A stretch of DNA of 64,000 bases from Spirochaetaceae bacterium. GTDB taxonomy: Bacteria; Spirochaetota; Spirochaetia; DSM-2461. Under the pieces are notes generated by a model. It searched no databases. It saw only the letters and a program-made list of their open reading frames with translations, and had not been told where the DNA came from. The stretch lies in contig OZ245056.1 of assembly GCA_965224705.1 (NCBI GenBank), positions 1,824,001 through 1,888,000 on the forward strand. The letters run 5' to 3'. Below, piece by piece: positions 1-64,000 of the stretch; position 1 is the stretch's first letter; every line of letters starts with the position of its first letter. A program made the translations under genes and the position numbers.

Positions 1-9
1 GTGTTCACC

Positions 10-714
10 ATGAAAAAGCTTATAATTCTGTTTGTATTGACTCTAACCTCAGTCATTCTCACTGCCGGTGATCTCGCTGTACTTGAAAATCTGGGTTTCA
101 GTCCTGATGGACGGTATTTTATGTTCGGACAGCATGTATTGATACCAAAAGACGGCAAAGCTTATGCGGAAACAGCTATTGTCAATGTTTCTCAAAACAC
201 ATTTGTGTCCAATGGCTGGAAAAAGAAATCGTGGAAGATTCAAATGCTGCCCAATCAGGATTCCCGCGGTGCTCTGTATGAAATACTCAGAGATATGATT
301 GACTTGAAAGACCGATATGGTATTAATCATCTGAATCAGGGCCGGTTACTGTATACGAAAAGCTACGATGACGAAAAACCTGCGGATAACGAGTTCAGCA
401 GCGAAATCCCTGTTCTTACCTTCAGAGATTTTTCCAGAGGTACTGAGTACATTCTTCAGCTTGAGCAGAGTAATCAAACAACAGGTGACAGCGCATCAGC
501 GGCATTTCACATACTTGTTACTATTGAAAACGCTGATGGTCATGTTGCTCAATACACAGTTGGGCGCCCCTCCTACATGAGACCTGATGTGGTGTCATAC
601 TCAATTGCCCGGGTCTGGATTGCACCCAATGCCCGCTCCCTTGTGATTGGCGTTCTCAAAGAGTATTCTGATTTATCCGCTCGCTACATGGTAGAAACCC
701 TGACACTGAATTAA
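10..714 (+). CDS. Secreted DUF2259-like protein
   Basis: Signal peptide MKKLIILFVLTLTSVILTAG followed by GD..LENLGFSPDGRYFMFGQ, as recalled for spirochaete DUF2259 proteins. ATG at 10 preferred over GTG at 1. Confidence 0.7.
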   Translation: MKKLIILFVLTLTSVILTAGDLAVLENLGFSPDGRYFMFGQHVLIPKDGKAYAETAIVNVSQNTFVSNGWKKKSWKIQMLPNQDSRGALYEILRDMIDLKDRYGINHLNQGRLLYTKSYDDEKPADNEFSSEIPVLTFRDFSRGTEYILQLEQSNQTTGDSASAAFHILVTIENADGHVAQYTVGRPSYMRPDVVSYSIARVWIAPNARSLVIGVLKEYSDLSARYMVETLTLN

Positions 715-726
715 TCCCGGGAGTCT

Positions 727-2451
727 TTGATGCGTCTAAGTCAGTCCTTCTACCGTACTCTCAAGGAAATCCCGAAAGATGCCGCTGTACCCAGCCATCA
801 ATTGATGTTTCGGACAGGGATGATTCAGCAGCTTGCCAGTGGAATCTACAGTTATCTGCCCCTTGCTCTTCGCAGTATCCACAAAATAGAACGCATTATC
901 CGTGAAGAATTAAACCGCCGATCCTGTGAAGAAATTCTCATGCCGGCAGTTCAGCCTGCAGAACTGTGGAAGGAATCCGGCCGGTGGGATCTGTATGGAG
1001 AGCTTCTTCTGCGATTCAAGGATAGGAAGGGCAATGACTACTGCATGGGGCCAACACATGAAGAAGTTATCACTGATATAGTAAGAAATAACTTGAAATC
1101 ATGGAGGCAATTGCCCTGGAACCTTTACCAGATACAGGATAAGTTTCGGGATGAATTCAGGCCGCGGTTCGGATTGATGAGAGGCCGGGAATTCATTATG
1201 AAGGATGCTTATAGTTTCGATATTGACAAAAAAAGTGCGCAGAAATCATTCAATCTGATGTTTGAAGCCTATAACGATATTTTCAAGCGATGCGGACTGG
1301 AGTTTCGGGCAGTGGATGCTTCAACAGGCGAAATCGGCGGGGAGATGAGCCGCGAGTTTCAGGTACTGGCCTCTACCGGAGAGGATATTATTCTAAGTTG
1401 TGATACTTGCAGCTACGCCGTTAATAGAGAAAAAGCTGTATCAAAGCGTGAGATCACTACCGGGAACAGGGCATTGTTCAAACCGATGGAAATTGTGGAA
1501 ACACCCGGAGCAAAGACGATACAGGACGTCTCCAATTTTCTGAACATTCCTCCAGACCGTTTCCTGAAATGCCTGGTTTATGAGGCTGATTCAGACCTGG
1601 TACTTGCACTCATTGCCGGCAACAAAGATGTGAATGAATCAAAGCTTCAGTCCGTTTTAAATGCTGCTTCTCTGAAACTGGCATCAGAGGAAACAGCTCA
1701 GGAAAGAATTTCAGCTGAATTTGGATCTATTGGACCGGTGGGACTGCCATCTGAGATAAAAATAATTACCGATATATCGGTATCATCCCGGATGAACTGG
1801 ATGGCAGGAGCCAATGCGGCAGGGAGACATTACAGGAATGTCAATCCTGGCAGGGATTTTGAAGTAACGAACTATCATGATATTGTATTTGCAAGTGCTG
1901 GAGAGAGGTGTTCTGAGTGCGGCCAGGGTTCTCTGGAAGAGAATAGAGGTATAGAAGTTGGTCATATTTTTTATCTGGGAACAAAGTATTCCAGGGCCAT
2001 GGACTGTTGTTTTCTGGACAAAGAAGGAAACTCCCAGCCAGTTGAAATGGGCTGCTATGGTATCGGTGTGGGTCGAACGATGGCTGCTGCCATTGAACAG
2101 AATCACGATGAAAATGGTATTATCTGGCCTGTACCTATTGCACCGTGGGAAGTGATTATCATACCCCTCCAGATCAATAATCATAGTGTTGTTTCCAATG
2201 CCGAAAAAATCTATTCTGAATTATCAGAAGCTGGTCTGGATGTTATTCTTGATGACAGGGATGAACGTCCAGGGTTTAAATTCAAGGATGCAGACCTCAT
2301 CGGCTATCCTGTACAAATCATCCTTGGAACTCGATCCGTTGCAGATGGAAACGCCGAGGTAAAATTTAGAGCTTCAGGGAAGAAGGTTCAAATCTCCCTG
2401 AGAGAAGTTTCAAGCCATACTGCCAGCTGGATAAAATCACAACTGCACTAA
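727..2451 (+). CDS. proS: Proline--tRNA ligase
   Basis: MRLSQ N-terminus, GPTHEE, FRDEFRPRFGLMRGREF, GIEVGHIF and MGCYGIG motifs, with the editing insertion; 574 aa. Confidence 0.97.
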   Translation: MMRLSQSFYRTLKEIPKDAAVPSHQLMFRTGMIQQLASGIYSYLPLALRSIHKIERIIREELNRRSCEEILMPAVQPAELWKESGRWDLYGELLLRFKDRKGNDYCMGPTHEEVITDIVRNNLKSWRQLPWNLYQIQDKFRDEFRPRFGLMRGREFIMKDAYSFDIDKKSAQKSFNLMFEAYNDIFKRCGLEFRAVDASTGEIGGEMSREFQVLASTGEDIILSCDTCSYAVNREKAVSKREITTGNRALFKPMEIVETPGAKTIQDVSNFLNIPPDRFLKCLVYEADSDLVLALIAGNKDVNESKLQSVLNAASLKLASEETAQERISAEFGSIGPVGLPSEIKIITDISVSSRMNWMAGANAAGRHYRNVNPGRDFEVTNYHDIVFASAGERCSECGQGSLEENRGIEVGHIFYLGTKYSRAMDCCFLDKEGNSQPVEMGCYGIGVGRTMAAAIEQNHDENGIIWPVPIAPWEVIIIPLQINNHSVVSNAEKIYSELSEAGLDVILDDRDERPGFKFKDADLIGYPVQIILGTRSVADGNAEVKFRASGKKVQISLREVSSHTASWIKSQLH

Positions 2452-3665
2452 TAATCTTCAATTACCTCCAGACCAGCTCTTTTATTTGCAATAATCAGGA
2501 TCAGAATCCCGGTTGCCGTATCCAGCATTGTACAGATCATAACCAGTAGGGGAATGATCGGCATCAGGATGTACCAGCCATTCTCCACGCCCCGGGCGTA
2601 AAGTTTACCAATGATAACAAGCATGGCAGTCAATCCATGGACAGGAACTGTCGGCAGTACAAATGAAACAAGAAAAGAGAATAATGCGGTCCATGCGGCC
2701 TGAAAAAGGGTAATCTCCAGGCTTGAATAGGAGCGAATAATGGTCATCATGCAAACCGCCCCGAATAAGGCTGTTCCGCCGCGGGCAAACATAAGACAGC
2801 CGGGCAGTATCAGGGCCGATGACTGTCTGGGTATTCTTATCTTTTCCTTCAGGTGGTAGGCAGTATTTCCATAGTTGAATAATGGTGAAGCGGAAAACAG
2901 AGCTCCGATAATGGGGCCGGACAGTTGGGCAAGTGTTTTCCACGGGGAATTATATTTTACAATTATCCTTAAAAGCAGGGGATATACGATGATGATAAGA
3001 AATGCACTGGTACCCAGAAGAACTGTCACAAGGGGAACAAATTTCTGAAAGCCAGCAATTCTCCGGGCAGAATATATGGACTGAAATGCGAGAACAGCCA
3101 GAAAAAATGGCATGAATTTCAAGAGATAGCGATTTGCCCGGTAGAAGATACGGGAAAGTGAATCAAAAACATTGTACGATGGTTCAGCAATTTCTTTGTT
3201 GTGGAAAAAATGCCAGCCAAGGAGGCAGGCTGGAAGGAGTATCGTCAGCAGGGGTAGGCCTTCATTCACGGGTTTCCATAGTCCTTCAAAACTGAGGATG
3301 CTTCTGATTGTATTCCCTAATTGTGGAAGAACAACCTGAGATGGCTGTACCGACACAACCGGTATTCGCCCAATATCAATGGCTAGAGCAATGATGGTGC
3401 CCGAAAGAGCAAGGATTGCAGATGAAACAACTATATATAAGGAAGAGTGAGCCAAAAGCGGCCGGAGTTTTCCAAGCCGCCGCAGCCTGGTAATCGCCAC
3501 GGGAAGAGAAAAGAATATGAGAGGTAGAAAGAAATAGCTCCCTGCTCCAAGGATGTAGCTGCTGATATCTCCGATCACCCGGGAGAGAATGCTTGAGAGG
3601 GGTAAGAACAGAGCCGCAATAATACCAATCAGAGAACCGGCTGTGTATGCTATCAATGTTTTCAT
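2448..3665 (-). CDS. Dicarboxylate/amino acid:cation symporter family protein (divergent)
   Basis: Multi-TM protein of 405 aa with DAACS-like segments (FARGGTAL, TMLDTATG). Confidence 0.75.
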   Translation of the reverse strand: MKTLIAYTAGSLIGIIAALFLPLSSILSRVIGDISSYILGAGSYFFLPLIFFSLPVAITRLRRLGKLRPLLAHSSLYIVVSSAILALSGTIIALAIDIGRIPVVSVQPSQVVLPQLGNTIRSILSFEGLWKPVNEGLPLLTILLPACLLGWHFFHNKEIAEPSYNVFDSLSRIFYRANRYLLKFMPFFLAVLAFQSIYSARRIAGFQKFVPLVTVLLGTSAFLIIIVYPLLLRIIVKYNSPWKTLAQLSGPIIGALFSASPLFNYGNTAYHLKEKIRIPRQSSALILPGCLMFARGGTALFGAVCMMTIIRSYSSLEITLFQAAWTALFSFLVSFVLPTVPVHGLTAMLVIIGKLYARGVENGWYILMPIIPLLVMICTMLDTATGILILIIANKRAGLEVIEDY

Positions 3666-3675
3666 GGCATAATCC

Positions 3676-4335
3676 TCAGCACTGAATTGTATTTGAGAAT
3701 GCTGAATTTTTTAAAAGATATGGTTTGCTGCGGTGCCGATACCAGCGGCCGCGAAGCCTGGGAGGTCTCTCCTCCCATAGACATACCATTGCTGTGGAGA
3801 ATTCAAGGGCATCCGGGGAATTGCTGTGCATACCGCAGGACCATGTTTTTAAGTCTCCCTCCTTCATAAGGGCAGTGGCAAAACCTGTAAATGCTCCCTG
3901 AGAAAGACCGTTCATTATACCGCTACGGGCACCTGTTTCATGAGGTACCACCATGCCAAGGAAACTGTCTGTTGATTCCAGTGCTGCAAGAAGCTCCCGG
4001 GAGAGAGCTATTGAGCCTTTAATCTTCTGTTCAAGAGTTTTTTCAATATCACTGCTGTCAATTTCAGCGAAGGGTTTTGTGATTTTATCCGAGCTGTGAA
4101 TGATCCATACAGCATCAATATGATTGAACAGACGCAGAGATTCCCTGACAATTGCCTTGGTTGAGAACCATGAGGCCGGGTTCCAGGATAAGGTGATAAG
4201 GCGCTCTGTCTCATCGGCAGGAGTTTCGTCTCCTGTCGCCACAGCAATAACCTGACAGCCTTTTTTCAGCAGTATATTGATCAGACTTCGGCCAACAAAA
4301 GACTCACTTTCTGACACCAGTACAACTTTTTCCAT
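3676..4335 (-). CDS. SDR-like Rossmann-fold protein (degenerate)
   Basis: VVLVS..SFVGRSL N-terminus and HIDAV segment; canonical GxxxGxG and YxxxK motifs not intact. Confidence 0.6.
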   Translation of the reverse strand: MEKVVLVSESESFVGRSLINILLKKGCQVIAVATGDETPADETERLITLSWNPASWFSTKAIVRESLRLFNHIDAVWIIHSSDKITKPFAEIDSSDIEKTLEQKIKGSIALSRELLAALESTDSFLGMVVPHETGARSGIMNGLSQGAFTGFATALMKEGDLKTWSCGMHSNSPDALEFSTAMVCLWEERPPRLRGRWYRHRSKPYLLKNSAFSNTIQC

Positions 4336-4341
4336 TAATGC

Positions 4342-4370
4342 AGTCTACCTGGCGTGGGAACAACCGTCAA
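4342..4370 (-). promoter_or_regulatory. Sigma70-like promoter, probably giving a leaderless mRNA for the SDR-like gene
   Basis: Minus strand reads TTGACG-17 nt-TAGACT-6 nt-ATG with no SD. Confidence 0.6.
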
Positions 4371-7300
4371 CGCAAAAATTTAAGTAAACGATTTAATCGG
4401 AATTCAGAAGCATCGGCGGCTTTGCTCCATTTTTTAAGCAATTTCTTCAACGTTCTGTGAGGTACAGCCTGACCTGAAGCCGTAAGGATCACTGTTCTCA
4501 CAAAAGAATTCCAGCTTTCCAGATTGTACCATAACTCTCCCTCCCAGAAATTCACACCACAAGCCTGCCGCCCTTCATTATCGGCCATCAAAACTCCCAG
4601 AGCCCGGGATGGACTTTTGACAAACTCTATCCAGGAAGGTAGATTCATCGCAACAGATAGATTACGGCATTCAAAGCGACGTCCTACCCAATTATCCAGA
4701 TCCCACTCATACCAGCAGTCGGCCCCTGGAACTGAAAGAATGCTCCAGAGGACAAGGAGCAGAGAGTCATCTTCACTGGAATCTCCAAATTTCCTGGTTA
4801 TAGACCGCCTGAGACTGCGATACGGGAATCTCCACATTTTGGCCGATTCTTCCAGCCGATACTGAATCCTCTCAGCAGCCCGGGCTGAATTTCCAAAGTC
4901 AGTTCTGCAGAATTCTCTTATTTGATCCAGGAGATTCCCAATTTTGTTCTTCTCCAGCCATGGAGTCTGTCGGACTTTAAGGCTTCGAGGCGATTTTTGA
5001 TGATTTTTTCTTGATGCAAGGCGACAAAAACGGAGCGTAGCTGGGCTACGTGAGTATTTTGGCAACACAGCAGCAGGTAAAAAGGGCAAAAATCGAGGCA
5101 TGAGGCGTAAGTCCGACAGGCTCCACGAAAAAGGTCTCTTCCCCATGCGAATTCTGTCGGCCAGTTCATGAATCACATCAGGAGGAAGGAGTTGATCAAG
5201 AGCATTATGCAGGGGGCGAAGTCTTATTTCTTTCAACACTTGTTTAAAATCATGCACCCCGGAACCATTCAAGTCAGCAGCAAGAGTTTCCCACACATCA
5301 TTACTGCTGTCGGGAATGTGAATGTCTAGAAAGGTCTGCCGTCCAAAACCATCGATACTGATATGCAGACCGTTTTTTCTCAGTTCACCAACAGAACGGA
5401 TGTACCAGAGGTCGGCTGTCTGATCTCTGAGAAGAATCCAGTTATCATCTCCTGCATCATCAGGAACAAGGGCTGCAGCCAGAAAGTCGCATTTCATCCC
5501 ATACTCATTTGTATTGACAGGTGAAGCCTCATTAATGGTTCCAATTGCTCTTTCGTAAGAGTTATTCACAATAATCAGGGATCTATCCCTACCAGACACA
5601 TTTGTAAAAGCATAGACAGACTCAATAACGCCATGAGTCCCATGGAGATCGTATAGACGAAACTCGGAAGCTCCAGCAAAAAGCCTCCGTCTGCGCAGCA
5701 GGGGAAATATTTCTCTTTCATGCCGGGCGATGAGTTCATCATCCTGGGATTCATCCCTGAAAGCTTTTACATACTCCATTCCGTATTTTTCAGACAGTCC
5801 TTCAATCTGTCCATGACCAACCATGGGAAGACCGGGAAGAGTGGCAAGAAGTGTACAGACAGTAAAATACCTGTCGTTCTTGCCGAATTGATTCACGGCG
5901 GTTTCTTCATCAGGGTTATTCATGAAATTGACAAATCGCTGAAGAATTCCAGGGTCGAAAGCAAGTGTGTCTTTGATTATGTTACGATATTCTGCATTTT
6001 GCTGATCTCTAAGCATGTTCATGAAGGCAGAATTGTAAACCCTGTGCATTCCGAGAGTTCGAACAAAAAAACCTTCCATCATCCAGAATGCTTCGGCAAG
6101 GAGGAGAGTACCCGGAGCTTCATGGGCGACACGGTCAACAACTTCCCTCCAGAATTCTTTCGGAAGCAGCTTATTGAATTCTTCATCTGTCAGAGGGTGT
6201 TCTGATCGGGAAGAGATGGCCCCCCCGCTTCCGGGCTCTGGAAACCACAAACGGCGAATATGCTTTCGGGCAAGGACCATGGCCGCATCAAAGCGAATGA
6301 CAGGAAAACTGCGGGCAACTTGAATAATATCCTGAATAACCATTTCACGGGCCTCGGGATTGAGGAAGTTGATCTGTGCTGTATCGTTCCAGGGCATGGA
6401 CGTACCATCATTTCCATGATACAGGTACCGCACTTCACCCGTTCTGTTGTTTCTATGCTGAAAAACGACAGCCGCATCACTCTGATTGTAGTAATGATCT
6501 TCCAGGCGGATATCCACCGCCTCATCGCCTGATAGATTGTCACTGAGAAATGAATAGCCCGGATAGGGACATTCTGGAACACTGAGCAGCCTTTCCGGGT
6601 GATGCCTTACCCAATCGGAATCAATTCCCACATGGTTGGGAACCATGTCGCTTGAGAGACGGATTCCCCGCTGCAGTGCCCTGTGTTTGAGGTTGTCCAG
6701 GGCCGCCCATCCCCCAAGTTCTCCAGCGATGTCATATCCAAACAAAGAATAAGCCGAAGCGGCCGCATGAGGATTGCCCATGCGCTGCTTAATCTCCCGA
6801 CTTGCCGGACTTCTTTCCCAGAGGCCAATGAGCCACAGGGCATTGAAACCACGGGAAGCGATGATATCAAGTTCCTCATCAGGAACCTGGTCCAGTCGGG
6901 AAATCTCATACCCACAGGATTCCGTAAGCTGGCTCAGCCAGACCAGTACATTTTTTGCAAGCAGAACAACATTGGGCATCCAGTCATCATCCGGACTGAA
7001 TCGGGCTGTTTCATCCAGGAGTTCAATTCCCGGTCCTTCTGTCGGCCCCGGGCCTGGAAAGCGGATGCGGTTTTCTTCTTCCATCATATCCAGGGCACCT
7101 GTAACTTCCCCGATCCAGTCTCCATGGAGAACTCCCCAATGTTTCAGGATGTACAGCAGTTGATCTCTTACGGAATATGGAGCAACGATGAAGGGCATTT
7201 TGAGAGTTTCAAGCGGAGTTTTATCCACCGGGGCACATCGATCCAGATTTTTGTCAGTTTCTTCAACCAGCATCCAGGATTGTTCATCGTCACCCTCTGG

Positions 7301-7693
7301 ATTCTGGAACAGGTCAACAAAGGATGAAAAGCCAGGATTGATTCGAGCCAGGTTTCTAAGTATCCACTTCTGGAAGTGATCTTCCGGCAGTACAAACGTA
7401 TCCGGCAGCAAATTGAACAGGGTTTTTTCATAGGGCTGGGGATTTTTTTCGAACTTATCCAGCAGTATCTGACAGGCAGTCACGATGTAACCGGCGGCAT
7501 AGACAGTACCGGCGGAAGGGGTTTGTCCTCCCAGTTTTTCAGCATATGCCATGACCAGTTCACGAGCTTCTTTCCTTGAATTAATGACAAGGAAGCCATT
7601 TTGATCAAACCTTTCACGAGGAATGTCAAGTTGATCCTTCGCCGATTGACTGAGAGGTATCAGCGGTCTGGGAGGTTTGGCAGACATATTCAT
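4367..7693 (-). CDS. GH13 alpha-amylase family glycoside hydrolase carrying a 55-aa in-frame repeat insertion
   Basis: DMVPNH, IRFDAAM, LAEAFW and FMNNPDE (GH13 regions I-IV); 1108 aa. Confidence 0.9.
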   Translation of the reverse strand: MNMSAKPPRPLIPLSQSAKDQLDIPRERFDQNGFLVINSRKEARELVMAYAEKLGGQTPSAGTVYAAGYIVTACQILLDKFEKNPQPYEKTLFNLLPDTFVLPEDHFQKWILRNLARINPGFSSFVDLFQNPEGDDEQSWMLVEETDKNLDRCAPVDKTPLETLKMPFIVAPYSVRDQLLYILKHWGVLHGDWIGEVTGALDMMEEENRIRFPGPGPTEGPGIELLDETARFSPDDDWMPNVVLLAKNVLVWLSQLTESCGYEISRLDQVPDEELDIIASRGFNALWLIGLWERSPASREIKQRMGNPHAAASAYSLFGYDIAGELGGWAALDNLKHRALQRGIRLSSDMVPNHVGIDSDWVRHHPERLLSVPECPYPGYSFLSDNLSGDEAVDIRLEDHYYNQSDAAVVFQHRNNRTGEVRYLYHGNDGTSMPWNDTAQINFLNPEAREMVIQDIIQVARSFPVIRFDAAMVLARKHIRRLWFPEPGSGGAISSRSEHPLTDEEFNKLLPKEFWREVVDRVAHEAPGTLLLAEAFWMMEGFFVRTLGMHRVYNSAFMNMLRDQQNAEYRNIIKDTLAFDPGILQRFVNFMNNPDEETAVNQFGKNDRYFTVCTLLATLPGLPMVGHGQIEGLSEKYGMEYVKAFRDESQDDELIARHEREIFPLLRRRRLFAGASEFRLYDLHGTHGVIESVYAFTNVSGRDRSLIIVNNSYERAIGTINEASPVNTNEYGMKCDFLAAALVPDDAGDDNWILLRDQTADLWYIRSVGELRKNGLHISIDGFGRQTFLDIHIPDSSNDVWETLAADLNGSGVHDFKQVLKEIRLRPLHNALDQLLPPDVIHELADRIRMGKRPFSWSLSDLRLMPRFLPFLPAAVLPKYSRSPATLRFCRLASRKNHQKSPRSLKVRQTPWLEKNKIGNLLDQIREFCRTDFGNSARAAERIQYRLEESAKMWRFPYRSLRRSITRKFGDSSEDDSLLLVLWSILSVPGADCWYEWDLDNWVGRRFECRNLSVAMNLPSWIEFVKSPSRALGVLMADNEGRQACGVNFWEGELWYNLESWNSFVRTVILTASGQAVPHRTLKKLLKKWSKAADASEFRLNRLLKFLR
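4963..5123 (-). mobile_element. 161-bp palindromic MITE/RPE-like element inside the amylase CDS
   Basis: TIRs GAGTCTGTCGGACTT (4963-4977) and AAGTCCGACAGGCTC (5109-5123), flanked by CATG/CACG. Near-identical to the reverse complement of 62661-62946 apart from an internal module. Confidence 0.92.
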
Positions 7694-8244
7694 TCTCCCG
7701 ATTCTGGAATCATTGTTTCTTTGATTTGTGCAATTCTGTCTCTGAGTACTGCAGCCTGCTCATAATTCTCTTCCTGCAATGCTTCAGCCAGTTCTTTCTT
7801 AAGGTAATCAATCTGCATGACAATCGGTACTCTCGATTTGTCAACAATCATACCAGCACTGTCTTCTTCAAGAATGGAATCCTCAATCAGTATGGAGGCA
7901 TTTGTACTGGCTGCCAGAGCTAATGCCACGGCTGTCTGGGTTTCAAAAGAAAACTGAGTTTTCTCACCGGCAAAGTGAACTATCGCTCGATATTGGCCGT
8001 CAATGCCGCCTCTCAGAATTTCCACCGATTCCATTGTCATGGAAATCGCCGTTGTTATCGCAATGATTAAATCTGAATAGCTGTGTTCCTTTTTTCTGTT
8101 ATTTGCTGCAGCCGCCAGAATCTCCATAACGTCATGTGCTTCTACATACACAGGCAGACACTGAGTTGTGTTGGGGACACGCAGCAATATGGCATAACCT
8201 TTAGCGGTTTGCCCGGCTGTCCAGATATCAACTTTTGTAAACAT
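7690..8244 (-). CDS. Bifunctional nuclease (DUF151) family protein with C-terminal UvrB/UvrC motif
   Basis: AILLR...LPVYV N-terminus, ALALA segment, and C-terminal LAEALQEENYEQAAVLRDRI. Confidence 0.8.
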   Translation of the reverse strand: MFTKVDIWTAGQTAKGYAILLRVPNTTQCLPVYVEAHDVMEILAAAANNRKKEHSYSDLIIAITTAISMTMESVEILRGGIDGQYRAIVHFAGEKTQFSFETQTAVALALAASTNASILIEDSILEEDSAGMIVDKSRVPIVMQIDYLKKELAEALQEENYEQAAVLRDRIAQIKETMIPESGE

Positions 8245-8250
8245 ACTCGA

Positions 8251-9519
8251 TTAATCCCCGGGAAGTCCTTGATAATTCAGCGTTGCAAAATAGTCGGACA
8301 GAGTTTCCTGTCTGCGTATTTCCATGATCTCTCCATTCTCTTTCAGTAAAAGTTCCCCAGCCCGTAGTTTTCCATTATAATTGAAACCCATTGCCCTGCC
8401 ATGGGCCCCTGTATCATGAATCACAAGAAGATCTCCTGTTTCGATGGGAGGAAGCTTCCTGTTCACAGCAAATTTATCATTATTCTCACAGAGGCTGCCC
8501 ACAACATCACAGGTTTGTGTCAATTCTTCATTTTCCTTGCCCGCAACAGTTATGTGGTGATAGGCCCCATACATTCCGGGTCTCATGAAATCAGCCATGG
8601 AGGCATCCACTCCAATGTATTCCCGGTATGTATGCTTCTTATGAATAGCCTGTGTAATAAGATATCCATAAGGACCGGTGATCACTCTGGCACATTCCAT
8701 GTTTATAACAGCCGGTTTTAAGCCATTGTTGACGATGAATTCTGTGTAACACTGCTCGATCCCCCTGGAAACAGCCCGTATATCGACTGGAGTCTCTCCC
8801 GGGTTGTACGGGATACCAATACCTCCACCGAAATTGATGAAATCCATGTTGATGCCGGTTTTTCGGGAAATCTCTTCACTGAGCTGAAGAAGCTGAGAGG
8901 CTGTATCAATGAAGTAATGCTCATCAAGTTCATTGGAGGCAACCATAGTATGAATGCCGAAGTTCTGTACACCCTTTTTCCTGGCCAGGGTATATGCTTC
9001 AAACATCTGTTTTCTGGTCAGGCCGTATTTGGCTTCTGCAGGGGTCCCTATAATACTGTTTCCCTCTTTTGCCGAACCGGGATTGTACCGAAATGCCAGA
9101 GTATCCGGCAGACCAATTTGTTCAAGATACTCCAGATGAGTAATATCATCCAGGTTGATAATGGCATTGATATCCTTAGCCTTGCGGTACTCCCTGGCAG
9201 GAGTGTTGTTGGATGTGAAGAAAACTTTGTCGCCCGTGAGGCCAACCGTTTCCGACAGTATGAGTTCTGCCATTGAGGAGCAGTCAGTTCCCATTCCTTC
9301 TTCAATCAGGATCTTCAATATCCATGGATTGGGACAGGCCTTTACAGCATAATAATTGCGGAATCCAATTGGAGCCCACTGGAAAGATTCATTGAACGAA
9401 CGAGCATTTTTTCTAATGGCCTTCTCATCGTAAAGATGAAATGGAGTGGGGTATTGACGGGCAATCTCTTTGAGAAATTCTAAACTGAATGGCAAAGTCC
9501 GCCTGAGCCTTTCTGACAC
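8251..9519 (-). CDS. lysA: Diaminopimelate decarboxylase
   Basis: PTPFHLYD, YAVKACPN (PLP lysine), GGGIG, GSLCENND and GAHGRAMGFNYN motifs. Confidence 0.95.
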   Translation of the reverse strand: MSERLRRTLPFSLEFLKEIARQYPTPFHLYDEKAIRKNARSFNESFQWAPIGFRNYYAVKACPNPWILKILIEEGMGTDCSSMAELILSETVGLTGDKVFFTSNNTPAREYRKAKDINAIINLDDITHLEYLEQIGLPDTLAFRYNPGSAKEGNSIIGTPAEAKYGLTRKQMFEAYTLARKKGVQNFGIHTMVASNELDEHYFIDTASQLLQLSEEISRKTGINMDFINFGGGIGIPYNPGETPVDIRAVSRGIEQCYTEFIVNNGLKPAVINMECARVITGPYGYLITQAIHKKHTYREYIGVDASMADFMRPGMYGAYHHITVAGKENEELTQTCDVVGSLCENNDKFAVNRKLPPIETGDLLVIHDTGAHGRAMGFNYNGKLRAGELLLKENGEIMEIRRQETLSDYFATLNYQGLPGD

Positions 9520-9577
9520 TGTAATCTCCTCAACAAGTATTATAGACCCTTGCCAGTTTGTCGGCTATAGTTGGTAT

Positions 9578-10576
9578 GTGAGAATTACACTGCCCCTGCC
9601 GGACGATTGGCATGTTCATCTGCGCCAGGGGGCAAAAATGCCCGCTTACTCCCGAGCTCATGGAGCCGCATTCGGCCGCATCCTCGCCATGCCCAATACG
9701 ATACCGCCATTAACATCACCTGAGAGAATACGGAAATACCGTCAAACTGCGGAATCTGCCTCTCCAGGACTGAAGGTCCTCACAGCATTCCAGCTCATTC
9801 CCGGCATGAACAGGAAAGACATCGCCATGCTGTCGGAGGAGGATACTCCAGCAGGAAAGTACTACCCGGCTGGAGCCACAACGAATAGTCACAATGGTGT
9901 ATCGAGCCTGGATACTGTTATGGAAGCTATCGGAGCCATGGAGGAACACGGTCTTGTCCTGTGCCTGCATGGAGAAGACCCCATGGCCTCCGTTCTCGAC
10001 AGAGAAAAAGAATTCCTGCCGACTTTCAAGAAGATCCGCCGCGCATTCCCCAGCTTGAGAATGGTATTGGAGCATGTATCAACGGCTGAGGCCGTCCAGA
10101 TGATTCAGGGAGATCCAGGCCCGTCAGCAGCCACTGTAACAATCCAGCATCTCATGTTTACACTGGACGACCTGCTTGGAAATCTTCTCAATCCCCATCT
10201 ATTCTGTAAACCAGTTGTCAAGTCCCATGTTCACAGACAGGCCATTGAGAAAGTTGTGTTTGAAGGTAATCCAAAATTCTTCTTTGGTTCCGACAGTGCC
10301 CCCCATGAGAAGGAAAGAAAACATTCCGGAACCTGTCCTGCCGGAGCATACACGGCACCGATCATTCTCCCGGCCCTGGCAGATTTTTTTGAAAAATCTG
10401 GTCAATTGGAAAGGTTGAAGCCCTTCCTCTGTGATTTCGGCAGAGAATTCTACGATGTCCCGGAAAACCGTGGAGAAGTAACACTGGAAAAGAGAGAATG
10501 GGTTGTACCCATGGAATCAGAAGGCTGTGTTCCCCTGATGGCCGGCGAAACTCTTCAATGGAGAATCGCAGAGTGA
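9578..10576 (+). CDS. pyrC: Dihydroorotase (E. coli-like class)
   Basis: DDWHVHLR, MPNT, KYYPAGATTNS, LEHVST and GSDSAPH motifs. GTG start at 9578 chosen to avoid overlap with lysA. Confidence 0.93.
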   Translation: MRITLPLPDDWHVHLRQGAKMPAYSRAHGAAFGRILAMPNTIPPLTSPERIRKYRQTAESASPGLKVLTAFQLIPGMNRKDIAMLSEEDTPAGKYYPAGATTNSHNGVSSLDTVMEAIGAMEEHGLVLCLHGEDPMASVLDREKEFLPTFKKIRRAFPSLRMVLEHVSTAEAVQMIQGDPGPSAATVTIQHLMFTLDDLLGNLLNPHLFCKPVVKSHVHRQAIEKVVFEGNPKFFFGSDSAPHEKERKHSGTCPAGAYTAPIILPALADFFEKSGQLERLKPFLCDFGREFYDVPENRGEVTLEKREWVVPMESEGCVPLMAGETLQWRIAE

Positions 10577-11304
10577 TGACAGCCATACCTGCTATTGATC
10601 TGATTGATGGACGCTGTGTCCGCTTAACCGAAGGACGGTTTGACAGTGTCCGGGTGTACAATGAGGATCCAGTCGAAACAGCGAAATCCTTTGCTGGAGC
10701 CGGGGCCCGGCGACTGCATGTTGTTGATCTGGATGCGGCCCGGGGTCAGGGTGATAATCGCCGTTCCATTGCCTTAATCCGCAGGGCCTTCCCCGGCATC
10801 ATTGATGTGGGTGGAGGTGTTCGAAAGTCAAAGGATGCAGAGAAGCTGCTGGATATCGGTATTGACCTCATCGTTGTAGGAACCTCTCTGGCAGAAAATC
10901 CGGAGGAAGTGGGTGAATGGACAGCAGATTTCGGCCAGGTGTTCATCGCCGGAATAGACGCAAGAGATGGCATGGTGAAAACATCGGGCTGGGAAGAGGG
11001 CAGTGTTCTGCGGGCTGTCGACCTTGCCGTCACAGCCGGAGAATTGGGTTTGATAGAAATAATCTACACAGACATAGCCCGGGATGGAACAATGAAGGGA
11101 CCCAATATATCTGAAACAGAGGCCATTGCCGCAGCCTCCGGTTTGCCGGTAATCATTTCAGGAGGAGTGGGAAGTATGGCCGATCTGAAAGCCATGACCA
11201 CCAATCCTTCCCGGGGGATTAGAGGTGTTATCTTCGGCAAAGCTCTGTACGAAGGAACGATTGATCTTTGCGAGGCAATAAAAACTCTGGGAGGAAGTGA
11301 GTGA
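10576..11304 (+). CDS. hisA: ProFAR isomerase
   Basis: IPAIDLIDGRCVRL, LHVVDLDAA, VGGGVR, TDIARDG and SGGV motifs. Confidence 0.95.
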   Translation: MTAIPAIDLIDGRCVRLTEGRFDSVRVYNEDPVETAKSFAGAGARRLHVVDLDAARGQGDNRRSIALIRRAFPGIIDVGGGVRKSKDAEKLLDIGIDLIVVGTSLAENPEEVGEWTADFGQVFIAGIDARDGMVKTSGWEEGSVLRAVDLAVTAGELGLIEIIYTDIARDGTMKGPNISETEAIAAASGLPVIISGGVGSMADLKAMTTNPSRGIRGVIFGKALYEGTIDLCEAIKTLGGSE

Positions 11305-11897
11305 AACACAGAGGAAATGACCCCCCCTGGCCTGTGACGGTCATTACCGGCAGCAGGAGAACTGCTGTTCTGATGAATCGCAAGGCGTATCGGAAAAGCC
11401 TGGAGAACAGCAGCCCGTGGATTGTTCATCCGGTAACAAACCGGGTGTTACCCTGGCCTGGTTCACCAGCGATTCTTTCCCTTAAAGAAAGTCCTGGATC
11501 CTACACCCTCACCATTGCTGAGGGGGCTGAATTACACCCTTACGGAATGGCCGCTCCATTGGATATCGATCCCGACGACAGGGGTGAGATGCATGAAGAT
11601 GGCACTCAGGGAAAATCAATGAGTTCTGGAATTCTGGACAGACTTTCGGCAATCATTGCAGAATATAAAGAGACTATGCCGGAAGGTTCCTATACGGCAC
11701 ATCTTTTCTCAGTTGGAGAGGAGAAGATACGAAAGAAAGTAGGGGAAGAGGTCATTGAACTTATTCTATCCCATGAGAAAGATGATATCATCTATGAAAC
11801 TGCGGATTTGATATATCATGTCCAGGTCCTTCTGGCCGCACTGGATTTAAAATGGGCCGATGTGGAGAATGAGCTTCTTCGTCGTCATACCGACTGA
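11301..11897 (+). CDS. hisE: Phosphoribosyl-ATP pyrophosphatase with a degenerate HisI-like N-terminal domain
   Basis: C-terminal PEGSYTAHLF...KKVGEE..E...YETADLIYH; N-terminus has a MN..A..KSLE...W pattern but no Cys/His zinc motifs. Confidence 0.85.
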   Translation: MKHRGNDPPWPVTVITGSRRTAVLMNRKAYRKSLENSSPWIVHPVTNRVLPWPGSPAILSLKESPGSYTLTIAEGAELHPYGMAAPLDIDPDDRGEMHEDGTQGKSMSSGILDRLSAIIAEYKETMPEGSYTAHLFSVGEEKIRKKVGEEVIELILSHEKDDIIYETADLIYHVQVLLAALDLKWADVENELLRRHTD

Positions 11898-11899
11898 CA

Positions 11900-12643
11900 A
11901 TGTATAAACCCGATATTCTCTACGAAGATAATCATGTTATCGCTGTGAACAAAAAGACGGGCATGCTCGTTCAGGGGGACAAAACCGGAGATCTCCCCGT
12001 TCTTGACCTGATGAAATCCTACATCAAGGAGAGGGATAATAAACCCGGCCAGGTCTTCCTCGGATTGCCGCATCGTCTTGATCGCCCGGTCAGCGGCGTT
12101 CTTATCCTTGCAAAAACTTCCAGGGCACTTTCCCGTCTATCTGCCTCATTCCGGGACGGTGCGGTGCAGAAGTATTACTGGGCAGCAGTGGAATCAGCTC
12201 CCACTCCCCCGGAAGGAACTCTTATTGACTGGCTGCGGAAAGATGCGAAAACCAATACCTCCCATAGAGTAAGACCAACAGCGGCCGGGGCCAGGGAGGC
12301 CCGATTGACATATCGGGTTCTTGGTTCTTCCAAGAGCTGCTGGCTGGTGGAAGTTCAATTGCTCACTGGACGGCATCACCAGATAAGGGTGCAGCTTTCC
12401 GGCATGGGAACTCCGGTTAAAGGCGATTTGAAGTACGGAGCAAAACGATCGGATCCCGGGGGGGGAATACATCTGCACGCCCGGAGGCTGGAATTGCCTC
12501 ATCCAGTTCGAGAAAAACCTCTCCTCATTACAGCACAGCCTCCTGACGGGCCAATCTGGCAGAATTTCATGAACATCTTCAGATCGAAATCCCCCGATAT
12601 GAATTCGGTACGCGGCAACTGTTCCGGGTGTTCGGAAGATTGA
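11900..12643 (+). CDS. RluA-family pseudouridine synthase
   Basis: ILYEDNH..AVNK, HRLDRPVSG, TGRHHQIRVQ and GDLKYG motifs. Confidence 0.93.
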   Translation: MYKPDILYEDNHVIAVNKKTGMLVQGDKTGDLPVLDLMKSYIKERDNKPGQVFLGLPHRLDRPVSGVLILAKTSRALSRLSASFRDGAVQKYYWAAVESAPTPPEGTLIDWLRKDAKTNTSHRVRPTAAGAREARLTYRVLGSSKSCWLVEVQLLTGRHHQIRVQLSGMGTPVKGDLKYGAKRSDPGGGIHLHARRLELPHPVREKPLLITAQPPDGPIWQNFMNIFRSKSPDMNSVRGNCSGCSED

Positions 12644-12710
12644 AAAACAAAAGGCAGTCTATTGTAGAAAGAAATAGTTTTCTGTATATTTCTCCTGGAG
12701 GATAATATCA

Positions 12711-12989
12711 ATGCCGACATACGATTACGAATGCATATCCTGCGGTTATCAATTTGAACAGTTTCAGAGTATGTCTGATGAAGCGTTAACCGATTGCCCT
12801 CAATGCAGTAAAAGCAAACTGCGCCGTCTCATTGGCAATGGAATGGGCATCATTTTCAAGGGTTCCGGTTTCTATGTCAACGATGCCCGGAAATCCGATT
12901 CCAGCGAGAAATCAGAAAAACTCACCCCAACTGCTGCGGAGAACAAAAAAACAAAGTCCCCCGGTACCAATAAGAAAGCCAGTGCCTGA
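12711..12989 (+). CDS. FmdB-family zinc-ribbon protein
   Basis: MPTYDYECISCG...CPQC...IIFKGSGFY. Confidence 0.92.
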   Translation: MPTYDYECISCGYQFEQFQSMSDEALTDCPQCSKSKLRRLIGNGMGIIFKGSGFYVNDARKSDSSEKSEKLTPTAAENKKTKSPGTNKKASA

Positions 12990-13013
12990 CAGAAGATTCC
13001 ACATCATTTAATC

Positions 13014-14777
13014 ATGCATATACTGAAGACATCTCTGCTGAAGGAATTCAAAACTCTCAAGCCGCATCTTTATAAGTATAGCAGGAGATACATTGCCGGT
13101 TTTGCATTTCTAGTCCTGGCCGATGCCGGACAGATACTGATTCCCCGATTGATCGGTCAGGCTGTTGATCATATTTCTGATGGCACAGCCGCCCGGGGAA
13201 TCATTCTCCGCCTGATGATTCAGGTGGTTCTCCTGGCCAATCTTATTGCACTTGGCCGCTATGGATGGAGAAATTTCATTATAGGAAGTGCCCGGCATAT
13301 TGAAGCCGATATTCGCAACCGGATTTATGGACATTTTCTCATCCTGACCAATACCTTTTATATAAATCATAAAACCGGTGATTTAATGGCCAGGATCAGC
13401 AATGACCTTAAATCCATACGCATGTCTGTGGGAATGGGATCTGTGGCCCTCATCGATGGTTTTTTCATGACTATTGTTATCCTGGGGGCACTTTTTCTAA
13501 GCTACGGATTCCTTGGGCTCCTGATTGTAGTTCCCCTGCCATTGTTGACCGCCATGGCTCTGATACTCGGAAGATTATTGGGCCCCCTCTTCTTGAAAGT
13601 TCAGGAGAACTTTTCCCGCATCAGCGAACATGTTCAGGAGACACTGACAGGAATCCGGGTGATTAAATCCTTCGCGATGGAAAAGAGGGCTCTGACAGCT
13701 TTTGCCCGGGTGAATGACAACTATGCTCGATCCCATATGAATCTTGTCCGATTCTGGGGAATGATGTTCCCGGCCATGGGTTTCCTGGCAGGGTTAGGGG
13801 TTCTGTTCCTGTTGTATTTTGGCGGCAGGGCCGTCATTGACAGCAGAGTCAGTCCGGGAGATTTCATTGCCATGCTTTCCTACCTGGGCATGCTGGTGTG
13901 GCCGGCTATGGGAGCCGGGTGGGTAATCAGCATCATGCAGAGAGGGGCGGCATCAATGAAGCGTATCAATGAAATCCTGGATGAAATTCCTGACATATAT
14001 GACCTCCCGAACGCCATTGAAACCCCTCCTGTCGGCAGCCTGGAATTCCGATCGGTGAGTTATCAATACAATAAGGGAAAAGTCCTTCTCGATATAAGCT
14101 GTACCATAAAAAAAGGAACATCTCTTGGGATTCTCGGCCGTACGGGGGCAGGTAAAACCACTTTACTGAAACTGCTTACCCGTATCATTGATCCTCCGGA
14201 AGCCTGTATTTTCATTGGAGGCCAGGATATTCGAACCTTTACAAGAACAGCCCTGAGACGCACACTGGGTGTGGTTTCTCAGGATGTTTTCCTGTTCTCC
14301 GAAACAATCCGGGCAAACATTGTATTCGCCAGACCGGAAGCATCGGATTCAGAAGTAGCCAATGCCGTAAAGGCAGCCGGACTTGAATCTGACCTGCCCT
14401 TTTTCCCGGAGGGTTTGGAGACCATTGTCGGTGAAAAGGGAGTTATCCTCTCGGGAGGTCAGAAACAGCGTATTGCCATTGCCAGAGCTATTATTACAGG
14501 TCCGGAAATTCTTGTACTTGACGATGCTCTTTCAGCTGTTGACGTAGACACCGAGGAACGCATACTTGACAATCTCTTTGCGTTTCGTGAGGGAGGAACA
14601 ACGGTGTTGATTTCCCATCGTGTTTCAGCACTTTCCCGATGTGATCGGTGTATAATTCTGGAAGATGGGAAGGTAGCCGCGGAAGGGACCCATGAAGAAC
14701 TCCTGAAGGATAATGAATTCTACAGAGAAATCTCTGATTTACAGAAACTGGAATCCGATCCAGGGAAATCAGAATGA
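13014..14777 (+). CDS. ABC exporter half-transporter (TMD+NBD), subunit 1
   Basis: TM domain, Walker [17 protein letters not shown], and degenerate Walker B LDDALS typical of heterodimeric exporters. Confidence 0.92.
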   Translation: MHILKTSLLKEFKTLKPHLYKYSRRYIAGFAFLVLADAGQILIPRLIGQAVDHISDGTAARGIILRLMIQVVLLANLIALGRYGWRNFIIGSARHIEADIRNRIYGHFLILTNTFYINHKTGDLMARISNDLKSIRMSVGMGSVALIDGFFMTIVILGALFLSYGFLGLLIVVPLPLLTAMALILGRLLGPLFLKVQENFSRISEHVQETLTGIRVIKSFAMEKRALTAFARVNDNYARSHMNLVRFWGMMFPAMGFLAGLGVLFLLYFGGRAVIDSRVSPGDFIAMLSYLGMLVWPAMGAGWVISIMQRGAASMKRINEILDEIPDIYDLPNAIETPPVGSLEFRSVSYQYNKGKVLLDISCTIKKGTSLGILGRTGAGKTTLLKLLTRIIDPPEACIFIGGQDIRTFTRTALRRTLGVVSQDVFLFSETIRANIVFARPEASDSEVANAVKAAGLESDLPFFPEGLETIVGEKGVILSGGQKQRIAIARAIITGPEILVLDDALSAVDVDTEERILDNLFAFREGGTTVLISHRVSALSRCDRCIILEDGKVAAEGTHEELLKDNEFYREISDLQKLESDPGKSE

Positions 14778-16858
14778 AGCACACAGAGGAAATTGTCCGC
14801 ACCAGTTCCACCGCAGTCATAAACCGACTGGCCAACCTGACCAGACCGTATAGAATTGCCGTATTGATCACCGTAATCACTCTGCTTATCGCAACAGCCG
14901 CAGAACTTCTTCTACCCGTTATAATCAGGCGAACCCTGGACGATCATCTTCTACGCCGCGAGTATCGACTTGATCTTGCTGCCGCTCAATCCGGAATCCC
15001 CTATCCTGCCCTGGCAGAAACTCTACTCGAAGGGGGACGTATCATCGGTTCCGGACTTTTTGTTTCAATTGATTCTCTTCAGAACTTGAATGGGGCGGAA
15101 AAAGATGCCGCAAGAAGGGAAGGCTGGCTGCATGAGGAAGACTGGTATGTTTTCCAAACAGGCGGCAAAGAAGTGAAATCAGTGGTGGCAGCTCACCCGG
15201 AAATGTTTGAATCTTCTTCTGAGTTCCATGCAATTCGTATTAAAGACAGGCGTCAACTGAGCCTGGAAGAACAGAGATACATACGGTACGGCGACTATCC
15301 TGGCCTGAAGAAAAGAAGCGGTCAGTATCTGATTCTACTGGCAATTATTCTGGTATTGACCTTCGGGCAGGTCTATACCGCTTCCTGGATTGGCCAGAAA
15401 GTAATGGCCGATATACGGTGTTCACTGCTCTCCCACATTGTCCATCAATCTCTGGATTACCTGTCAAAAACACCGGTGGGCAGTTTTGTCTCCCGGGCCA
15501 CGAATGATGTGGAAACCATCGCAGAGTTTTTCACGAACGTCACCATTTCATTCTTAAAAGACATTGCCATCATGGTTGGTGTGATTGGAGTTATGTTTGC
15601 ACTGGATGTCCGGCTTGCTCTGATAACTTTGATTGCCCTGATACCAACATTCGCCCTTATCGTATTTTTTCGCAATCGAATAAGAGAGGCCTTTCGCCGA
15701 GTTCGAGTCAGGGTCAGCATGGTCAATGCCTTTCTGTCAGAACACATCAGCGGCATGAGCACGATCCAACTTTTCGATATGGAAAAACAAAGTGCAGAGG
15801 AATTTGAGAAAAAGGGCTCCAGTCTTCTGAACGCAGAAATGAACCAGCTGCGCATCATGGCTGTTTTCAGACCCCTTATAGAATTGATTGCTTCTCTGGC
15901 CATTGCATTGATAATATGGTATTCGTCCAATCTCCACGAATCAGGTGTGGTTACCCTGGGAATACTCATAGCCTTTGTCGAATTGATCCAGAAATTCTTC
16001 CATCCGATTATGGATATCGCAGAAAAATTCGACATCCTTGAGTCCGCCATGGCGGGCGGTGAACGTGTATTTGCCATGCTGGATGTTGTCAACAGAATTC
16101 CTGATAATCGCTCAGGATCTACTGGCATCAGGGATAGAAGTGAGATTGAATTTGAAAATGTCCATTTCTCCTATGTGGCCGGTGAACCGATTCTCAAGGG
16201 GTTGAGTTTTACGATCCCTGCCGGCTCAACCACAGCCATTGTTGGAGCAACAGGAACTGGAAAAACAACCATTGCCAATCTTCTTACTCGCTTATGGGAT
16301 CCCCAGGATGGTAGAATCATCCTGGACGGTGAGGATGTCCGCAACATGCCTCTGACCAGTTTAAGGAAGATAATTCAGCCCATCCAGCAGGATGTTTTTC
16401 TCTTTGCCGGATCCATCGCTGATAATATTGATCTGGGTCTGGGACTGGACAGAAAGACCATTGAGGAATCCGGTAAACTTGCCCGGGCCGATGAGTTTAT
16501 AGCACACCTGCCTGATGGTTACGATACCCTGATTACTGAAGGGGCTGACAACCTTTCTGCCGGTCAGCGTCAACTGGTGGCATTTGCCCGAATCATTGCT
16601 CACAACCCACGGGTGATAATACTCGATGAGGCTACGGCTAACATTGATACAAAAACCGAGGCCCTTATTCAGGAGGGACTGGACAGTCTCCTGAGTAATC
16701 GCACGGCAATGATTATTGCCCATCGCCTTTCCACAATTCGCCGTGCCGATCAGATACTGGTTTTAGGTCGGGGGAAGCTCATCGAATCGGGTACTCATGA
16801 GGACCTTCTTGCCCGGAACGGGGTATATCGAAATCTATACGATTTACAGTTTTTATAG
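14774..16858 (+). CDS. ABC exporter half-transporter (TMD+NBD), subunit 2, with a large extracytoplasmic loop
   Basis: GATGTGKT, LSAGQRQ and LDEAT motifs; about 120-aa insertion after TM1. Confidence 0.92.
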   Translation: MKHTEEIVRTSSTAVINRLANLTRPYRIAVLITVITLLIATAAELLLPVIIRRTLDDHLLRREYRLDLAAAQSGIPYPALAETLLEGGRIIGSGLFVSIDSLQNLNGAEKDAARREGWLHEEDWYVFQTGGKEVKSVVAAHPEMFESSSEFHAIRIKDRRQLSLEEQRYIRYGDYPGLKKRSGQYLILLAIILVLTFGQVYTASWIGQKVMADIRCSLLSHIVHQSLDYLSKTPVGSFVSRATNDVETIAEFFTNVTISFLKDIAIMVGVIGVMFALDVRLALITLIALIPTFALIVFFRNRIREAFRRVRVRVSMVNAFLSEHISGMSTIQLFDMEKQSAEEFEKKGSSLLNAEMNQLRIMAVFRPLIELIASLAIALIIWYSSNLHESGVVTLGILIAFVELIQKFFHPIMDIAEKFDILESAMAGGERVFAMLDVVNRIPDNRSGSTGIRDRSEIEFENVHFSYVAGEPILKGLSFTIPAGSTTAIVGATGTGKTTIANLLTRLWDPQDGRIILDGEDVRNMPLTSLRKIIQPIQQDVFLFAGSIADNIDLGLGLDRKTIEESGKLARADEFIAHLPDGYDTLITEGADNLSAGQRQLVAFARIIAHNPRVIILDEATANIDTKTEALIQEGLDSLLSNRTAMIIAHRLSTIRRADQILVLGRGKLIESGTHEDLLARNGVYRNLYDLQFL

Positions 16859-17115
16859 TGTCAGAAAGCTTGTTAATGCAGCAGAAACCCCTGTCAGGCT
16901 CGTTATAACATAACAAGAAACAATTTATAAGGAGTTTGACCATGCCATTCCGACTCTTGAATCAACGGCTATTTCTCTACCAGTACTGGAGGTCGCTTGA
17001 AACAGGATTTTAGGCAGGGAATCATATCCGGGAAGATACCGCCTGGTGTCTCAAAAGATTTCCTTCTGACTTTCTCTTCTTTTGATCTGTATGCAGTGCC
17101 TCCATAGTGACACTA
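16858..17115 (+). mobile_element. IS left-end remnant or MITE (GTGTCAGAAAGC family)
   Basis: 16858-16951 matches the reverse complement of 61211-61306, including TIR, SD and ATG CCA TTC. A weak right end TGACACTA lies at 17108-17115. Confidence 0.8.
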
Positions 17116-17224
17116 CCCTGAAGAAACTATAGTATTCCTGAGGAGTAATCGCAGCTCAATGGTGTTCAATTGATTGACTGGCAGTTGCATACATTTGAAA
17201 GCTATTCTATTCAAGATCGGAAGC

Positions 17225-18529
17225 ATGAAAACTGTACTGGTATTTGGAACATTCGATAGTATTCATCCCGGCCACCGCTGGTTTCTCCAGCAGGCAGCCT
17301 CTCAAGGTGATGAAATCATTGCCGTTGTAGCACGAGATAAATTTGTCGCTGAGTGGAAGGGAAAAGCTCCGCATCATGACGAACAAAGTCGGATGGCCTG
17401 CTTGATGAATTCAGGTATGGTGAATGAGGTGCGGCTGGCGGACGAGTGTATTCATACATACAGTGTTTTACAGGAGATAACACCAGAAGTTATCTGTCTT
17501 GGCCATGATCAAAAGGCATTGAAGGCTGATCTGGAGTCATTTCTGGTCAACAACTATACGGGAAATTCTAAACCTGAAATCCGTTCACTCCCCCCGTGGC
17601 GGAGGCAGTTATACAGTTCCACACGTATCACAAAATCTAAATCCTCCTGGAAAGTCTGGATACTGTACATTCTTCTGGTTTCTGCAATGCTCTCCATTGG
17701 GTTCAGCTGGGTATCCGGTAAAAGACTGACCTCATCTGCCGACATGGCAGACCTTGCTTTTATCAGATTTTTCTGTACAGCAGTGCTATGCCTGCCACTG
17801 TTAATTTCCAAACAAACATCGAAAATTTCTGTCAAAGAGCTTCTTCCAACCATATTCATGGCCTTATGCCTTGTTTGCTACAACCTGCTATTCTCTTTCG
17901 GACTAGAATCAGGTCTTGCGGGGCGGGGAGGAGTCATTGTCAGCACAATACCCCCTCTGCTGACTTTGCTCATTGCATCGTTCCTGTCGAAAAACACTCT
18001 TCGGGGCATAGCCATTCCGGGTACTTTTATTGGTGTGGCTGCCGGAATAATTCTTCTTAAACCCTGGCAGTACACAGGGAACAGATTAGTCGATCCCGGA
18101 AACCTGGTATTCCTGATGGCAGCACTGTTCTGGGCAATAATGATGGTTGCAGTACACAGGGTTCAGATCTTTTTGGGCAGCTTTGCGCGATTCGTTGTTA
18201 TACTCTACACAGCAGGCTTCCTCATTCTCACACCATTAATCATTATGAAATCAGGCCTCTCTGTTTTCACAGGGCATGACATCATATTCTGGCTGGACAT
18301 GGTATTCCTCAGTGCGGCAGCGGGTTTTTATGGAATTGGTCTTTATTGCTTTGCATCCAGAGAGCTGGGGACTGACCGCACCTGTGCTTTTGCACTATTA
18401 GTACCTGTTTCAGCCGCAGGTTTTGCATGGCTTATACTTGGGGAAGTGCCTGATCCTGCTGCCATCCTGGGAGGGTCGCTGGCTGTCATTGCATTCGTTT
18501 TGATTAATATCCGGCCTAAAACAGATTAG
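17225..18529 (+). CDS. Fusion of a RibL/cytidylyltransferase-like domain and an EamA (DMT) transporter
   Basis: FGTFDSIHPGH, VVARD, ICLGHDQ and YSSTRI motifs, then about 10 TM helices with an EamA pattern (LVPVSA...LILGE). Confidence 0.85.
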   Translation: MKTVLVFGTFDSIHPGHRWFLQQAASQGDEIIAVVARDKFVAEWKGKAPHHDEQSRMACLMNSGMVNEVRLADECIHTYSVLQEITPEVICLGHDQKALKADLESFLVNNYTGNSKPEIRSLPPWRRQLYSSTRITKSKSSWKVWILYILLVSAMLSIGFSWVSGKRLTSSADMADLAFIRFFCTAVLCLPLLISKQTSKISVKELLPTIFMALCLVCYNLLFSFGLESGLAGRGGVIVSTIPPLLTLLIASFLSKNTLRGIAIPGTFIGVAAGIILLKPWQYTGNRLVDPGNLVFLMAALFWAIMMVAVHRVQIFLGSFARFVVILYTAGFLILTPLIIMKSGLSVFTGHDIIFWLDMVFLSAAAGFYGIGLYCFASRELGTDRTCAFALLVPVSAAGFAWLILGEVPDPAAILGGSLAVIAFVLINIRPKTD

Positions 18530-19638
18530 TTCCGGTCCTGTTTCTCCAATTTGCCAATGAATTGAGACAGTAATGACCTGTGTTTGTGTGATGGCCTGTC
18601 GGGATAACTCATTATACGGGCCAGTATTGAAAAATCTTCCTGCTTCTCAAGAAGCATACGTATTATCACCATGAAAGGCACGGCAAGCAGCATGCCCGGC
18701 ACACCCCAGAGATATCCCCAGAAGAGAAGACCAAACAGGATGGATACAGTATTGAAGCGCAGGTGATTCCCCATGAGCATGGGGTCAATTATATTCCCTA
18801 CAATCAACTGGATAAGCAATAAAACAGCCGAAACCGTCAGAATAATACCGATGGAATCAAACTGTATCAGGGCCATCAGCAAAGGAAACACTGTGGCAAT
18901 AATTGAGCCGACAGATGGTATGTAATTCATCAGGAAGGCAATGAATCCCCAGAATAAAGCAAATCGCAATCCAAAGATCCAGCAGGTTAATCCGAAAAGT
19001 ATTCCTGTTAATGAGCTTGATAAGGTCTTGATCAGCATGTATGTTGAGATGCTCTTCTGGGTTTTTCGGCTGATTTCTCTTCTGCTGCCGGATTTGTCTG
19101 TTCCGATTACATATTCCATGTATGCGGGAAACCTGGCAGCTCCTGCTAAAAGAAAAAGGTAGTACAGTAGAAACAGCAGAGTTGATGATCCCATAACACT
19201 GATGAATTTTCCGAACAGTGAGCCGATCATTGATGCAATACTGCCCGGCGTGATACTATCCTTCAATTCGTTCAGTACGGCTTCAAGATCCAGACCGGGC
19301 ACCGTGTTAGCAATCCAGATGAAGGCAGAATTGATTCGACGGTACAATTGCTCTGCCAGAACTTCCTTATCCTGTATGATCTGATGTATGACACTGCTGA
19401 TCATCTCGAAAACAATCCAGAGGACAACTATTGTGAGGGAAGAAACAAGCATTGTAATCAAGATTCGCGGAATCTTGATTCTTTCAAGGAAATTTATAAC
19501 TGGCAGGTTCAGCATTGTCAGCAAAACTGCAAGGGCAAGCGGGATGAGAAGATGGGAAAGTTTCTGCAGAACGATGAACAATGAGATAACAAGCAATATC
19601 ATGAGTATGTTGCGAATACTTCGAGTGTAATCTGTCAT
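18526..19638 (-). CDS. AI-2E family transporter
   Basis: FALFWG..AFLMNYIPSVGS, GNIIDP.LMG, FWGYLWGVPGMLLAVP. Confidence 0.9.
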   Translation of the reverse strand: MTDYTRSIRNILMILLVISLFIVLQKLSHLLIPLALAVLLTMLNLPVINFLERIKIPRILITMLVSSLTIVVLWIVFEMISSVIHQIIQDKEVLAEQLYRRINSAFIWIANTVPGLDLEAVLNELKDSITPGSIASMIGSLFGKFISVMGSSTLLFLLYYLFLLAGAARFPAYMEYVIGTDKSGSRREISRKTQKSISTYMLIKTLSSSLTGILFGLTCWIFGLRFALFWGFIAFLMNYIPSVGSIIATVFPLLMALIQFDSIGIILTVSAVLLLIQLIVGNIIDPMLMGNHLRFNTVSILFGLLFWGYLWGVPGMLLAVPFMVIIRMLLEKQEDFSILARIMSYPDRPSHKHRSLLSQFIGKLEKQDRN

Positions 19639-19829
19639 TTCATCCTCTGTTGCAGTTTTGCATAGTGCCCCGGGGCCTGTGAACACTGCGGGCACAACGC
19701 AGCAGCATGAAGCCTGCAGGAATTTGATTTTCCTCAATGCCGATGGAGATATCCCATTATCTGAGTAACATTGGAAAAGTGTATAATATACTACTTCGTT
19801 CGGGCAGTCACCTTACCGATAATCGATGT

Positions 19830-20939
19830 GTGAAGTTTAATCCAGGCAGAATCACCCTAATTCGTCTTCCCTCACTCCGTTTATTTCTGATAGGTATTAT
19901 ATCCACCTTCCTTTCCCTGACTGCATTTGCCGATGACCTGGAAATCAAGCCAGGTGATGCATACCTGGAAATCGCAGAAAACAAAGAGGGTTTCTACCTC
20001 TACATACGTGCGTCCAACAAAATAGGATCGGTCATGCTGACAGAATCCTCATCCGATCCCTTGAAAAAGTCTGCCTCTTATGCTTTTCGATCCTGGGATT
20101 ACAACCCCGTTAATGGCGATGAAAAACGCATATTGAATGGAAAGTTCCTGGTATCGAAAAACCCATTGTATTTTCTTCTGGACTCCACCCCTGAACCAGA
20201 CAGACTGCTTGAAACTGCTTTCAAAATCTATGTCCCATTTCAGCTTACCTATGGCTATCCATGGAGCCGGGAGGGACAAATAACAGTACACCGCGGAACA
20301 TGGCTGAATATACGGGCATTTGAGAAACCCTATGCGGATTACAGCGGTTCCTGGAGGGACAACCCATTCGTACTCTCGATGAAGGATATCCCCCTCCCCC
20401 CAGAACCCGAAGTTCCTGTCTTTGAAGATGAATCTGTCGACAATGTTGAGGCTGCCGTTGAGCGAATGACAGGAATAATGGCATCAAATAATGGAAATAT
20501 TGACGTTGTTCTTGTTGTTGATACGACTATAAGCATGAAAGATGATATAAACTTCATTCGGGAAGCTCTCATTCCCCTGGTCAGAAAGAAAATTGAAGAT
20601 TTCAAGAGCTTCCGCATTGGACTTGTACTCTATCGTGACTATAAAGAAGCATACCTTACACGTTCAAGTCCATTCACAAACGATTTGGATGCTCTCCAGA
20701 AGACTCTCAACCGGGTAACGACTGCTGGTGGCCGTGATCTCCCGGAAGCTGTCACTGAGGGATTGTTTGCCGCCCTTACGGAATTCGATTGGGAAGCCCC
20801 GGAACGGGCAATAATCCAGGTAGGTGATGCCCCTGCCCACGATGAACCCCGAGGTGAAATAACACCGGAAATGGTGGAGGATGCAGCTCGGAATCTGGGC
20901 GTTACCATTTTTCCAATACGGCTGCCCGATAAGAAATAA
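19830..20939 (+). CDS. Secreted VWA-domain protein
   Basis: Signal peptide, MIDAS-like DVVLVVDTTISM, GGRDLPEA and VGDAPAH; start uncertain. Confidence 0.85.
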   Translation: MKFNPGRITLIRLPSLRLFLIGIISTFLSLTAFADDLEIKPGDAYLEIAENKEGFYLYIRASNKIGSVMLTESSSDPLKKSASYAFRSWDYNPVNGDEKRILNGKFLVSKNPLYFLLDSTPEPDRLLETAFKIYVPFQLTYGYPWSREGQITVHRGTWLNIRAFEKPYADYSGSWRDNPFVLSMKDIPLPPEPEVPVFEDESVDNVEAAVERMTGIMASNNGNIDVVLVVDTTISMKDDINFIREALIPLVRKKIEDFKSFRIGLVLYRDYKEAYLTRSSPFTNDLDALQKTLNRVTTAGGRDLPEAVTEGLFAALTEFDWEAPERAIIQVGDAPAHDEPRGEITPEMVEDAARNLGVTIFPIRLPDKK

Positions 20940-20941
20940 TT

Positions 20942-21946
20942 CTACTTTACCCCAATGGCTTCTTTTACACGATTCAGAGTCTGCCTGGCAACTTTTCCTG
21001 CTTTTAATGCTCCATCGGCAAGAATATCATCAATTTGTGTTCTGTCGGCCATCAGTGCTTCATATCTATCCCGCATTGGAGAAATAATGGCATCAACTTC
21101 CTCGAAAAGAACCTGTTTAGCTTCTCCCCAGCCCATTCCACCAGCACGGTATCGGTCAGCTAAGAATTTTTGATCGGACTCACCGGCAAATAATTTGTAG
21201 AGAGCATAAATATTACAGGTGTCCGGATTCTTGGGTTCTTCCACTCCCTGGCTGTTCGTAACGATTTGCATGATTGTTTTTCTAAGTTTTTTTCTAGAAA
21301 GGAATAATGGTATATGATTATTGTAACTCTTGGACATTTTCCTGCCATCCAATCCTGGTACGACCATCATTTTCTCACTGGTTTGAGCCTGTGGGATAAC
21401 AAGCAGGTCTTCCTTATAGTTATGGTTCAGCATTCCAGCAATGTCCTGGGCCATTTCCACATGCTGCACCTGATCCCTGCCAACTGGAACGATGTTTGCA
21501 TCAAAAAGCAGTATGTCCGCAGCCATCAGAATGGGATATGTGAAGAGTCCCATATTGATCTGGTGATCTTCCGGCTGCCCTTTATTTCGATTGAAATCCA
21601 CGGCGGCCTTGTAGGCATGAGCCCTGTTCATCAAGCCCTTGGCCGTAAATGCTGTCAATATAGTGGCCAATTCAAAGGTTTCTGGAACATCAGACTGCTT
21701 ATATATGAGAGCCTTATCCGGATCCATACCTGCGGCCAGCCAGCTTACAGCCACTTCATGAATACAGGAGCGAAGGGTGGACGCATCCCTGATCACATTG
21801 AGCGAATGGTAATCGGCAATGAAGAATCGGGCATCAGTTTCTGAGTTGTCCGCAGTTAGAAGCGCTGGCTGGATTGCTCCGAAGTAATTACCAATATGAG
21901 GCATTCCGGTGGGTTTTATTCCGGTAAGCACAACCTTTTTATTCAT
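20942..21946 (-). CDS. trpS: Tryptophan--tRNA ligase
   Basis: LTGIKPTG.PHIGN, YPILMAADIL, VPVGRDQ and KMSKS motifs. Confidence 0.97.
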   Translation of the reverse strand: MNKKVVLTGIKPTGMPHIGNYFGAIQPALLTADNSETDARFFIADYHSLNVIRDASTLRSCIHEVAVSWLAAGMDPDKALIYKQSDVPETFELATILTAFTAKGLMNRAHAYKAAVDFNRNKGQPEDHQINMGLFTYPILMAADILLFDANIVPVGRDQVQHVEMAQDIAGMLNHNYKEDLLVIPQAQTSEKMMVVPGLDGRKMSKSYNNHIPLFLSRKKLRKTIMQIVTNSQGVEEPKNPDTCNIYALYKLFAGESDQKFLADRYRAGGMGWGEAKQVLFEEVDAIISPMRDRYEALMADRTQIDDILADGALKAGKVARQTLNRVKEAIGVK

Positions 21947-22061
21947 AATTCTATAATACAGTGTAAGGGGATGAACGTGAAGAACACAAAATCTTGATAA
22001 AATTCACATAAAGTACCCTTTTTTGCTGGTTTCCTGGAGAAAAGTTGATTATTATGGATGT

Positions 22062-22757
22062 ATGGCAAACATCTGTCTTGTGGAAGATAATGAGTCAATC
22101 CGGGAAGCAGTGAAGAGCTTTCTTCAACTGGCAGATCATCAGGTGTCTGATTTTGGAACACTTCTGGAAGCAAGGGCTGCTTTAGATGCCCATCTTCCCG
22201 ACTTAATTCTTATGGATGTTATGCTGCCGGACGGTAATGGATTCTTCTTCGCCAGGGAATTTCTGGCAGAACACCCTGTTCCACTGATTTTCATGTCCGG
22301 CCGGGAATCCGAGTCCGACCGGATTACTGGCTTTGAAATTGGTGCTGACGACTACATCGTGAAGCCATTCAGCCCGAAAGAGCTTGTGCTTCGAATTGCG
22401 GCTATACTGAAACGGACATCAGAAACAAAACCGGATGCTTCCCTCCCTGATACTGTCTGGAACCTGAATGGGCAGGTTCTGCACACGGACGAGAATGCTC
22501 ATAGAGCTACTTTGGACGATGAACTCTTGAAACTCACGGCTGCTGAATGGAAGATCCTCATATATTTCACCAGAAATGGCGGTACTGTTGTTTCAAGGAA
22601 GCAAGTTCTGGACCATTGTCTGTCCTATTCATTTGATGGCTATGATAGAATTGTCGATACTCATGTGAAGAATCTGCGGGCAAAGCTTGGGAACCCCGGT
22701 TGGATAGAAACCGTCCGTGGATATGGCTATCGTTTTGCTGGGAAAGGAGGGCTTTAG
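22062..22757 (+). CDS. OmpR/PhoB-family response regulator (no adjacent kinase)
   Basis: LVEDN, LMDVMLPD, GADDYIVKPF, DTHVKNLRAKL and IETVRGYGY motifs. Confidence 0.93.
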   Translation: MANICLVEDNESIREAVKSFLQLADHQVSDFGTLLEARAALDAHLPDLILMDVMLPDGNGFFFAREFLAEHPVPLIFMSGRESESDRITGFEIGADDYIVKPFSPKELVLRIAAILKRTSETKPDASLPDTVWNLNGQVLHTDENAHRATLDDELLKLTAAEWKILIYFTRNGGTVVSRKQVLDHCLSYSFDGYDRIVDTHVKNLRAKLGNPGWIETVRGYGYRFAGKGGL

Positions 22758-22808
22758 GAGGATTCCTCTTACCATTTTTGTATTTTTCATTTATAATATC
22801 AAATTTAC

Positions 22809-22885
22809 TTGACGGAAATTTGTGATTTATGTAAGATATTCATTAACTCAATGTAATACTCAATATTACATTGAGTTAATGAATA
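22809..22885 (+). promoter_or_regulatory. Sigma70-like promoter with an overlapping perfect 22-bp inverted repeat
   Basis: TTGACG (22809)-17 nt-TAAGAT (22832); IR arms at 22837-22858 and 22864-22885. Confidence 0.7.
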
Positions 22886-23036
22886 GATATACCGATGTAT
22901 GGAGGAATAGAGGAGTTTCATTGATCTTACACCTTATTCCCACAGAGTATTCACTTGTTCTTGTGAATCAGTGTATGAGCTTAGCGCCGGGTTCCGGCGT
23001 TTTAAATAATTTCTTGCTATATAGGAGAGCATGTAA

Positions 23037-24275
23037 ATGAAGAGAATTATGATTCTGGCCTTAGTGGTTGTAATTGCCGGAGCCGCATTTGCGGATGTTG
23101 ATCCTGCATTCAGTGGATCGTTTTCAACCTATATCGGAGTGTCATTGCCGGAAACGAGTAGCTCAGGTGCTTTGAAAACAAGTGTCTCTGATTCTATAAG
23201 TTTGGATCTCAATGCGACTATCGATGAGTGGAATACTGTTTCTGTAACCGTGGGATTGGCTGATGCCATGTACTGGGACGACCTGGATGGTGTTGGTAGT
23301 GACGGCATAATTAATACAGATCGTCTGAAAGGAACAGCTGTCATTGATTCCGATGGTAATCCAACCACGACGGGTACGACAGCCGGGACTGCGAATCCAG
23401 TAGGCGGTGATGAACTGGATAACCGTGGTGATTATCTCCGCATGAAAGCCTTCACTTATACGACCGACATTCTGGGTGCTCTGGGTGTCGATGGACCGGT
23501 TGGCCTCAGTCTCAAGTTCGGTAAATTTGGTTTTGGCGGTTCTACTTCCTATGTGAATGTCGCCCCTGTATCCACAAAGGACGCCGATGGTACGGGCGGC
23601 ACGGACGATGGAAACGTGGGCATTGGAGTTGATTTGAAATTGTTTGAGAAAGCGACTCTGAGCACTGTTATTTATCCCGCAAACCTTGCCAGTATTGCAG
23701 AAGATGGTAATACAAGATTTGAAGGTGGTGCAACTTTGAAAATCGCAGGTATCGCTGATAAGCTTGACGTTGCAGCTTACTTCCTGGCTTCAGCCTATGA
23801 TGCAAGAAAAAAGGAGAATGCTGATGCGGATACCGCAGATGGCGATGGAATGAGCCTGGGTGCCAGTCTGGCTCTTACACTTGATGCACACAAAATTGGT
23901 GTTGGTTTCCAGTATGATCTGGATGAGGGTTTAAGTGAGAATCAGGCAAAAGCTCAGATTGATTATGCCCTGACACTCGATAAGGTTACATTGGGTCTGT
24001 CCTATGGTGTTGGCGGCTTCAATGAGTTCGCTAAAAATAGCGATGTGAGATTGTCGGTTCTGTATAATATCCTGGATAACTTTGGTGTTTTCGGTGCCAT
24101 CGGTCTGGGTGATTTTTCCAGCCTGGGTGCAGACTCTATCAAATACGATGTCGGTCTTACCACCGCTCTGGGTGCATTGGCCATTCAACTGGGTGCTTCC
24201 AACAATTTGCAGTATAAGGCACCGGAGGATGATTGGAACGATGTGATTTACGTCAAATTCAGCACATCATTCTAG
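23037..24275 (+). CDS. Probable major outer-membrane beta-barrel (porin-like) protein
   Basis: Signal peptide ending AAFA, alternating amphipathic strands, C-terminal YVKFSTSF, SD GGAG, own promoter and terminator. Confidence 0.75.
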   Translation: MKRIMILALVVVIAGAAFADVDPAFSGSFSTYIGVSLPETSSSGALKTSVSDSISLDLNATIDEWNTVSVTVGLADAMYWDDLDGVGSDGIINTDRLKGTAVIDSDGNPTTTGTTAGTANPVGGDELDNRGDYLRMKAFTYTTDILGALGVDGPVGLSLKFGKFGFGGSTSYVNVAPVSTKDADGTGGTDDGNVGIGVDLKLFEKATLSTVIYPANLASIAEDGNTRFEGGATLKIAGIADKLDVAAYFLASAYDARKKENADADTADGDGMSLGASLALTLDAHKIGVGFQYDLDEGLSENQAKAQIDYALTLDKVTLGLSYGVGGFNEFAKNSDVRLSVLYNILDNFGVFGAIGLGDFSSLGADSIKYDVGLTTALGALAIQLGASNNLQYKAPEDDWNDVIYVKFSTSF

Positions 24276-24302
24276 TTTTTCCCGAGTATAAGAGTTGAGT
24301 TT

Positions 24303-24332
24303 AATGGCCTTACAATCGTAAGGCCATTTTTT
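24303..24332 (+). terminator. Rho-independent terminator
   Basis: AATGGCCTTAC-AATC-GTAAGGCCATT running into a T tract. Confidence 0.85.
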
Positions 24333-24349
24333 ATGCTGTAACTTTTTCA

Positions 24350-24464
24350 GAGTGTCAGGAAGCTTGTTAGATTTGAAAAACATTTCTTTAATACGGCTGT
24401 TTTGATGACTTAGAACCTTGCAGTTACTGGAAAAAGTGAGAATTCAACAAGCTTTCTGACACTC
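24350..24464. mobile_element. MITE-like element (GTGTCAGAAAGC family), 115 bp
   Basis: TIRs GAGTGTCAGGAAGCTTGTT and AACAAGCTTTCTGACACTC (19 bp, one mismatch). Confidence 0.8.
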
Positions 24465-24566
24465 CGAGATTCCTATATCAGATATTTTACACAGTATTTC
24501 GACGGTTCATAATGTACACAATTCTCCTGATAGTCTATCATCCTTAATCAGGGAGTAATCAAACCG

Positions 24567-25202
24567 ATGAAAATTCTATTGGCCAGCGTGATCTTAGTAT
24601 TGCTGCCTTTCCTGACAGGATGCAGCACAGCTCCGCCGCTGCCAGTTCTTTCCGAACCCATCGTTCATCAGGTGGCTGATTTAACTGTATCATTGCAGTA
24701 TCTTGATGAAGAGACACTCATCGCCCGACATGGGAGAAATGATGCCCGGATCTATACGAACCCCTACTATGGATATCCGAGTATAATCACAAAAAAACGA
24801 TTGTTGGTGTTTGAGTTCAATGCAAGTACAACTGAATCAGAGGTGTTATTCGAGCTGGATGAAATAACCCTCAAAATTGGCAGTGTCAGTGCTGATGCAA
24901 AAAGCCGCCCTTACCTGAAGACAATATGGAACCACTACAGATTGGCCGACACAACACGGATGGATTTGAAAATGCAAAAAACGATCCTGAAGCGGGAATT
25001 TGCTGTTAAACCGAATGAACCGGTTTCCGGTTACCTGGTATTCGGAAGCAATTATCCGGAGGAAGGCGGTGACGGATTGATCTCCATGTATGCAAGCACA
25101 CCGGATGGTGATCAAGGTGTGATTGAAATCCCGTTGAGTTTCAATGCTGATGGCAAACCTGGGGATTCTACCAAAGGTTCCGGGATTTTTTCAGATGAAT
25201 GA
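24567..25202 (+). CDS. Hypothetical lipoprotein
   Basis: Lipobox LTGC after a hydrophobic signal; SD GGAG. Confidence 0.7.
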   Translation: MKILLASVILVLLPFLTGCSTAPPLPVLSEPIVHQVADLTVSLQYLDEETLIARHGRNDARIYTNPYYGYPSIITKKRLLVFEFNASTTESEVLFELDEITLKIGSVSADAKSRPYLKTIWNHYRLADTTRMDLKMQKTILKREFAVKPNEPVSGYLVFGSNYPEEGGDGLISMYASTPDGDQGVIEIPLSFNADGKPGDSTKGSGIFSDE

Positions 25203-25238
25203 TATTTTATGAGCAAAAAATTTTGGAGGAGAAATAAA

Positions 25239-26366
25239 ATGATGAGAAATTTATTGGCGATTCTTTTTACCTTGCTGGCATTGGCCGCAGTTTCGGCAGG
25301 GGGACAGCGTGAGAGTGAAGGAAGCGGCAGCGGGATGTCGGAGGATGGGACAACACAATTAAAGGTGATCACCCTTCTCAATGGAACTCTGGGAGATAAA
25401 TCCTTTTTCGATTCCGCAGCTGCCGGCATGGACCTTGTAAAATCTGAATTCGGGGATGCTGTTGCTACCAGGGTCGTTGAAATGACCTATGATGAAACAA
25501 AATGGGAACCCACGCTTCTTGATACTGTTGAAGAGGACTGGGATATCATCATCGTTGGCACATGGCAGATGACTGAAATGCTCCAGGATGCGGCTCTTGA
25601 TTATCCTGACAAGAGGTTTTTTATTTTTGATACAAGTGTTGATTATTCATTGGGGATCAACAACATATACTCAATACTCTACAGTCAGAATCAGGCATCC
25701 TTTGTAGCCGGGGCTCTGGCTGCTTCCATCACTGAATCAGACATGCCCCTGGCCAATGAGGAGCAAGTAATAGGCTTCCTTGGGGGAATGGATATTCCGA
25801 TTATCAATGATTTTCTGGTAGGCTACATTGAGGGGGCCCGGTATGTTAATCCGGATATCGAGGTAGCGATTTCCTACATTGGCTCCTTTGACGATTCAGC
25901 CAAGGGAAAGGAAATGGCTCTTGCTCAGTACAATCTGGGAGCCGATATTGGCTACAATGTTGCAGGCCAGGCGGGTTTGGGTCAATTGGATGCCGCCAAA
26001 GATGCCAATCGTTACGCTATTGGTGTGGATTCAGATCAGGCAGCAATTTTCGCTGCTACAGATCCGGCTAAAACAGAATTAATTGTGACCAGTGTTCTCA
26101 AGCGAATTGATTTATCAATTCTGCGTGGTGTGACAATGCATCTTGAGGGGACTCTTCGCTATGACAGGGCTGAGGTTTTGGGATTTGACTCCCAGGGTGT
26201 AGGATTCGCCCGGAATGAAATCTACAAGAAAACAGTACCTGCGGAGATTCAGACTATGGTTGATGATCTGGAGAATGATATTCGCTCAGGTAAAATCATT
26301 GTCAGTTCTGCCTTTGGCATGGATTCGGAGGTTTTAAATCAGCTGCGGAATTCTGTAAAACCTTAG
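25239..26366 (+). CDS. BMP/PnrA-family nucleoside-binding protein
   Basis: GTLGDKSFFDS, IGFLGGMD, AG.AGLG and AIGVDSDQ motifs. Confidence 0.92.
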   Translation: MMRNLLAILFTLLALAAVSAGGQRESEGSGSGMSEDGTTQLKVITLLNGTLGDKSFFDSAAAGMDLVKSEFGDAVATRVVEMTYDETKWEPTLLDTVEEDWDIIIVGTWQMTEMLQDAALDYPDKRFFIFDTSVDYSLGINNIYSILYSQNQASFVAGALAASITESDMPLANEEQVIGFLGGMDIPIINDFLVGYIEGARYVNPDIEVAISYIGSFDDSAKGKEMALAQYNLGADIGYNVAGQAGLGQLDAAKDANRYAIGVDSDQAAIFAATDPAKTELIVTSVLKRIDLSILRGVTMHLEGTLRYDRAEVLGFDSQGVGFARNEIYKKTVPAEIQTMVDDLENDIRSGKIIVSSAFGMDSEVLNQLRNSVKP

Positions 26367-26390
26367 CTGTCCATTGATCCCGGGATTAAG

Positions 26391-27926
26391 ATGTCAACGT
26401 CAACAAATGAAATACTGACGATGAGAAACATCTCCAGGATTTATCCCAATGGGATAGTGGCAAACAGGAATGTAAACTTCTCTGTAACTGCCGGTGAAAT
26501 CCATGGTCTGGTTGGTGAGAACGGAGCCGGAAAAACGACGCTGATGCAGATTCTTTTTGGACTCAGTCAGCCGGAAAGCGGATCCATTTTCCTCAAGAAA
26601 CGGAAAATCAGTATTACAAATCCCAATGTTGCCATCGCTAATGGAATAGGCATGGTTCATCAGCACTTCATGCTTGTTCCTTCTTTAACGGTGGCAGAAA
26701 ACATTGTGCTGGGCGTTGAGCCGTGCAAAGGTCTGAGGCTGGACACTGCGGAAGCCGTTCGGATTACCAGAACCCTCTCAGAAAAATACAATCTCAAAGT
26801 CAATCCCAACGCATTAATACGCGATTTACCGGTGGGCGTCAAACAAAAGGTCGAAATCCTCAAGGCTCTGCATCGGGGTATTTCAATCTTGATACTTGAT
26901 GAACCTACGGCCGTGCTGACACCCCAGGAAACCACCGAACTGTTTGAGGAACTCAAGTTTCTGCGGTCTCAGGGAAATACAACAATTTTTATTTCTCACA
27001 AGCTTAATGAGATCAAAGCTCTGTGTGACAGGGTGACTATTATGCGTTCCGGTTCCAGTCAGGGGGTGTTCAGCGTTGATTCAATTTCAGAACAGGAAAT
27101 TTCCCGCCTCATGGTAGGCCGGGATATTGTACTGAAACTGGAGAAAAAACCCGCTGAACCAGATAAATCCATTCTTGAAGTTAAACATCTTCGGGTCGTT
27201 AATCAACATAAGAAAAATGTTGTTGATGGAGTGTCTTTTTCTCTTCGATCCGGTGAAATCCTCGGAATTGCCGGAGTGGAGGGGAATGGTCAGAGGGAAC
27301 TGGTGGAGGCCATTACCGGACTTGGAAGCTATGCATCGGGGAGTGTGTGCATTGCAGGTCAGGATATAAAAAAGCTCAGTGTCCGTGAGATCCGGGATCT
27401 GGGAACTTCCCATATCCCGGAAGATAGAATGACTCGGGGTTGTGCCGCAGACTTGAGTATTGAGATGAATCTTCTCGCCTATAAACATGACCATAAGGAG
27501 TTCAGCCGCCGCCGTATTTTTATGGATATGAAGGCAATTCGGCGTATGTCCATGGCTTTAGTGCGGGAGTACAAAGTTCTCTGCCTCTCTCCCCAACAGG
27601 GGACAGGGCGTCTGTCGGGGGGGAATATCCAGAAAGTTGTGGTAGCGAGAGAGCTTTCCAGTTCTCCAAACATCCTCATTGCCGATCAGCCCACCCGGGG
27701 CATTGATGTTGGGGCTACCGAATTTATTCGCAGCCGCATGATCGGTTTAAGAGACTCAGGATGTGCTGTTTTGCTTGTATCAGCCGATTTGAATGAGGTA
27801 ATAGAACTTTCGGACAGGATTATAGTCATGTATAATGGAAAGATATCAGTCTGCCTTGATGATGTTACTGATGTCAGTGAAAACGAATTGGGCCTGTACA
27901 TGCTGGGTCTCAAAAAAGATGAATAG
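26391..27926 (+). CDS. Nucleoside/sugar ABC transporter ATP-binding protein (two NBDs)
   Basis: GENGAGKTT, GMVHQHF, LDEPT, LSGGNIQK and QPTRGID motifs. Confidence 0.95.
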   Translation: MSTSTNEILTMRNISRIYPNGIVANRNVNFSVTAGEIHGLVGENGAGKTTLMQILFGLSQPESGSIFLKKRKISITNPNVAIANGIGMVHQHFMLVPSLTVAENIVLGVEPCKGLRLDTAEAVRITRTLSEKYNLKVNPNALIRDLPVGVKQKVEILKALHRGISILILDEPTAVLTPQETTELFEELKFLRSQGNTTIFISHKLNEIKALCDRVTIMRSGSSQGVFSVDSISEQEISRLMVGRDIVLKLEKKPAEPDKSILEVKHLRVVNQHKKNVVDGVSFSLRSGEILGIAGVEGNGQRELVEAITGLGSYASGSVCIAGQDIKKLSVREIRDLGTSHIPEDRMTRGCAADLSIEMNLLAYKHDHKEFSRRRIFMDMKAIRRMSMALVREYKVLCLSPQQGTGRLSGGNIQKVVVARELSSSPNILIADQPTRGIDVGATEFIRSRMIGLRDSGCAVLLVSADLNEVIELSDRIIVMYNGKISVCLDDVTDVSENELGLYMLGLKKDE

Positions 27927-28968
27927 ATCAAAGCAATTATTTGAACTCTACCGTATTGGTCTGGCGGTACTCATTTCCCTGGGCATTGCCGTCATCATTA
28001 TCATTCTGGTGAGCGAAAATCCCGGTGAAGCGTTGAAAATTTTTCTTTTCGGACCTGTGGACAGTTTGAGACATTTCGGAAATGTTCTGGAATTAATGGT
28101 TCCGTTAATCTTTACCGGACTGGCCATCACATTGATGTTTGTGGCCTCACAATTCAATCTTGGAGCCGAAGGGGCTTTTTTCTTTGGAGCTGTCGGGGCA
28201 TCATTCATTGCTGTGAACTGGGCACTGCCTGCGGTAATTCATCCCCTGACTGCCATCATCTGGGGGGGCTTCATTGGATCGGTGCTTTGCGGGATTCCCG
28301 GTCTGTTGAAAATCAAGTGGGGAAGCTCTGAACTCGTTTCGTCACTGATGTTCAACTACATAGCCTATTTTTTTGGCCTTTATCTGATCAATTACTTTCT
28401 GCGGGATGTGAATGCTGGAGCAATGGTGTCCTATCCCCTGGCAGAGAGTGCGAAGCTATACCGGCTCATACCCAAAACAAAAGTACACTTTGGCATTGTT
28501 GTCGCTGGTCTGACGGCGGTATTCACCAGTGTTTTCCTGTTTCGAACCCGGTGGGGTTACCGCATTCGTGTTATTGGTTTGAATACGCGTTTTGCCGAAT
28601 ATGCAGGAATCAATACGGCGGCCACCATTGTTTTGAGTCAGTTCCTTGGCGGTTTCATTGCTGGTATGGGAGGTGCTGTTGAGGTATTGGGGATGTATCG
28701 ACGCTTCACCTGGCAGATTTTGCCGGGTTATGGATGGGCTGGAATTATCGTCGCCATTCTGGCTCGAAACAATCCAATCTATGTTCCGGCAGCGGCTTTT
28801 TTTCTTGCCTGGCTTCGTATCGGGGCCGATTTAATGTCCCGGGCGACCGATGTTCCCAATGAGTTTGCCGCCATCATTCAGGGTGTTATGGTGATTCTTA
28901 TTACGGCTGAAAGCTTTCTGGCAAAATACAGACATAAAGTGGTGGTTAAGGAAGCACAGAATGATTGA
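27919..28968 (+). CDS. Nucleoside ABC transporter permease 1
   Basis: FNLGAEG, ELVSSLMFNY and GYGWAGI.VA.LA..NP motifs. Confidence 0.92.
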   Translation: MNRSKQLFELYRIGLAVLISLGIAVIIIILVSENPGEALKIFLFGPVDSLRHFGNVLELMVPLIFTGLAITLMFVASQFNLGAEGAFFFGAVGASFIAVNWALPAVIHPLTAIIWGGFIGSVLCGIPGLLKIKWGSSELVSSLMFNYIAYFFGLYLINYFLRDVNAGAMVSYPLAESAKLYRLIPKTKVHFGIVVAGLTAVFTSVFLFRTRWGYRIRVIGLNTRFAEYAGINTAATIVLSQFLGGFIAGMGGAVEVLGMYRRFTWQILPGYGWAGIIVAILARNNPIYVPAAAFFLAWLRIGADLMSRATDVPNEFAAIIQGVMVILITAESFLAKYRHKVVVKEAQND

Positions 28969-29935
28969 TTTCCTGCAGATCGTATTCAATCCACAGTTCG
29001 GCTATGCAATCCTGCGCGTCAGTACGCCCATACTTTTTGCAACTTTGGGGGCATTGATTTCCGATAAGGCAGGGGTAATCAACATCGCATTGGAAGGCAT
29101 CATGCTGATTGCGGCACTTTGCGGCGTTATCTTCTCAGCTCTCAGCGGATCGGCCTTCATTGGTCTTTTTGCGGCCATTCTTTTCGGCGGTCTTGCCGGT
29201 TTGAGTCTGGGATACTTTGCTTTGAAGCTGAAAACTGATGTGATACTGGCCGGGGTGGCCCTGAACCTTATTGCATCAGGCGGAACTATCTTCATACTTT
29301 ATCTGGTGGCTGGCGACAAGGGTATCTCGGCATCTCTGGCCTCCAAAGTTTTGCCAAGAATCGATATACCCCTTCTCAAAAGCATTCCTGGATTGGGCCC
29401 AATCTTCTCCGGGCACAATATTCTAACCTACTTTGCCTTCATCTCGGTCTTCATTGTCTGGTACTTCCTCTACAAGACACCCGCTGGCCTTCGGATCAGG
29501 GCTGTAGGCGAGAATGAACATGCAGCCGACTCAGCGGGAGTCAGTGTTATAAAAACCCGGTACACGGCCCTGGTAATCAGCGGTGTTCTGGCTGGATTCG
29601 GGGGTGCCTATATGTCCATGGGATACGTATCCTGGTTCAGTCGGGATATGACGGCCGGCCGGGGGTTCATTGCCCTGGCTGCCGAGGCAATGGGCGGAGC
29701 AACTCCTGTTGGAAGCATGCTCACCGCCTTACTATTTGGGTTTTTCGATGCTCTGTCCAATTCTCTCCAAATTCTCAAGATCCCATTTGAGTTTGTCGGT
29801 ATGATACCCTATGTGGCGACGGTGATTGGACTTGTTATTTATACGATACGTAAAACAGGAAAACTCCACCGCATACAGACAAGGGCCGCAGAACACATCA
29901 AGGCTACCGTAAGTTCAGGCTCAGACAGCCGCTGA
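28961..29935 (+). CDS. Nucleoside ABC transporter permease 2
   Basis: KAGVINIALEG, GLRIRAVGEN, AGRGFIALAA and MIPYV motifs. Confidence 0.92.
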   Translation: MIDFLQIVFNPQFGYAILRVSTPILFATLGALISDKAGVINIALEGIMLIAALCGVIFSALSGSAFIGLFAAILFGGLAGLSLGYFALKLKTDVILAGVALNLIASGGTIFILYLVAGDKGISASLASKVLPRIDIPLLKSIPGLGPIFSGHNILTYFAFISVFIVWYFLYKTPAGLRIRAVGENEHAADSAGVSVIKTRYTALVISGVLAGFGGAYMSMGYVSWFSRDMTAGRGFIALAAEAMGGATPVGSMLTALLFGFFDALSNSLQILKIPFEFVGMIPYVATVIGLVIYTIRKTGKLHRIQTRAAEHIKATVSSGSDSR

Positions 29936-29943
29936 AATTCTTC

Positions 29944-30033
29944 TGCTTCTGTATGGAGTTGGAGAACAGTATTTTGAATCTCTCTATAAATTGTTTTCTT
30001 ACTATGTCTACCGAGTGTCCGGAAGCATGTTAA
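29944..30033. mobile_element. Degraded fragments of the IS found at 60702-61306
   Basis: 23-bp TATAAATTGTTTTCTTACTATGT (29985-30007) is identical to 61234-61256; degenerate TIR GAGTGTCCGGAAGCATGTTAA at 30013-30033. Confidence 0.6.
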
Positions 30034-30062
30034 AATGGGGGCATCTCTTTCTTCTGCCATCC

Positions 30063-30656
30063 TTACTCATTACTACTGTTATCTTCCTGTGCCAATCGTT
30101 TCAATTCCTGCATTGCGGCATCACACCATTCCAACTCCGCAGTGTAGAACCTCAAGCCAAAATCCAATGATAGCTTCCAATAGGGGATTTCAGACTGGAT
30201 TTCTGGTTGAGACTCATTGCTTAATTCCTCAGTAAGGTAGGTATTGATATCGTCGAGATTGTGGAGAACATCTTCACAGTGAGTTTTTCGATGTTCAATC
30301 TTTTCTATGAGTTTTTTCGGACTCAGCATATTGCCGTAGAACACCTGGAGAAGAAGTTCCTCTCTAAGCTTCCTGATTTCAGGTATCTGATGGAGCCAGT
30401 CTTTGAATTCCTGACGCCCGGCATCGGTGATGGTGTATACTTTTTTGTCCGGGCGGCTTTCCTGTTGGAACTTCTCCATAGTTACTGCGCCCTCAGCTTC
30501 CATTTTCTTCAGTAATGGATAGATGTTGCTGTAGTTCTCCGACCAGAAATGACTGATTGATTTATCACACAGGTTCTTAATCTCATACCCGCTCATGGAT
30601 GTCATGTTGAGCATTCCAAGTAAGGCATAACGGCTTTTGCTTTTTCTAGGCAACAA
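30063..30656 (-). CDS. PadR-family transcriptional regulator with AphA-like C-terminal domain
   Basis: YALLGML...SGYEI...FW......IYP.L..ME..G, RPDKKVYTITDAGR..F..WL, LDFGL...AELEW. Confidence 0.93.
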   Translation of the reverse strand: MLPRKSKSRYALLGMLNMTSMSGYEIKNLCDKSISHFWSENYSNIYPLLKKMEAEGAVTMEKFQQESRPDKKVYTITDAGRQEFKDWLHQIPEIRKLREELLLQVFYGNMLSPKKLIEKIEHRKTHCEDVLHNLDDINTYLTEELSNESQPEIQSEIPYWKLSLDFGLRFYTAELEWCDAAMQELKRLAQEDNSSNE

Positions 30657-30848
30657 TGTGTCCTTTACAGTAATTGAGAAGATTGCTGGAAGACAGCAGG
30701 CCGGTATTTCTACAGGATATCATGTGATCTGGACCTGCACTATAAGAAATAATAGTTCTCACAACCCTCCGGTTACCCCAATATACAGGAAGCAGAAAAA
30801 AGAGTCCAGCAAAGAAAAAAAGAATATTTACAAAAAAAATATAAATAA

Positions 30849-30905
30849 TTGACATATTCCATTAATGTACATATATTGTTATGCATAAGATGAACGATCA
30901 GTTCA
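30849..30905 (+). promoter_or_regulatory. Promoter and candidate operator(s) of the envelope operon
   Basis: TTGACA (30849)-17 nt-TATATT (30872); palindromes ATGTACAT, TTATGCATAA and ATGAAC-N5-GTTCAT (30889-30905). Confidence 0.6.
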
Positions 30906-30932
30906 TTCACAAAAAGACAGAAGAGGTGAATA

Positions 30933-31673
30933 ATGAAATTTACAATACTATTGATGATTTTGGTGGTGACTGGTATGACAGGTTTGGCTGGCGAGGCGAT
31001 CTGGGACACTTTCTATGAAATGGCAGGATCCCGGGAAGAAGCCGAGGCCACAAGCCTGGATTCCACCGATGCTCAGGCCCTGAAAAAGGCGGGTGTCTAT
31101 TACTTCGCCCTGGTGAACGGTGTGAATTCAGTCAAAATAGATAAAAAGAACAGAGTTGATAATGCTAAAACAGCGATGGATTACTTTGAAGCGGCCTATA
31201 CACAGGATAGGAAGAATCCCGAATTAGGAACCTGGAGAGCCACATCGACATTGTCGTACGCCGGTGCTGTAAAAAAACTGTCAATTAAGATCAAGTACTC
31301 CAATATGGGGATTTCTTATTATAACCAGGTACCCACAGGTCAGAGGAACAATCTGGATTACCTGGCCATGCGCATCATTTCTTACAGCCAGGTCCCGAAA
31401 AGTTTTAAGAATCTAACAGATATCGTTAAAAGTGATGCTGAGAACTACATGACTATCTATAACTCCTTGACTCAGAATCCAGGAACACATGAATACCTTA
31501 AGGAAACAGTCAAGGTTATGCATGCTTATGCTTATTTTATTACTGGGAAAAGAGATATCGCAAAGAAACATGTACTCACCGTTGATGAAGATCTATTGCT
31601 GAGAGGTCAGGGAGCGGATACCACAACAGCTGATTACTTCTTTCGAATGAAGAAAAAACTGAAAATCAAGTAG
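30933..31673 (+). CDS. Secreted alpha-helical (TPR-like) protein
   Basis: Signal peptide without Cys; helical-repeat pattern (AMDYFEAAY...NPE); SD GAGGTG. Confidence 0.6.
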   Translation: MKFTILLMILVVTGMTGLAGEAIWDTFYEMAGSREEAEATSLDSTDAQALKKAGVYYFALVNGVNSVKIDKKNRVDNAKTAMDYFEAAYTQDRKNPELGTWRATSTLSYAGAVKKLSIKIKYSNMGISYYNQVPTGQRNNLDYLAMRIISYSQVPKSFKNLTDIVKSDAENYMTIYNSLTQNPGTHEYLKETVKVMHAYAYFITGKRDIAKKHVLTVDEDLLLRGQGADTTTADYFFRMKKKLKIK

Positions 31674-31692
31674 GAGGAAGAGATAACTATTG

Positions 31693-32379
31693 ATGAACAA
31701 GTCAACCATTGTCAAAGTTGAAAATCTTCATAAATCCTATGTCATGGGCAAAATCAAAGTACCGGCACTCAGAGGACTAAGCTATGCTTTCAAGGAAGGC
31801 TTCACTGTTGTAGCAGGACCTTCGGGGAGTGGAAAGAGCACTCTTCTCAACATCCTGGGATGCCTGGATTCGCCAACTTCAGGGGATGTACATCTTGGAG
31901 GTGAAAACGTTACAAGGCTGGATGAGGCTGCCCGCAGCCGTTTAAGGCGCAACTACATCGGATTCATCTTCCAGAGTTTCAGTCTTATTCCTGTCTTATC
32001 GGTTTTTGACAACGTAGAATACCCAATCCTACGCTCCGAATTAACAAAAACAATGCGCAAGGAAAGGGTGTCCAATCTTCTTGAGGAAGTAGGGCTGGGG
32101 GATTTCATGCACAGGTTTCCAAGGGAACTGTCGGGAGGGCAAATGCAGAGGGTGGCCATTGCCAGAGCCCTGGTGGCTCATCCAAAACTCATCATTGCAG
32201 ATGAACCAACAGCCAACCTGGATTCCAAAACAGGGCAGAGGATCCTGGAACTTCTCGGTCGAATACAGGATGAACAGGGAGCTTCGGTTATTATTGCCTC
32301 CCACGACGGCAATGTTCTGGACAGGATTACAACACAATTATTCATTCAGGATGGAGTTATATACAATGGAAACAATTGA
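31693..32379 (+). CDS. LolD/MacB-type ABC ATP-binding protein
   Basis: [30 protein letters not shown] and ADEPTANLD motifs. Confidence 0.93.
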   Translation: MNKSTIVKVENLHKSYVMGKIKVPALRGLSYAFKEGFTVVAGPSGSGKSTLLNILGCLDSPTSGDVHLGGENVTRLDEAARSRLRRNYIGFIFQSFSLIPVLSVFDNVEYPILRSELTKTMRKERVSNLLEEVGLGDFMHRFPRELSGGQMQRVAIARALVAHPKLIIADEPTANLDSKTGQRILELLGRIQDEQGASVIIASHDGNVLDRITTQLFIQDGVIYNGNN

Positions 32380-33595
32380 ATTAAAAATCGCCGTTAGAAA
32401 CCTGATAGCAAATTCCAGAAGAACTCTTCTGACTCTTTTTATTATTATCATTGGTTTAACGGCAATTCTTTTCATTGCCGGTTACATCAACATGGTTCGA
32501 GTTGGATTTGGAGAAATACTGATCGGTGAGAAATACACTCATTTCCAAATATACAGAAAAGGGTTTCTGGAATTGGATGACAGATCTTCCATGAAGTTTT
32601 CACTATCCCCCGATGATATTGCAACTATTGAATCAATTTTGCTGAAGCGAGATGAGGTGATGGCTGTGTTTCCGAGAATCAATGTACAGGGAGTCATCGG
32701 GAATGTGGATGTATCCAAGCTCTTCCTCGGCTACGGTTCCGATCCTTATTATGAAAACCTCATGACTTATGGAACTATTCTGGAAGGGATGAAGCTGTCG
32801 GAGGAGGATCCCTACATGTGTGTTATCGGATCAGGTCTGGCTGAAAAACTCAACGCTTCGCTGGATGACCCACTGTTGGTTTCGGTTCCAAATGACGGTG
32901 GAGGACTTGAAGCAGAAAGCCTTGTCGTCGGCGGAATTGCCAATTTTGGCCCCAAGGAACTCAACGATACAGCGGTACTGGTTTCTCTGGAAGTCGCTCG
33001 ATCGCTTCATTATACAGAGAATGCCCAATCTATTATGGTGCTGCTTGATGAAACAAAACATCTTGAAGAAACGTATGCGTACTTCCTGGATGAAGCCGAC
33101 AAAGCAAATCTGGACATTGAAACAAAAACATGGATTGAGATGGATCCCTTCTACCTTTCGGTCATGAGAGATTACACCTTTCAGCTTAATCTGATCGCTA
33201 CAATTTTTCTTTTTGTTATACTGCTGGCCGTCAGCAATACAATTTACATGGCCATCATTGAAAGAACTCCGGAAATTGGAACATTGAGAGCCATTGGAAT
33301 TTCCCGGATGGAGATAATAAGAACCATCCTTCTGGAGGGATTGATTCTGGGAATAATTGGAGTATTGTCAGGTGTGGGCATCGGATATCTCATTCAGTAC
33401 ATACTGCGCATTGTCTACGTTGAGCTTCCCCCCCCGCCCTCCCTGACAGAACCCATACGGCTGGCCATTCAACTGAGAGTTCAGGATGTTGTTTTCTACA
33501 GCGGACTTCTTGCTGTTTGTTCCGTAATCGCAACACTGTTCCCCGGGCTCAAAGCATCCAATACGAATATTGTTTCAGCAATCAGACACGCTTAG
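32366..33595 (+). CDS. FtsX/LolE-type ABC permease
   Basis: IAVRNL..N.RRT, large periplasmic domain, ERTPEIGTLRAIG and C-terminal AIR. Confidence 0.92.
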   Translation: METIELKIAVRNLIANSRRTLLTLFIIIIGLTAILFIAGYINMVRVGFGEILIGEKYTHFQIYRKGFLELDDRSSMKFSLSPDDIATIESILLKRDEVMAVFPRINVQGVIGNVDVSKLFLGYGSDPYYENLMTYGTILEGMKLSEEDPYMCVIGSGLAEKLNASLDDPLLVSVPNDGGGLEAESLVVGGIANFGPKELNDTAVLVSLEVARSLHYTENAQSIMVLLDETKHLEETYAYFLDEADKANLDIETKTWIEMDPFYLSVMRDYTFQLNLIATIFLFVILLAVSNTIYMAIIERTPEIGTLRAIGISRMEIIRTILLEGLILGIIGVLSGVGIGYLIQYILRIVYVELPPPPSLTEPIRLAIQLRVQDVVFYSGLLAVCSVIATLFPGLKASNTNIVSAIRHA

Positions 33596-33604
33596 GAGGT
33601 TGTT

Positions 33605-34333
33605 ATGAGAATCAAGTGTTTTTTATCATTGTTCCTTGCATTGAATATGGGACTGTTTGCCCAGAACCAGACAGACCAGGAATTTCTGGACGCATTGAGA
33701 AGTGAAAGCGGTTTTGCTCCTCAGTTCAAGGCTGAAATGCTCTTCGAGGTCAGTACACCGGGAGGAGCACCCTCATCAGCGACTCTTACACTCTATGAAA
33801 ATAGCGGTAGCTCTATCGCCAAATTCCTCAGTCCGGCAAGAGATAAAGGGAAAACAGTTTTGCAAAAGGGAAGCAAGTACTGGATGTATTTTCCAAAAGC
33901 AAAGCGGTCCACAGTCCTTTCGCCCCTGGCGAATATGGTGGGGAATGCATCCAATGGAGATGTTCTCAGACCCCCAAAAGCCTCTCTTTATGATATTACC
34001 CTGCTTGACACAGAGCCCAGGGTAGGAAATCGAGTTGTGCAGTTTATAGCATCAGCACGAACAGCCCCCTATGGCAAAGTTATTTCCCATTATGAAGATG
34101 ATAAAATACTCGAATCAGAAATGTATACGCGCAGTGGAATACTGATGAAAAAATCCTATTTCTATGAACACAGGAAGAATACCGAAGGGTTTGGATGGAT
34201 GCCTCTCAAGAGCCGCATTGTTGATGGTCAAAATGAGGAAAAGTTCACCGATATAACCTTTACGAATGTCGAGATCCTTAAGAATATCAATGAAAACTGG
34301 TTCAATCCCAATAATTTGGGAAGAGTTCGGTAA
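33605..34333 (+). CDS. LolA-like outer-membrane lipoprotein-sorting protein
   Basis: Signal peptide, F.SPARDKG..VL.....WMYFP, G.ASNGD, APYGK and WFNPNNL. Confidence 0.85.
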   Translation: MRIKCFLSLFLALNMGLFAQNQTDQEFLDALRSESGFAPQFKAEMLFEVSTPGGAPSSATLTLYENSGSSIAKFLSPARDKGKTVLQKGSKYWMYFPKAKRSTVLSPLANMVGNASNGDVLRPPKASLYDITLLDTEPRVGNRVVQFIASARTAPYGKVISHYEDDKILESEMYTRSGILMKKSYFYEHRKNTEGFGWMPLKSRIVDGQNEEKFTDITFTNVEILKNINENWFNPNNLGRVR

Positions 34334-35730
34334 TGAAGGGGCAGAGAATTGATATCAGGACTATCTTCTGTCTGTCTCTGGGCAGTTTGATTCTTTCAGG
34401 TGAGGAATCGTTGTCCGCTCAGGCAATAACGGCCGCCGCCTCTGCGGAGTTCAAATGGCATCCTTATGGCAGCGTAATTAACAGTCAATCGGCCCTGAAT
34501 CCCGATAATTATCTGAAATTGCAAAACCTGACTAACAGGGCTGCATCATCATTCTGGTTTGACATTTACTTTGGAAACTTCATGCAGCTCAGCGGGAACA
34601 TGGAATTGACGGCCAATAATAACCGAAGTCAGCGGCTGATCGATACCTCTACCGGTGAGGATTATTCCACTCTGGGCGATCTCACCCTGGGATTTGATCA
34701 GATTTATCTTGAGTGGACAACTCCAAACTACTGGTATCTTGGGTATGGGAAGTATCCACTTCGATATGGATATTCCCGCGTTTACTCTCCCCTGAATTAT
34801 ACAGCCCGAGCTCTGGATTATCGGGACACCCTGGGTCAGTGGAATGGGTGGTTTAAGGGAAATATTGGCCCCGTCAATTTTGCGTTGAACTACTTGCCTT
34901 CGGTTCGGTTTAAAAGCAACCCAAATGATAAGAATGACGTAGAGAGGTTTTTCTCAAGCATGGAAACCCTTACCGATAGACAAACCCTCATTGTATCCAT
35001 GTCCGGATTTTTCTTCGACAGCCTGGATACCAGTCTGTATTTCAATATGCAGGATAAGAATCATTATGACTTCCAGGAATTCTATCTCTCCATGGGAGGC
35101 GGTTTTTCCTGGTCCATTCTGGACAAGCTTATCTGGCGATCGGAATTTCTCTATGGAAACGGTTATGATGATGTGAAGGTTGTACAGTCTTCCGGCACCA
35201 GCATTCCTGTTCTTCCTCAGCAGGAATGGATTGATCGAAATCTCAATCAATACTTTGCCAAAGCTCTCACCGGTCTTACCGTTACCATCCCGGGTGATAT
35301 TGAGTTATCCGCCGAATACTACTTCAATGGGGCCGGACTGTCGGCCTCCGACCGCAGGGATTTCATCGATGCCCTGAAGATTTCAGGCGATGCCCTGGAG
35401 AATGCATCTTTTGGTGAAGATGTGAAATCGGCCTATAAAGGATTTCTCGGGGCTGGAATTGACAACTGGAAAGTTTACGAGTTGGGCCAGCACTATGCGT
35501 TTTTGCAAATAAGAAAGCTTGGCCTTTTCCAGAGATTGGATATCATCAATACATCTATTCTGCTGGCAGATGATCTGTCATTTGCGAACGTCACGACTCT
35601 GACATACAATTTCAGCGACAATTTCACTGCAGGAGCAGAAATCCGATTCTTTCTGTTCCCGAATGATGGCGCCTACAGTCTGACGCCGGAAGCATTTCGG
35701 TGTGAACTGAATGCTCAATATAGTTTCTAG
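34333..35730 (+). CDS. Outer-membrane beta-barrel protein
   Basis: Signal peptide, aromatic-rich amphipathic strands (QIYLEW, G..PL.YG, AEYYFNG.G) and C-terminal AQYSF. Confidence 0.75.
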   Translation: MKGQRIDIRTIFCLSLGSLILSGEESLSAQAITAAASAEFKWHPYGSVINSQSALNPDNYLKLQNLTNRAASSFWFDIYFGNFMQLSGNMELTANNNRSQRLIDTSTGEDYSTLGDLTLGFDQIYLEWTTPNYWYLGYGKYPLRYGYSRVYSPLNYTARALDYRDTLGQWNGWFKGNIGPVNFALNYLPSVRFKSNPNDKNDVERFFSSMETLTDRQTLIVSMSGFFFDSLDTSLYFNMQDKNHYDFQEFYLSMGGGFSWSILDKLIWRSEFLYGNGYDDVKVVQSSGTSIPVLPQQEWIDRNLNQYFAKALTGLTVTIPGDIELSAEYYFNGAGLSASDRRDFIDALKISGDALENASFGEDVKSAYKGFLGAGIDNWKVYELGQHYAFLQIRKLGLFQRLDIINTSILLADDLSFANVTTLTYNFSDNFTAGAEIRFFLFPNDGAYSLTPEAFRCELNAQYSF

Positions 35731-35738
35731 GGGGAAAA

Positions 35739-36938
35739 ATGACCAGGATTAAACGGGCTCTGCTGAGTTCACTTCTAATAACGGTATCCGCTGTGGGATG
35801 GTCGCAGGCAGAAATCAAGGATGATAGTTATTTGATCAAAGAAATCAATATCTCGGATTCAGATATGTCTGACACATATATCCGGCGGCTTCTGACCTTC
35901 AAGGAAGGCGACCATATGTCCGATGAGGAACTGGAAAAGGCCCTGTCACTCTCACGGGTGCTGGCACAGAACGACAGTAGTATTTACTTAATTGAGTTTG
36001 AGACCCGGAAAAATAACTCTGACCTGTTTGTTGAAGTCATTGTGTACGATGCCGTTGTGAAGTTCTCCTTTGGAGCATTCTCAACGGGTCCTGTCATTGA
36101 ATATCGAAACCTGTTTGGAGAGGGCATTGATGTGGGCACTCATCTGGGTTTTTCCCGGCAAATGCTGTCTCTGAACTGGAAACGGATAGCCAATGCCCCC
36201 ATTGGCTTCTCCTTTCTGGCTGGCCATCAGATTTTTAATGAATTCGAGGCAGACTACCGGACATCAGCCCTTGGTTCCACCAACCGCCTGTATCTCTGGC
36301 TTGGACGTCACATTAATCTGGGTGTGCTGAATGAAGTCTATGCAAACCTCAGCGGCGGATGGGAAGAGGCCGGAGGTATCACAACTCTGGGTCTTGGCGG
36401 GTATCTCCACATGGACTACTACTACCTTATTGACCTGGTCGATATAGGATTTGAGCTGGATGCCGGATATCTTCATTACTTGCAGGATTTAAACAATGCC
36501 AACAAAGTCTATGCTAAGAGCAGGATATACATTCGTCCATTCAATACCAATCGGATGGCCTTTGAAATCGCCGCACATTTACATCTAGCCGATAATGATC
36601 TGGTATCCCGGGGGAAGAATGCCTTATCAGCGGATACGGGCCGAACAGCCTGGGATCTCGGACTCTACATTCCTGTTCTACTGGGCAGAATCTCCGGCGG
36701 TGCGGAATACTACATAGGCCTGGAACCCGGTGTTATCATGGGAAGGGCTGGAACCGATGAGTTGGAATTATCCAATCCCAATGTGGGAATTTCTCTTGCA
36801 CCAGTTTTACAAATCGGATTTCCCGCTTCGATAAAAGTGGCGGCAAGATTGATATATAATATAAGCGAGGAGAGGTTTTCGTTTCATCTTGGATTCAGCA
36901 ACATGCCCTATACGAAAGAATTGGATAAGGGGTGGTAG
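35739..36938 (+). CDS. Small Omp85/BamA-TamA-like protein with one POTRA domain
   Basis: Signal peptide; POTRA-like IKEINIS...IRRLL.FKEGD....EELEKA; barrel start YRNLFGEG; last strand FSFHLGF. Confidence 0.65.
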   Translation: MTRIKRALLSSLLITVSAVGWSQAEIKDDSYLIKEINISDSDMSDTYIRRLLTFKEGDHMSDEELEKALSLSRVLAQNDSSIYLIEFETRKNNSDLFVEVIVYDAVVKFSFGAFSTGPVIEYRNLFGEGIDVGTHLGFSRQMLSLNWKRIANAPIGFSFLAGHQIFNEFEADYRTSALGSTNRLYLWLGRHINLGVLNEVYANLSGGWEEAGGITTLGLGGYLHMDYYYLIDLVDIGFELDAGYLHYLQDLNNANKVYAKSRIYIRPFNTNRMAFEIAAHLHLADNDLVSRGKNALSADTGRTAWDLGLYIPVLLGRISGGAEYYIGLEPGVIMGRAGTDELELSNPNVGISLAPVLQIGFPASIKVAARLIYNISEERFSFHLGFSNMPYTKELDKGW

Positions 36939-36955
36939 GATGAAATGCAATGCCG

Positions 36956-37696
36956 CTACAGTATATGTCTGAGAAATTCCCTGGTTCTCTCTTCTTTCTG
37001 ATTGTCGAATACATCCTCTGATGTCCCAACCTCAACAATTTCTCCTTCATCCATGAAGACAACGCGGTCTGCCGCAGCCCTGGCAAAACCCATCTCATGG
37101 GAAACAACCATCATAGTCATTCCATCTCTAGCCAGATCCAGCATAACATCAAGGACTTCTTTGACCATTTCCGGATCAAGGGCACTGGTTGGTTCATCAA
37201 AGAGCATAACTTTTGGTTCCATAGCCAGAGCTCTGGCAATAGCAACCCTCTGTTTCTGACCCCCTGAAAGCTGTCCGGGATAGGCATCTTCCCTGTCGGC
37301 CAGGCCAACGCGGCTTAACAGTTCCCTGGCCTTGAATTCCGCATCCCTGCGGCTGAGTTTTTTCACCTTGACCGGTGCCAGGCAGATGTTATCGAGAACT
37401 GAAAGATGGGGAAAAAGATTGAATCCCTGAAAAACCATGCCGGTTTCTTCCCGGATCTTTCGAATATCCGCATCAGGGCCAACCAATGGATCACCATCAA
37501 CGAATATCTGTCCGCCCGTCAGAGTTTCCAGGCGATTTATGCTGCGGAGAAGAGTGCTTTTTCCCGATCCCGAAGGTCCGATAACAAGGATAACTTCACC
37601 TTCAGCAACCTGCAGGCTGACCTTCTTCAGAGCCATGACGACCCCGAAATCCTTCTCCACATTCTGAATGTCAACCATAGTTTTCCTATCGTTCAT
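36956..37696 (-). CDS. Polar amino-acid ABC transporter ATP-binding protein (GlnQ-like)
   Basis: [34 protein letters not shown] and HEMGFA motifs. Confidence 0.95.
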
Positions 37697-38486
37697 GGCG
37701 TTTCATCCTGTCTTCAATCAAAGCGACTATTCTTGAAAGGATCAGTGTGCAGGCCAGGTACACAAGTGCAACCATTGCATAGGTTTCCAGGGAGAGGAAT
37801 GTCCGGGAGACATATTCACGCCCGCGGCGGAGTATATCCCTCAGCGCGATAACCGATACCAGAGAAGAATCCTTGAGCATGGCAATGAACTCGTTTCCTA
37901 TTGCGGGTATGATGATTTTTAACGTCTGCGGCATGATGATGTAGCGCATCGCTTGAGTTCGGGAAAGTCCTACAGCCAATGCGGCTTCCATCTGCCCTCT
38001 GGGTATGGCTTCAATACCGGCTCGAAAAATTTCGCCCATGTAGGCTCCGTAGCATACTGACAGGGCAATGATTGCGGCAGGAATGCCATCGAGATGGAAA
38101 AACTTACCCAGGGCAAAGTAGATGAAAATGAGCTGCACCAGGAGTGGAATCCCGCGAATCATCTCAACGTAAACACCGGAAATGAGTTGTAATATGCGAA
38201 CCTTTGCAATCTGACCCAGGCCCGTGAAAAGGCCCAGCAGCACCGATCCAGAGATGGCACCCAGAGTAACACCAAAAGTCAGCGGAGCACCTTTAATAAC
38301 AACTCTGAATACCTGACTGTACGGATCTTTGACGACAAGGATCAGGACAATCAAACCAATAACTGTAAAAGCAATGGTAAGCCACCATGAGTTAATGATG
38401 TATCCTTTTCCTTTCGTCGGTAAGAGTGCCCCGTCCGTTACTTCTATTGGACGCGGCTCATCATGAGAATATTTCAGCGCAGCCAC
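37686..38486 (-). CDS. Polar amino-acid ABC transporter permease
   Basis: [30 protein letters not shown] and LKDSSL motifs. Confidence 0.93.
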
Positions 38487-39226
38487 TTCTTGACCAGTTC
38501 GGCCTGAGTTCCATCAGCGAACACTCTGGCTATACCACTGTTAATCAGCTTGAGGAGTTCCTCATTACCTTTGTGTACAGCAATACCATATTCCTCTTCT
38601 GTGAATGGTTCACCCAGTATCTTCAGTTTACCCTTGAAGTTTTCATTAGCAGACACATAATCAACAGCAGTGACGGAATCGCATACGGCGGCATCAAGGT
38701 TGCCATTGACCAGATCTTCCACGGCCAAACCGATGTCATCATAGGCACGGCGATCAATACCGCCAATGTCTTCAACCGCAAAATCACCGGTCGTGCCCTG
38801 CTGGACACCCACTTTCATGCCAGTGAAATCAGAGAGCTGATCACCACCGCTGTAATTGAAAGGAACGATGAGAATTTGACCGGCGTTAATATAGGGATCC
38901 GAAAAATCCATTGTTAGAGCCCGTTCTTCGGTAATTGTAACAGAACTGATAATAGCATCGTAGGCACCATTGGCCAGACCGGCAAATATTCCATCCCAGC
39001 CCGTATTTTGAACTTCATACTCAAATTCTGCAGCTTCCGCTACAGCCGCCAGGAAGTCCATATCAAAACCAACTATGTCACCTTCATCGTTGACATATTC
39101 CATTGGGGGCCATGTAGCATCCGATGCAAATACATAAACCCTGCTTTCTTTCTTACAGCTATTCAAACTGATGACCATTGTTGCAGCCAGTGAAATAGCC
39201 AGAGTAATGAGAAATATTCTCTTCAT
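38474..39226 (-). CDS. Polar amino-acid ABC substrate-binding lipoprotein
   Basis: Lipobox LNSC, DATWPPME, GFDMD, TITEER, VQQGTTG and EEYGIAV. Confidence 0.93.
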   Translation of the reverse strand: MKRIFLITLAISLAATMVISLNSCKKESRVYVFASDATWPPMEYVNDEGDIVGFDMDFLAAVAEAAEFEYEVQNTGWDGIFAGLANGAYDAIISSVTITEERALTMDFSDPYINAGQILIVPFNYSGGDQLSDFTGMKVGVQQGTTGDFAVEDIGGIDRRAYDDIGLAVEDLVNGNLDAAVCDSVTAVDYVSANENFKGKLKILGEPFTEEEYGIAVHKGNEELLKLINSGIARVFADGTQAELVKKWLR

Positions 39227-39371
39227 AAATTGTTCTCCTTTCTGCCAGTTTACAGGATCGAGGAAGAAATGCGAAGTTTGTAAGCCGTAAAAAGTCAAAT
39301 TTATTGACTTTGCGCAGTCATTGCTTCCACTGGCAGTTTTGTGCTACTATGCTTCTCCATGGAGGAATTCT

Positions 39372-40748
39372 ATGAAAACAGTCAGTCAAAACTCGGATCT
39401 TATTTTCGGTCTGGAAGATAAGCCATCGGTTTCCACGTCAATTTTTGCCGGTCTGCAGCACCTGCTTTCAATTTTCGTTGGCATTGTAACACCCCCCATA
39501 ATTATTTGTGGTGCACTTGGGTTCGATCTGCCGACGAAAGCTTTCATCATCAACATGGCTCTTTTTGCTTCGGGAATATCCACATTTATACAGATCCGGA
39601 GAATTGGACCAGTTGGTTCCGGCCTGCTGAGTGTTCAGGGTACCAGTTTCACATTCCTGGGTACGGTACTGGCCATTGGTTTTGCTGTCAAAGGTGATGG
39701 GGGCAGTACCAATGATATCCTGGCGACCATTTTTGGAACTTGCTTTGTGTGTTCCGCCGTTGAAATTGTCTTCAGTCGATTTATAAAGTTCCTCCGGAGT
39801 TTTATCACGCCTCTGGTAAGCGGAATTGTTGTAACTCTTATCGGCCTGTCCTTAATCCGGGTCGGTATTACCGATATTGGCGGCGGACAGTGGCTAATGG
39901 ACAATAAGCCGGAATTCTTTGCAAATGCTCAAAATCTTCTGCTGGCCGGCCTGGTTCTGGTGGTCATCGTCATCCTCAATCGCAACAGGAATAAGTTTAT
40001 CCGGCTGAGTTCCATTCTGATTGGACTTGTTCTGGGATATATAGTGGCTGGATTCATGGGCCAGGTCGATTTATCTCAATTGTCCGATTTGAGTGTTGTC
40101 AATGCCCCGATTCCATTTAAGTTTGGATTTTTTAAGATTCACTGGAGCTATGTCATACCCATGGCATTGCTCTATCTAATCACCACAGTGGAATCCATTG
40201 GTGATCTCACTGCTACCTCCATGATCTCCGGAGAACCTATTGAAGGAGATGCCTATATGAAGAGGATCTCAGGCGGTGTTCTTGGTGACGGCGTTAATTC
40301 TGCTCTTGCAGCTGTATTTAATTCCTTCCCCAATACCACTTTCAGCCAGAATAACGGTGTAATTCAATTGACTGGTGTTGCAAGTCGCCGGGTAGGTTAT
40401 TACATTGCCGGTCTATTGGTTCTGTTCGGACTGTTCCCCATTGTAGGCGGAGTATTCTCAATTATTCCAAAGTCTGTTCTGGGAGGGGCAACCATTATCA
40501 TGTTCGCAACTGTAGCCGCATCAGGTATTCGAATTATTTCTACTTCCGTTATTGACAGGCGGGGCATCATGATTATGGCCTTATCGTTTGGTTTAGGCCT
40601 GGGTGTCGTTCTGAATCCAATGATTCTTCAGAACTTCCCCCCATTCGTGAAGCAGGTATTTGGTTCTGCCATCACCACTGGTGGACTTACGGCAATCTTT
40701 CTCAATGTAATTTTACCCAAATCTCTCAGGGAACAGACTGCCTCGTAA
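39372..40748 (+). CDS. Xanthine/uracil permease (NCS2 family)
   Basis: GLQH, QGTSF, ESIGD, TTFSQNNGVIQLTGVASR and VLGG motifs. Confidence 0.95.
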   Translation: MKTVSQNSDLIFGLEDKPSVSTSIFAGLQHLLSIFVGIVTPPIIICGALGFDLPTKAFIINMALFASGISTFIQIRRIGPVGSGLLSVQGTSFTFLGTVLAIGFAVKGDGGSTNDILATIFGTCFVCSAVEIVFSRFIKFLRSFITPLVSGIVVTLIGLSLIRVGITDIGGGQWLMDNKPEFFANAQNLLLAGLVLVVIVILNRNRNKFIRLSSILIGLVLGYIVAGFMGQVDLSQLSDLSVVNAPIPFKFGFFKIHWSYVIPMALLYLITTVESIGDLTATSMISGEPIEGDAYMKRISGGVLGDGVNSALAAVFNSFPNTTFSQNNGVIQLTGVASRRVGYYIAGLLVLFGLFPIVGGVFSIIPKSVLGGATIIMFATVAASGIRIISTSVIDRRGIMIMALSFGLGLGVVLNPMILQNFPPFVKQVFGSAITTGGLTAIFLNVILPKSLREQTAS

Positions 40749-40759
40749 AGAATAATATC

Positions 40760-40789
40760 GGGCCTGATTCTGTCTGCAGAATCAGGCTC
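40760..40789. terminator. Hairpin downstream of the permease (possible terminator)
   Basis: GGGCCTGATTCTG-TCTG-CAGAATCAGGCTC; no clear U tract on the + strand. Confidence 0.4.
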
Positions 40790-40948
40790 AAAGGCACGAA
40801 AAATTTTGTAATAAAAGCAGCAGACCTGCATGGCATTTCCAATAGTGCGGAAAGGATTTGTACCCACCAGTTGTCCGCCAGGAACCTATCCAGCCCCTAT
40901 GAGTACGACAGAAGGTGGGCATTGGTCAGGATTTGAAGACTCTTCTGA

Positions 40949-41044
40949 GTGTCAGAAAGCCTGGAGAATAGCGAAATGCTGCTCCATAACCGGCTCTAAT
41001 CCCCGTAGAGTGCCGGATATCGACTTTTACAGGCTTCCTGACAC
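40949..41044. mobile_element. MITE-like element (GTGTCAGAAAGC family), 96 bp
   Basis: TIRs GTGTCAGAAAGCCTG and CAGGCTTCCTGACAC. Confidence 0.75.
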
Positions 41045-41232
41045 GACATAAATTAATTAATACCATTTTTATATTATTTAAAGCATGGTTTTTTCGTATT
41101 TAATTTCTACTGAAATGGTATTATTTAATATACAAAAATTGAATGAAAGTTCTATTGACTTTGAACCTGTATTTCTTCAATAATTATACCCAATATTCAT
41201 TTACATCATTGTAAAGAAAATGGAGGCATTAA

Positions 41233-42501
41233 ATGCAAATAGTTGATTCAAGGAACAGGGGCCTGGCCGGGAGTACATGGGGATTCTTCATTGGGTTCGC
41301 CGCTGTAACTCTCTTTGCCCCTCTGAGCAATTACCTTGCTCTATCACCATCACAAAGAGCGCTGCTTCTGGGTATTTCCAGCTTGACGGGGTCCCTTCTG
41401 CGAATACCATTTGCAGCATGGTGCGACACAACAGGCGGAAAAAAACCCATGATTGTGTTACTCTCACTGGCCTCGATCGGTATGCTCGGGATCTACGTGA
41501 TCCTTGGGAATACCCCGGAAAGGGTAAAAGAACTGCTGCCCACTCTACTGTTTTTCGGTGCCCTGGCAGGATGCGGTATTGCGACATTTTCTGTTGGTAT
41601 AGGTCAAACTTCGTACTGGTTCCCAAAAAAAGAGCAGGGTAAGGCTCTGGGTATTTATGCCGGTGTCGGAAATCTGGCACCCGGGATATTTGTCTTTTTG
41701 ATTACAAATTTTCTCCTTGCAGCCATCGGTGTGAGAAATACCTACCTGTTGTGGACCATTCTGTTGATTTCCGGAACGGTTTTCTATGCGTTCTTTGCCA
41801 AAAATGCATGGTATTTCCAGTTGAGATCTGCTGGAAAAAGCGACGCAGAAGCTCGGCAGATTGCTGTTGACCAATATAAACAGGAAGTTTTTCCAACAGG
41901 CACAGTTGTGCAGAGTCTCAAACAATCCGCCGGGATCTGGCAGACATGGATACTGGTTTTCGCCTACTTTCTCACTTTCGGCGGGTTTCTGGCATTAACC
42001 AACTGGTTCAAAGAGCTGTTCAGCAATTATCACGGCCTTACCCTGGCTCAGGCTGGTATGTGGACCTCCATATATTCAATTGGTGCTTCACTGGTGAGAG
42101 TTTTCTCAGGATCCATCACCGACAGGATCGGCGGACGTCAGTCCACATTGATTTTCATTGGGATTACATTTGTCGGAGCTCTTCTAATAGCTGTAACAAA
42201 CGCATATCCACTTCACATTGCGGGTCTTCTCATAATGACTGTTGGAATGGGCGGAGGCAATGCCGGTGTGTTCAAAATGGTTCCTCAATTCATACCTCAC
42301 GCCGTTGGCGGTGCTGCAGGCTGGGTTGGTGGACTGGGTGCCACTGGAGGGTTTGTTCTTCCTCTTATACTGGCATCATTTCTTACTGCGGGAACTGCGA
42401 TGGATAAGGGGTATACCAATGGATTCTATGTGTTTGTCGTGCTTTCCCTGATCGTATTCATTGCAACCGCGCTACTGCCAAAAAAGGCAAAGGAGGATTG
42501 A
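41233..42501 (+). CDS. NarK/NasA-type nitrate/nitrite MFS transporter
   Basis: GSLLRIP, G.GIATFSVGI..TSYWFP..QG.ALG, FGGF and GG..GWVGG.GA.GGF motifs. Confidence 0.9.
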   Translation: MQIVDSRNRGLAGSTWGFFIGFAAVTLFAPLSNYLALSPSQRALLLGISSLTGSLLRIPFAAWCDTTGGKKPMIVLLSLASIGMLGIYVILGNTPERVKELLPTLLFFGALAGCGIATFSVGIGQTSYWFPKKEQGKALGIYAGVGNLAPGIFVFLITNFLLAAIGVRNTYLLWTILLISGTVFYAFFAKNAWYFQLRSAGKSDAEARQIAVDQYKQEVFPTGTVVQSLKQSAGIWQTWILVFAYFLTFGGFLALTNWFKELFSNYHGLTLAQAGMWTSIYSIGASLVRVFSGSITDRIGGRQSTLIFIGITFVGALLIAVTNAYPLHIAGLLIMTVGMGGGNAGVFKMVPQFIPHAVGGAAGWVGGLGATGGFVLPLILASFLTAGTAMDKGYTNGFYVFVVLSLIVFIATALLPKKAKED

Positions 42502-42502
42502 A

Positions 42503-44584
42503 ATGGCTGAAATTGTCAATGGAATGTGTAATTATTGTGGTGTGGGATGCAGCCTGCAGTTCATTGTCGACGATAACGGCAGTGTAACCAGGGTAAAAGG
42601 AAATCCCACCTACGCTGTCAATGCCGGTAAACTTTGCCCAAAGGGATTCAAAATCATGGATCCCATCAATGCCGCAGATAGAGGAACTGTACCTCTGATC
42701 AGGGATGGCGGCAATGAGAAGCAGGTCAGCTGGGATGAAGCTCTGGGTACAATGTGCCGTAAGATCAAAGACATTCAAAGCAGACACGGAAAAAAATCCG
42801 CAGCATTCATCAGCACCGGACAACTCTTTACTGAAGAGTTTGCTCTTCTTGGCCTGCTGCGCGGTGTGATGGGTATCGACGGGGATGGAAATACAAGACA
42901 ATGCATGGCCAGTGCCGTCATGGGCTACAAGCAGGCCCTGGGCTTTGATGCCCCGCCGTTAACATATCAGGACATGGAAGAATCCGACTGTATCATACTT
43001 ATCGGCTCAAACACCTATGTGGCCCATCCCATTGTCTGGGAGAGGTATAAGAAGAACAAAAATGATCATGATCTGATAGTGATTGACCCCAGGAAAACTC
43101 CCGTAACGGATAAAGCCACTCTTCACCTTCCCGTCAAACCAAAGCGCGACCTCCTCCTTCTTTACACACTGGCCAATACATTGATCCGTAATGGAAAAGC
43201 CATAAATAAGGAGTATATAGAAAACCATACCAGTGGTTTCAATGAGTTCAAAGAATTCGTCAGCAAATTCTCAAGGGAGGATGTGGAAGAGCAGACAGGA
43301 GTATCCCTGGCGAGTTTTGATAAACTGGTTGAAAAAGTTGAGAGCCGTCAAAAAGTGAGCTTCTGGTGGTGTCAGGGTGTCAATCAGAGTCATCAGGGAA
43401 CAAGAACCGTACAGGCTATTATCAACATTACCCTCATGACGGGGAACATAGGTCGGCCAGGAACAGGCCCCAACTCCCTGACAGGACAGACCAACGCCAT
43501 GGGTTCAAGGATGTACAGCAATACGACCTGTCTCTATGGTGGGCGGGACTATGCAAAACCGGAACACCGGCGCCAGGTGGCCGATATGCTTTCCATAAGT
43601 GATGACATGATTCCCGATACAGCATCCAAACCCTACGACAAAATAATTGACTGTGTTGACAGTGGAGAAATAAAAGCTCTGTGGATAGTCTGCACTAACC
43701 CGCTGCATTCCTGGATCAATTCCAATCGCATTACATCTCTTTTTCATGGACTGGAGCTGCTTGTTGTCCAGGATTTATTCCCCGATACAGCAACATCCAA
43801 ACATGCCCACATCTACCTTCCCGCTGCCGGCATTGGCGAAAAAAAAGGTTCGTTGATCAATTCTGAACGCCGGATTGGCTGTTCTCCAGTTGTTAAACAG
43901 GCCCCTGGCCATGCTCTTTCCGATTATCAGATCTTCTACAAAATAGCAGAACACTGGGGTGTCGATGCCTCCGTACTCGCAAAATGGAAAACACCGGAAG
44001 ATGCCTTTGAACTGATCAAAACAATGAGTGCCGGTATGCCGTGTGATATCAGTGGAATCCAGGACTATGATTTCATTATGAACAACAACGGAATTCAATG
44101 GCCCTTCCCCAGGGAGTCAGCATTGGGCCAGAGTAATCGCAGACTTTTTGAAGATGGACAGTTTTTCACCCCTGACAGGAAGGCAAAATTCCTATTTTCC
44201 GAATGGTCGGCACCAAAGCAGGAACCTGATGATGAATACCCATTGTACCTGCTGACAGGCCGGGGTTCCCAGGCCCAGTTTCACACAATGACACGAACAG
44301 GACGTTCCTCTCAACTGAACAAGGTGTATCCAGATCGGGCCTATATTGAAGTACATGCTGAGGATGCCAGGCATTATGGCGTTGAAAACGATACTCTGGT
44401 AAAAATCATTTCGCGGCAGGGAGAGCATCAGGCAAGAGTTCTTATCTCCGATGTTGTTTCGAAGGGAAGCATATTCAGTCCAATGCATTTCTTTGGCACA
44501 AATAATCTTGTTCCGGAAGATTTTGATGAAATCTCAAGAGAACCATCCTATAAAACCGGTGCAGTGAGATTGGAACGAGTATGA
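42503..44584 (+). CDS. Cytoplasmic molybdopterin nitrate reductase (NarB/NasC-like)
   Basis: 4Fe-4S motif CNYCGVGC...CPKG, NTRQCMASA, QGVNQS, SLTGQTNAMG, LLTGR and PSYK; no Tat signal. Confidence 0.9.
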   Translation: MAEIVNGMCNYCGVGCSLQFIVDDNGSVTRVKGNPTYAVNAGKLCPKGFKIMDPINAADRGTVPLIRDGGNEKQVSWDEALGTMCRKIKDIQSRHGKKSAAFISTGQLFTEEFALLGLLRGVMGIDGDGNTRQCMASAVMGYKQALGFDAPPLTYQDMEESDCIILIGSNTYVAHPIVWERYKKNKNDHDLIVIDPRKTPVTDKATLHLPVKPKRDLLLLYTLANTLIRNGKAINKEYIENHTSGFNEFKEFVSKFSREDVEEQTGVSLASFDKLVEKVESRQKVSFWWCQGVNQSHQGTRTVQAIINITLMTGNIGRPGTGPNSLTGQTNAMGSRMYSNTTCLYGGRDYAKPEHRRQVADMLSISDDMIPDTASKPYDKIIDCVDSGEIKALWIVCTNPLHSWINSNRITSLFHGLELLVVQDLFPDTATSKHAHIYLPAAGIGEKKGSLINSERRIGCSPVVKQAPGHALSDYQIFYKIAEHWGVDASVLAKWKTPEDAFELIKTMSAGMPCDISGIQDYDFIMNNNGIQWPFPRESALGQSNRRLFEDGQFFTPDRKAKFLFSEWSAPKQEPDDEYPLYLLTGRGSQAQFHTMTRTGRSSQLNKVYPDRAYIEVHAEDARHYGVENDTLVKIISRQGEHQARVLISDVVSKGSIFSPMHFFGTNNLVPEDFDEISREPSYKTGAVRLERV

Positions 44585-45174
44585 CAGCCCTGGCAGGCCT
44601 CATCCTGGTCGGCGGTAGAAACCGGCGTATGGGTAAGAAGAAGCCGCAGATGAGAATCGGTCCGAACCATACTGAAATGCGGGAGTATCTGTACGAGCTG
44701 CTCTCGACTTTTCTGGGAACATGTGTGTTTTCGATCAATCGTCAGCAAAAAAAAGATGCTTATTACAGGGATAAAATCTGTGTGACGGACTTGATTGAAG
44801 ACAGGGGACCGATGGGAGGCCTGCTGTCTGCCATAACTGAATTTCCAGAATACTCCTTCCTTGCGGTGGCCTGCGATATGCCTAATATCAATACCGGGCT
44901 GTTTCAGCAATTGCTGCATCACCGAGGTGGGGAGGGGGTGTTTTTTGAATTAAACTCCCGTATTGAGCCTCTTTGCGGGATTTATGAGAATACAATGTTC
45001 GATAGAATTCATAAAGCTTTCAATAATGGCGAATTCAGCTTGCAAAAAATGCTCAATCATGCGAAGATAAAACGTATTGCATTGGATTCGGCAGTACCGT
45101 TATTCAATGTTAATACACCATTAGATCTCAACAAATTACAAGGAGAGAATCATGGACAAAAAATCGTGGTTTAA
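44581..45174 (+). CDS. mobA: Molybdenum cofactor guanylyltransferase
   Basis: GLILVGG.NRRMG, GPMGG, VACDMP, EPL..IY and NVNTP motifs. Confidence 0.9.
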   Translation: MTALAGLILVGGRNRRMGKKKPQMRIGPNHTEMREYLYELLSTFLGTCVFSINRQQKKDAYYRDKICVTDLIEDRGPMGGLLSAITEFPEYSFLAVACDMPNINTGLFQQLLHHRGGEGVFFELNSRIEPLCGIYENTMFDRIHKAFNNGEFSLQKMLNHAKIKRIALDSAVPLFNVNTPLDLNKLQGENHGQKIVV

Positions 45175-45790
45175 AGTTTTACATTACGGCGCCCTGTGGG
45201 GTATTGCCGAAGCGACACTGGGTTATGCCCTGCATGCTTTCCCGATAATCGCCGGCCTGAGAATCTCAGGATCAATCATGTTTCCCATAGGTGTACTGTG
45301 CATGTACAATGCCTTCAAGAAGACGGACAAGTCACAGGCCATTCTCTTGACAGCCGTGGTTGCGGCCGCTATTAAATCTGTTAACTTCCTGATGCCAGCC
45401 ACCAATGTTTTTAATCCAATGATGGCCATCGTCATTGAAGGTCTGGCGGTATTACTGATCATGCCTGCCATGCTTGGCAATTCAACACGGTTAATCACAC
45501 TTTTTAGCATGGGTTTTGCGGCATCTGTTGTATGGCGAATCCCCTTCCTTTACGTACCCTTTCTGATGAAAACCAAAGGGATGTGGCAGATGCCCCCGGA
45601 ACGCTGGGTTCCGTTCTTGACAGTCACTCCATTTTTCAGTGGACTTTTCATTGCAGGTTTCCTTGCGCTGGCAATACGATTCCCTCTGAAAGGTCATGCC
45701 GAAAAATTGTATGAAAAGGTTGCTTTTGCCCCTGCCGGGCTCTTTGCAACAATATGTGTTGCTTTTGCCCTGGAAGTATTCATCCGTTAG
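45152..45790 (+). CDS. Uncharacterised membrane protein (about 6 TM; possible S-component-like transporter)
   Basis: Hydrophobic protein of 212 aa with GALWG..E..LG N-terminal motif. Confidence 0.65.
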   Translation: MDKKSWFKVLHYGALWGIAEATLGYALHAFPIIAGLRISGSIMFPIGVLCMYNAFKKTDKSQAILLTAVVAAAIKSVNFLMPATNVFNPMMAIVIEGLAVLLIMPAMLGNSTRLITLFSMGFAASVVWRIPFLYVPFLMKTKGMWQMPPERWVPFLTVTPFFSGLFIAGFLALAIRFPLKGHAEKLYEKVAFAPAGLFATICVAFALEVFIR

Positions 45791-45845
45791 CCAGAGTTGA
45801 GAATCCCATTTCCTACAAAGGACACTATCTCCTGTATGGGAGGTA

Positions 45846-46367
45846 GTGTTTGTTATGTCGGCTTCCCTGCTTGAGTCTTTCATAAACGATTGCCGAAGCA
45901 ATGGTTTTCCCTGCCTGATCATCTGTGCTGGACGCAACTCCGGGAAAACGACTCGCTTCAAGAGCATTTTAGCATCCTTACGGGGGGAATTCGGCCTCAC
46001 AGGTATTATTGCAGAGTCAACTGAACTGAAAAACCGCTATATAGCACAGGATATAAATTCAGGTAGGACCACTGTTCTTATGGAGGAATCCAATCGGATG
46101 AATCCTGGGGATTTTTCTTACAATCGATTCATCGTTCACCAGAATCAATTCGATTCCCTGACCGGCAGGATTATTGATTCCTACCAGAAACAGATCATTG
46201 CCATCGACGAAATTGGAAAAATAGAACTTGAGGGCAGAGGTTGGTTCCAATTACTCAAATTCGCAAACCAGAAACCTCTTCTCATCACTGTCAGAGATAG
46301 ATTTGTCAGGGAAGTCACCGATAAACTCATTGGCAAACGGAGTAAAATTCTCATTGAGCAATGCTGA
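45846..46367 (+). CDS. NTPase_1/DUF2478-like P-loop protein
   Basis: AGRNSGKTT and IAIDEIGKIEL.G.G motifs. Confidence 0.75.
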   Translation: MFVMSASLLESFINDCRSNGFPCLIICAGRNSGKTTRFKSILASLRGEFGLTGIIAESTELKNRYIAQDINSGRTTVLMEESNRMNPGDFSYNRFIVHQNQFDSLTGRIIDSYQKQIIAIDEIGKIELEGRGWFQLLKFANQKPLLITVRDRFVREVTDKLIGKRSKILIEQC

Positions 46368-46492
46368 CAGCCTCCTGGCTGACATACTTCTGCCAGAATC
46401 CAGCCTGATAATCGCCTGGTTTTTGGGCAGAAATACAATTGATAGTAAAACGCATCTGAACTATCTTCACCTGAAAACTCAGGAGGTATTGT

Positions 46493-46927
46493 ATGCTATC
46501 AAGAAATGGGTGGGTAATCTCTTCTTTCATACTTTTTTTCGTTTTCAGCTATTTCAGCTGTTCGGATGTCAGAAAGGTTTACTTCGGATCATATCACGAT
46601 CTTATCAAATCCGATTACATCACCAAAGGGTGGGTACCTGAAGATTTCCCTGAAAACACTTCCGGCATTGAATTAAAGTATAACCTGGATACAAATCAAG
46701 TGTGGATAAAATGCCGCTATTCAGGTGAAATCAATTTCGGAAACAGAGAAATCTCTGATCTAAACGACTCCCTTATAATGATAGAACTTGCCGGTAAGGA
46801 TTTCAGCAGGAATGAGAATCTGGAGTTTTTATCCATTGGCTTTGATGAGTACATTGCAGTTGATACTGAGAACAAGAATCTGAGCTACTATAGGGATCCT
46901 TATGCAGTGTCAGAAAGCTTGTTATAG
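46493..46927 (+). CDS. Hypothetical lipoprotein whose last codons come from a MITE TIR
   Basis: SD CAGGAGG, spirochaetal-type lipobox FSC, GWVP motif; ends GTGTCAGAAAGCTTGTTATAG. Confidence 0.65.
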   Translation: MLSRNGWVISSFILFFVFSYFSCSDVRKVYFGSYHDLIKSDYITKGWVPEDFPENTSGIELKYNLDTNQVWIKCRYSGEINFGNREISDLNDSLIMIELAGKDFSRNENLEFLSIGFDEYIAVDTENKNLSYYRDPYAVSESLL

Positions 46928-47126
46928 CCTGGCTTCATTAGAATCCAGGCAGATGGAGATCCCTGCCAGGTATAGTCGTTCAATGCTGACTGATGGCTGT
47001 GATTCGGCGAATCACTCTCTTGAACGGCGAGAAGCTCTGCCGGAGAAGATTATTGTAATTACTTATTCTATAAGATATTAATTCTCTGATGAACGCAGTC
47101 GATTTATTTAACAAGCTTTCTGACAC
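46907..47126. mobile_element. MITE-like element (GTGTCAGAAAGC family), 220 bp
   Basis: Perfect 18-bp TIRs GTGTCAGAAAGCTTGTTA and TAACAAGCTTTCTGACAC. Confidence 0.85.
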
Positions 47127-47275
47127 AGCAAAACCGCCAGATGGCCTTGAAATTCATGTCGGTCACCTAAAAAGACAGCAGCCCCTTCCGGCCCCTAACC
47201 GACATCTCCATCCCACTATAGAAGGACGTATAACGTTTATCGATAATTTCATCGAACAAACAGCGTTTCATCCGT

Positions 47276-47686
47276 TCAAAGACCATATTTACTGTAAAGA
47301 TCTGGATAAACTTCATCCAGAAATAGAGGTAGACCTGATTTCTTATCCAGACATACAGTAGTAACTCTGGCCCTTATAACCTGTGTGCCATCTTTTTTGA
47401 AAACATCCTGGAGGAATACAAGCCTTGTTGACCTTTTACGCTCCAATGCAATTTTTACGGTAAAAACGTCTCCTGGAACCAGGGCATTCAGGTAATCAAT
47501 TTCCACCCGGCTGACCAGGGCCAGTTTTCCTTCGTCAAATAATTCATTGAAATCCACACCTTCGGATTTAATAAATTTATGTCTGGTATGAGACAGGTAA
47601 TTCTGATATTGACCATTGTTGACCACACCCTGGATATCGCATTCATTGTCCCTGACTTCAAATTCCAGTTCATATACATAGTCCAT
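47276..47686 (-). CDS. Acyl-CoA thioesterase (4HBT/YbgC family)
   Basis: VRDNECDIQGVVNN..Y motif. Confidence 0.9.
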   Translation of the reverse strand: MDYVYELEFEVRDNECDIQGVVNNGQYQNYLSHTRHKFIKSEGVDFNELFDEGKLALVSRVEIDYLNALVPGDVFTVKIALERKRSTRLVFLQDVFKKDGTQVIRARVTTVCLDKKSGLPLFLDEVYPDLYSKYGL

Positions 47687-47719
47687 AGACTTAACTCCTC
47701 TTTCGGCAGATAATACCAC

Positions 47720-48271
47720 ATGACCAATAATAAAGATCGCCTTACCTTACTCACTATAGCTCGAATGGCCATCCAGGCCAGGCTCCAGAATCGCCCGGTG
47801 AACCCTCAGCAATTACTGCCGCCCGGAGCTGAAGCGCCTGCCGGATCCGGAGGGGTGTTTGTTACTTTGAAAATTGATGGTAAATTGCATGGATGCATTG
47901 GGCAACTGACTTCTGATAAACCCATCCTGCAAACTGTTGCGAACACAGCCTGTTCCGCTGCATTTTCCGATCCGCGCTTCCCTCCTTTGAATGAGCAGAA
48001 ACTCAGTGCCGTCAGAATTGAAATCTCCCGGCTTTCAGATTTATTCCCTATAAAAGCCAATGATGTGGAAATCGGTAAACACGGCCTGTTGCTATCCCTG
48101 GGTCATCGCTCAGGAGTCTTCCTCCCACAGGTTCCCATAGAGCAGGGATGGGACCTGCCGGATTATCTCGAAAACCTCTGCCTTAAAGCCGGTGTTCCGC
48201 CCAATACATGGAAAAACCCTGAAGCTGTGCTTGAAGCCTTCACAACAGAATCTTTTTCGGAACAGACCTGA
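47720..48271 (+). CDS. AmmeMemoRadiSam system protein A (AMMECR1 domain)
   Basis: GVFVTL...L.GCIG, AAFSDPRF, GVFLPQV..EQGW and LCLKAG motifs. Confidence 0.92.
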   Translation: MTNNKDRLTLLTIARMAIQARLQNRPVNPQQLLPPGAEAPAGSGGVFVTLKIDGKLHGCIGQLTSDKPILQTVANTACSAAFSDPRFPPLNEQKLSAVRIEISRLSDLFPIKANDVEIGKHGLLLSLGHRSGVFLPQVPIEQGWDLPDYLENLCLKAGVPPNTWKNPEAVLEAFTTESFSEQT

Positions 48272-48337
48272 AACGACCAGCCGTCTCATGGTCTTGTGGC
48301 GGACAGGGAAGGCATCCCTCAATTTCATTCAAATGAT

Positions 48338-50329
48338 TCAGGAATGACTTGAAGAACTTCCTGATACGGCCTCTTCGATTGAAAAAATAAGACGTGCATA
48401 CGTATCCCATCCATCGGCCTTTTTATACGTATCCTCACTGGCGGCTGGCACCTTGATCTTCAGTTGCGGCGAACAATCAGCGAATACATCAATCCCAGCT
48501 TCTGGTGGGTTTGTGCTTTTTATGGTGATTTCCGTTAAGCTGGTGCAGTCTTTGAATGCATAATTCCCAATGGATTTGAGTCCATTAGGCAGGCTGGTAA
48601 GAGCCAGATTTTCGCATCCATTGAATGCATAATCCCCAATGGATGTGAGTCCAGCAGGCAGGCTTTCAAGAGCCAGACTGGTACATCCATTGAATGCCCC
48701 TTTCTTAATGGATGAGATTCCATCAGGCAGGCTGGTAAGGGCCAGACTGGTACAGCCTTTGAATGCCCGTTCCTCAATGGATGTGAGTCCAGCAGGGAGG
48801 CTGGTAAGAGCCAGACTGGTACATCCATTGAATGCATCGTCCCCAATGGATGTGAGTTCAGCAGGCAGGCTGGTAAGAGCCAGATTGGTACATCCATTGA
48901 ATGCATCGTCCCCAATGGATGTGAGTTCAGCAGGCAGGCTGGTAAGAGCCAGATTGGTACATCCATCGAATGCATTTGCCCCAATGGATGTGATTCCGTC
49001 AGGGAGATGAATGTCTACCAGGCTTGAGAAGCCTTGAAATGTCCCGGGACTTATAGCTGTAACTCTCTTACCTTCATAGTATTCCGGAATTCCAATTACA
49101 AGTTTTCCGCTGGGGATTCTAGTACCGGAAACACTGTACTCCGTGTCATCCTTAATCAGAGTGTAGTCCAGATCATTGTGAGGTGTTATTATCCTGAAAT
49201 GGTTCGAAAGACGTCCTTCCCCGGCGGCATTAACAGCGCTAACTGCAAAATAGTTCTTATCGTTACCATTGGTAACTTTAACAGTCCACTCTATTGGACC
49301 TGTTGTTGAACCTACTGCCGGATAAAATGGTAGAACTTCCATGGTTGTTTCAGCGTCGCCGGGTTGGGGCGAGCCGGTTACGTGTGTGTAGTAGAGCCGG
49401 TACTCCGTGATGATTCCAGAAACGCCTGATCTGTCCACCCCTGTCATTTCAGGAGGATAGAACCTTATGGTTACTTCTCCAATTCCTGTTCCTGTTGTAG
49501 ATCCCGGGACTCCAGAGGGGTTCAATGGCTTGCCTGGGGTCTGGTCCGAAGCCAGGGTAGCAACGCTGACCTCATAATCCTTCGTACTCCCATCCTCTGC
49601 GGTTACCGTGTACGCAACGGGGCTGGAAAAATCATTGGATGTAGTTCCACTTTCCTGTGGAGTAGTGTTGACCGTGATTGATGCCCTGTTGCTGCTGGTA
49701 AAACTGGCAATGAAAGAAGTCGGTTTGAATGCATCTTCGCTGACTTGAAGGTGGATAGTTCCATCTGAGTCATCGATGATTCCCAGGGCATCAGCTATTG
49801 TAAGTTGGGAATTGAGTGCTGCTGTAAAAGAAAAGGATGTGATGCTTTTTTTTGATGAAAGTAAGGGCCCGTTTACCGTGAAAGATCGGGTAATCAAGCG
49901 GTTTGTTCTTTCATCTGAAGCGTCAGATTTAAGCACTTCCGGACGTATGGTTACCGTTACCGTTAGCGTATCGCCAGTATCAACTCCTGACAGATCCTGG
50001 GCGATACTGTCCTGGGAGATACTGAGTGTGACGGTGTTGCCTTTGATTTGTCTCTCTATAATATCAATATCATCATCATCGGTTGGATACTTTACACCCT
50101 CTATATCAATGGTTGCAGGAGCAGCCGTACCGCTGTCCGCCGGAATCACCGGAATCACATTTTCTTTGAACACCATCGTAAACTGAACACCATCGGCATT
50201 GATATGCTCCGTTAATGAGTCCAATTCCAGATATGAGTTGAATTTAACAGTCATTTCAAAAGCCGGGCATGATATCAACAACAAACTGACTGCGATCGAA
50301 ATCAATTGTGTTTTCAACACGTTTTTCAT
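48338..50329 (-). CDS. BspA-type leucine-rich-repeat surface lipoprotein with Ig/FN3-like domains
   Basis: Lipobox LISC, DFSSPVAYTVTAEDGS Ig-like module, FN3-like VSAVNAAGEG, 23-aa LRRs, and cap VPAAS...YK.A.GW. Confidence 0.88.
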   Translation of the reverse strand: MKNVLKTQLISIAVSLLLISCPAFEMTVKFNSYLELDSLTEHINADGVQFTMVFKENVIPVIPADSGTAAPATIDIEGVKYPTDDDDIDIIERQIKGNTVTLSISQDSIAQDLSGVDTGDTLTVTVTIRPEVLKSDASDERTNRLITRSFTVNGPLLSSKKSITSFSFTAALNSQLTIADALGIIDDSDGTIHLQVSEDAFKPTSFIASFTSSNRASITVNTTPQESGTTSNDFSSPVAYTVTAEDGSTKDYEVSVATLASDQTPGKPLNPSGVPGSTTGTGIGEVTIRFYPPEMTGVDRSGVSGIITEYRLYYTHVTGSPQPGDAETTMEVLPFYPAVGSTTGPIEWTVKVTNGNDKNYFAVSAVNAAGEGRLSNHFRIITPHNDLDYTLIKDDTEYSVSGTRIPSGKLVIGIPEYYEGKRVTAISPGTFQGFSSLVDIHLPDGITSIGANAFDGCTNLALTSLPAELTSIGDDAFNGCTNLALTSLPAELTSIGDDAFNGCTSLALTSLPAGLTSIEERAFKGCTSLALTSLPDGISSIKKGAFNGCTSLALESLPAGLTSIGDYAFNGCENLALTSLPNGLKSIGNYAFKDCTSLTEITIKSTNPPEAGIDVFADCSPQLKIKVPAASEDTYKKADGWDTYARLIFSIEEAVSGSSSSHS
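48543..49006 (-). repeat. 69-bp tandem repeat, about 6.5 units, encoding LRRs
   Basis: Units 48829-48897 and 48898-48966 are identical; the others differ by a few bases. Confidence 0.95.
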
Positions 50330-50442
50330 GAAGGATCCCCTGGATTTCAATTGAAGAGACGCAACTGAGTCATCTTCTATAATACAATGATACTACTGAA
50401 TTCTCGATTCGTCCATTCTCGAAGATATGATTTTTTAGTTCA

Positions 50443-51066
50443 TCAGTTCCTGCTGGTGAATCCCCAGACTATCCATGGCATCAATGCAGCAGAAACAGCC
50501 CATCCCAAACCCTTAAATGTATTGTTCTTTCTTTCCTGAACATCGCTGATGGAATCATGCTCGCCGAAGTGGAATGTATTCAGAAGTACCCTGTCCAGAG
50601 AGGAAAAAAAATCTTTGAGAGATATTTGATTTCTCCCCTCAGTTATAAGGTCAAAATAATAAAATGTCCGCCCAAGTATTCCGCCTAATTGACCTGGTAT
50701 TTCCAGCTCCGGGCGAATGGCTGCTATGGAAAGAAACACGATACCCACCAATCCTGTTCCCCGGATCAGCCCATTGCGCAGTCCTCCATCTGTCACGGCA
50801 AAAGGTCCAATTTCGATTAAGACTTTCCCTGTGGGCGTTAGAAGATGGAACCACACTATTGAGGCAGTGAAAATCAGAAAGTACAGCCACTGGATACGCT
50901 TTCCTGCGGCCAGAGCCAATACGGCAAAAAGGAAAACAAAAATTCCCCGCCACAGAATGCTGTCAATCATCAAAAAACCCGGAAGTGCCGCCATGGCGGC
51001 CAGAAACCTGGGTAATGGGTCAACAAAAATACCGATGCGGTCAGTTCTTCTTCCAGTCTTCTTCAC
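50443..51066 (-). CDS. Membrane protein, possibly ECF T-component-like
   Basis: Hydrophobic; P.GKVL..IG.F.VT.GGL..G pattern; in an operon with the Gx transporter. Confidence 0.55.
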   Translation of the reverse strand: MKKTGRRTDRIGIFVDPLPRFLAAMAALPGFLMIDSILWRGIFVFLFAVLALAAGKRIQWLYFLIFTASIVWFHLLTPTGKVLIEIGPFAVTDGGLRNGLIRGTGLVGIVFLSIAAIRPELEIPGQLGGILGRTFYYFDLITEGRNQISLKDFFSSLDRVLLNTFHFGEHDSISDVQERKNNTFKGLGWAVSAALMPWIVWGFTSRN

Positions 51067-51623
51067 ACGGACTCCCTGTAACGTTTTTCCAGTTTAACAA
51101 GCCAGGTAGAAGTTTGAGAAAACTTCATGGCGAAGATACCGGTCAGCACACCTGTGATCAAACCGGATCCCAGTGCCAGAGGAGCAATAACCAGTGCTGT
51201 TTGCCCGAATACAAAGAATACCGATAGAAGAAGTTGAACCATGGAACTGAACATGGCTCCCGTCAGTGAGATACCAACCAGACTCACTTTATCGGCTCCG
51301 AGGCGGCTGACCAGCCACATAGTACAGAGAGACACGGCTGAACCCGTAAGAGAAAACAGGAAAACATGGGAGGCCAGGGTTCCATTGATTAATCCCTGAC
51401 CAAGAACCTTCAAACCCAGCAGTATGATCAAGTCCTTTGGTGAGAGAAATCGTATTCCCAGAAGAAGGGGCAGGTTGGCCAGTCCCAGCCGAAAAAATGG
51501 AAGTGGTTTTGGAATCAGATATTCCAATGTAGACAAAAACAAACAAAATGCTCCAAGCAGAGCAATTATATCCTGCCGTGGAGTCAGTTTTCTAGAAGAC
51601 ACCGGCATCGACATCCAATTCAT
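51063..51623 (-). CDS. Gx transporter family protein (heptaprenyl diphosphate synthase component I-like)
   Basis: LEYLIPKPLPFFRLGLAN and SLVGISL.GA motifs. Confidence 0.88.
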   Translation of the reverse strand: MNWMSMPVSSRKLTPRQDIIALLGAFCLFLSTLEYLIPKPLPFFRLGLANLPLLLGIRFLSPKDLIILLGLKVLGQGLINGTLASHVFLFSLTGSAVSLCTMWLVSRLGADKVSLVGISLTGAMFSSMVQLLLSVFFVFGQTALVIAPLALGSGLITGVLTGIFAMKFSQTSTWLVKLEKRYRESV

Positions 51624-51969
51624 TCTGTGCCCCCCGGGATACTATCCTGAGAAATACTTTGTTTGGCAGGCAGGCAATCCATCCCGGCTGTTGGGATATC
51701 TGCCCCATGGATAGACAGATTTTGTCCCGACAGTCTGAATACATGACTCCCGCGGCTCCATCTTCCACCCTTATGACAGTTTTTCCTGCCGGGCCATAGA
51801 CGGTTATCTCCTCTTCTTCTGAGAGGAGCAGATAATAATGACCATCGGAGGTTTCAATGGAAACATAGCGGACTCCATCGCTGTTTCTTGATATAAAAAA
51901 GAATGAGGCTGATGTCAGGACGAGAAAAATTGCAATAAGAACCAGATCCAGCGGACGAATAGAAATCAT
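51592..51969 (-). CDS. NusG domain II-containing protein
   Basis: N-terminal TM, GP.G.T.I and SDCRDKICL.MG.I......IACLPNKV. Confidence 0.9.
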   Translation of the reverse strand: MISIRPLDLVLIAIFLVLTSASFFFISRNSDGVRYVSIETSDGHYYLLLSEEEEITVYGPAGKTVIRVEDGAAGVMYSDCRDKICLSMGQISQQPGWIACLPNKVFLRIVSRGAQNELDVDAGVF

Positions 51970-52194
51970 ATCAGAGAAATCATACACTGTTTGGACAATC
52001 GTGTTTACAACCCGAAATCAAGACTGTGATCTATGGTCATTTGAGTCCTTCCCATCAAAGTGCTTCCCCTCTTTATCACGAACAATGAATGGTACATTCA
52101 CCCTTTACTCATTCTTGAAGCGAATTCAATTTGACGAAACGGAAATCTCTTTATATAATTAGGTTTTGAGCAACAATACCCAGGAGGTAGATTC

Positions 52195-52719
52195 ATGAAA
52201 AAGATAGTGACAGCAGCTTTGCTTTGTATTGCTGTTGCCGGACCTGGATTCGCAGGTGGTCTGGATTTCCATATTGGTGCTGGTTGGCATTCTTCATTTT
52301 TTGGTGATGTAGAAGAAGTGTCCGGTTTTGGTCCTGCTGTTGCCAAAGCAAAAGTTATGCCCCTTGGTGTTGGCGGCTATGCCGGCATTGGATTTGGCGG
52401 TCTTTTTAATCTTGGGTTAGAGCTTGCTCCGAGTTGGGATTTTAATCTGGCTGGCTACAAAATGTCCAATTTCGCCCTTCAAGGCCGTCTTTACTTCAAA
52501 TTCAAATTCATTGAGTTATTTACGGCGACAGCCTTTGCAGGCTACACACTTAATTTTGCCGGCAGCCCTGAGAATCCAGCTTCTCTTGTTGGAACTCCAG
52601 TTGTAGGAGCCAGGGTAACAGTATTCATATTTTACGCTGAATACGCATTGAATTTTACTCCCAGCTTTGATGGGATTGCCAGGAATGAAGTTGGTTTAGG
52701 TGTTGCCTTTTTCAGATAG
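52195..52719 (+). CDS. Small outer-membrane beta-barrel protein
   Basis: SD AGGAGG, signal peptide, Gly/aromatic-rich amphipathic strands, C-terminal GLGVAFFR. Confidence 0.6.
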   Translation: MKKIVTAALLCIAVAGPGFAGGLDFHIGAGWHSSFFGDVEEVSGFGPAVAKAKVMPLGVGGYAGIGFGGLFNLGLELAPSWDFNLAGYKMSNFALQGRLYFKFKFIELFTATAFAGYTLNFAGSPENPASLVGTPVVGARVTVFIFYAEYALNFTPSFDGIARNEVGLGVAFFR

Positions 52720-52877
52720 AACCTCCGGTTCGCTTCAGGATTGTATCGCCAGGATTGTACAAATGATGAAAGCTGAATTGCTGCTCTACTGATGCTTCAA
52801 ACTTCTGCAGATGTATAGTTAATAGTTTTCAAACAGACTTTCTGAATTCGGGAGTATGTATTGAATTCAAAAACAGA

Positions 52878-52947
52878 TTCAGAAAACTGACGAAGAGATT
52901 TTTGCCTGCCTGAATGCGGTGTACAGCGGACAAAAGGCAAAAATCGA
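52878..52947 (+). repeat. Degenerate relative of the palindromic element
   Basis: TTCAGAAAACTGACGAAGAGATTTTTGCCTGCCTG is shared with 56147-56180; stem GATTTTTGCCT/AGGCAAAAATC as in the 62.7-kb copy. Confidence 0.55.
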
Positions 52948-53122
52948 ATCAAGAACTAAATGAGGGGAGGTTGGAGATCCCAATAGTATTAAATGAAGGG
53001 TTGAATGATATAATGCATGCGAATAGTACGGCTCCGTTGATTACATACGATTTGAAACACTACTGGGGAAACGTTCGGCCCCCTGTCTATCATGACTGAT
53101 AACTCTGATTCCCGGAGGACTT

Positions 53123-54724
53123 ATGGATCCTGAATTACAGCGTTTACTGGGAGATTTAGAGCCAGAGAGTGATACTCCGGGTTATTCTGAGATTTTCGGT
53201 GAAAAAGAACCGGTAGAGAGTGCAGAAACCGGCACGGTCGGTGGAGAGCTGACAAAGGACTGTTTTCCCCCGATAGGGAAATTGGAACAGGAACCTGATC
53301 CGGTTTTTTTAGAAGTTGACCATTACTCAAAAGCACTGACGGGTGTTGGTGATGCGTCCAACCGCCTTCATACAGCTCTTCAAAATTTCCTCAAGGAAAC
53401 TGATCTTCAGAAAAAGGGAAAGTTTCGCAAGGCCCTGATTGATTCTTACTGGGAATGGTTCTCACAACTGGCTGCTGTCTACAAGAAAAACCGGAATCAA
53501 CATCAGAAATGGGTAATTCGATACGGCTATCTTCTGCCGACACTGTTAACCGCCGAACAACGGTCAATGCTGGCAAAAGTCATCGAAAAAAATGAATATG
53601 ATGAACCTGTGCATTATCTGGATGAATGGATTGAACTCGTTTCATCCAGACTTGTGAATCCGTTGCTGACCGATGAAAGCCTCAGCTCAAAAAGATCATC
53701 CTACTCCATAACACAATCAAGAATAGAACAAACACGGGGAACAAAAGAAGCTTCCATAGCCATACTCCAGACCCTGTCTGTCAAACGTAATGAACTGGAA
53801 GCACAATTAAACAGTTGTGTGGAAATGCTTTTAATACCAAGTCCTCATCCCGGTATTCCCGGGCTGAATTCCCCTTACTCTTCAGAACAGCAAAGTGCTC
53901 TGACCCGGGGCACAAATACTCTCAGGGAATTAAATTCATTGAATCAGGATATTGCAATAAAAATTGCAAAGATTACAGAGTATGATAATCAAATTGAGAA
54001 GTTCAGCTCCCATCTTGATGACACGGATGAAGTGGTGGATCCCAATCTCATCACGAACGAGATAGCCAGTATACGGCAGATGATCAAGCTATGCGTAGGC
54101 CGCCAGGGAAACCATTTCCCATTTCTTATGAAATCCTTCCTGAGTTCCAGTATTTCATTAATCGCAACCCGTGAAAATGTGATACTGAAAATGGACGAAA
54201 TAGAAAAAATTGATCAGGGTGTTTTCCAGCGGACATTTAAACGAAAAACATTGAGAATCGTTCCACATACTATTATTGTGCCGTGCTATGGTAACCAGGG
54301 TCTTTGCTGGGAAGCCTTTGAAATCTACAATCGGGCAACAAGCAGGGGACGAATTGCAATCCCGATGTATCCAAAAGATCTCAGACTGGCTGTTATATAT
54401 GCTCTGGGAGACCTCCGGTGGAATGTAGCCAAGGAGAGAGCCGCCCAGTACTGGATGACAGAAGGTCTGACCGGTGAGTATTATCAGTACTTCTATGAAT
54501 CCGGGGGTAAGGGTGATGTAAAACTGCAGTTCATTGAAGACTATGTTCTCTGGATTACGAAAGAAGTCAATGGTGTGCAGAAACTTGCAAAGGAAACACG
54601 GGGCATCTTATGGAGATACATCCCATTCAAAGAGGAAGTCAGAGAGATTCTTCGGAAACGGGGTTATGTCTATGAGACTCTGTACAAAAAAGATATTAAC
54701 AGAAGCATATCGGATGGGTATTGA
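53123..54724 (+). CDS. Conserved hypothetical protein (spirochaete-type, coiled-coil middle)
   Basis: 533-aa ORF with SD GGAGG; RQMIKLCVGRQGNHFP and NRATSRGRIAIPMYPK blocks. Confidence 0.7.
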   Translation: MDPELQRLLGDLEPESDTPGYSEIFGEKEPVESAETGTVGGELTKDCFPPIGKLEQEPDPVFLEVDHYSKALTGVGDASNRLHTALQNFLKETDLQKKGKFRKALIDSYWEWFSQLAAVYKKNRNQHQKWVIRYGYLLPTLLTAEQRSMLAKVIEKNEYDEPVHYLDEWIELVSSRLVNPLLTDESLSSKRSSYSITQSRIEQTRGTKEASIAILQTLSVKRNELEAQLNSCVEMLLIPSPHPGIPGLNSPYSSEQQSALTRGTNTLRELNSLNQDIAIKIAKITEYDNQIEKFSSHLDDTDEVVDPNLITNEIASIRQMIKLCVGRQGNHFPFLMKSFLSSSISLIATRENVILKMDEIEKIDQGVFQRTFKRKTLRIVPHTIIVPCYGNQGLCWEAFEIYNRATSRGRIAIPMYPKDLRLAVIYALGDLRWNVAKERAAQYWMTEGLTGEYYQYFYESGGKGDVKLQFIEDYVLWITKEVNGVQKLAKETRGILWRYIPFKEEVREILRKRGYVYETLYKKDINRSISDGY

Positions 54725-54745
54725 TTCTCATCGGATCAATAATCC

Positions 54746-55912
54746 TTACTTCTCAGCGAGTGCATAAATTGCAATAACATCTTTCTCTGTAAGTTTTTGA
54801 AGTCCGCCGAGAGACCCAAACCGCATGGCTTTTTTCGCCATGAGTTCATAGCGGTTATCGGTTATTCCCAATTCATGCAGCCGGGTGGGCATACCGATAG
54901 ACTTATAGAATGCTTCCTGACGGCGTATGCCTTCCAGGGCCGCTTCTTCTTCTTCGCCGGCTGTGTAGTCAATATTCCAGATCCGAACAGCAAATTGGAC
55001 GAATCGCTGAATATTCGTCTTCATCACATACTTCATCCATGCGGGAAAAACTACGGCGAGTCCTGCTCCATGGGTTACTCCGTATTGGGCTGAAAGCTCA
55101 TGCTCAATATTGTGGCTTGCCCAGTCATCAAGCCGTCCCTTTCCGATAAGATCTGTATGAGCCAGTGTTCCCGCCCACATGATTTCTGCCCGGTAGTTGT
55201 AGTCGGAAGGTTTCGCCAGTACCAGGGGAGCATTCTTTATAACACTCCGTATCACGGCCTCGCAGAGTCTGTCAGACAGGTCAACATGGGGAGTATTTGT
55301 GAAATACCTTTCCATCACATGAGTAATCATGTCCACTATACCGGCAGCCGTTTGATAGGGCGGCAGGGTGCAGGTAAGCTCCGGGTTCAGGAGCGAAAAG
55401 ACAGGACGCAGCGTTTCTGAAGCACAGTAAAATTTCGATTGTGTTGATTCTTCTGTAACAACGGAGCTGTTGCTGCCTTCGCTTCCTGCTGCCGGCAGAG
55501 TAAGAATGACACCAAGAGGCAGGGATTTCTCGATCACTGCCCTGCTTGTATAGAAATCCCATACATCCCCATCGTAAGGAACTCCCGCCGCAATGCCCTT
55601 GGCTGAGTCGATCACACTGCCTCCACCAATGGCCAGTATTCCGCTTACTTCCTCGGTACGGCAAAGGTCAATCCCCTTCCGTACAGTTTCCAATGAAGGA
55701 TTTGGAATAACTCCCCCAAGTTCTGTAAATCCTATCCCGGAGCGGCGAAGAATACTCGTCACTCTGGAATACAAACCGCTGTCTTTGATGCGGTTACTCC
55801 CATAATGCAGCAGGATTTTTGAACCAAGTCCGGGAGCATGATCCGCTAATGCCTCTTCAGCATTTCTGCCGAAGACGAATTGAGTAGGGCTGATAAAAGT
55901 GAAATCTAACAT
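54746..55912 (-). CDS. Iron-containing alcohol (butanol-type) dehydrogenase
   Basis: GGGSVIDSAK, TLPAAGSE, HVMERYF, WASHNIEHELSA and HGAGLA motifs. Confidence 0.93.
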   Translation of the reverse strand: MLDFTFISPTQFVFGRNAEEALADHAPGLGSKILLHYGSNRIKDSGLYSRVTSILRRSGIGFTELGGVIPNPSLETVRKGIDLCRTEEVSGILAIGGGSVIDSAKGIAAGVPYDGDVWDFYTSRAVIEKSLPLGVILTLPAAGSEGSNSSVVTEESTQSKFYCASETLRPVFSLLNPELTCTLPPYQTAAGIVDMITHVMERYFTNTPHVDLSDRLCEAVIRSVIKNAPLVLAKPSDYNYRAEIMWAGTLAHTDLIGKGRLDDWASHNIEHELSAQYGVTHGAGLAVVFPAWMKYVMKTNIQRFVQFAVRIWNIDYTAGEEEEAALEGIRRQEAFYKSIGMPTRLHELGITDNRYELMAKKAMRFGSLGGLQKLTEKDVIAIYALAEK

Positions 55913-56146
55913 GAGAACTCCTTAATCCATAATACTTCAACAAACCTGAGGCATTCAAGATGCCAGGAGTTTTGTAATGATCCGGCTTCTTCTTCCTGAA
56001 CTATGCATATTCTATCTATTTCCCCTGATTATATCTGTGAAATCATCATTCTGCCTGCGGAAAAGTGATAAAAATATAAAATTCCCTGAGTTTCACTGGA
56101 CACTTTTATTCTCCTGTGATAAGAAGTAATTAAGGGGAAAAACATC

Positions 56147-56237
56147 TTCAGAGACTGGCGAAGAGATTTTTGCCTGTCTGCGTGCGGCAGGCAGAAGTGG
56201 TACACCGCTGGGCTATATGAGTATTTTACAACGCCAG
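56147..56237 (+). repeat. Degenerate relative of the palindromic element upstream of the transketolase-like gene
   Basis: GATTTTTGCCTG...GCTGGGCTATATGAGTATTTTACAACGC compared with element core GCTGGGCTACGTGAGTATTTTGGCAACGC. Confidence 0.6.
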
Positions 56238-56296
56238 TGATTTTTACAGGTGTCCTTAACATGGCGGTAAACAACCTCTGGAAAGAAGGAGAAAAG

Positions 56297-58618
56297 ATGG
56301 CAGTTAAACGATCGAAGGAACTGAACGGTCAGGATGTATTTCCAAAATGGGAAAAGATCAAAGATATGACGGATCAACTGATTGATTTGATGCTCAATGT
56401 TAGACAGAGCGGGCATCCCGGCGGCTCAAGATCCAAAATACATATGTTTGTTACGCTGTTCCTCAGTGGAGTCATGCGCTGGGATATCAGGAACCCTCAG
56501 AAGCGGTTCAGTGATAGATTTATTCTTTCAGCGGGTCATGTGGTACCGGGCATGTATGCATTACTCGCTGTTTTTAATGAATCCTTGAGAAGGAAATATA
56601 CCAGAACCGGTGATGCCCGATATAAACTGGATGCTGATGAACGGGTGTTGTTCTGGGAAGATTTACTCACGCTGCGCTATCGGAATGGGCTTCCCGGTCA
56701 TGCTGAAATGGCGGGTAAAACGAATATATTCAAGGCAAACACAGGTCCGTCAGGCCATGGGATGCCTGTAGCCGCAGGTGAAGCCATGGCATTGAAGTAT
56801 GCCGGTGCCGACGATGTGAAAGTCTTCGCTGTCGAAGGTGAGGGGGGGTTAACCCCGGGAATTACGCATGAGTCCTTGAATTCCGCATACGGTTTAGGAT
56901 TGGGAAATCTCTGCTTCCTGGTCGATTGGAACGATTATGGCATTGATGACAGACCCTACTCCTCCGTTGTATATGGAACTCCACAGGATTGGTTTGCCTC
57001 CCACGGCTGGCAAGTTTATGGGGGTGGTGATGGATCCGAATGGGCCAGTACACATAGGGCCTTTTCCGAACTCAATCAGTCTGACGACCGGAATACCCCG
57101 GCAGTGGCCTGGTTCAAAACCCGGAAGGGCAGGGGCTATGGGGTATATGACAATAAATCCCACGGAGCGGCACATCCATTTAACAATCAAACATTCTGGG
57201 CGACGAAGAAAGAGTTTACCGATAAATATGAAATCTCCTTTGAAGGGTATAATGAATCTGGCCCGGAGGACCTGGATGCCAGAATTGCCCAGGCAGAAAC
57301 CAACATGGAGAGAGTTCTTCAGGTTTTTGACCGGGATCCTGATCTTCTTGACTACCTGGCAGACAGGCTTGTGGAACTTGGCGACTCTGTACCCGAAGAT
57401 GAAGGCAATATCTGGGTAGACACTCGAAAAAACCCTCTGAAGGACTCAGTACTGACTGATATAAAAAAACTGCCGGATGATATTTTCGTCAGGCCGGGCG
57501 AAGTTGCCCCAAACCGGGCCGGTCTTTCCAAATACGCATCCTGGATTAACGCTTACACCGGGAAAAACTATGGCCGCCCACTGTATCTAGCCATGTCAGC
57601 AGACCTTGCGGATTCCACCAATATCTCCGGCTTTGGGAAACCTTACGGTGACTTCGATGGATACGGTTTCTACAACCGGGAGAAAAACCTCAAAGGCTGT
57701 ATGCTGCCCCAGGCCATCACTGAATTTGCCAATGCCGGGATATGTACAGGAATTGCTGCGACCAACTTTGCCGCTGATCCCGAATCAGAATTCAATGGAT
57801 TTCTGGCTGCATGTTCAACTTACGGATCGTTTTCCTATCTGAAGTATGGAGCATTCCGCATATTCAGCCAGATGGCCCAGGATGCTGAGGTGAAACTGGG
57901 AAAGGTACTCTGGGTCGCCGGACATTCCGGTCCTGAGACAGCGGAGGATTCCAGAACTCACTTCGGGATTTACTCTCCATCTGTGACACAGCTCTTTCCA
58001 AAAGGGAAAGTTATAAATCTCTATCCCTGGGAGCATAATGAAGTTGCTCCTATGCTGACAGCTGCCATGGCAGCTGATGTTCATATCATTGCCCTGCACC
58101 TTACAAGACCGGGTATTGCAATTCCTGATCGGAAAAAGCTTGGAATGGCTTCGCATCTGGATTCTGCAAAGGGTGCTTACCTCATCAGGGATTACAGGCC
58201 GGATCTTCCGAAGATGGGTACCATCTTTGTACAGGGAACAGTCAGTACAGCCAATGTTGTGGGCTTACTGGATGACCTGGACTCGAAGGAATTGAATGTC
58301 AAACTGGTAGCAGCGGTGAGTCCTGAACTCTTTCAACGGCAGTCTGATTCGTATAAGAAGTCCATCGCTGATGATGCGGACTGGATGAATTCAACTATTA
58401 TCAGCAGTTCTGCTGTCATTGCCATGCAGGATTGGCTGGGGAATCGTCTGTCCAGCGAATATGCCATCACGGCGGAGTGGGATAATAACTGGAGAACTGG
58501 AGGATCCCTGAATGAGGTGATGGAAGAAGCACATCTGTCCAGGGGCTGGCTGCTTAAAGGAATTGAACGATTTGCCCGAGATTATGATGCCCGGATAAAG
58601 CGGCTTGGAATCAAATAA
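56297..58618 (+). CDS. Transketolase-like ThDP enzyme (atypical)
   Basis: SGHPGGS, DRFILSAGH, LPGH, NTGPSGHG, SADLADS and HSGPETAEDSRTH; ThDP motif reads GEG...WN. Confidence 0.85.
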   Translation: MAVKRSKELNGQDVFPKWEKIKDMTDQLIDLMLNVRQSGHPGGSRSKIHMFVTLFLSGVMRWDIRNPQKRFSDRFILSAGHVVPGMYALLAVFNESLRRKYTRTGDARYKLDADERVLFWEDLLTLRYRNGLPGHAEMAGKTNIFKANTGPSGHGMPVAAGEAMALKYAGADDVKVFAVEGEGGLTPGITHESLNSAYGLGLGNLCFLVDWNDYGIDDRPYSSVVYGTPQDWFASHGWQVYGGGDGSEWASTHRAFSELNQSDDRNTPAVAWFKTRKGRGYGVYDNKSHGAAHPFNNQTFWATKKEFTDKYEISFEGYNESGPEDLDARIAQAETNMERVLQVFDRDPDLLDYLADRLVELGDSVPEDEGNIWVDTRKNPLKDSVLTDIKKLPDDIFVRPGEVAPNRAGLSKYASWINAYTGKNYGRPLYLAMSADLADSTNISGFGKPYGDFDGYGFYNREKNLKGCMLPQAITEFANAGICTGIAATNFAADPESEFNGFLAACSTYGSFSYLKYGAFRIFSQMAQDAEVKLGKVLWVAGHSGPETAEDSRTHFGIYSPSVTQLFPKGKVINLYPWEHNEVAPMLTAAMAADVHIIALHLTRPGIAIPDRKKLGMASHLDSAKGAYLIRDYRPDLPKMGTIFVQGTVSTANVVGLLDDLDSKELNVKLVAAVSPELFQRQSDSYKKSIADDADWMNSTIISSSAVIAMQDWLGNRLSSEYAITAEWDNNWRTGGSLNEVMEEAHLSRGWLLKGIERFARDYDARIKRLGIK

Positions 58619-58629
58619 AGGAGAGTAAA

Positions 58630-59829
58630 ATGAGAGCATTAACGAAGCGCTATAACCGTCTTGGTACAGAAACGGCTTTTGCTGTAGGGGCTGATGCATC
58701 CGAATGGGCCGACAAAGGCAATACAGTGTATCCATTTCATTTAGGTGATATAAATATACTCACCCCTGAATACATTCTCGAGGCTGCAATTAAAGCGGCC
58801 AGAGAAGGAAAGACCGGGTATACCCCGGGCCCTGGCATCCTGCCGCTCAGAGAAGCCCTGGCAGAAAACCTGGGCCGCTCCAGAGGATTGAATTTCACGG
58901 CTGAAAACATTTCTGTTCAACCAGGAGGCAAGCCTGTGATAGGTAAATTCCTGGCTGTCACTCTTGAGGAAGGTGCGGAGGCCCTCTATCCCAATCCCGG
59001 ATACCCAATATATGAGTCTCAAATAGAGTATCTGGGCGGCAGGGCACTCCCTTACGGATACAGGTCAACTGAAAAGGGCTTTGAAATCAATCGTCAGGAA
59101 ATTGAAAATCAGATTACCGACAGGACTTCTGTAATAATCTACAATAACTATCAGAATCCAATCGGGGCTGAATCCACTCCTGAAGAGATGCAGTGGGTGG
59201 CCGATCTGGCCCGGAAGCATAACCTGTGGGTTCTTGCTGATGAAGCATATTACGAAGTGCGCTACAGCGGAACCAGTAAAAGCATTGCTTCACTGCCCGG
59301 TATGGCGGAACGAACAGTCATCCTCTATACTTTTTCAAAGAAATTCGCCATGACAGGCTGGCGGCTTGGCTGTGCGGCAGGTCCGTCAGAATTGATGGAA
59401 GCCATTTCAAAATTCAACACCAATCAGGAATCCTGCTCCAACCATTTTGTTCAAGCGGCGGGAATTGCCTGTTTGAAGGGACCGGATGGCCCCCAGAATG
59501 AGATAATCAAGACATTGAGAGTTCGAAGAGATGCCCTTGTGGATGCCCTGCAGTCCATAGATGGGGTCAAAGTACCCAGACCGGAAACAACCTTCTATCT
59601 TTTTCCCGATGTAACAGAGGTTTACAAACGCAAAGGATATACAGACACTGCAAAGTTCAGGCTGGATGCCCTGCATGAAACCGGAGTATCATTTTGCTCA
59701 AGAGAGCATTTTGGCCGACCATTACCCGGAGAAGACCGGGTGTTTATCAGGTTTGCCTACAGTGGAATTGATATCGACCGTATTCAGGAAGGACTTGCAA
59801 AGCTTAAATCTTTCTGGGAACAGGTATAA
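58630..59829 (+). CDS. Class I/II PLP-dependent aminotransferase
   Basis: GYT...GI..LRE, PNPGYPIY, NP.G, DEAY and FSKKFAMTGWRLG motifs. Confidence 0.93.
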   Translation: MRALTKRYNRLGTETAFAVGADASEWADKGNTVYPFHLGDINILTPEYILEAAIKAAREGKTGYTPGPGILPLREALAENLGRSRGLNFTAENISVQPGGKPVIGKFLAVTLEEGAEALYPNPGYPIYESQIEYLGGRALPYGYRSTEKGFEINRQEIENQITDRTSVIIYNNYQNPIGAESTPEEMQWVADLARKHNLWVLADEAYYEVRYSGTSKSIASLPGMAERTVILYTFSKKFAMTGWRLGCAAGPSELMEAISKFNTNQESCSNHFVQAAGIACLKGPDGPQNEIIKTLRVRRDALVDALQSIDGVKVPRPETTFYLFPDVTEVYKRKGYTDTAKFRLDALHETGVSFCSREHFGRPLPGEDRVFIRFAYSGIDIDRIQEGLAKLKSFWEQV

Positions 59830-60624
59830 TTAGTGGTTATCTCCCATCAGCATGTTGCCAATCCCTCCCAGGAGCGATCCTTCACCTTTACTGGATCGAC
59901 CTGTCTGGGGTGCCGCTTTTATGATGCGGTTTGCCAGTCTGCTGAATGGTAAACTCTGTAATAACAGTGTACCATACCCACTCATATCAGCCAGAAAAAG
60001 GCCTTCACCACCGAACAGCATGGATTTGAGATCACCTGACCTGGTTATGTTGTAAGAAATTCCACTGGTAAAAGCAGCAAGACAACCCGTATCGACGAAT
60101 AGACGATTACCATTCATCGTGCGGGTTATCACGGTGCCGCCCACATGGATGAAAACCATACCATCCCCTCTCAATCGCTGAAGAATAAATCCTTCACCAC
60201 CGAAGAATCCAACGCTTAGTTTTCTTTGAAATGCAATATCGACGGAGGTTCCCATAGCTGCACAGAGAAATGCATCTTTCTGGCAGATGAGTTCACCTCC
60301 CATTTCTGATAGATCCAGGGCGAGTATTTTTCCTGGATAGGGAGCTGCAAAAGCCACTCGTTTTTTCCCACTCTTCCTATTGGTGAAGTGGGTCATAAAA
60401 ATGGATTCACCCGTCAGCACCCGTTTCCCCGCATCGGTGAGTTTCTTCCACATCCCTTCCTCGGGGGCGGATCCATCGCCCATTCTGGCCTCAAATTCTA
60501 TCCCTGAATCCATGTAATTCATTGCTCCTGCTTCGGCAATAACGGTTTCATTGGGATCAAGTTCAATCTCCACGACCTGCATATCATCGCCGAAGATTTC
60601 GTAGTCAATAACATGACTTGGCAT
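59830..60624 (-). CDS. TIGR00266/AIM24 family protein
   Basis: [32 protein letters not shown] and QSLPFSR motifs. Confidence 0.92.
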
Positions 60625-60701
60625 ATTGTCCTCCATATTCAAACTAAGAAGATAATAGCATCAATGCGTTTTCATTATAAGGCTGTTGTAATCCTTACCG
60701 G

Positions 60702-61306
60702 GTGTCAGAAAGCCTGTAAAACCCCCCTTCGACCCATCCCGGGAGTCCAATCCCATCCTAAACCTTCACATACAGCGGATCATAACGGCCAGATTCCACT
60801 CCCGGCAAAGATGTTGATGTGGTTGGGATAGTATTGAGAGAAGGAAAAGGACTCCAGTCCATCGGCGGCCATGGGGAGTTTTTTCAACAGCCGGGCATGG
60901 ATTGCCATGGCGGAACGGGCCAGTCTTTCGCATCGATTCTGCACCGTATCGGAAGAAACCTCCAGATGACGGCTGATGTCGTTCACACCGGAAGAGGTCA
61001 CCAGATGTTGGAGAAGTTCCTCGTAGTCGATGACTTTTTTCGCATAGTAATCAATTGAAAAAGTCTGGGCGGAAAAGGTTCTTTTGCAGTCATTGCAGAT
61101 GTAGCGCTGGACTGTTCCAAATGCTTCTGTGTGGTAGGAACTGTGTATCGAAAACCAGTTTTTTTGCTTCGGGACACTGAAATGGATACATTTCGGGTTG
61201 GGGCAGTGGGGGAATGGCATGGTCAAACTCCTTTATAAATTGTTTTCTTACTATGTTATAACGAGCCTGACAGGGGTTTTTGCTGTATTAACAAGCTTTC
61301 TGACAC
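60702..61306 (-). mobile_element. Internally deleted IS with GTGTCAGAAAGC-family TIRs
   Basis: Ends GTGTCAGAAAGCCTGTAAA (60702) and TTAACAAGCTTTCTGACAC (61288-61306) enclose a truncated transposase. Confidence 0.85.
60780..61220 (-). pseudogene. Truncated IS1-like transposase (zinc ribbon, HTH and start of the DDE domain)
   Basis: CPNPKC...QRYICNDCKRTFS, HTH ISRHLEVS..TV and ADGLESF, then an abrupt end. Confidence 0.8.
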
Positions 61307-61373
61307 TGGGAAAACTTTTCCACAACCATTTCACAGCTTGACAAAAAGATGAAAACAGATATCCTCACATCTT

Positions 61374-62501
61374 ATGAAAAAACTGATTATTACTATGACA
61401 ACAATGATTATTGTCCTCTTGATCGGAGGATGTGCCGCCAAAAGATTTCCTGATAGATCGGTGGATTCCTATGAAGATTGCCAGAGCAAGGGTGGAATCT
61501 GGTACAACGATCAATGCTGGAAGGACTTCCAGGAAGAGGATAACCTGCTGGAATCGGAGGTTGATGATTATGTCAATACTGCAATGAAAGCTATTGAATC
61601 ATCAGCAATGGTTGTGGACGATGAAAGATACCCTGTTCACACAACACTGGCTATTCCAATTGAGAATGAAAAGGTACTTTTTGTAGTTGTATATCGCAAA
61701 GACAATGTTTTTGAAACCGTCCTCTTTAAACCCGGAATGGAACAAATAACTGAAGGTGCTGCTTTCAAAACTTCGGGCGAATTCCATGATGGTAATGCAT
61801 GGCTCATTGGCCTGTCAAATTCAACTGCAGTTGCTTCGACTGAAGCCAGAGTTCAAGTTCACAGTGGCCCCGAAAATGGATTTGATTTTGAGTTTTCTGG
61901 AGACTGGATGTTTCGTGATGGTCGTGACAATAAGAAATTTAATGTCCGGGTAAATGAGACAATGATGACGGCTGGCAACAGTACTCTGGAAATCCAGGGT
62001 AATGAAGCCTGGTTATCGGGTGAGACAGGAGCCATTACATATAATCAAATAAGAAATCTGATCAAAGACCACCCGCAGGTTAGAACGATTGTAATGAAAC
62101 AGATAAGGGGTTCTCTTGATGATAAGATCAACATGCATACAGGACGACTGATCAGGGAACATGGTTTTACGACAAAAGTTCTCTCCGACAGTAGAATTGC
62201 TTCAGGAGGGGTGGATTTATTCTGTGCCGGGGAAAAACGAATCATTGAACAGGGTGCTGAGATAGGAGTACATTCCTGGTGTTGTGCAGGTGAAGACGAT
62301 CTCCCCGCCAACCAGTTCCCTGATGAACATCCAGTACATCGACTCCAACTGGATTATTTCACAATGATGCTGGGGGAAGATATTGGACCGAAATTCTACT
62401 TCTATACATTGAATGCCGCACCATTTGAAGAAACCCACTATATGACTGATGAAGAAATACTTGATTGGGGGATTGCGACGGAGTTCCTTACCGGAGAATA
62501 G
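61374..62501 (+). CDS. Lipoprotein with C-terminal ClpP/crotonase-like (COG3904-like) domain
   Basis: Lipobox IGGC; GSLDD.IN...GR.IR and IASGGVDLFCAG..R......IGVHSW; TTGACA at 61338. Confidence 0.7.
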   Translation: MKKLIITMTTMIIVLLIGGCAAKRFPDRSVDSYEDCQSKGGIWYNDQCWKDFQEEDNLLESEVDDYVNTAMKAIESSAMVVDDERYPVHTTLAIPIENEKVLFVVVYRKDNVFETVLFKPGMEQITEGAAFKTSGEFHDGNAWLIGLSNSTAVASTEARVQVHSGPENGFDFEFSGDWMFRDGRDNKKFNVRVNETMMTAGNSTLEIQGNEAWLSGETGAITYNQIRNLIKDHPQVRTIVMKQIRGSLDDKINMHTGRLIREHGFTTKVLSDSRIASGGVDLFCAGEKRIIEQGAEIGVHSWCCAGEDDLPANQFPDEHPVHRLQLDYFTMMLGEDIGPKFYFYTLNAAPFEETHYMTDEEILDWGIATEFLTGE

Positions 62502-62652
62502 ATGCTTTCTGACGACTCCTTGTTTTCGACCAACTGCATTGACCGGCAAATCAGGAAGGACAACCCGGATCATGTGCGGGAAACGGTGCCATTTTTAGGT
62601 GTTTGAGTTCGAAGATGAACCGGAATATCGGCAGAGTTCGCATTCCTGACAC
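62502..62652 (+). pseudogene. Probable C-terminal transposase fragment ending in a degenerate TIR
   Basis: 62502-62606 reads MLSDDSLFSTNCIDRQIRKDNPDHVRETVPF, which resembles (from memory) the N..DR..RKD...HVRETV block of spirochaete IS1-like transposases; CATTCCTGACAC at 62641-62652. Confidence 0.55.
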
Positions 62653-62660
62653 TGCATAAG

Positions 62661-62946
62661 GAGTCTGTCGGACTTCCGCCTCACGGCTCGATTTTTGCCC
62701 TTCTCTCCAGAAGCAAGCCTCTTGCTTGCTTCTTCCGAGCCGCCTTCGTTCGTTTTCGCCGCCATCCGTGGCGGCTTTTCCTCGCTATCGCTCGGCACTC
62801 TCTCAGGATGCGAGTTTATAGACTCGCATACCCTGCTGCTGCGTTGCCAAAATACTCACGTAGCCCAGCTACGCTCCGTTTTTGTCGCCTTGCATCAGGC
62901 AAAAATCATCAAAAATCGCCTCGAAGCCTTAAAGTCCGACAGACTC
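62661..62946 (+). mobile_element. 286-bp palindromic MITE/RPE-like element (intergenic, long form)
   Basis: Perfect 15-bp TIRs GAGTCTGTCGGACTT and AAGTCCGACAGACTC, with a TAAG direct repeat on both sides (62657-62660, 62947-62950). Confidence 0.92.
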
Positions 62947-62971
62947 TAAGACTTGAGAAGTCAGTTCGTTT

Positions 62972-64000
62972 TTACCGATGGATTTTCTTCTCCAGCCTCA
63001 TCTTGCGATGCAAAAGAGCATCTTTCTGCTTTGGAGTCATTATCCTGTCTTCCAGATCATTAACAATCTTAAGGGCCTGTCGGGGATCCTTCTGATGATG
63101 TTCCCAGTACATGGCCAGTTCAACAGCGGCATGGAGATTACCTGAATATGTTTCATGAATAACTTCCCATATCTCCACGGCCGACAGCAAATTCCCGCGG
63201 CGTTTATACCGGCTGGCCAGTTCAAGTCCGCAGTCCACATCCCCATCCATCCAGCCTGACTCCAGCCATTGGAAGCCCCTGCCGGAGTTTGATTTTTCCC
63301 ATTGACGAGCCATTCCCATGTATCGGGGAAATACTCCTTCCGGTCGTGGAGAATTTGTTTGGGGATTGTATTGACCCCATTCTTCCATACGGGCAAGGAG
63401 TCTGGCCAGAGAAACTATGTCGTCAGCATTGTGTTGAAAAACTCCTTCAATGCGATCAGGTTTCTCCTTCAGCCAGCGAAACCAGGCTTCCGGAGCCTCA
63501 TTTCCCGGTAAATCATCCGGCCGGAAGAAATTGAGGATATCGGTTTCAACTGTTTTCAATCCCAGGTTCGGCAAAAGTCTTCTCCAGAGTCTGCGTGCAG
63601 GATGGAGAAGGTCGATTTGAGTGGGAGACGGCGGGGGGAGACGATTCAACAGGAAGCGGGTATTGAGAACCTGGGAATCAAATGAAAGTCCATTGTATGA
63701 AAGGTGATGACGATGAGCCTCCGTCAGCCGGGCAAACCGCTTCAGCATTTCTGTCTCTCCGGGATAATCGGCAAGAAAAAGCTGTGTAAGCAGGTAGTCC
63801 CCTCTCCTTTGCCAGCCCAAACCGATGAGAAATGCCGTGTTTCCCGCTCCACCGGAGAGTCCAGTCGTTTCCAGGTCGTAAAAAACAAGTTCATCAGACC
63901 TGGTTCCCGCAGGTAGAATAAATCCGCTTTTTAATTCCTCCGGCAGGATGGAAGGATGTATCAGTTGTCGTTCCCAGGCACAATCAGCCGTTTGCTTCCA
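62972..64000 (-). CDS. YprB-like RNase H-fold exonuclease with TPR-like C-terminus (5' end outside the window)
   Basis: FYDLETTGLSGGAG upstream of the tracked ORF, SYNG.SFD, IDLLHPARR, R.DDLPG and HN.DD. Confidence 0.85.
   Translation of the reverse strand, partial: WKQTADCAWERQLIHPSILPEELKSGFILPAGTRSDELVFYDLETTGLSGGAGNTAFLIGLGWQRRGDYLLTQLFLADYPGETEMLKRFARLTEAHRHHLSYNGLSFDSQVLNTRFLLNRLPPPSPTQIDLLHPARRLWRRLLPNLGLKTVETDILNFFRPDDLPGNEAPEAWFRWLKEKPDRIEGVFQHNADDIVSLARLLARMEEWGQYNPQTNSPRPEGVFPRYMGMARQWEKSNSGRGFQWLESGWMDGDVDCGLELASRYKRRGNLLSAVEIWEVIHETYSGNLHAAVELAMYWEHHQKDPRQALKIVNDLEDRIMTPKQKDALLHRKMRLEKKIHR

Follow-up and report, generated by a model that had tools for sequence, protein, structure and literature searches.

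In-frame fusions of RPE, ERIC, YPAL, QMITE2, and REP repeats to bacterial genes are covered in five reports (PMC10969869, PMC2229807, PMC3184786, PMC5896051, and PMC3733652). For YPAL/RU-2, QMITE2, and BRE, published work describes MITE frames fused to chromosomal genes, with YPAL adding 56 aa (PMC2229807, PMC5896051, and PMC3184786). The hosts and ends of these elements differ from those of the element studied here, a comparison made by description. RPE-1, as portrayed in PMC10969869, PMC2229807, and PMC3733652, resembles our element in length (~150 bp), in its hairpin, in its in-frame insertion within genes, and in a common central core. However, its peptide is unrelated to that of our element, and we identify a candidate transposase, whereas a 2007 review treats transposases that mobilize such Rickettsia repeats as hypothetical only (PMC2229807).

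MITEPye1 of Paracoccus yeei, a 159-bp IS1182-type MITE with 4-bp repeats (PMC11578231), is similar in other respects, namely, a length of ~160 bp, 4-bp direct repeats, IS1182-like ends, a long hairpin, and no transposase. It occurs in one to three intergenic copies per chromosome and has no open reading frames (ORFs), whereas the family described here occupies 141 sites in three sizes and has two open frames and in-frame insertions. A spirochaete cluster with ~145 MITEs per genome has also been reported, along with an intergenic location for 90% of bacterial MITEs (PMC11602168). There are published precedents for IS1182-type MITEs, for MITE-rich spirochaetes, and for in-frame MITE fusions. An initial sequence-only reading of this DNA was not aware of such a repeat family in its lineage. 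No description of the family itself was found in the mainly open-access literature searched, but MITE-rich spirochaetes and IS1182-type MITEs are already on record (PMC11602168 and PMC11578231). The available part of PMC1273637 contained nothing relevant to the element.

The element is a MITE, as seen from its TIRs, its lack of a transposase, its 4-bp duplications, its filled and empty sites, and its many copies. We consider it likely that this non-autonomous MITE was moved by a resident IS1182 transposase and that it is tolerated in a GH13 (alpha-amylase family) gene as 55 stop-free codons in a predicted loop far from the catalytic motifs. Within the window (the whole stretch of 64,000 nucleotides that was analyzed), the 161-bp element occupies positions 4963 to 5123 and is read on the minus strand, through one of the two frames that are open in it. 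It has 15-bp TIRs with one mismatch and is flanked by CATG (4959 to 4962, plus strand) and CACG (5124 to 5127, plus strand), the second target-site copy differing from the first by one change. Together with one target copy, it makes up 165 bases, or 55 residues (residues 858 to 912 of the GH13 protein), with 12 K/R, 1 D/E, and 7 P. The orthologue in a sister species of the same genus (G009; 90% identical protein) shows a single 165-nt gap and one CATG, identical to the first target copy, and the peptide is present in none of the 12 aligned genus orthologues, among which the insertion site lies within a stretch of variable length. The sequence-only reading is thus borne out on several points: the 161-bp element with its near-duplicated 4 bp and 55 stop-free codons, the continuous protein sequence left when it is removed, and the location C-terminal to the catalytic motifs (residues 349 to 597).

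The GH13 copy differs from the family consensus at seven positions, five of them amino acid changing, and from its nearest copies at five positions, with alleles of its own. The element folds as one long hairpin (z = -6.8; none of 200 shuffles folded as well). Rfam gave no matches in the 64-kb window at gathering scores, Pfam gave none for the 55-aa insert, and NCBIfam gave none for any of the 15 stop-free segments of the element. Just upstream of the insert, at positions 5124 to 5138, 7 of 15 bases differ from the sister species, well over the background of the gene.

The host gene (positions 4367 to 7693, minus strand) is an ORF that stays open throughout its 1108 aa. It has conserved GH13 motifs at residues 349, 466, 532, and 590 and a C-terminal helical region at residues 816 to 1107, and it scores 27.3 bits against the Pfam Alpha-amylase cut-off of 22. 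Residues D469, E534, and D595, which we take to be the catalytic Asp, Glu, and Asp of GH13, are invariant in all 13 aligned sequences. Where the gene had been called an amylase, the Pfam match and the invariant residues uphold the GH13 family, but not the specific enzyme, as no NCBIfam equivalog cut-off was reached; a PDB sequence search returned no hits, and a fold search returned none with an E value of <0.001. In the AlphaFold model, the insert lies with low confidence between two confidently predicted helices (residues 838 to 849 and 915 to 929), a low confidence that is expected from the absent alignment depth alone, and the catalytic domain is poorly modeled (mean pLDDT, 61.7).

The GH13 gene looks intact despite the insertion, judging from its sequence. 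The main alternative is that the insertion crippled or silenced the gene, leaving a young pseudogene that has yet to acquire stops. The insertion is indeed young, given the five differences from its nearest copies, compared with a dS of ~0.29 between the gene and its orthologue in the sister species. The dN/dS against that orthologue, a pairwise ratio that mostly records time preceding the insertion, is 0.18 overall, 0.11 in the catalytic part, and 0.25 after the insert, this last value being at the high end and above the 90th percentile of the genome baseline (0.225; median, 0.13; 1208 pairs). In contigs of run X3, 11 single-base differences from the window are listed over the gene, 5 nonsynonymous and 6 silent, and a contig of run X1, which belongs to another study, is one base short at position 6711, a frameshift if real. 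However, that missing base falls in a homopolymer of five C in a single contig of depth 6, and at this position both X3 and the sister species agree with the window. There are no stops in the 1108 codons of the window or among the differences listed for X3, the catalytic motifs are invariant, and changes are not in excess on the branch of the host genome (13 versus 10 after the insert and 27 versus 35 before it). Two RNA-library runs yielded short pieces of the gene at a depth of 2 to 5 that cross no junction, one of the runs having pieces on both sides of the insert; DNA carry-over is possible. The sequence-only reading had named an unexpressed pseudogene as a case against itself, and the stop-free frame, the invariant motifs, and the overall dN/dS speak against gene decay. 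We consider a pseudogene unlikely.

In the genome that holds the window (G000), there are 149 end-to-end TIR units at 141 sites, and no TIR pairs occurred in three shuffled genomes. The main size classes are 53 bp (14 units), 160 to 162 bp (90 units), and 286 to 287 bp (17 units). A 4-bp duplication is exact in 70 of the 149 pairs and has one mismatch in 44 more, whereas the control lengths of 3, 5, 6, 7, and 8 bp gave 0, 1, 0, 0, and 0 pairs; the flank consensus is C-T/C-A-G. On both flanks, 57 of the 141 sites map to the sister species, where 21 are exactly empty and 3 are also filled, and at 10 of the 21 exact empty sites the four-mer there equals one of the flanks in G000. The sister species has 11 TIR pairs. 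The element family is narrowly distributed: of 38 genomes of the bacterial family, 10 gave DNA matches, all in one genus; of 301 genomes of the class, 3 had the exact end motif; and JGI metagenome contigs contained no exact match to one 31-letter element pattern. FlaA exceeded its cut-off three times in the host genome and in none of 14 control genomes. Together with the 141 sites and the empty sites, this agrees with the earlier view that the palindromic family is mobile and resides in a spirochaete. That view had also placed a second copy of the same element at positions 62661 to 62946 (plus strand) of the window. The unit there is intergenic and has an exact TAAG duplication, as claimed, but it is a longer, 286-bp family member with an extra internal module of ~125 bp, having 115 bp in common with the 161-bp form at 97% identity and 42 bp at 90%.

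Several further features of the family deserve mention. Genome-wide, mismatched duplications are skewed, with 16 CTAG/CTGG-type pairs versus 4 of the reverse, and CTAG itself is depleted to 0.28 of expectation; Vsr repair was considered as the source of the mismatched duplications and rejected, as no Vsr was found. A 927-bp unit (G000:C1:1401080-1402006), which has the ends of the family and is flanked by a CCAG duplication, contains a 196-codon frame that does not encode a transposase, possibly a captured cargo. Two proteins from other assemblies (P0007 and P0012) carry near-N-terminal in-frame inserts and have no match in G000 or the sister species, so other taxa may also carry the element.

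An autonomous element with matching ends is present in the same genome. It is an intact IS1182 unit of 1605 bp (G000:C1:1526965-1528569; L033:966-2570) that is bounded by CTAG on both sides, has the same ends as the MITE, and encodes a 470-aa transposase scoring 324 bits against the NF033551 cut-off of 270. The MITE has only the terminal 16 to 19 bases in common with this unit: in the GH13 copy, 18 of 19 nucleotides are identical to the IS1182 left end (positions 4963 to 4981, plus strand) and 15 of 16 to the right end (positions 5108 to 5123, plus strand). Duplication length and target also agree, with CTAG/CTAG for IS1182 and the C-T/C-A-G consensus for the MITE; ISPse1 is listed with 4-bp repeats in PMC3281130. 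There is just one intact IS1182 copy in G000, which is the only one of 14 genus genomes with a full-length IS1182 transposase. One other genome (G006) has a short transposase fragment at 75%, and two (G009 and G012) have only relatives at 26 to 30%, with other ends. Between the ends of an internally deleted IS1182 copy (L308; G000:C1:2205955-2207981) lies an unrelated gene that has short coiled-coil repeats. The 90% cluster of the transposase includes two records labelled Candidatus Thiodiazotropha endolucinida on contigs of 1 to 3 kb, which may reflect transfer between co-living bacteria or mis-binning.

We infer that the MITE is mobilized by the IS1182 transposase, which would recognize the common 16- to 19-bp ends and insert at CTAG-like sites. 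With element length plus duplication being a multiple of three and two of the six frames open, about one in three intragenic hits would read through by chance. Selection would then purge nearly all genic hits, sparing those in loops, signal-peptide n-regions, and dispensable genes. The peptide added to the GH13 protein is most likely a neutral passenger, and its substitutions, with five of seven differences changing an amino acid, are as a neutral passenger would show.

How the family relates to genes at large was assessed with a purpose-written simple ORF caller and sites of <400 bp. Of 138 such sites, no more than 5 fall deep within conserved genes, whereas 70 would be expected if target-like words are used and 25 if CTAG is the only target. 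Even these five are an upper bound, as the sites at 705463 and 2571485 look like excision artefacts (a TAG stop is removed) and that at 2384411 precedes a probable start codon. In-frame candidates number 7 among the 141 sites, compared with the "nearly half" of RPEs in ORFs given in PMC10969869. The sequence-only reading had the family creating new protein sequence; in-frame insertion does occur, but the strong depletion from genes and the small number of candidates do not fit a scale like that of the RPEs.

Three of the seven candidates are internal, in the GH13 gene, a gene for a Mutator-family transposase, and a serine hydrolase gene (a 53-bp copy, with no clean gap seen in a 39% homologue). 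The other four lie just past the likely start of genes for LemA, DegT (two tandem copies), DUF192 (two copies), and an S41 peptidase (a 53-bp copy); translation could possibly restart downstream of the insert in these genes. For LemA, a ribosome site and an ATG upstream of the insert are conserved in the sister species and in G003. The DegT start is conserved in G001 and G012, both empty. At that site (L302; G000:C1:705463-705788), the same CTAG after the start holds two copies in G000 and one in the sister species (G009:C1:2371455-2371615). A single old common insertion is not supported, since the copy in the sister species has no rare change in common with those in G000, and the CTAG may be a re-used hotspot.

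Elsewhere, 28 database proteins carry the insert peptide, many of them element-derived ORFs. An internal insert is also seen in one AAA-ATPase/PD-(D/E)XK protein from other assemblies, of which contiguous empty homologues occur in the sister species. In another assembly, an in-frame insert apparently splits the helix-turn-helix of a HicB-like antitoxin (P0006), the fold of which is probably broken.

Has the family itself adapted to life in proteins, its length and open frames being selected for this, as argued for RPEs? With 4 bp added, the two commonest sizes come to 57 and 165 bp, both divisible by three; the same holds for the 287-bp form with its duplication, and in-frame candidates occur in other assemblies in addition to the seven in G000. 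Two of six frames are free of stops in the consensus, both of them on the strand that is read in the GH13 gene, and they stay open in 69 and 67 of the 71 copies of 161 bp, compared with 50 expected for the former in a naive simulation. However, when distinct alleles are counted (68 of the 71 copies), there is no sign of selection against stops (1 versus 2.9 expected and 2 versus 2.1 expected). The 10 copies of the 286-bp form do not preserve the frame, stops close four of the six frames, and at ~95% of sites the element is not fused in frame to a gene. We find adaptation to genic life rather improbable, and chance read-through of a MITE moved by IS1182, followed by selection at the gene, remains our preferred account.

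The inner part of the element is a hairpin module of ~80 bp (positions 5002 to 5084, minus strand) that is not in the IS1182 element and contains a core at positions 5028 to 5048; the 53-bp form of the family does not have this core. The sequence-only reading had noted a likeness between this core and that of RPE-1, and the core was indeed found in 7 of 11 loci matching the RPE1 profile, on their non-coding strand. Could the element be a true relative of Rickettsia RPE-1, moved by the same machinery? Similar size, a long hairpin, and in-frame use would fit, as would ~35 bp of core at 74 to 75% identity to the 11 RPE1 loci. However, the likeness ends after those ~35 bp, with a BLASTN E value of 0.13 at best, the element ends differ from RPE-1 ends, and RPE-1 translates the opposite strand. 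Further, the RPE1 profile (TIGR01045) gave no matches in G000 at E values of up to 10, whereas it gave 47 and 10 matches in two of three control genomes. RPE-1 membership is largely refuted, and we regard kinship of this sort as very improbable.

The core is also widespread. Its pattern occurs at no fewer than 124 loci in GTDB genomes (L160 to L283), and alpha-, gamma-, and delta-proteobacteria, Nitrospira, Paenibacillus, and Bacteroidales are among the matches listed. Among these listed matches, the free pair of the core is complementary in 127 of 130, and in 95 of 118 none of 12 shuffles folds as well as the core arms. An ERIC pattern made from two published primers found 27 viral-contig loci, 15 with primer flanks. 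These loci share outer motifs, picked after the data had been viewed, with the at least 124 core loci, and the central stem of ERIC is related to the core, with paired changes. As far as sequence comparison goes, the core is neither RPE-specific nor diagnostic, as it is also in ERIC and in hairpin repeats of many phyla. ERIC/IRU elements are like ours in the related central stem and similar outer motifs, and in-frame fusions have been reported for them (PMC2229807). In contrast, they are 127 bp long with TA ends and short TIRs (primers as given in PMC11734338), whereas our element has 161 bp, IS1182 ends, and 4-bp CTAG-like targets. Membership in ERIC/IRU was rejected on length, ends, and duplications, only the core being alike.

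The same 80-bp inner module is found in a second MITE family with other ends (L307; G000:C1:526600-527050), and no autonomous partner of this family was found. Its two ends occur 220 and 222 times in the sister species, compared with 15 and 12 times in G000, which indicates that the two species had different bursts. The element thus works like an RPE at the GH13 site, but it belongs to the IS1182-type MITEs.

The contigs of the two studies both contain the insert. The junction at 5123 is bridged, with 80 and 56 letters inside the element, but at the 4963 junction only 27 and 29 letters lie inside, below the 31-letter bar for bridging. Read support is thus partial, and no contig crosses the element as a whole. 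That misassembly of a high-copy repeat placed the element in the gene is nevertheless scarcely credible, because both studies have contigs that reach into the element from either side, the empty form appears at no joint, and the copy has private alleles.

A broader reading, which we put forward only tentatively and hold to be doubtful, is that this is an early RPE-like system with its engine intact. IS1182 ends would have captured an ancient core common to RPE-1, ERIC, and many phyla, and the 55-codon unit would be translated in the GH13 enzyme, LemA, DegT, DUF192, and the AAA-nuclease. If this is true, the invasion of proteins and the job of the core could be reproduced experimentally, using a transposase that is known. 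Repeat-derived protein sequence is known mainly from Rickettsia, and here the filled site, the empty site, a candidate transposase, and a genome-wide denominator come together in one genome pair. That denominator indicates that in-frame survival is a rare by-product. More puzzling is the inner hairpin core, which persists, with paired changes, in different phyla and in elements whose ends are unrelated.

Follow-up and report, generated by a model that had tools for sequence, protein, structure and literature searches.

On sequence evidence, six co-oriented genes of a Spirochaetaceae bacterium, divergent from a padR gene, are a variant of the BBJ23-BBJ29-type cluster of Borrelia; the sequence links concern genes 1, 3 and 4, and not the two predicted barrels. 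What is new here is the presence of all six components outside Borrelia: 8 of the 32 loci, which come from other families of spirochaetes, have them. We read the operon, with a probability of roughly one half, as an inducible route that exports a small hydrophobic molecule by way of a carrier, and not the cell's ordinary lipoproteins or barrels. The cargo would be a lipid, an acylated metabolite or a foreign hydrophobic compound. This scheme draws on the gene content of the operon, on family assignments and co-occurrence, and on the folds predicted for genes 1 and 6. The features are as follows, with positions counted in the window, i.e., the whole stretch of 64,000 nucleotides that was analysed.

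30063..30656, minus strand: padR, PadR/AphA-type regulator, 197 aa (PF03551 and PF10400)
30849..30877, plus strand: conserved sigma-70-type promoter, TTGACA-17-TATATT, the best site (11/12 matches)
30933..31673, plus strand: gene 1, TPR-like helical protein by predicted fold, 246 aa, predicted signal peptide, no Cys
31690..32379, plus strand: gene 2, LolD/MacB-type ABC ATPase, 229 aa (ABC_tran above curated cut-off)
32366..33595, plus strand: gene 3, single FtsX/MacB-type (type VII) permease, 409 aa (FtsX and MacB_PCD above curated cut-offs)
33605..34333, plus strand: gene 4, LolA-like periplasmic protein, 242 aa (PF17131 LolA_like, E 5e-23, above curated cut-off)
34333..35730, plus strand: gene 5, outer-membrane porin-like protein, 465 aa, C-terminal YSF, a barrel by prediction only
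35739..36938, plus strand: gene 6, Omp85-superfamily protein by predicted fold, 399 aa, one POTRA-like domain and 16 predicted strands
36591..36644, plus strand: short extracellular loop 6 of the gene 6 product, residues 285-302, no conserved (V/L/M)RG(F/Y/W)

All seven ORFs were confirmed at these coordinates, and the gaps between genes 1 to 6 are, in order, 16, -14, 9, -1 and 8 bp, so the tightly packed, co-oriented arrangement behind a promoter and divergent from padR, as described in the initial annotation, is confirmed. The promoter is conserved in relatives: the same TTGACA-17-TATATT site is kept upstream of the first gene in genomes G003, G009 and G012, in all of which padR adjoins the module, and it also precedes split pairs of genes 1 and 6 in G001 and G012. 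No padR orthologue was matched in G001 at E<=1e-10, so duplication, and not regulation, may explain why the promoter is conserved. Sigma-70-like sites were, overall, at chance level (14 versus 13.3 in shuffles), and scans for repeats and terminators gave nothing above chance; an AT-rich imperfect inverted repeat at the promoter is a possible operator. The padR product, with PadR and Vir_act_alpha_C matches above the curated Pfam cut-offs, is probably a repressor of the operon, and the six genes are probably co-transcribed. RNA runs contained 7% of the sampled words, and the contigs from them covered scattered pieces; they have no bearing on expression or habitat. Among flanking ORFs of at least 80 aa there is no radical SAM gene or biosynthetic cluster, which bears out the earlier remark that no radical SAM enzyme is visible; the cargo is therefore not indicated locally, and this counts against the export reading.

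Gene 2 falls below the equivalog cut-offs of LolD (211 vs 308 bits) and DarD (202 vs 375 bits), and gene 3, with four predicted TM segments, is far below that of LolCE (79 vs 362 bits). Gene 4 is a homologue of PDB structure 3BUU. BamA (846-aa frame) and LolA (PF03548) are both encoded elsewhere in the genome, so the operon genes are not the housekeeping copies; together with their co-occurrence in other genomes, this supports the proposal of a dedicated trans-envelope module.

By tblastn, gene 1 is single-copy both in the window and genome-wide. Its product has no Pfam match, and a PDB sequence search with its profile found nothing, but the structural model is all-helical (pLDDT 92) and best matches PTPIP51-TPR (Z 16.3, rmsd 3.4, 198 aligned residues), followed by TatT (Z 14.2, rmsd 3.8, 199 aligned) and the sterol binder BstC (Z 13.7, rmsd 3.6, 194 aligned). 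Generic TPR proteins reach Z 12-13.3, so the margin for lipid-binding TPRs is small, which weakens the case for export. Without a cysteine the protein has no lipid anchor, and the earlier suggestion that this 246-aa protein is itself exported by the ABC/LolA route finds no support; export of the gene 1 product through the ABC transporter is unlikely.

None of the 22 members of the gene 5 family matches any Pfam family, and nothing was found in a PDB sequence search with the gene 5 profile; in the language-model neighbour cluster of gene 5, DUF1302 occurs on 22% of members. The family also occurs in proteobacterial modules. Gene 6 has in Pfam only a weak POTRA match (E 0.004), while its model (pLDDT 73, 16 strands as read from DSSP) has BamA/TamA as the top Foldseek matches (E 6e-7), and the family profile matches BamA (E 2e-7). 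POTRA matches are found on 15 of the 20 family members and PF01103 on three. In Omp85 insertases of the BamA/TamA type, the lid-lock consists of (V/L/M)RG(F/Y/W) in loop 6 and FxDxG in strand 13 (PMC11358297). Strand 13 of the gene 6 product has no FxDxG, and neither pattern occurs in any of the seven sequences of the window clade; under a relaxed pattern, FxDxG-like matches are present in 10 of 13 distant members of alignment A6. A quick tree of Omp85 proteins, which carried long-branch warnings, gives no reliable position for the window clade or for BBJ25.

We surveyed 32 stretches around gene-1 homologues from 28 genomes. The components do co-occur elsewhere, as the gene-neighbourhood check proposed for this locus had asked: the permease is found in 19 stretches and the whole four-gene core in 16, eight of them without gene 6. 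There is no permease in the other 13 stretches, some of which lie on short contigs, and this counts against the export reading. Two-TPR forms of the module are seen at loci L081, L084 and L088. Gene 6 is an accessory component that accompanies gene 1: where the operon is split, it stays with gene 1 and not with gene 5. In G001 and G012, genes 1 and 6 form a two-gene unit with a shared promoter, and genes 2-5 are encoded elsewhere, so that the pair is a split operon; in G009, gene 6 is found without adjoining gene 1. Among 20 held-out gene-6 homologues, five have a gene-1 homologue directly downstream, without an ABC transporter, and 14 have no such neighbour.

The four-gene core often lies beside lipid, polyketide or peptide biosynthesis genes. 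In six of nine non-Borrelia plasmid loci (not in the other three), ACP, ketosynthase, PKS or desaturase genes are found within 10 kb of the core. These nine loci were hand-picked from 64 and 33 records, and only two of them have a gene-1 homologue, both points against the export reading; no gene-6 family member was found there. Among spirochaetes, locus L077 adjoins YcaO/ThiF/nitroreductase genes, and L087 adjoins FeeM and acyltransferase genes; no YcaO gene was found in the genome studied here, which is 95% complete. Locus L041 is presumably afc-like. The available part of PMC13614206 has nothing on transport genes. That the core is repeatedly linked to such genes suggests a cargo that is small and hydrophobic. 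Of the two functions that the initial annotation offered, the movement of a hydrophobic ligand is the one supported.

In the proposed export route, the cargo would be extracted from the inner membrane in the manner of LolCDE, by the ATPase acting with a homodimeric permease; the gene 4 product would carry it across the periplasm, and its release at the outer membrane would fall to the gene 5 barrel. For the gene 1 product, TPR-like and similar in shape to TatT and BstC, the predicted role is that of a second periplasmic ligand-binding or adaptor protein; the one-POTRA Omp85 would be an accessory, most likely partnered with gene 1. The operon would stay repressed by PadR as long as no ligand is bound; the padR-linked copy is a practical handle, because the ligand of the regulator could identify the cargo. 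Small-molecule export has no obvious role for an Omp85 protein, and our literature search found no experimental test of any ABC-type module member; both count against the export reading.

Several other readings have to be weighed. The resemblance of the ABC transporter and carrier to LolCDE and LolA would also suit a second pathway of the Lol type that serves only some lipoproteins, where gene 6 would stand in for LolB as insertase or flippase of the outer membrane, and lipoproteins and BBJ25 have been proposed as a possible ligand and a possible insertase, respectively (PMC13078400). We consider this unlikely: the operon has no gene for a lipoprotein cargo (gene 1 being without Cys), small-molecule biosynthesis genes often neighbour the core, half of the complete-core loci do without gene 6, and the porin-like gene 5 is left without a role. 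The unit formed by genes 1 and 6 in G001 and G012, and the five held-out homologues with the same neighbour, could be taken as a two-partner-like arrangement, in which gene 6 would translocate the gene 1 product as a secreted passenger and the pair would be joined to a distinct ABC-LolA-barrel exporter. In two-partner secretion, however, a beta-helical TpsA passenger that carries a TPS domain is paired with a TpsB that has two POTRAs, whereas the gene 1 product is all-helical with no Pfam match and gene 6 has one POTRA only. The 14 homologues without such a neighbour, the lone gene 6 of G009 and the evidence that the pairs are split operons make this quite improbable.

Gene 6 might instead serve specifically to fold the gene 5 barrel, as an assembly factor whose BamD-like TPR partner would be the gene 1 product. 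Its Omp85 fold with a POTRA domain, and the retention of FxDxG and of an IR/VR loop-6 motif in distant family members, agree with this, as does Sam50, which works with one or no POTRA according to the portion of PMC4104836 that was available. Yet the seven window-clade sequences lack both lid-lock motifs, and gene 5 homologues unaccompanied by gene 6 are seen in G005, in the eight spirochaete core loci noted above and in the plasmid loci, which leaves little room for the idea. Least weight of all goes to import or recycling of a host-derived lipid, from barrel to carrier to ABC transporter. In the part of PMC10942540 at hand, TatT-family proteins are implicated in import and Treponema is said to rely on host lipids, but PMC13078400 describes type VII ABC transporters as exporters or extractors, and five ketosynthase genes of the genome match over the full frame and above the Pfam cut-off, so that the bacterium is probably not a fatty-acid auxotroph.

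A more speculative and rather doubtful extension is that the TatT/BstC-like TPR protein and the one-POTRA Omp85 together make up a mobile two-protein unit serving different inner-membrane systems, in which the Omp85 of this lineage, having lost its lid-lock, would act as an outer-membrane port or insertase for lipid delivered by the TPR protein. The partners envisaged are the ABC-LolA-barrel exporter or a DsbD_2/4Fe-4S module. If true, this would be an Omp85 that handles lipids or small molecules, not proteins; an Omp85 without lid-lock is in any case a natural test of the purpose of that motif. Prediction of a complex between gene 6 (residues 24-399, alignment A6) and gene 1 (residues 20-246, alignment A5) gave a score of 0.01 against a mark of 0.32, which is no answer either way.

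Returning to the export reading, the operon shares with LolCDE-LolA-LolB of E. coli a LolD-like ATPase, a MacB/FtsX-fold permease and a LolA-fold periplasmic protein. It differs in having one permease, with scores below the equivalog cut-offs, a gene 4 product of PF17131 and not PF03548 (with a separate lolA in the genome), and two barrels and a TPR protein in place of LolB. AmeABCD of Castellaniella defragrans consists of DUF1302, DUF1329, COG4447 and HAE3 RND proteins; this combination of RND, LolA-superfamily and DUF1302 proteins was shown to aid monoterpene tolerance (PMC6394551). Common to both systems are an inner-membrane pump, a LolA-superfamily protein, a second periplasmic protein and an outer-membrane barrel, and the AmeABCD cargo is hydrophobic; here, however, the pump is ABC and not RND, TPR replaces COG4447, an Omp85 is added, and gene 5 has no DUF1302 match. 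A TPR-like ring fold similar to the gene 1 model, and linked to lipid binding, is seen in BstABC and TPAT (TatT), although the Z scores of 13.7-14.2 lie near the generic TPR background. In the accessible text of PMC10942540, BstC and TatT act alongside RND or TRAP transporters, as lipoproteins or T-components, whereas the gene 1 product is free of Cys and only 8-10% identical to either. The darobactin exporter DarBCD shares a type VII permease and ATPase, but its third component, DarC, is a membrane fusion protein and not LolA-like (PMC8442675); "LolA" is absent from that paper, and the citation of darBCD as an example of ABC plus LolA-like protein was wrong.

The closest system is Borrelia BBJ23-BBJ29, known from a computational description only (Nixon et al. 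2026, PMC13078400). The locus was first put forward as the best candidate for an undescribed multi-gene system in the window, and the same architecture is in fact published there: TPR protein(s), ATPase, single type VII permease, LolA-like protein, porin-like barrel and Omp85-family barrel. The ATPase and permease are homologous to BBJ26/27 (gene 3 vs BBJ27, phmmer E 1e-33 to 1e-37). Iterative HMM searches of an 831-ORF database connect, in round 2, the gene 4 family with BBJ28 (E 5e-13 to 2e-9) and, as a remote homologue, the gene 1 family with BBJ23 (E 1e-5), with E 0.01 only for BBJ24; the tpr-J23 and lol-J28 hhalign scores were circular, because these rows were already in the profiles, and round-2 values are quoted instead. 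Direct profile comparison with the Borrelia proteins, using close homologues only, was significant for the permease alone. Both gene 4 and BBJ28, the latter on a very long branch of the LolA-like tree, match PDB 3BUU, and the top structural matches of gene 1 are the entries reported for BBJ23/24. Gene 6 and BBJ25, itself on a long, unresolved branch of the Omp85 tree, belong to the same superfamily by fold, with a non-significant hhalign probability of 3.75% (E 0.011); the best HMM E of gene 5 vs BBJ29, 0.045, is likewise not significant. The operon has one TPR gene against two in the seven-gene BBJ23-29, gene 6 has a POTRA domain that BBJ25 lacks, and, unlike BBJ23-29, it is chromosomal with padR adjacent. 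The role of J23-J29 is stated as unknown, though the cluster is widespread in Borrelia, in the part of PMC12958805 available to us. The full BBJ23-29 cluster was reported in Borrelia only and read as a possible adaptation to two hosts (PMC13078400); provided that the barrels are true counterparts, the occurrence of equivalent six-/seven-gene operons in other families of spirochaetes speaks against a two-host adaptation.

The six genes lie on the plus strand of the window, divergent from padR, in a genome of 3.0 Mb assembled as one contig:

30063-30656, minus strand: padR, open reading frame present
30849-30877, plus strand: near-consensus promoter
30933-36938, plus strand: six genes, open reading frames present (gene 1, TPR-like; gene 2, ATPase; gene 3, permease; gene 4, LolA-like; gene 5, predicted barrel; gene 6, one-POTRA Omp85)

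The frames and the gaps between them (16, -14, 9, -1 and 8 bp, from gene 1 to gene 6) bear out the tight co-oriented run described in the initial annotation. Overall the promoter scan performed at chance level; the near-consensus site is nonetheless kept in relatives. On our reading of the flanking frames, one ABC operon is of sugar/nucleoside type and the other, which is convergent, of amino-acid type; none of the window frames in these flanks is a biosynthetic gene. Upstream of a lipoprotein gene and the sugar/nucleoside-type operon is a frame (23037-24275) for a 412-aa secreted protein that ends in F, has no Pfam match and is probably a further outer-membrane barrel.

Gene 2 encodes a LolD/MacB-type ATPase, scoring well under the LolD and DarD equivalog cut-offs, and gene 3 a single permease with FtsX and MacB_PCD domains, well under the LolCE cut-off. 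Gene 4 belongs to PF17131 and matches an uncharacterised LolA-superfamily structure (3BUU, E 1e-8). The gene 1 product lacks cysteine and is hydrophobic at its N-terminus, and its predicted model (29 sequences, pLDDT 92) is all-helical. Foldseek returned only weak TPR matches (E 0.006 or worse); VIA-align, which covered the Foldseek candidates, ranked PTPIP51-TPR highest (Z 16.3), followed by TatT (14.2 and 14.0), BstC (13.7), and 2PL2 with another TPAT protein (13.6), and generic TPRs came at 13.3 and below, just under these scores. The gene 5 family has no match in Pfam or PDB. Its nearest language-model clusters (0.97) bear porin or alginate-export-like names, the last three residues of the protein are YSF, and amphipathic 10-mers number 13 vs 8.1 in shuffles, 8 of 500 of which reach 13.

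The model of gene 6 (7 sequences, pLDDT 73; 53-67 in the N-terminal part) has one POTRA-like domain and 16 strands, and its best Foldseek matches are BamA and TamA (E 6e-7). The profile of the wider family also matches BamA; of its 20 members, 15 carry POTRA and 3 carry Omp85. The lid-lock motifs characterised for Omp85 proteins (available part of PMC11358297) occur in none of the seven sequences of the window clade; of the 13 distant family members, 10 show an FxDxG-like match.

It had been left to check that housekeeping Lol and Bam copies exist elsewhere. Outside the operon the genome encodes an 846-aa Omp85 frame, a PF03548 LolA and a permease-ATPase-permease locus, taken to be lolCDE by size, order and similarity only, and because these are separate, the operon is not a housekeeping one. 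There are two more PF17131 loci in this genome. One (1389985-1396276) comprises GntR, an SPFH protein, an ATPase, two permeases, a LolA-like protein and a barrel of 404 aa that is a distant relative of gene 5, and lacks TPR and Omp85 genes; an orphan FtsX-type permease at 2145658-2146902 is similar to one of its permeases. The other (1915659-1920101) has an MMPL/RND-type protein, a LolA-like protein and a probable 428-aa barrel, and resembles an RND version of the cassette.

Among related genomes, several of which are 71-88% complete, the 13 from the same genus yielded gene 1 in 5 and gene 6 in 4; the 47 others yielded no gene 1 and, for gene 6, one weak match that falls in a 989-aa frame. G003 has padR and then all six genes in the same order. 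G009 (82-89% identical, neighbourhood shared) and G012 have padR and genes 1-5, with gene 6 at another place, and the form in G005 is a distant one of five genes. Genes 1 and 6 form a separate pair in G001 and G012, and this pair shares its promoter with the ABC module of G012; genes 2-5 are still encoded in both genomes, so the operon splits yet is kept. In two of the three splits gene 6 accompanied gene 1; the splits come from related genomes and are not independent events. The gene 1 copy in the ABC module of G012 (L024:10276-13305) carries a TAG stop codon close to the N-terminus, a transposase-like frame lies between padR and the promoter, and an intact gene 1 stands elsewhere, beside gene 6.

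Across the phylum, the gene 1 profile matched 31 of 400 sampled genomes; 32 stretches, fetched from 28 genomes, covered 40 of the 45 match places. The co-occurrence that was to be checked is seen in part of them: the permease is present in 19, the four-gene core (genes 2-5) in 16, a gene 6 homologue in 13 and all six components in 8 (three families, five loci from one), counts that are partly circular, as barrel profiles were built iteratively from the same loci. The window-clade profile by itself picked up the barrels of L081 and L084 in round 1 (E 6e-9, 8e-7); both loci have the order Omp85-TPR-TPR-ATPase-permease-LolA-barrel-permease. L092, one of the eight, has its LolA-like gene on the other strand. 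A held-out test took all 20 further gene 6 family matches at E<1e-29. A gene 1 homologue is directly downstream in five, with a different DsbD_2/4Fe-4S module, a LolA-like gene is present in one, and 14 (two at contig ends) have neither; therefore the TPR-Omp85 link is recurrent, not obligatory.

A recurrent spirochaete operon (L140, L141, L142, L147, L152; also L103, L105, L107) encodes a one-POTRA Omp85, a gene 1-family TPR protein, a DsbD_2 membrane protein, a 4Fe-4S protein and a Glucodextran_C/TPR protein, as checked by Pfam in L140-L142 and partly in L107, where Omp85 is absent. In L077 and L078, a TPR-ABC-LolA-barrel module is directly upstream of genes for ThiF, YcaO and nitroreductase (identified by Pfam in L077), an arrangement reminiscent of the sag genes that adjoin J23-J29 on Borrelia lp28-8.

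Plasmid records were matched by the permease (64) and by the LolA-like protein (33). In nine hand-picked non-Borrelia plasmid loci these two genes are adjacent; six are surrounded by ACP, ketosynthase, PKS or desaturase genes, six have gene 5-family barrels, with a seventh in two pieces, and two have gene 1 homologues. In the source genome, a polyketide-type beta-branching cassette (L158:9526-17812, about 615500-623800) contains FabD, a ketosynthase, an HMG-CoA synthase-like protein, two enoyl-CoA hydratases, an ACP and a PLP-dependent acyltransferase; no exporter was recognised within this stretch, and the cassette is a possible source of cargo in trans. A further cluster, which we take to be aryl-polyene/flexirubin-like (L159:6755-18000, about 2050700-2062000), encodes two ketosynthases and an ammonia-lyase, together with proteins of 779 and 220 aa that have the sizes of an MMPL protein and a carrier.

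We favor, with a probability of about one half, export of a small hydrophobic molecule. The ABC transporter would pull it out of the inner membrane, the LolA-like protein would ferry it, and gene 5 would release it; gene 1 would also bind it or serve as an adaptor, gene 6 would be accessory to gene 1, and PadR would be a repressor freed by ligand. The same genes could instead form a second lipoprotein route, the most plausible of the alternatives and still unlikely. Behind it come, each slightly more doubtful than the last, secretion of gene 1 in a two-partner-like way, an assembly role dedicated to gene 5, and lipid import. The boldest reading, an Omp85-TPR unit handling lipid, is likewise unlikely.

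Judged from its sequence and conservation, the operon is a real envelope system, a variant of a recently described kind. It had been put forward as a candidate for an undescribed system; its nearest relative is Borrelia BBJ23-29, which according to the accessible part of PMC13078400 is known from predictions alone, is reported in full in Borrelia only, and combines a pair of TPR proteins and an Omp85 that has no POTRA with an ATPase, a homodimeric permease, a LolA-like and a porin-like protein, with a proposed role in non-polar ligand export. In the literature searched, mostly non-subscription and with the supplement of PMC13078400 alone covered, we found no paper on the six-gene form outside Borrelia or on a one-POTRA Omp85-TPR pair. 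BBJ26 is listed in an infectivity table (PMC3485029, in part), from which nothing is concluded. DarBCD, previously cited as an example of ABC plus LolA-like protein, is without the LolA-like part in the available portion of PMC8442675. BstC binds sterol (PMC10942540), and the only experimental analogue found, AmeABCD, aids monoterpene tolerance (PMC6394551). The window operon shares with BBJ23-29 sequence links for the permease, the LolA-like protein and BBJ23, with no significant one for either barrel, and differs in TPR gene number and in the POTRA on its Omp85. These two differences place it outside strict membership, and we regard it as a variant that would work like BBJ23-29.
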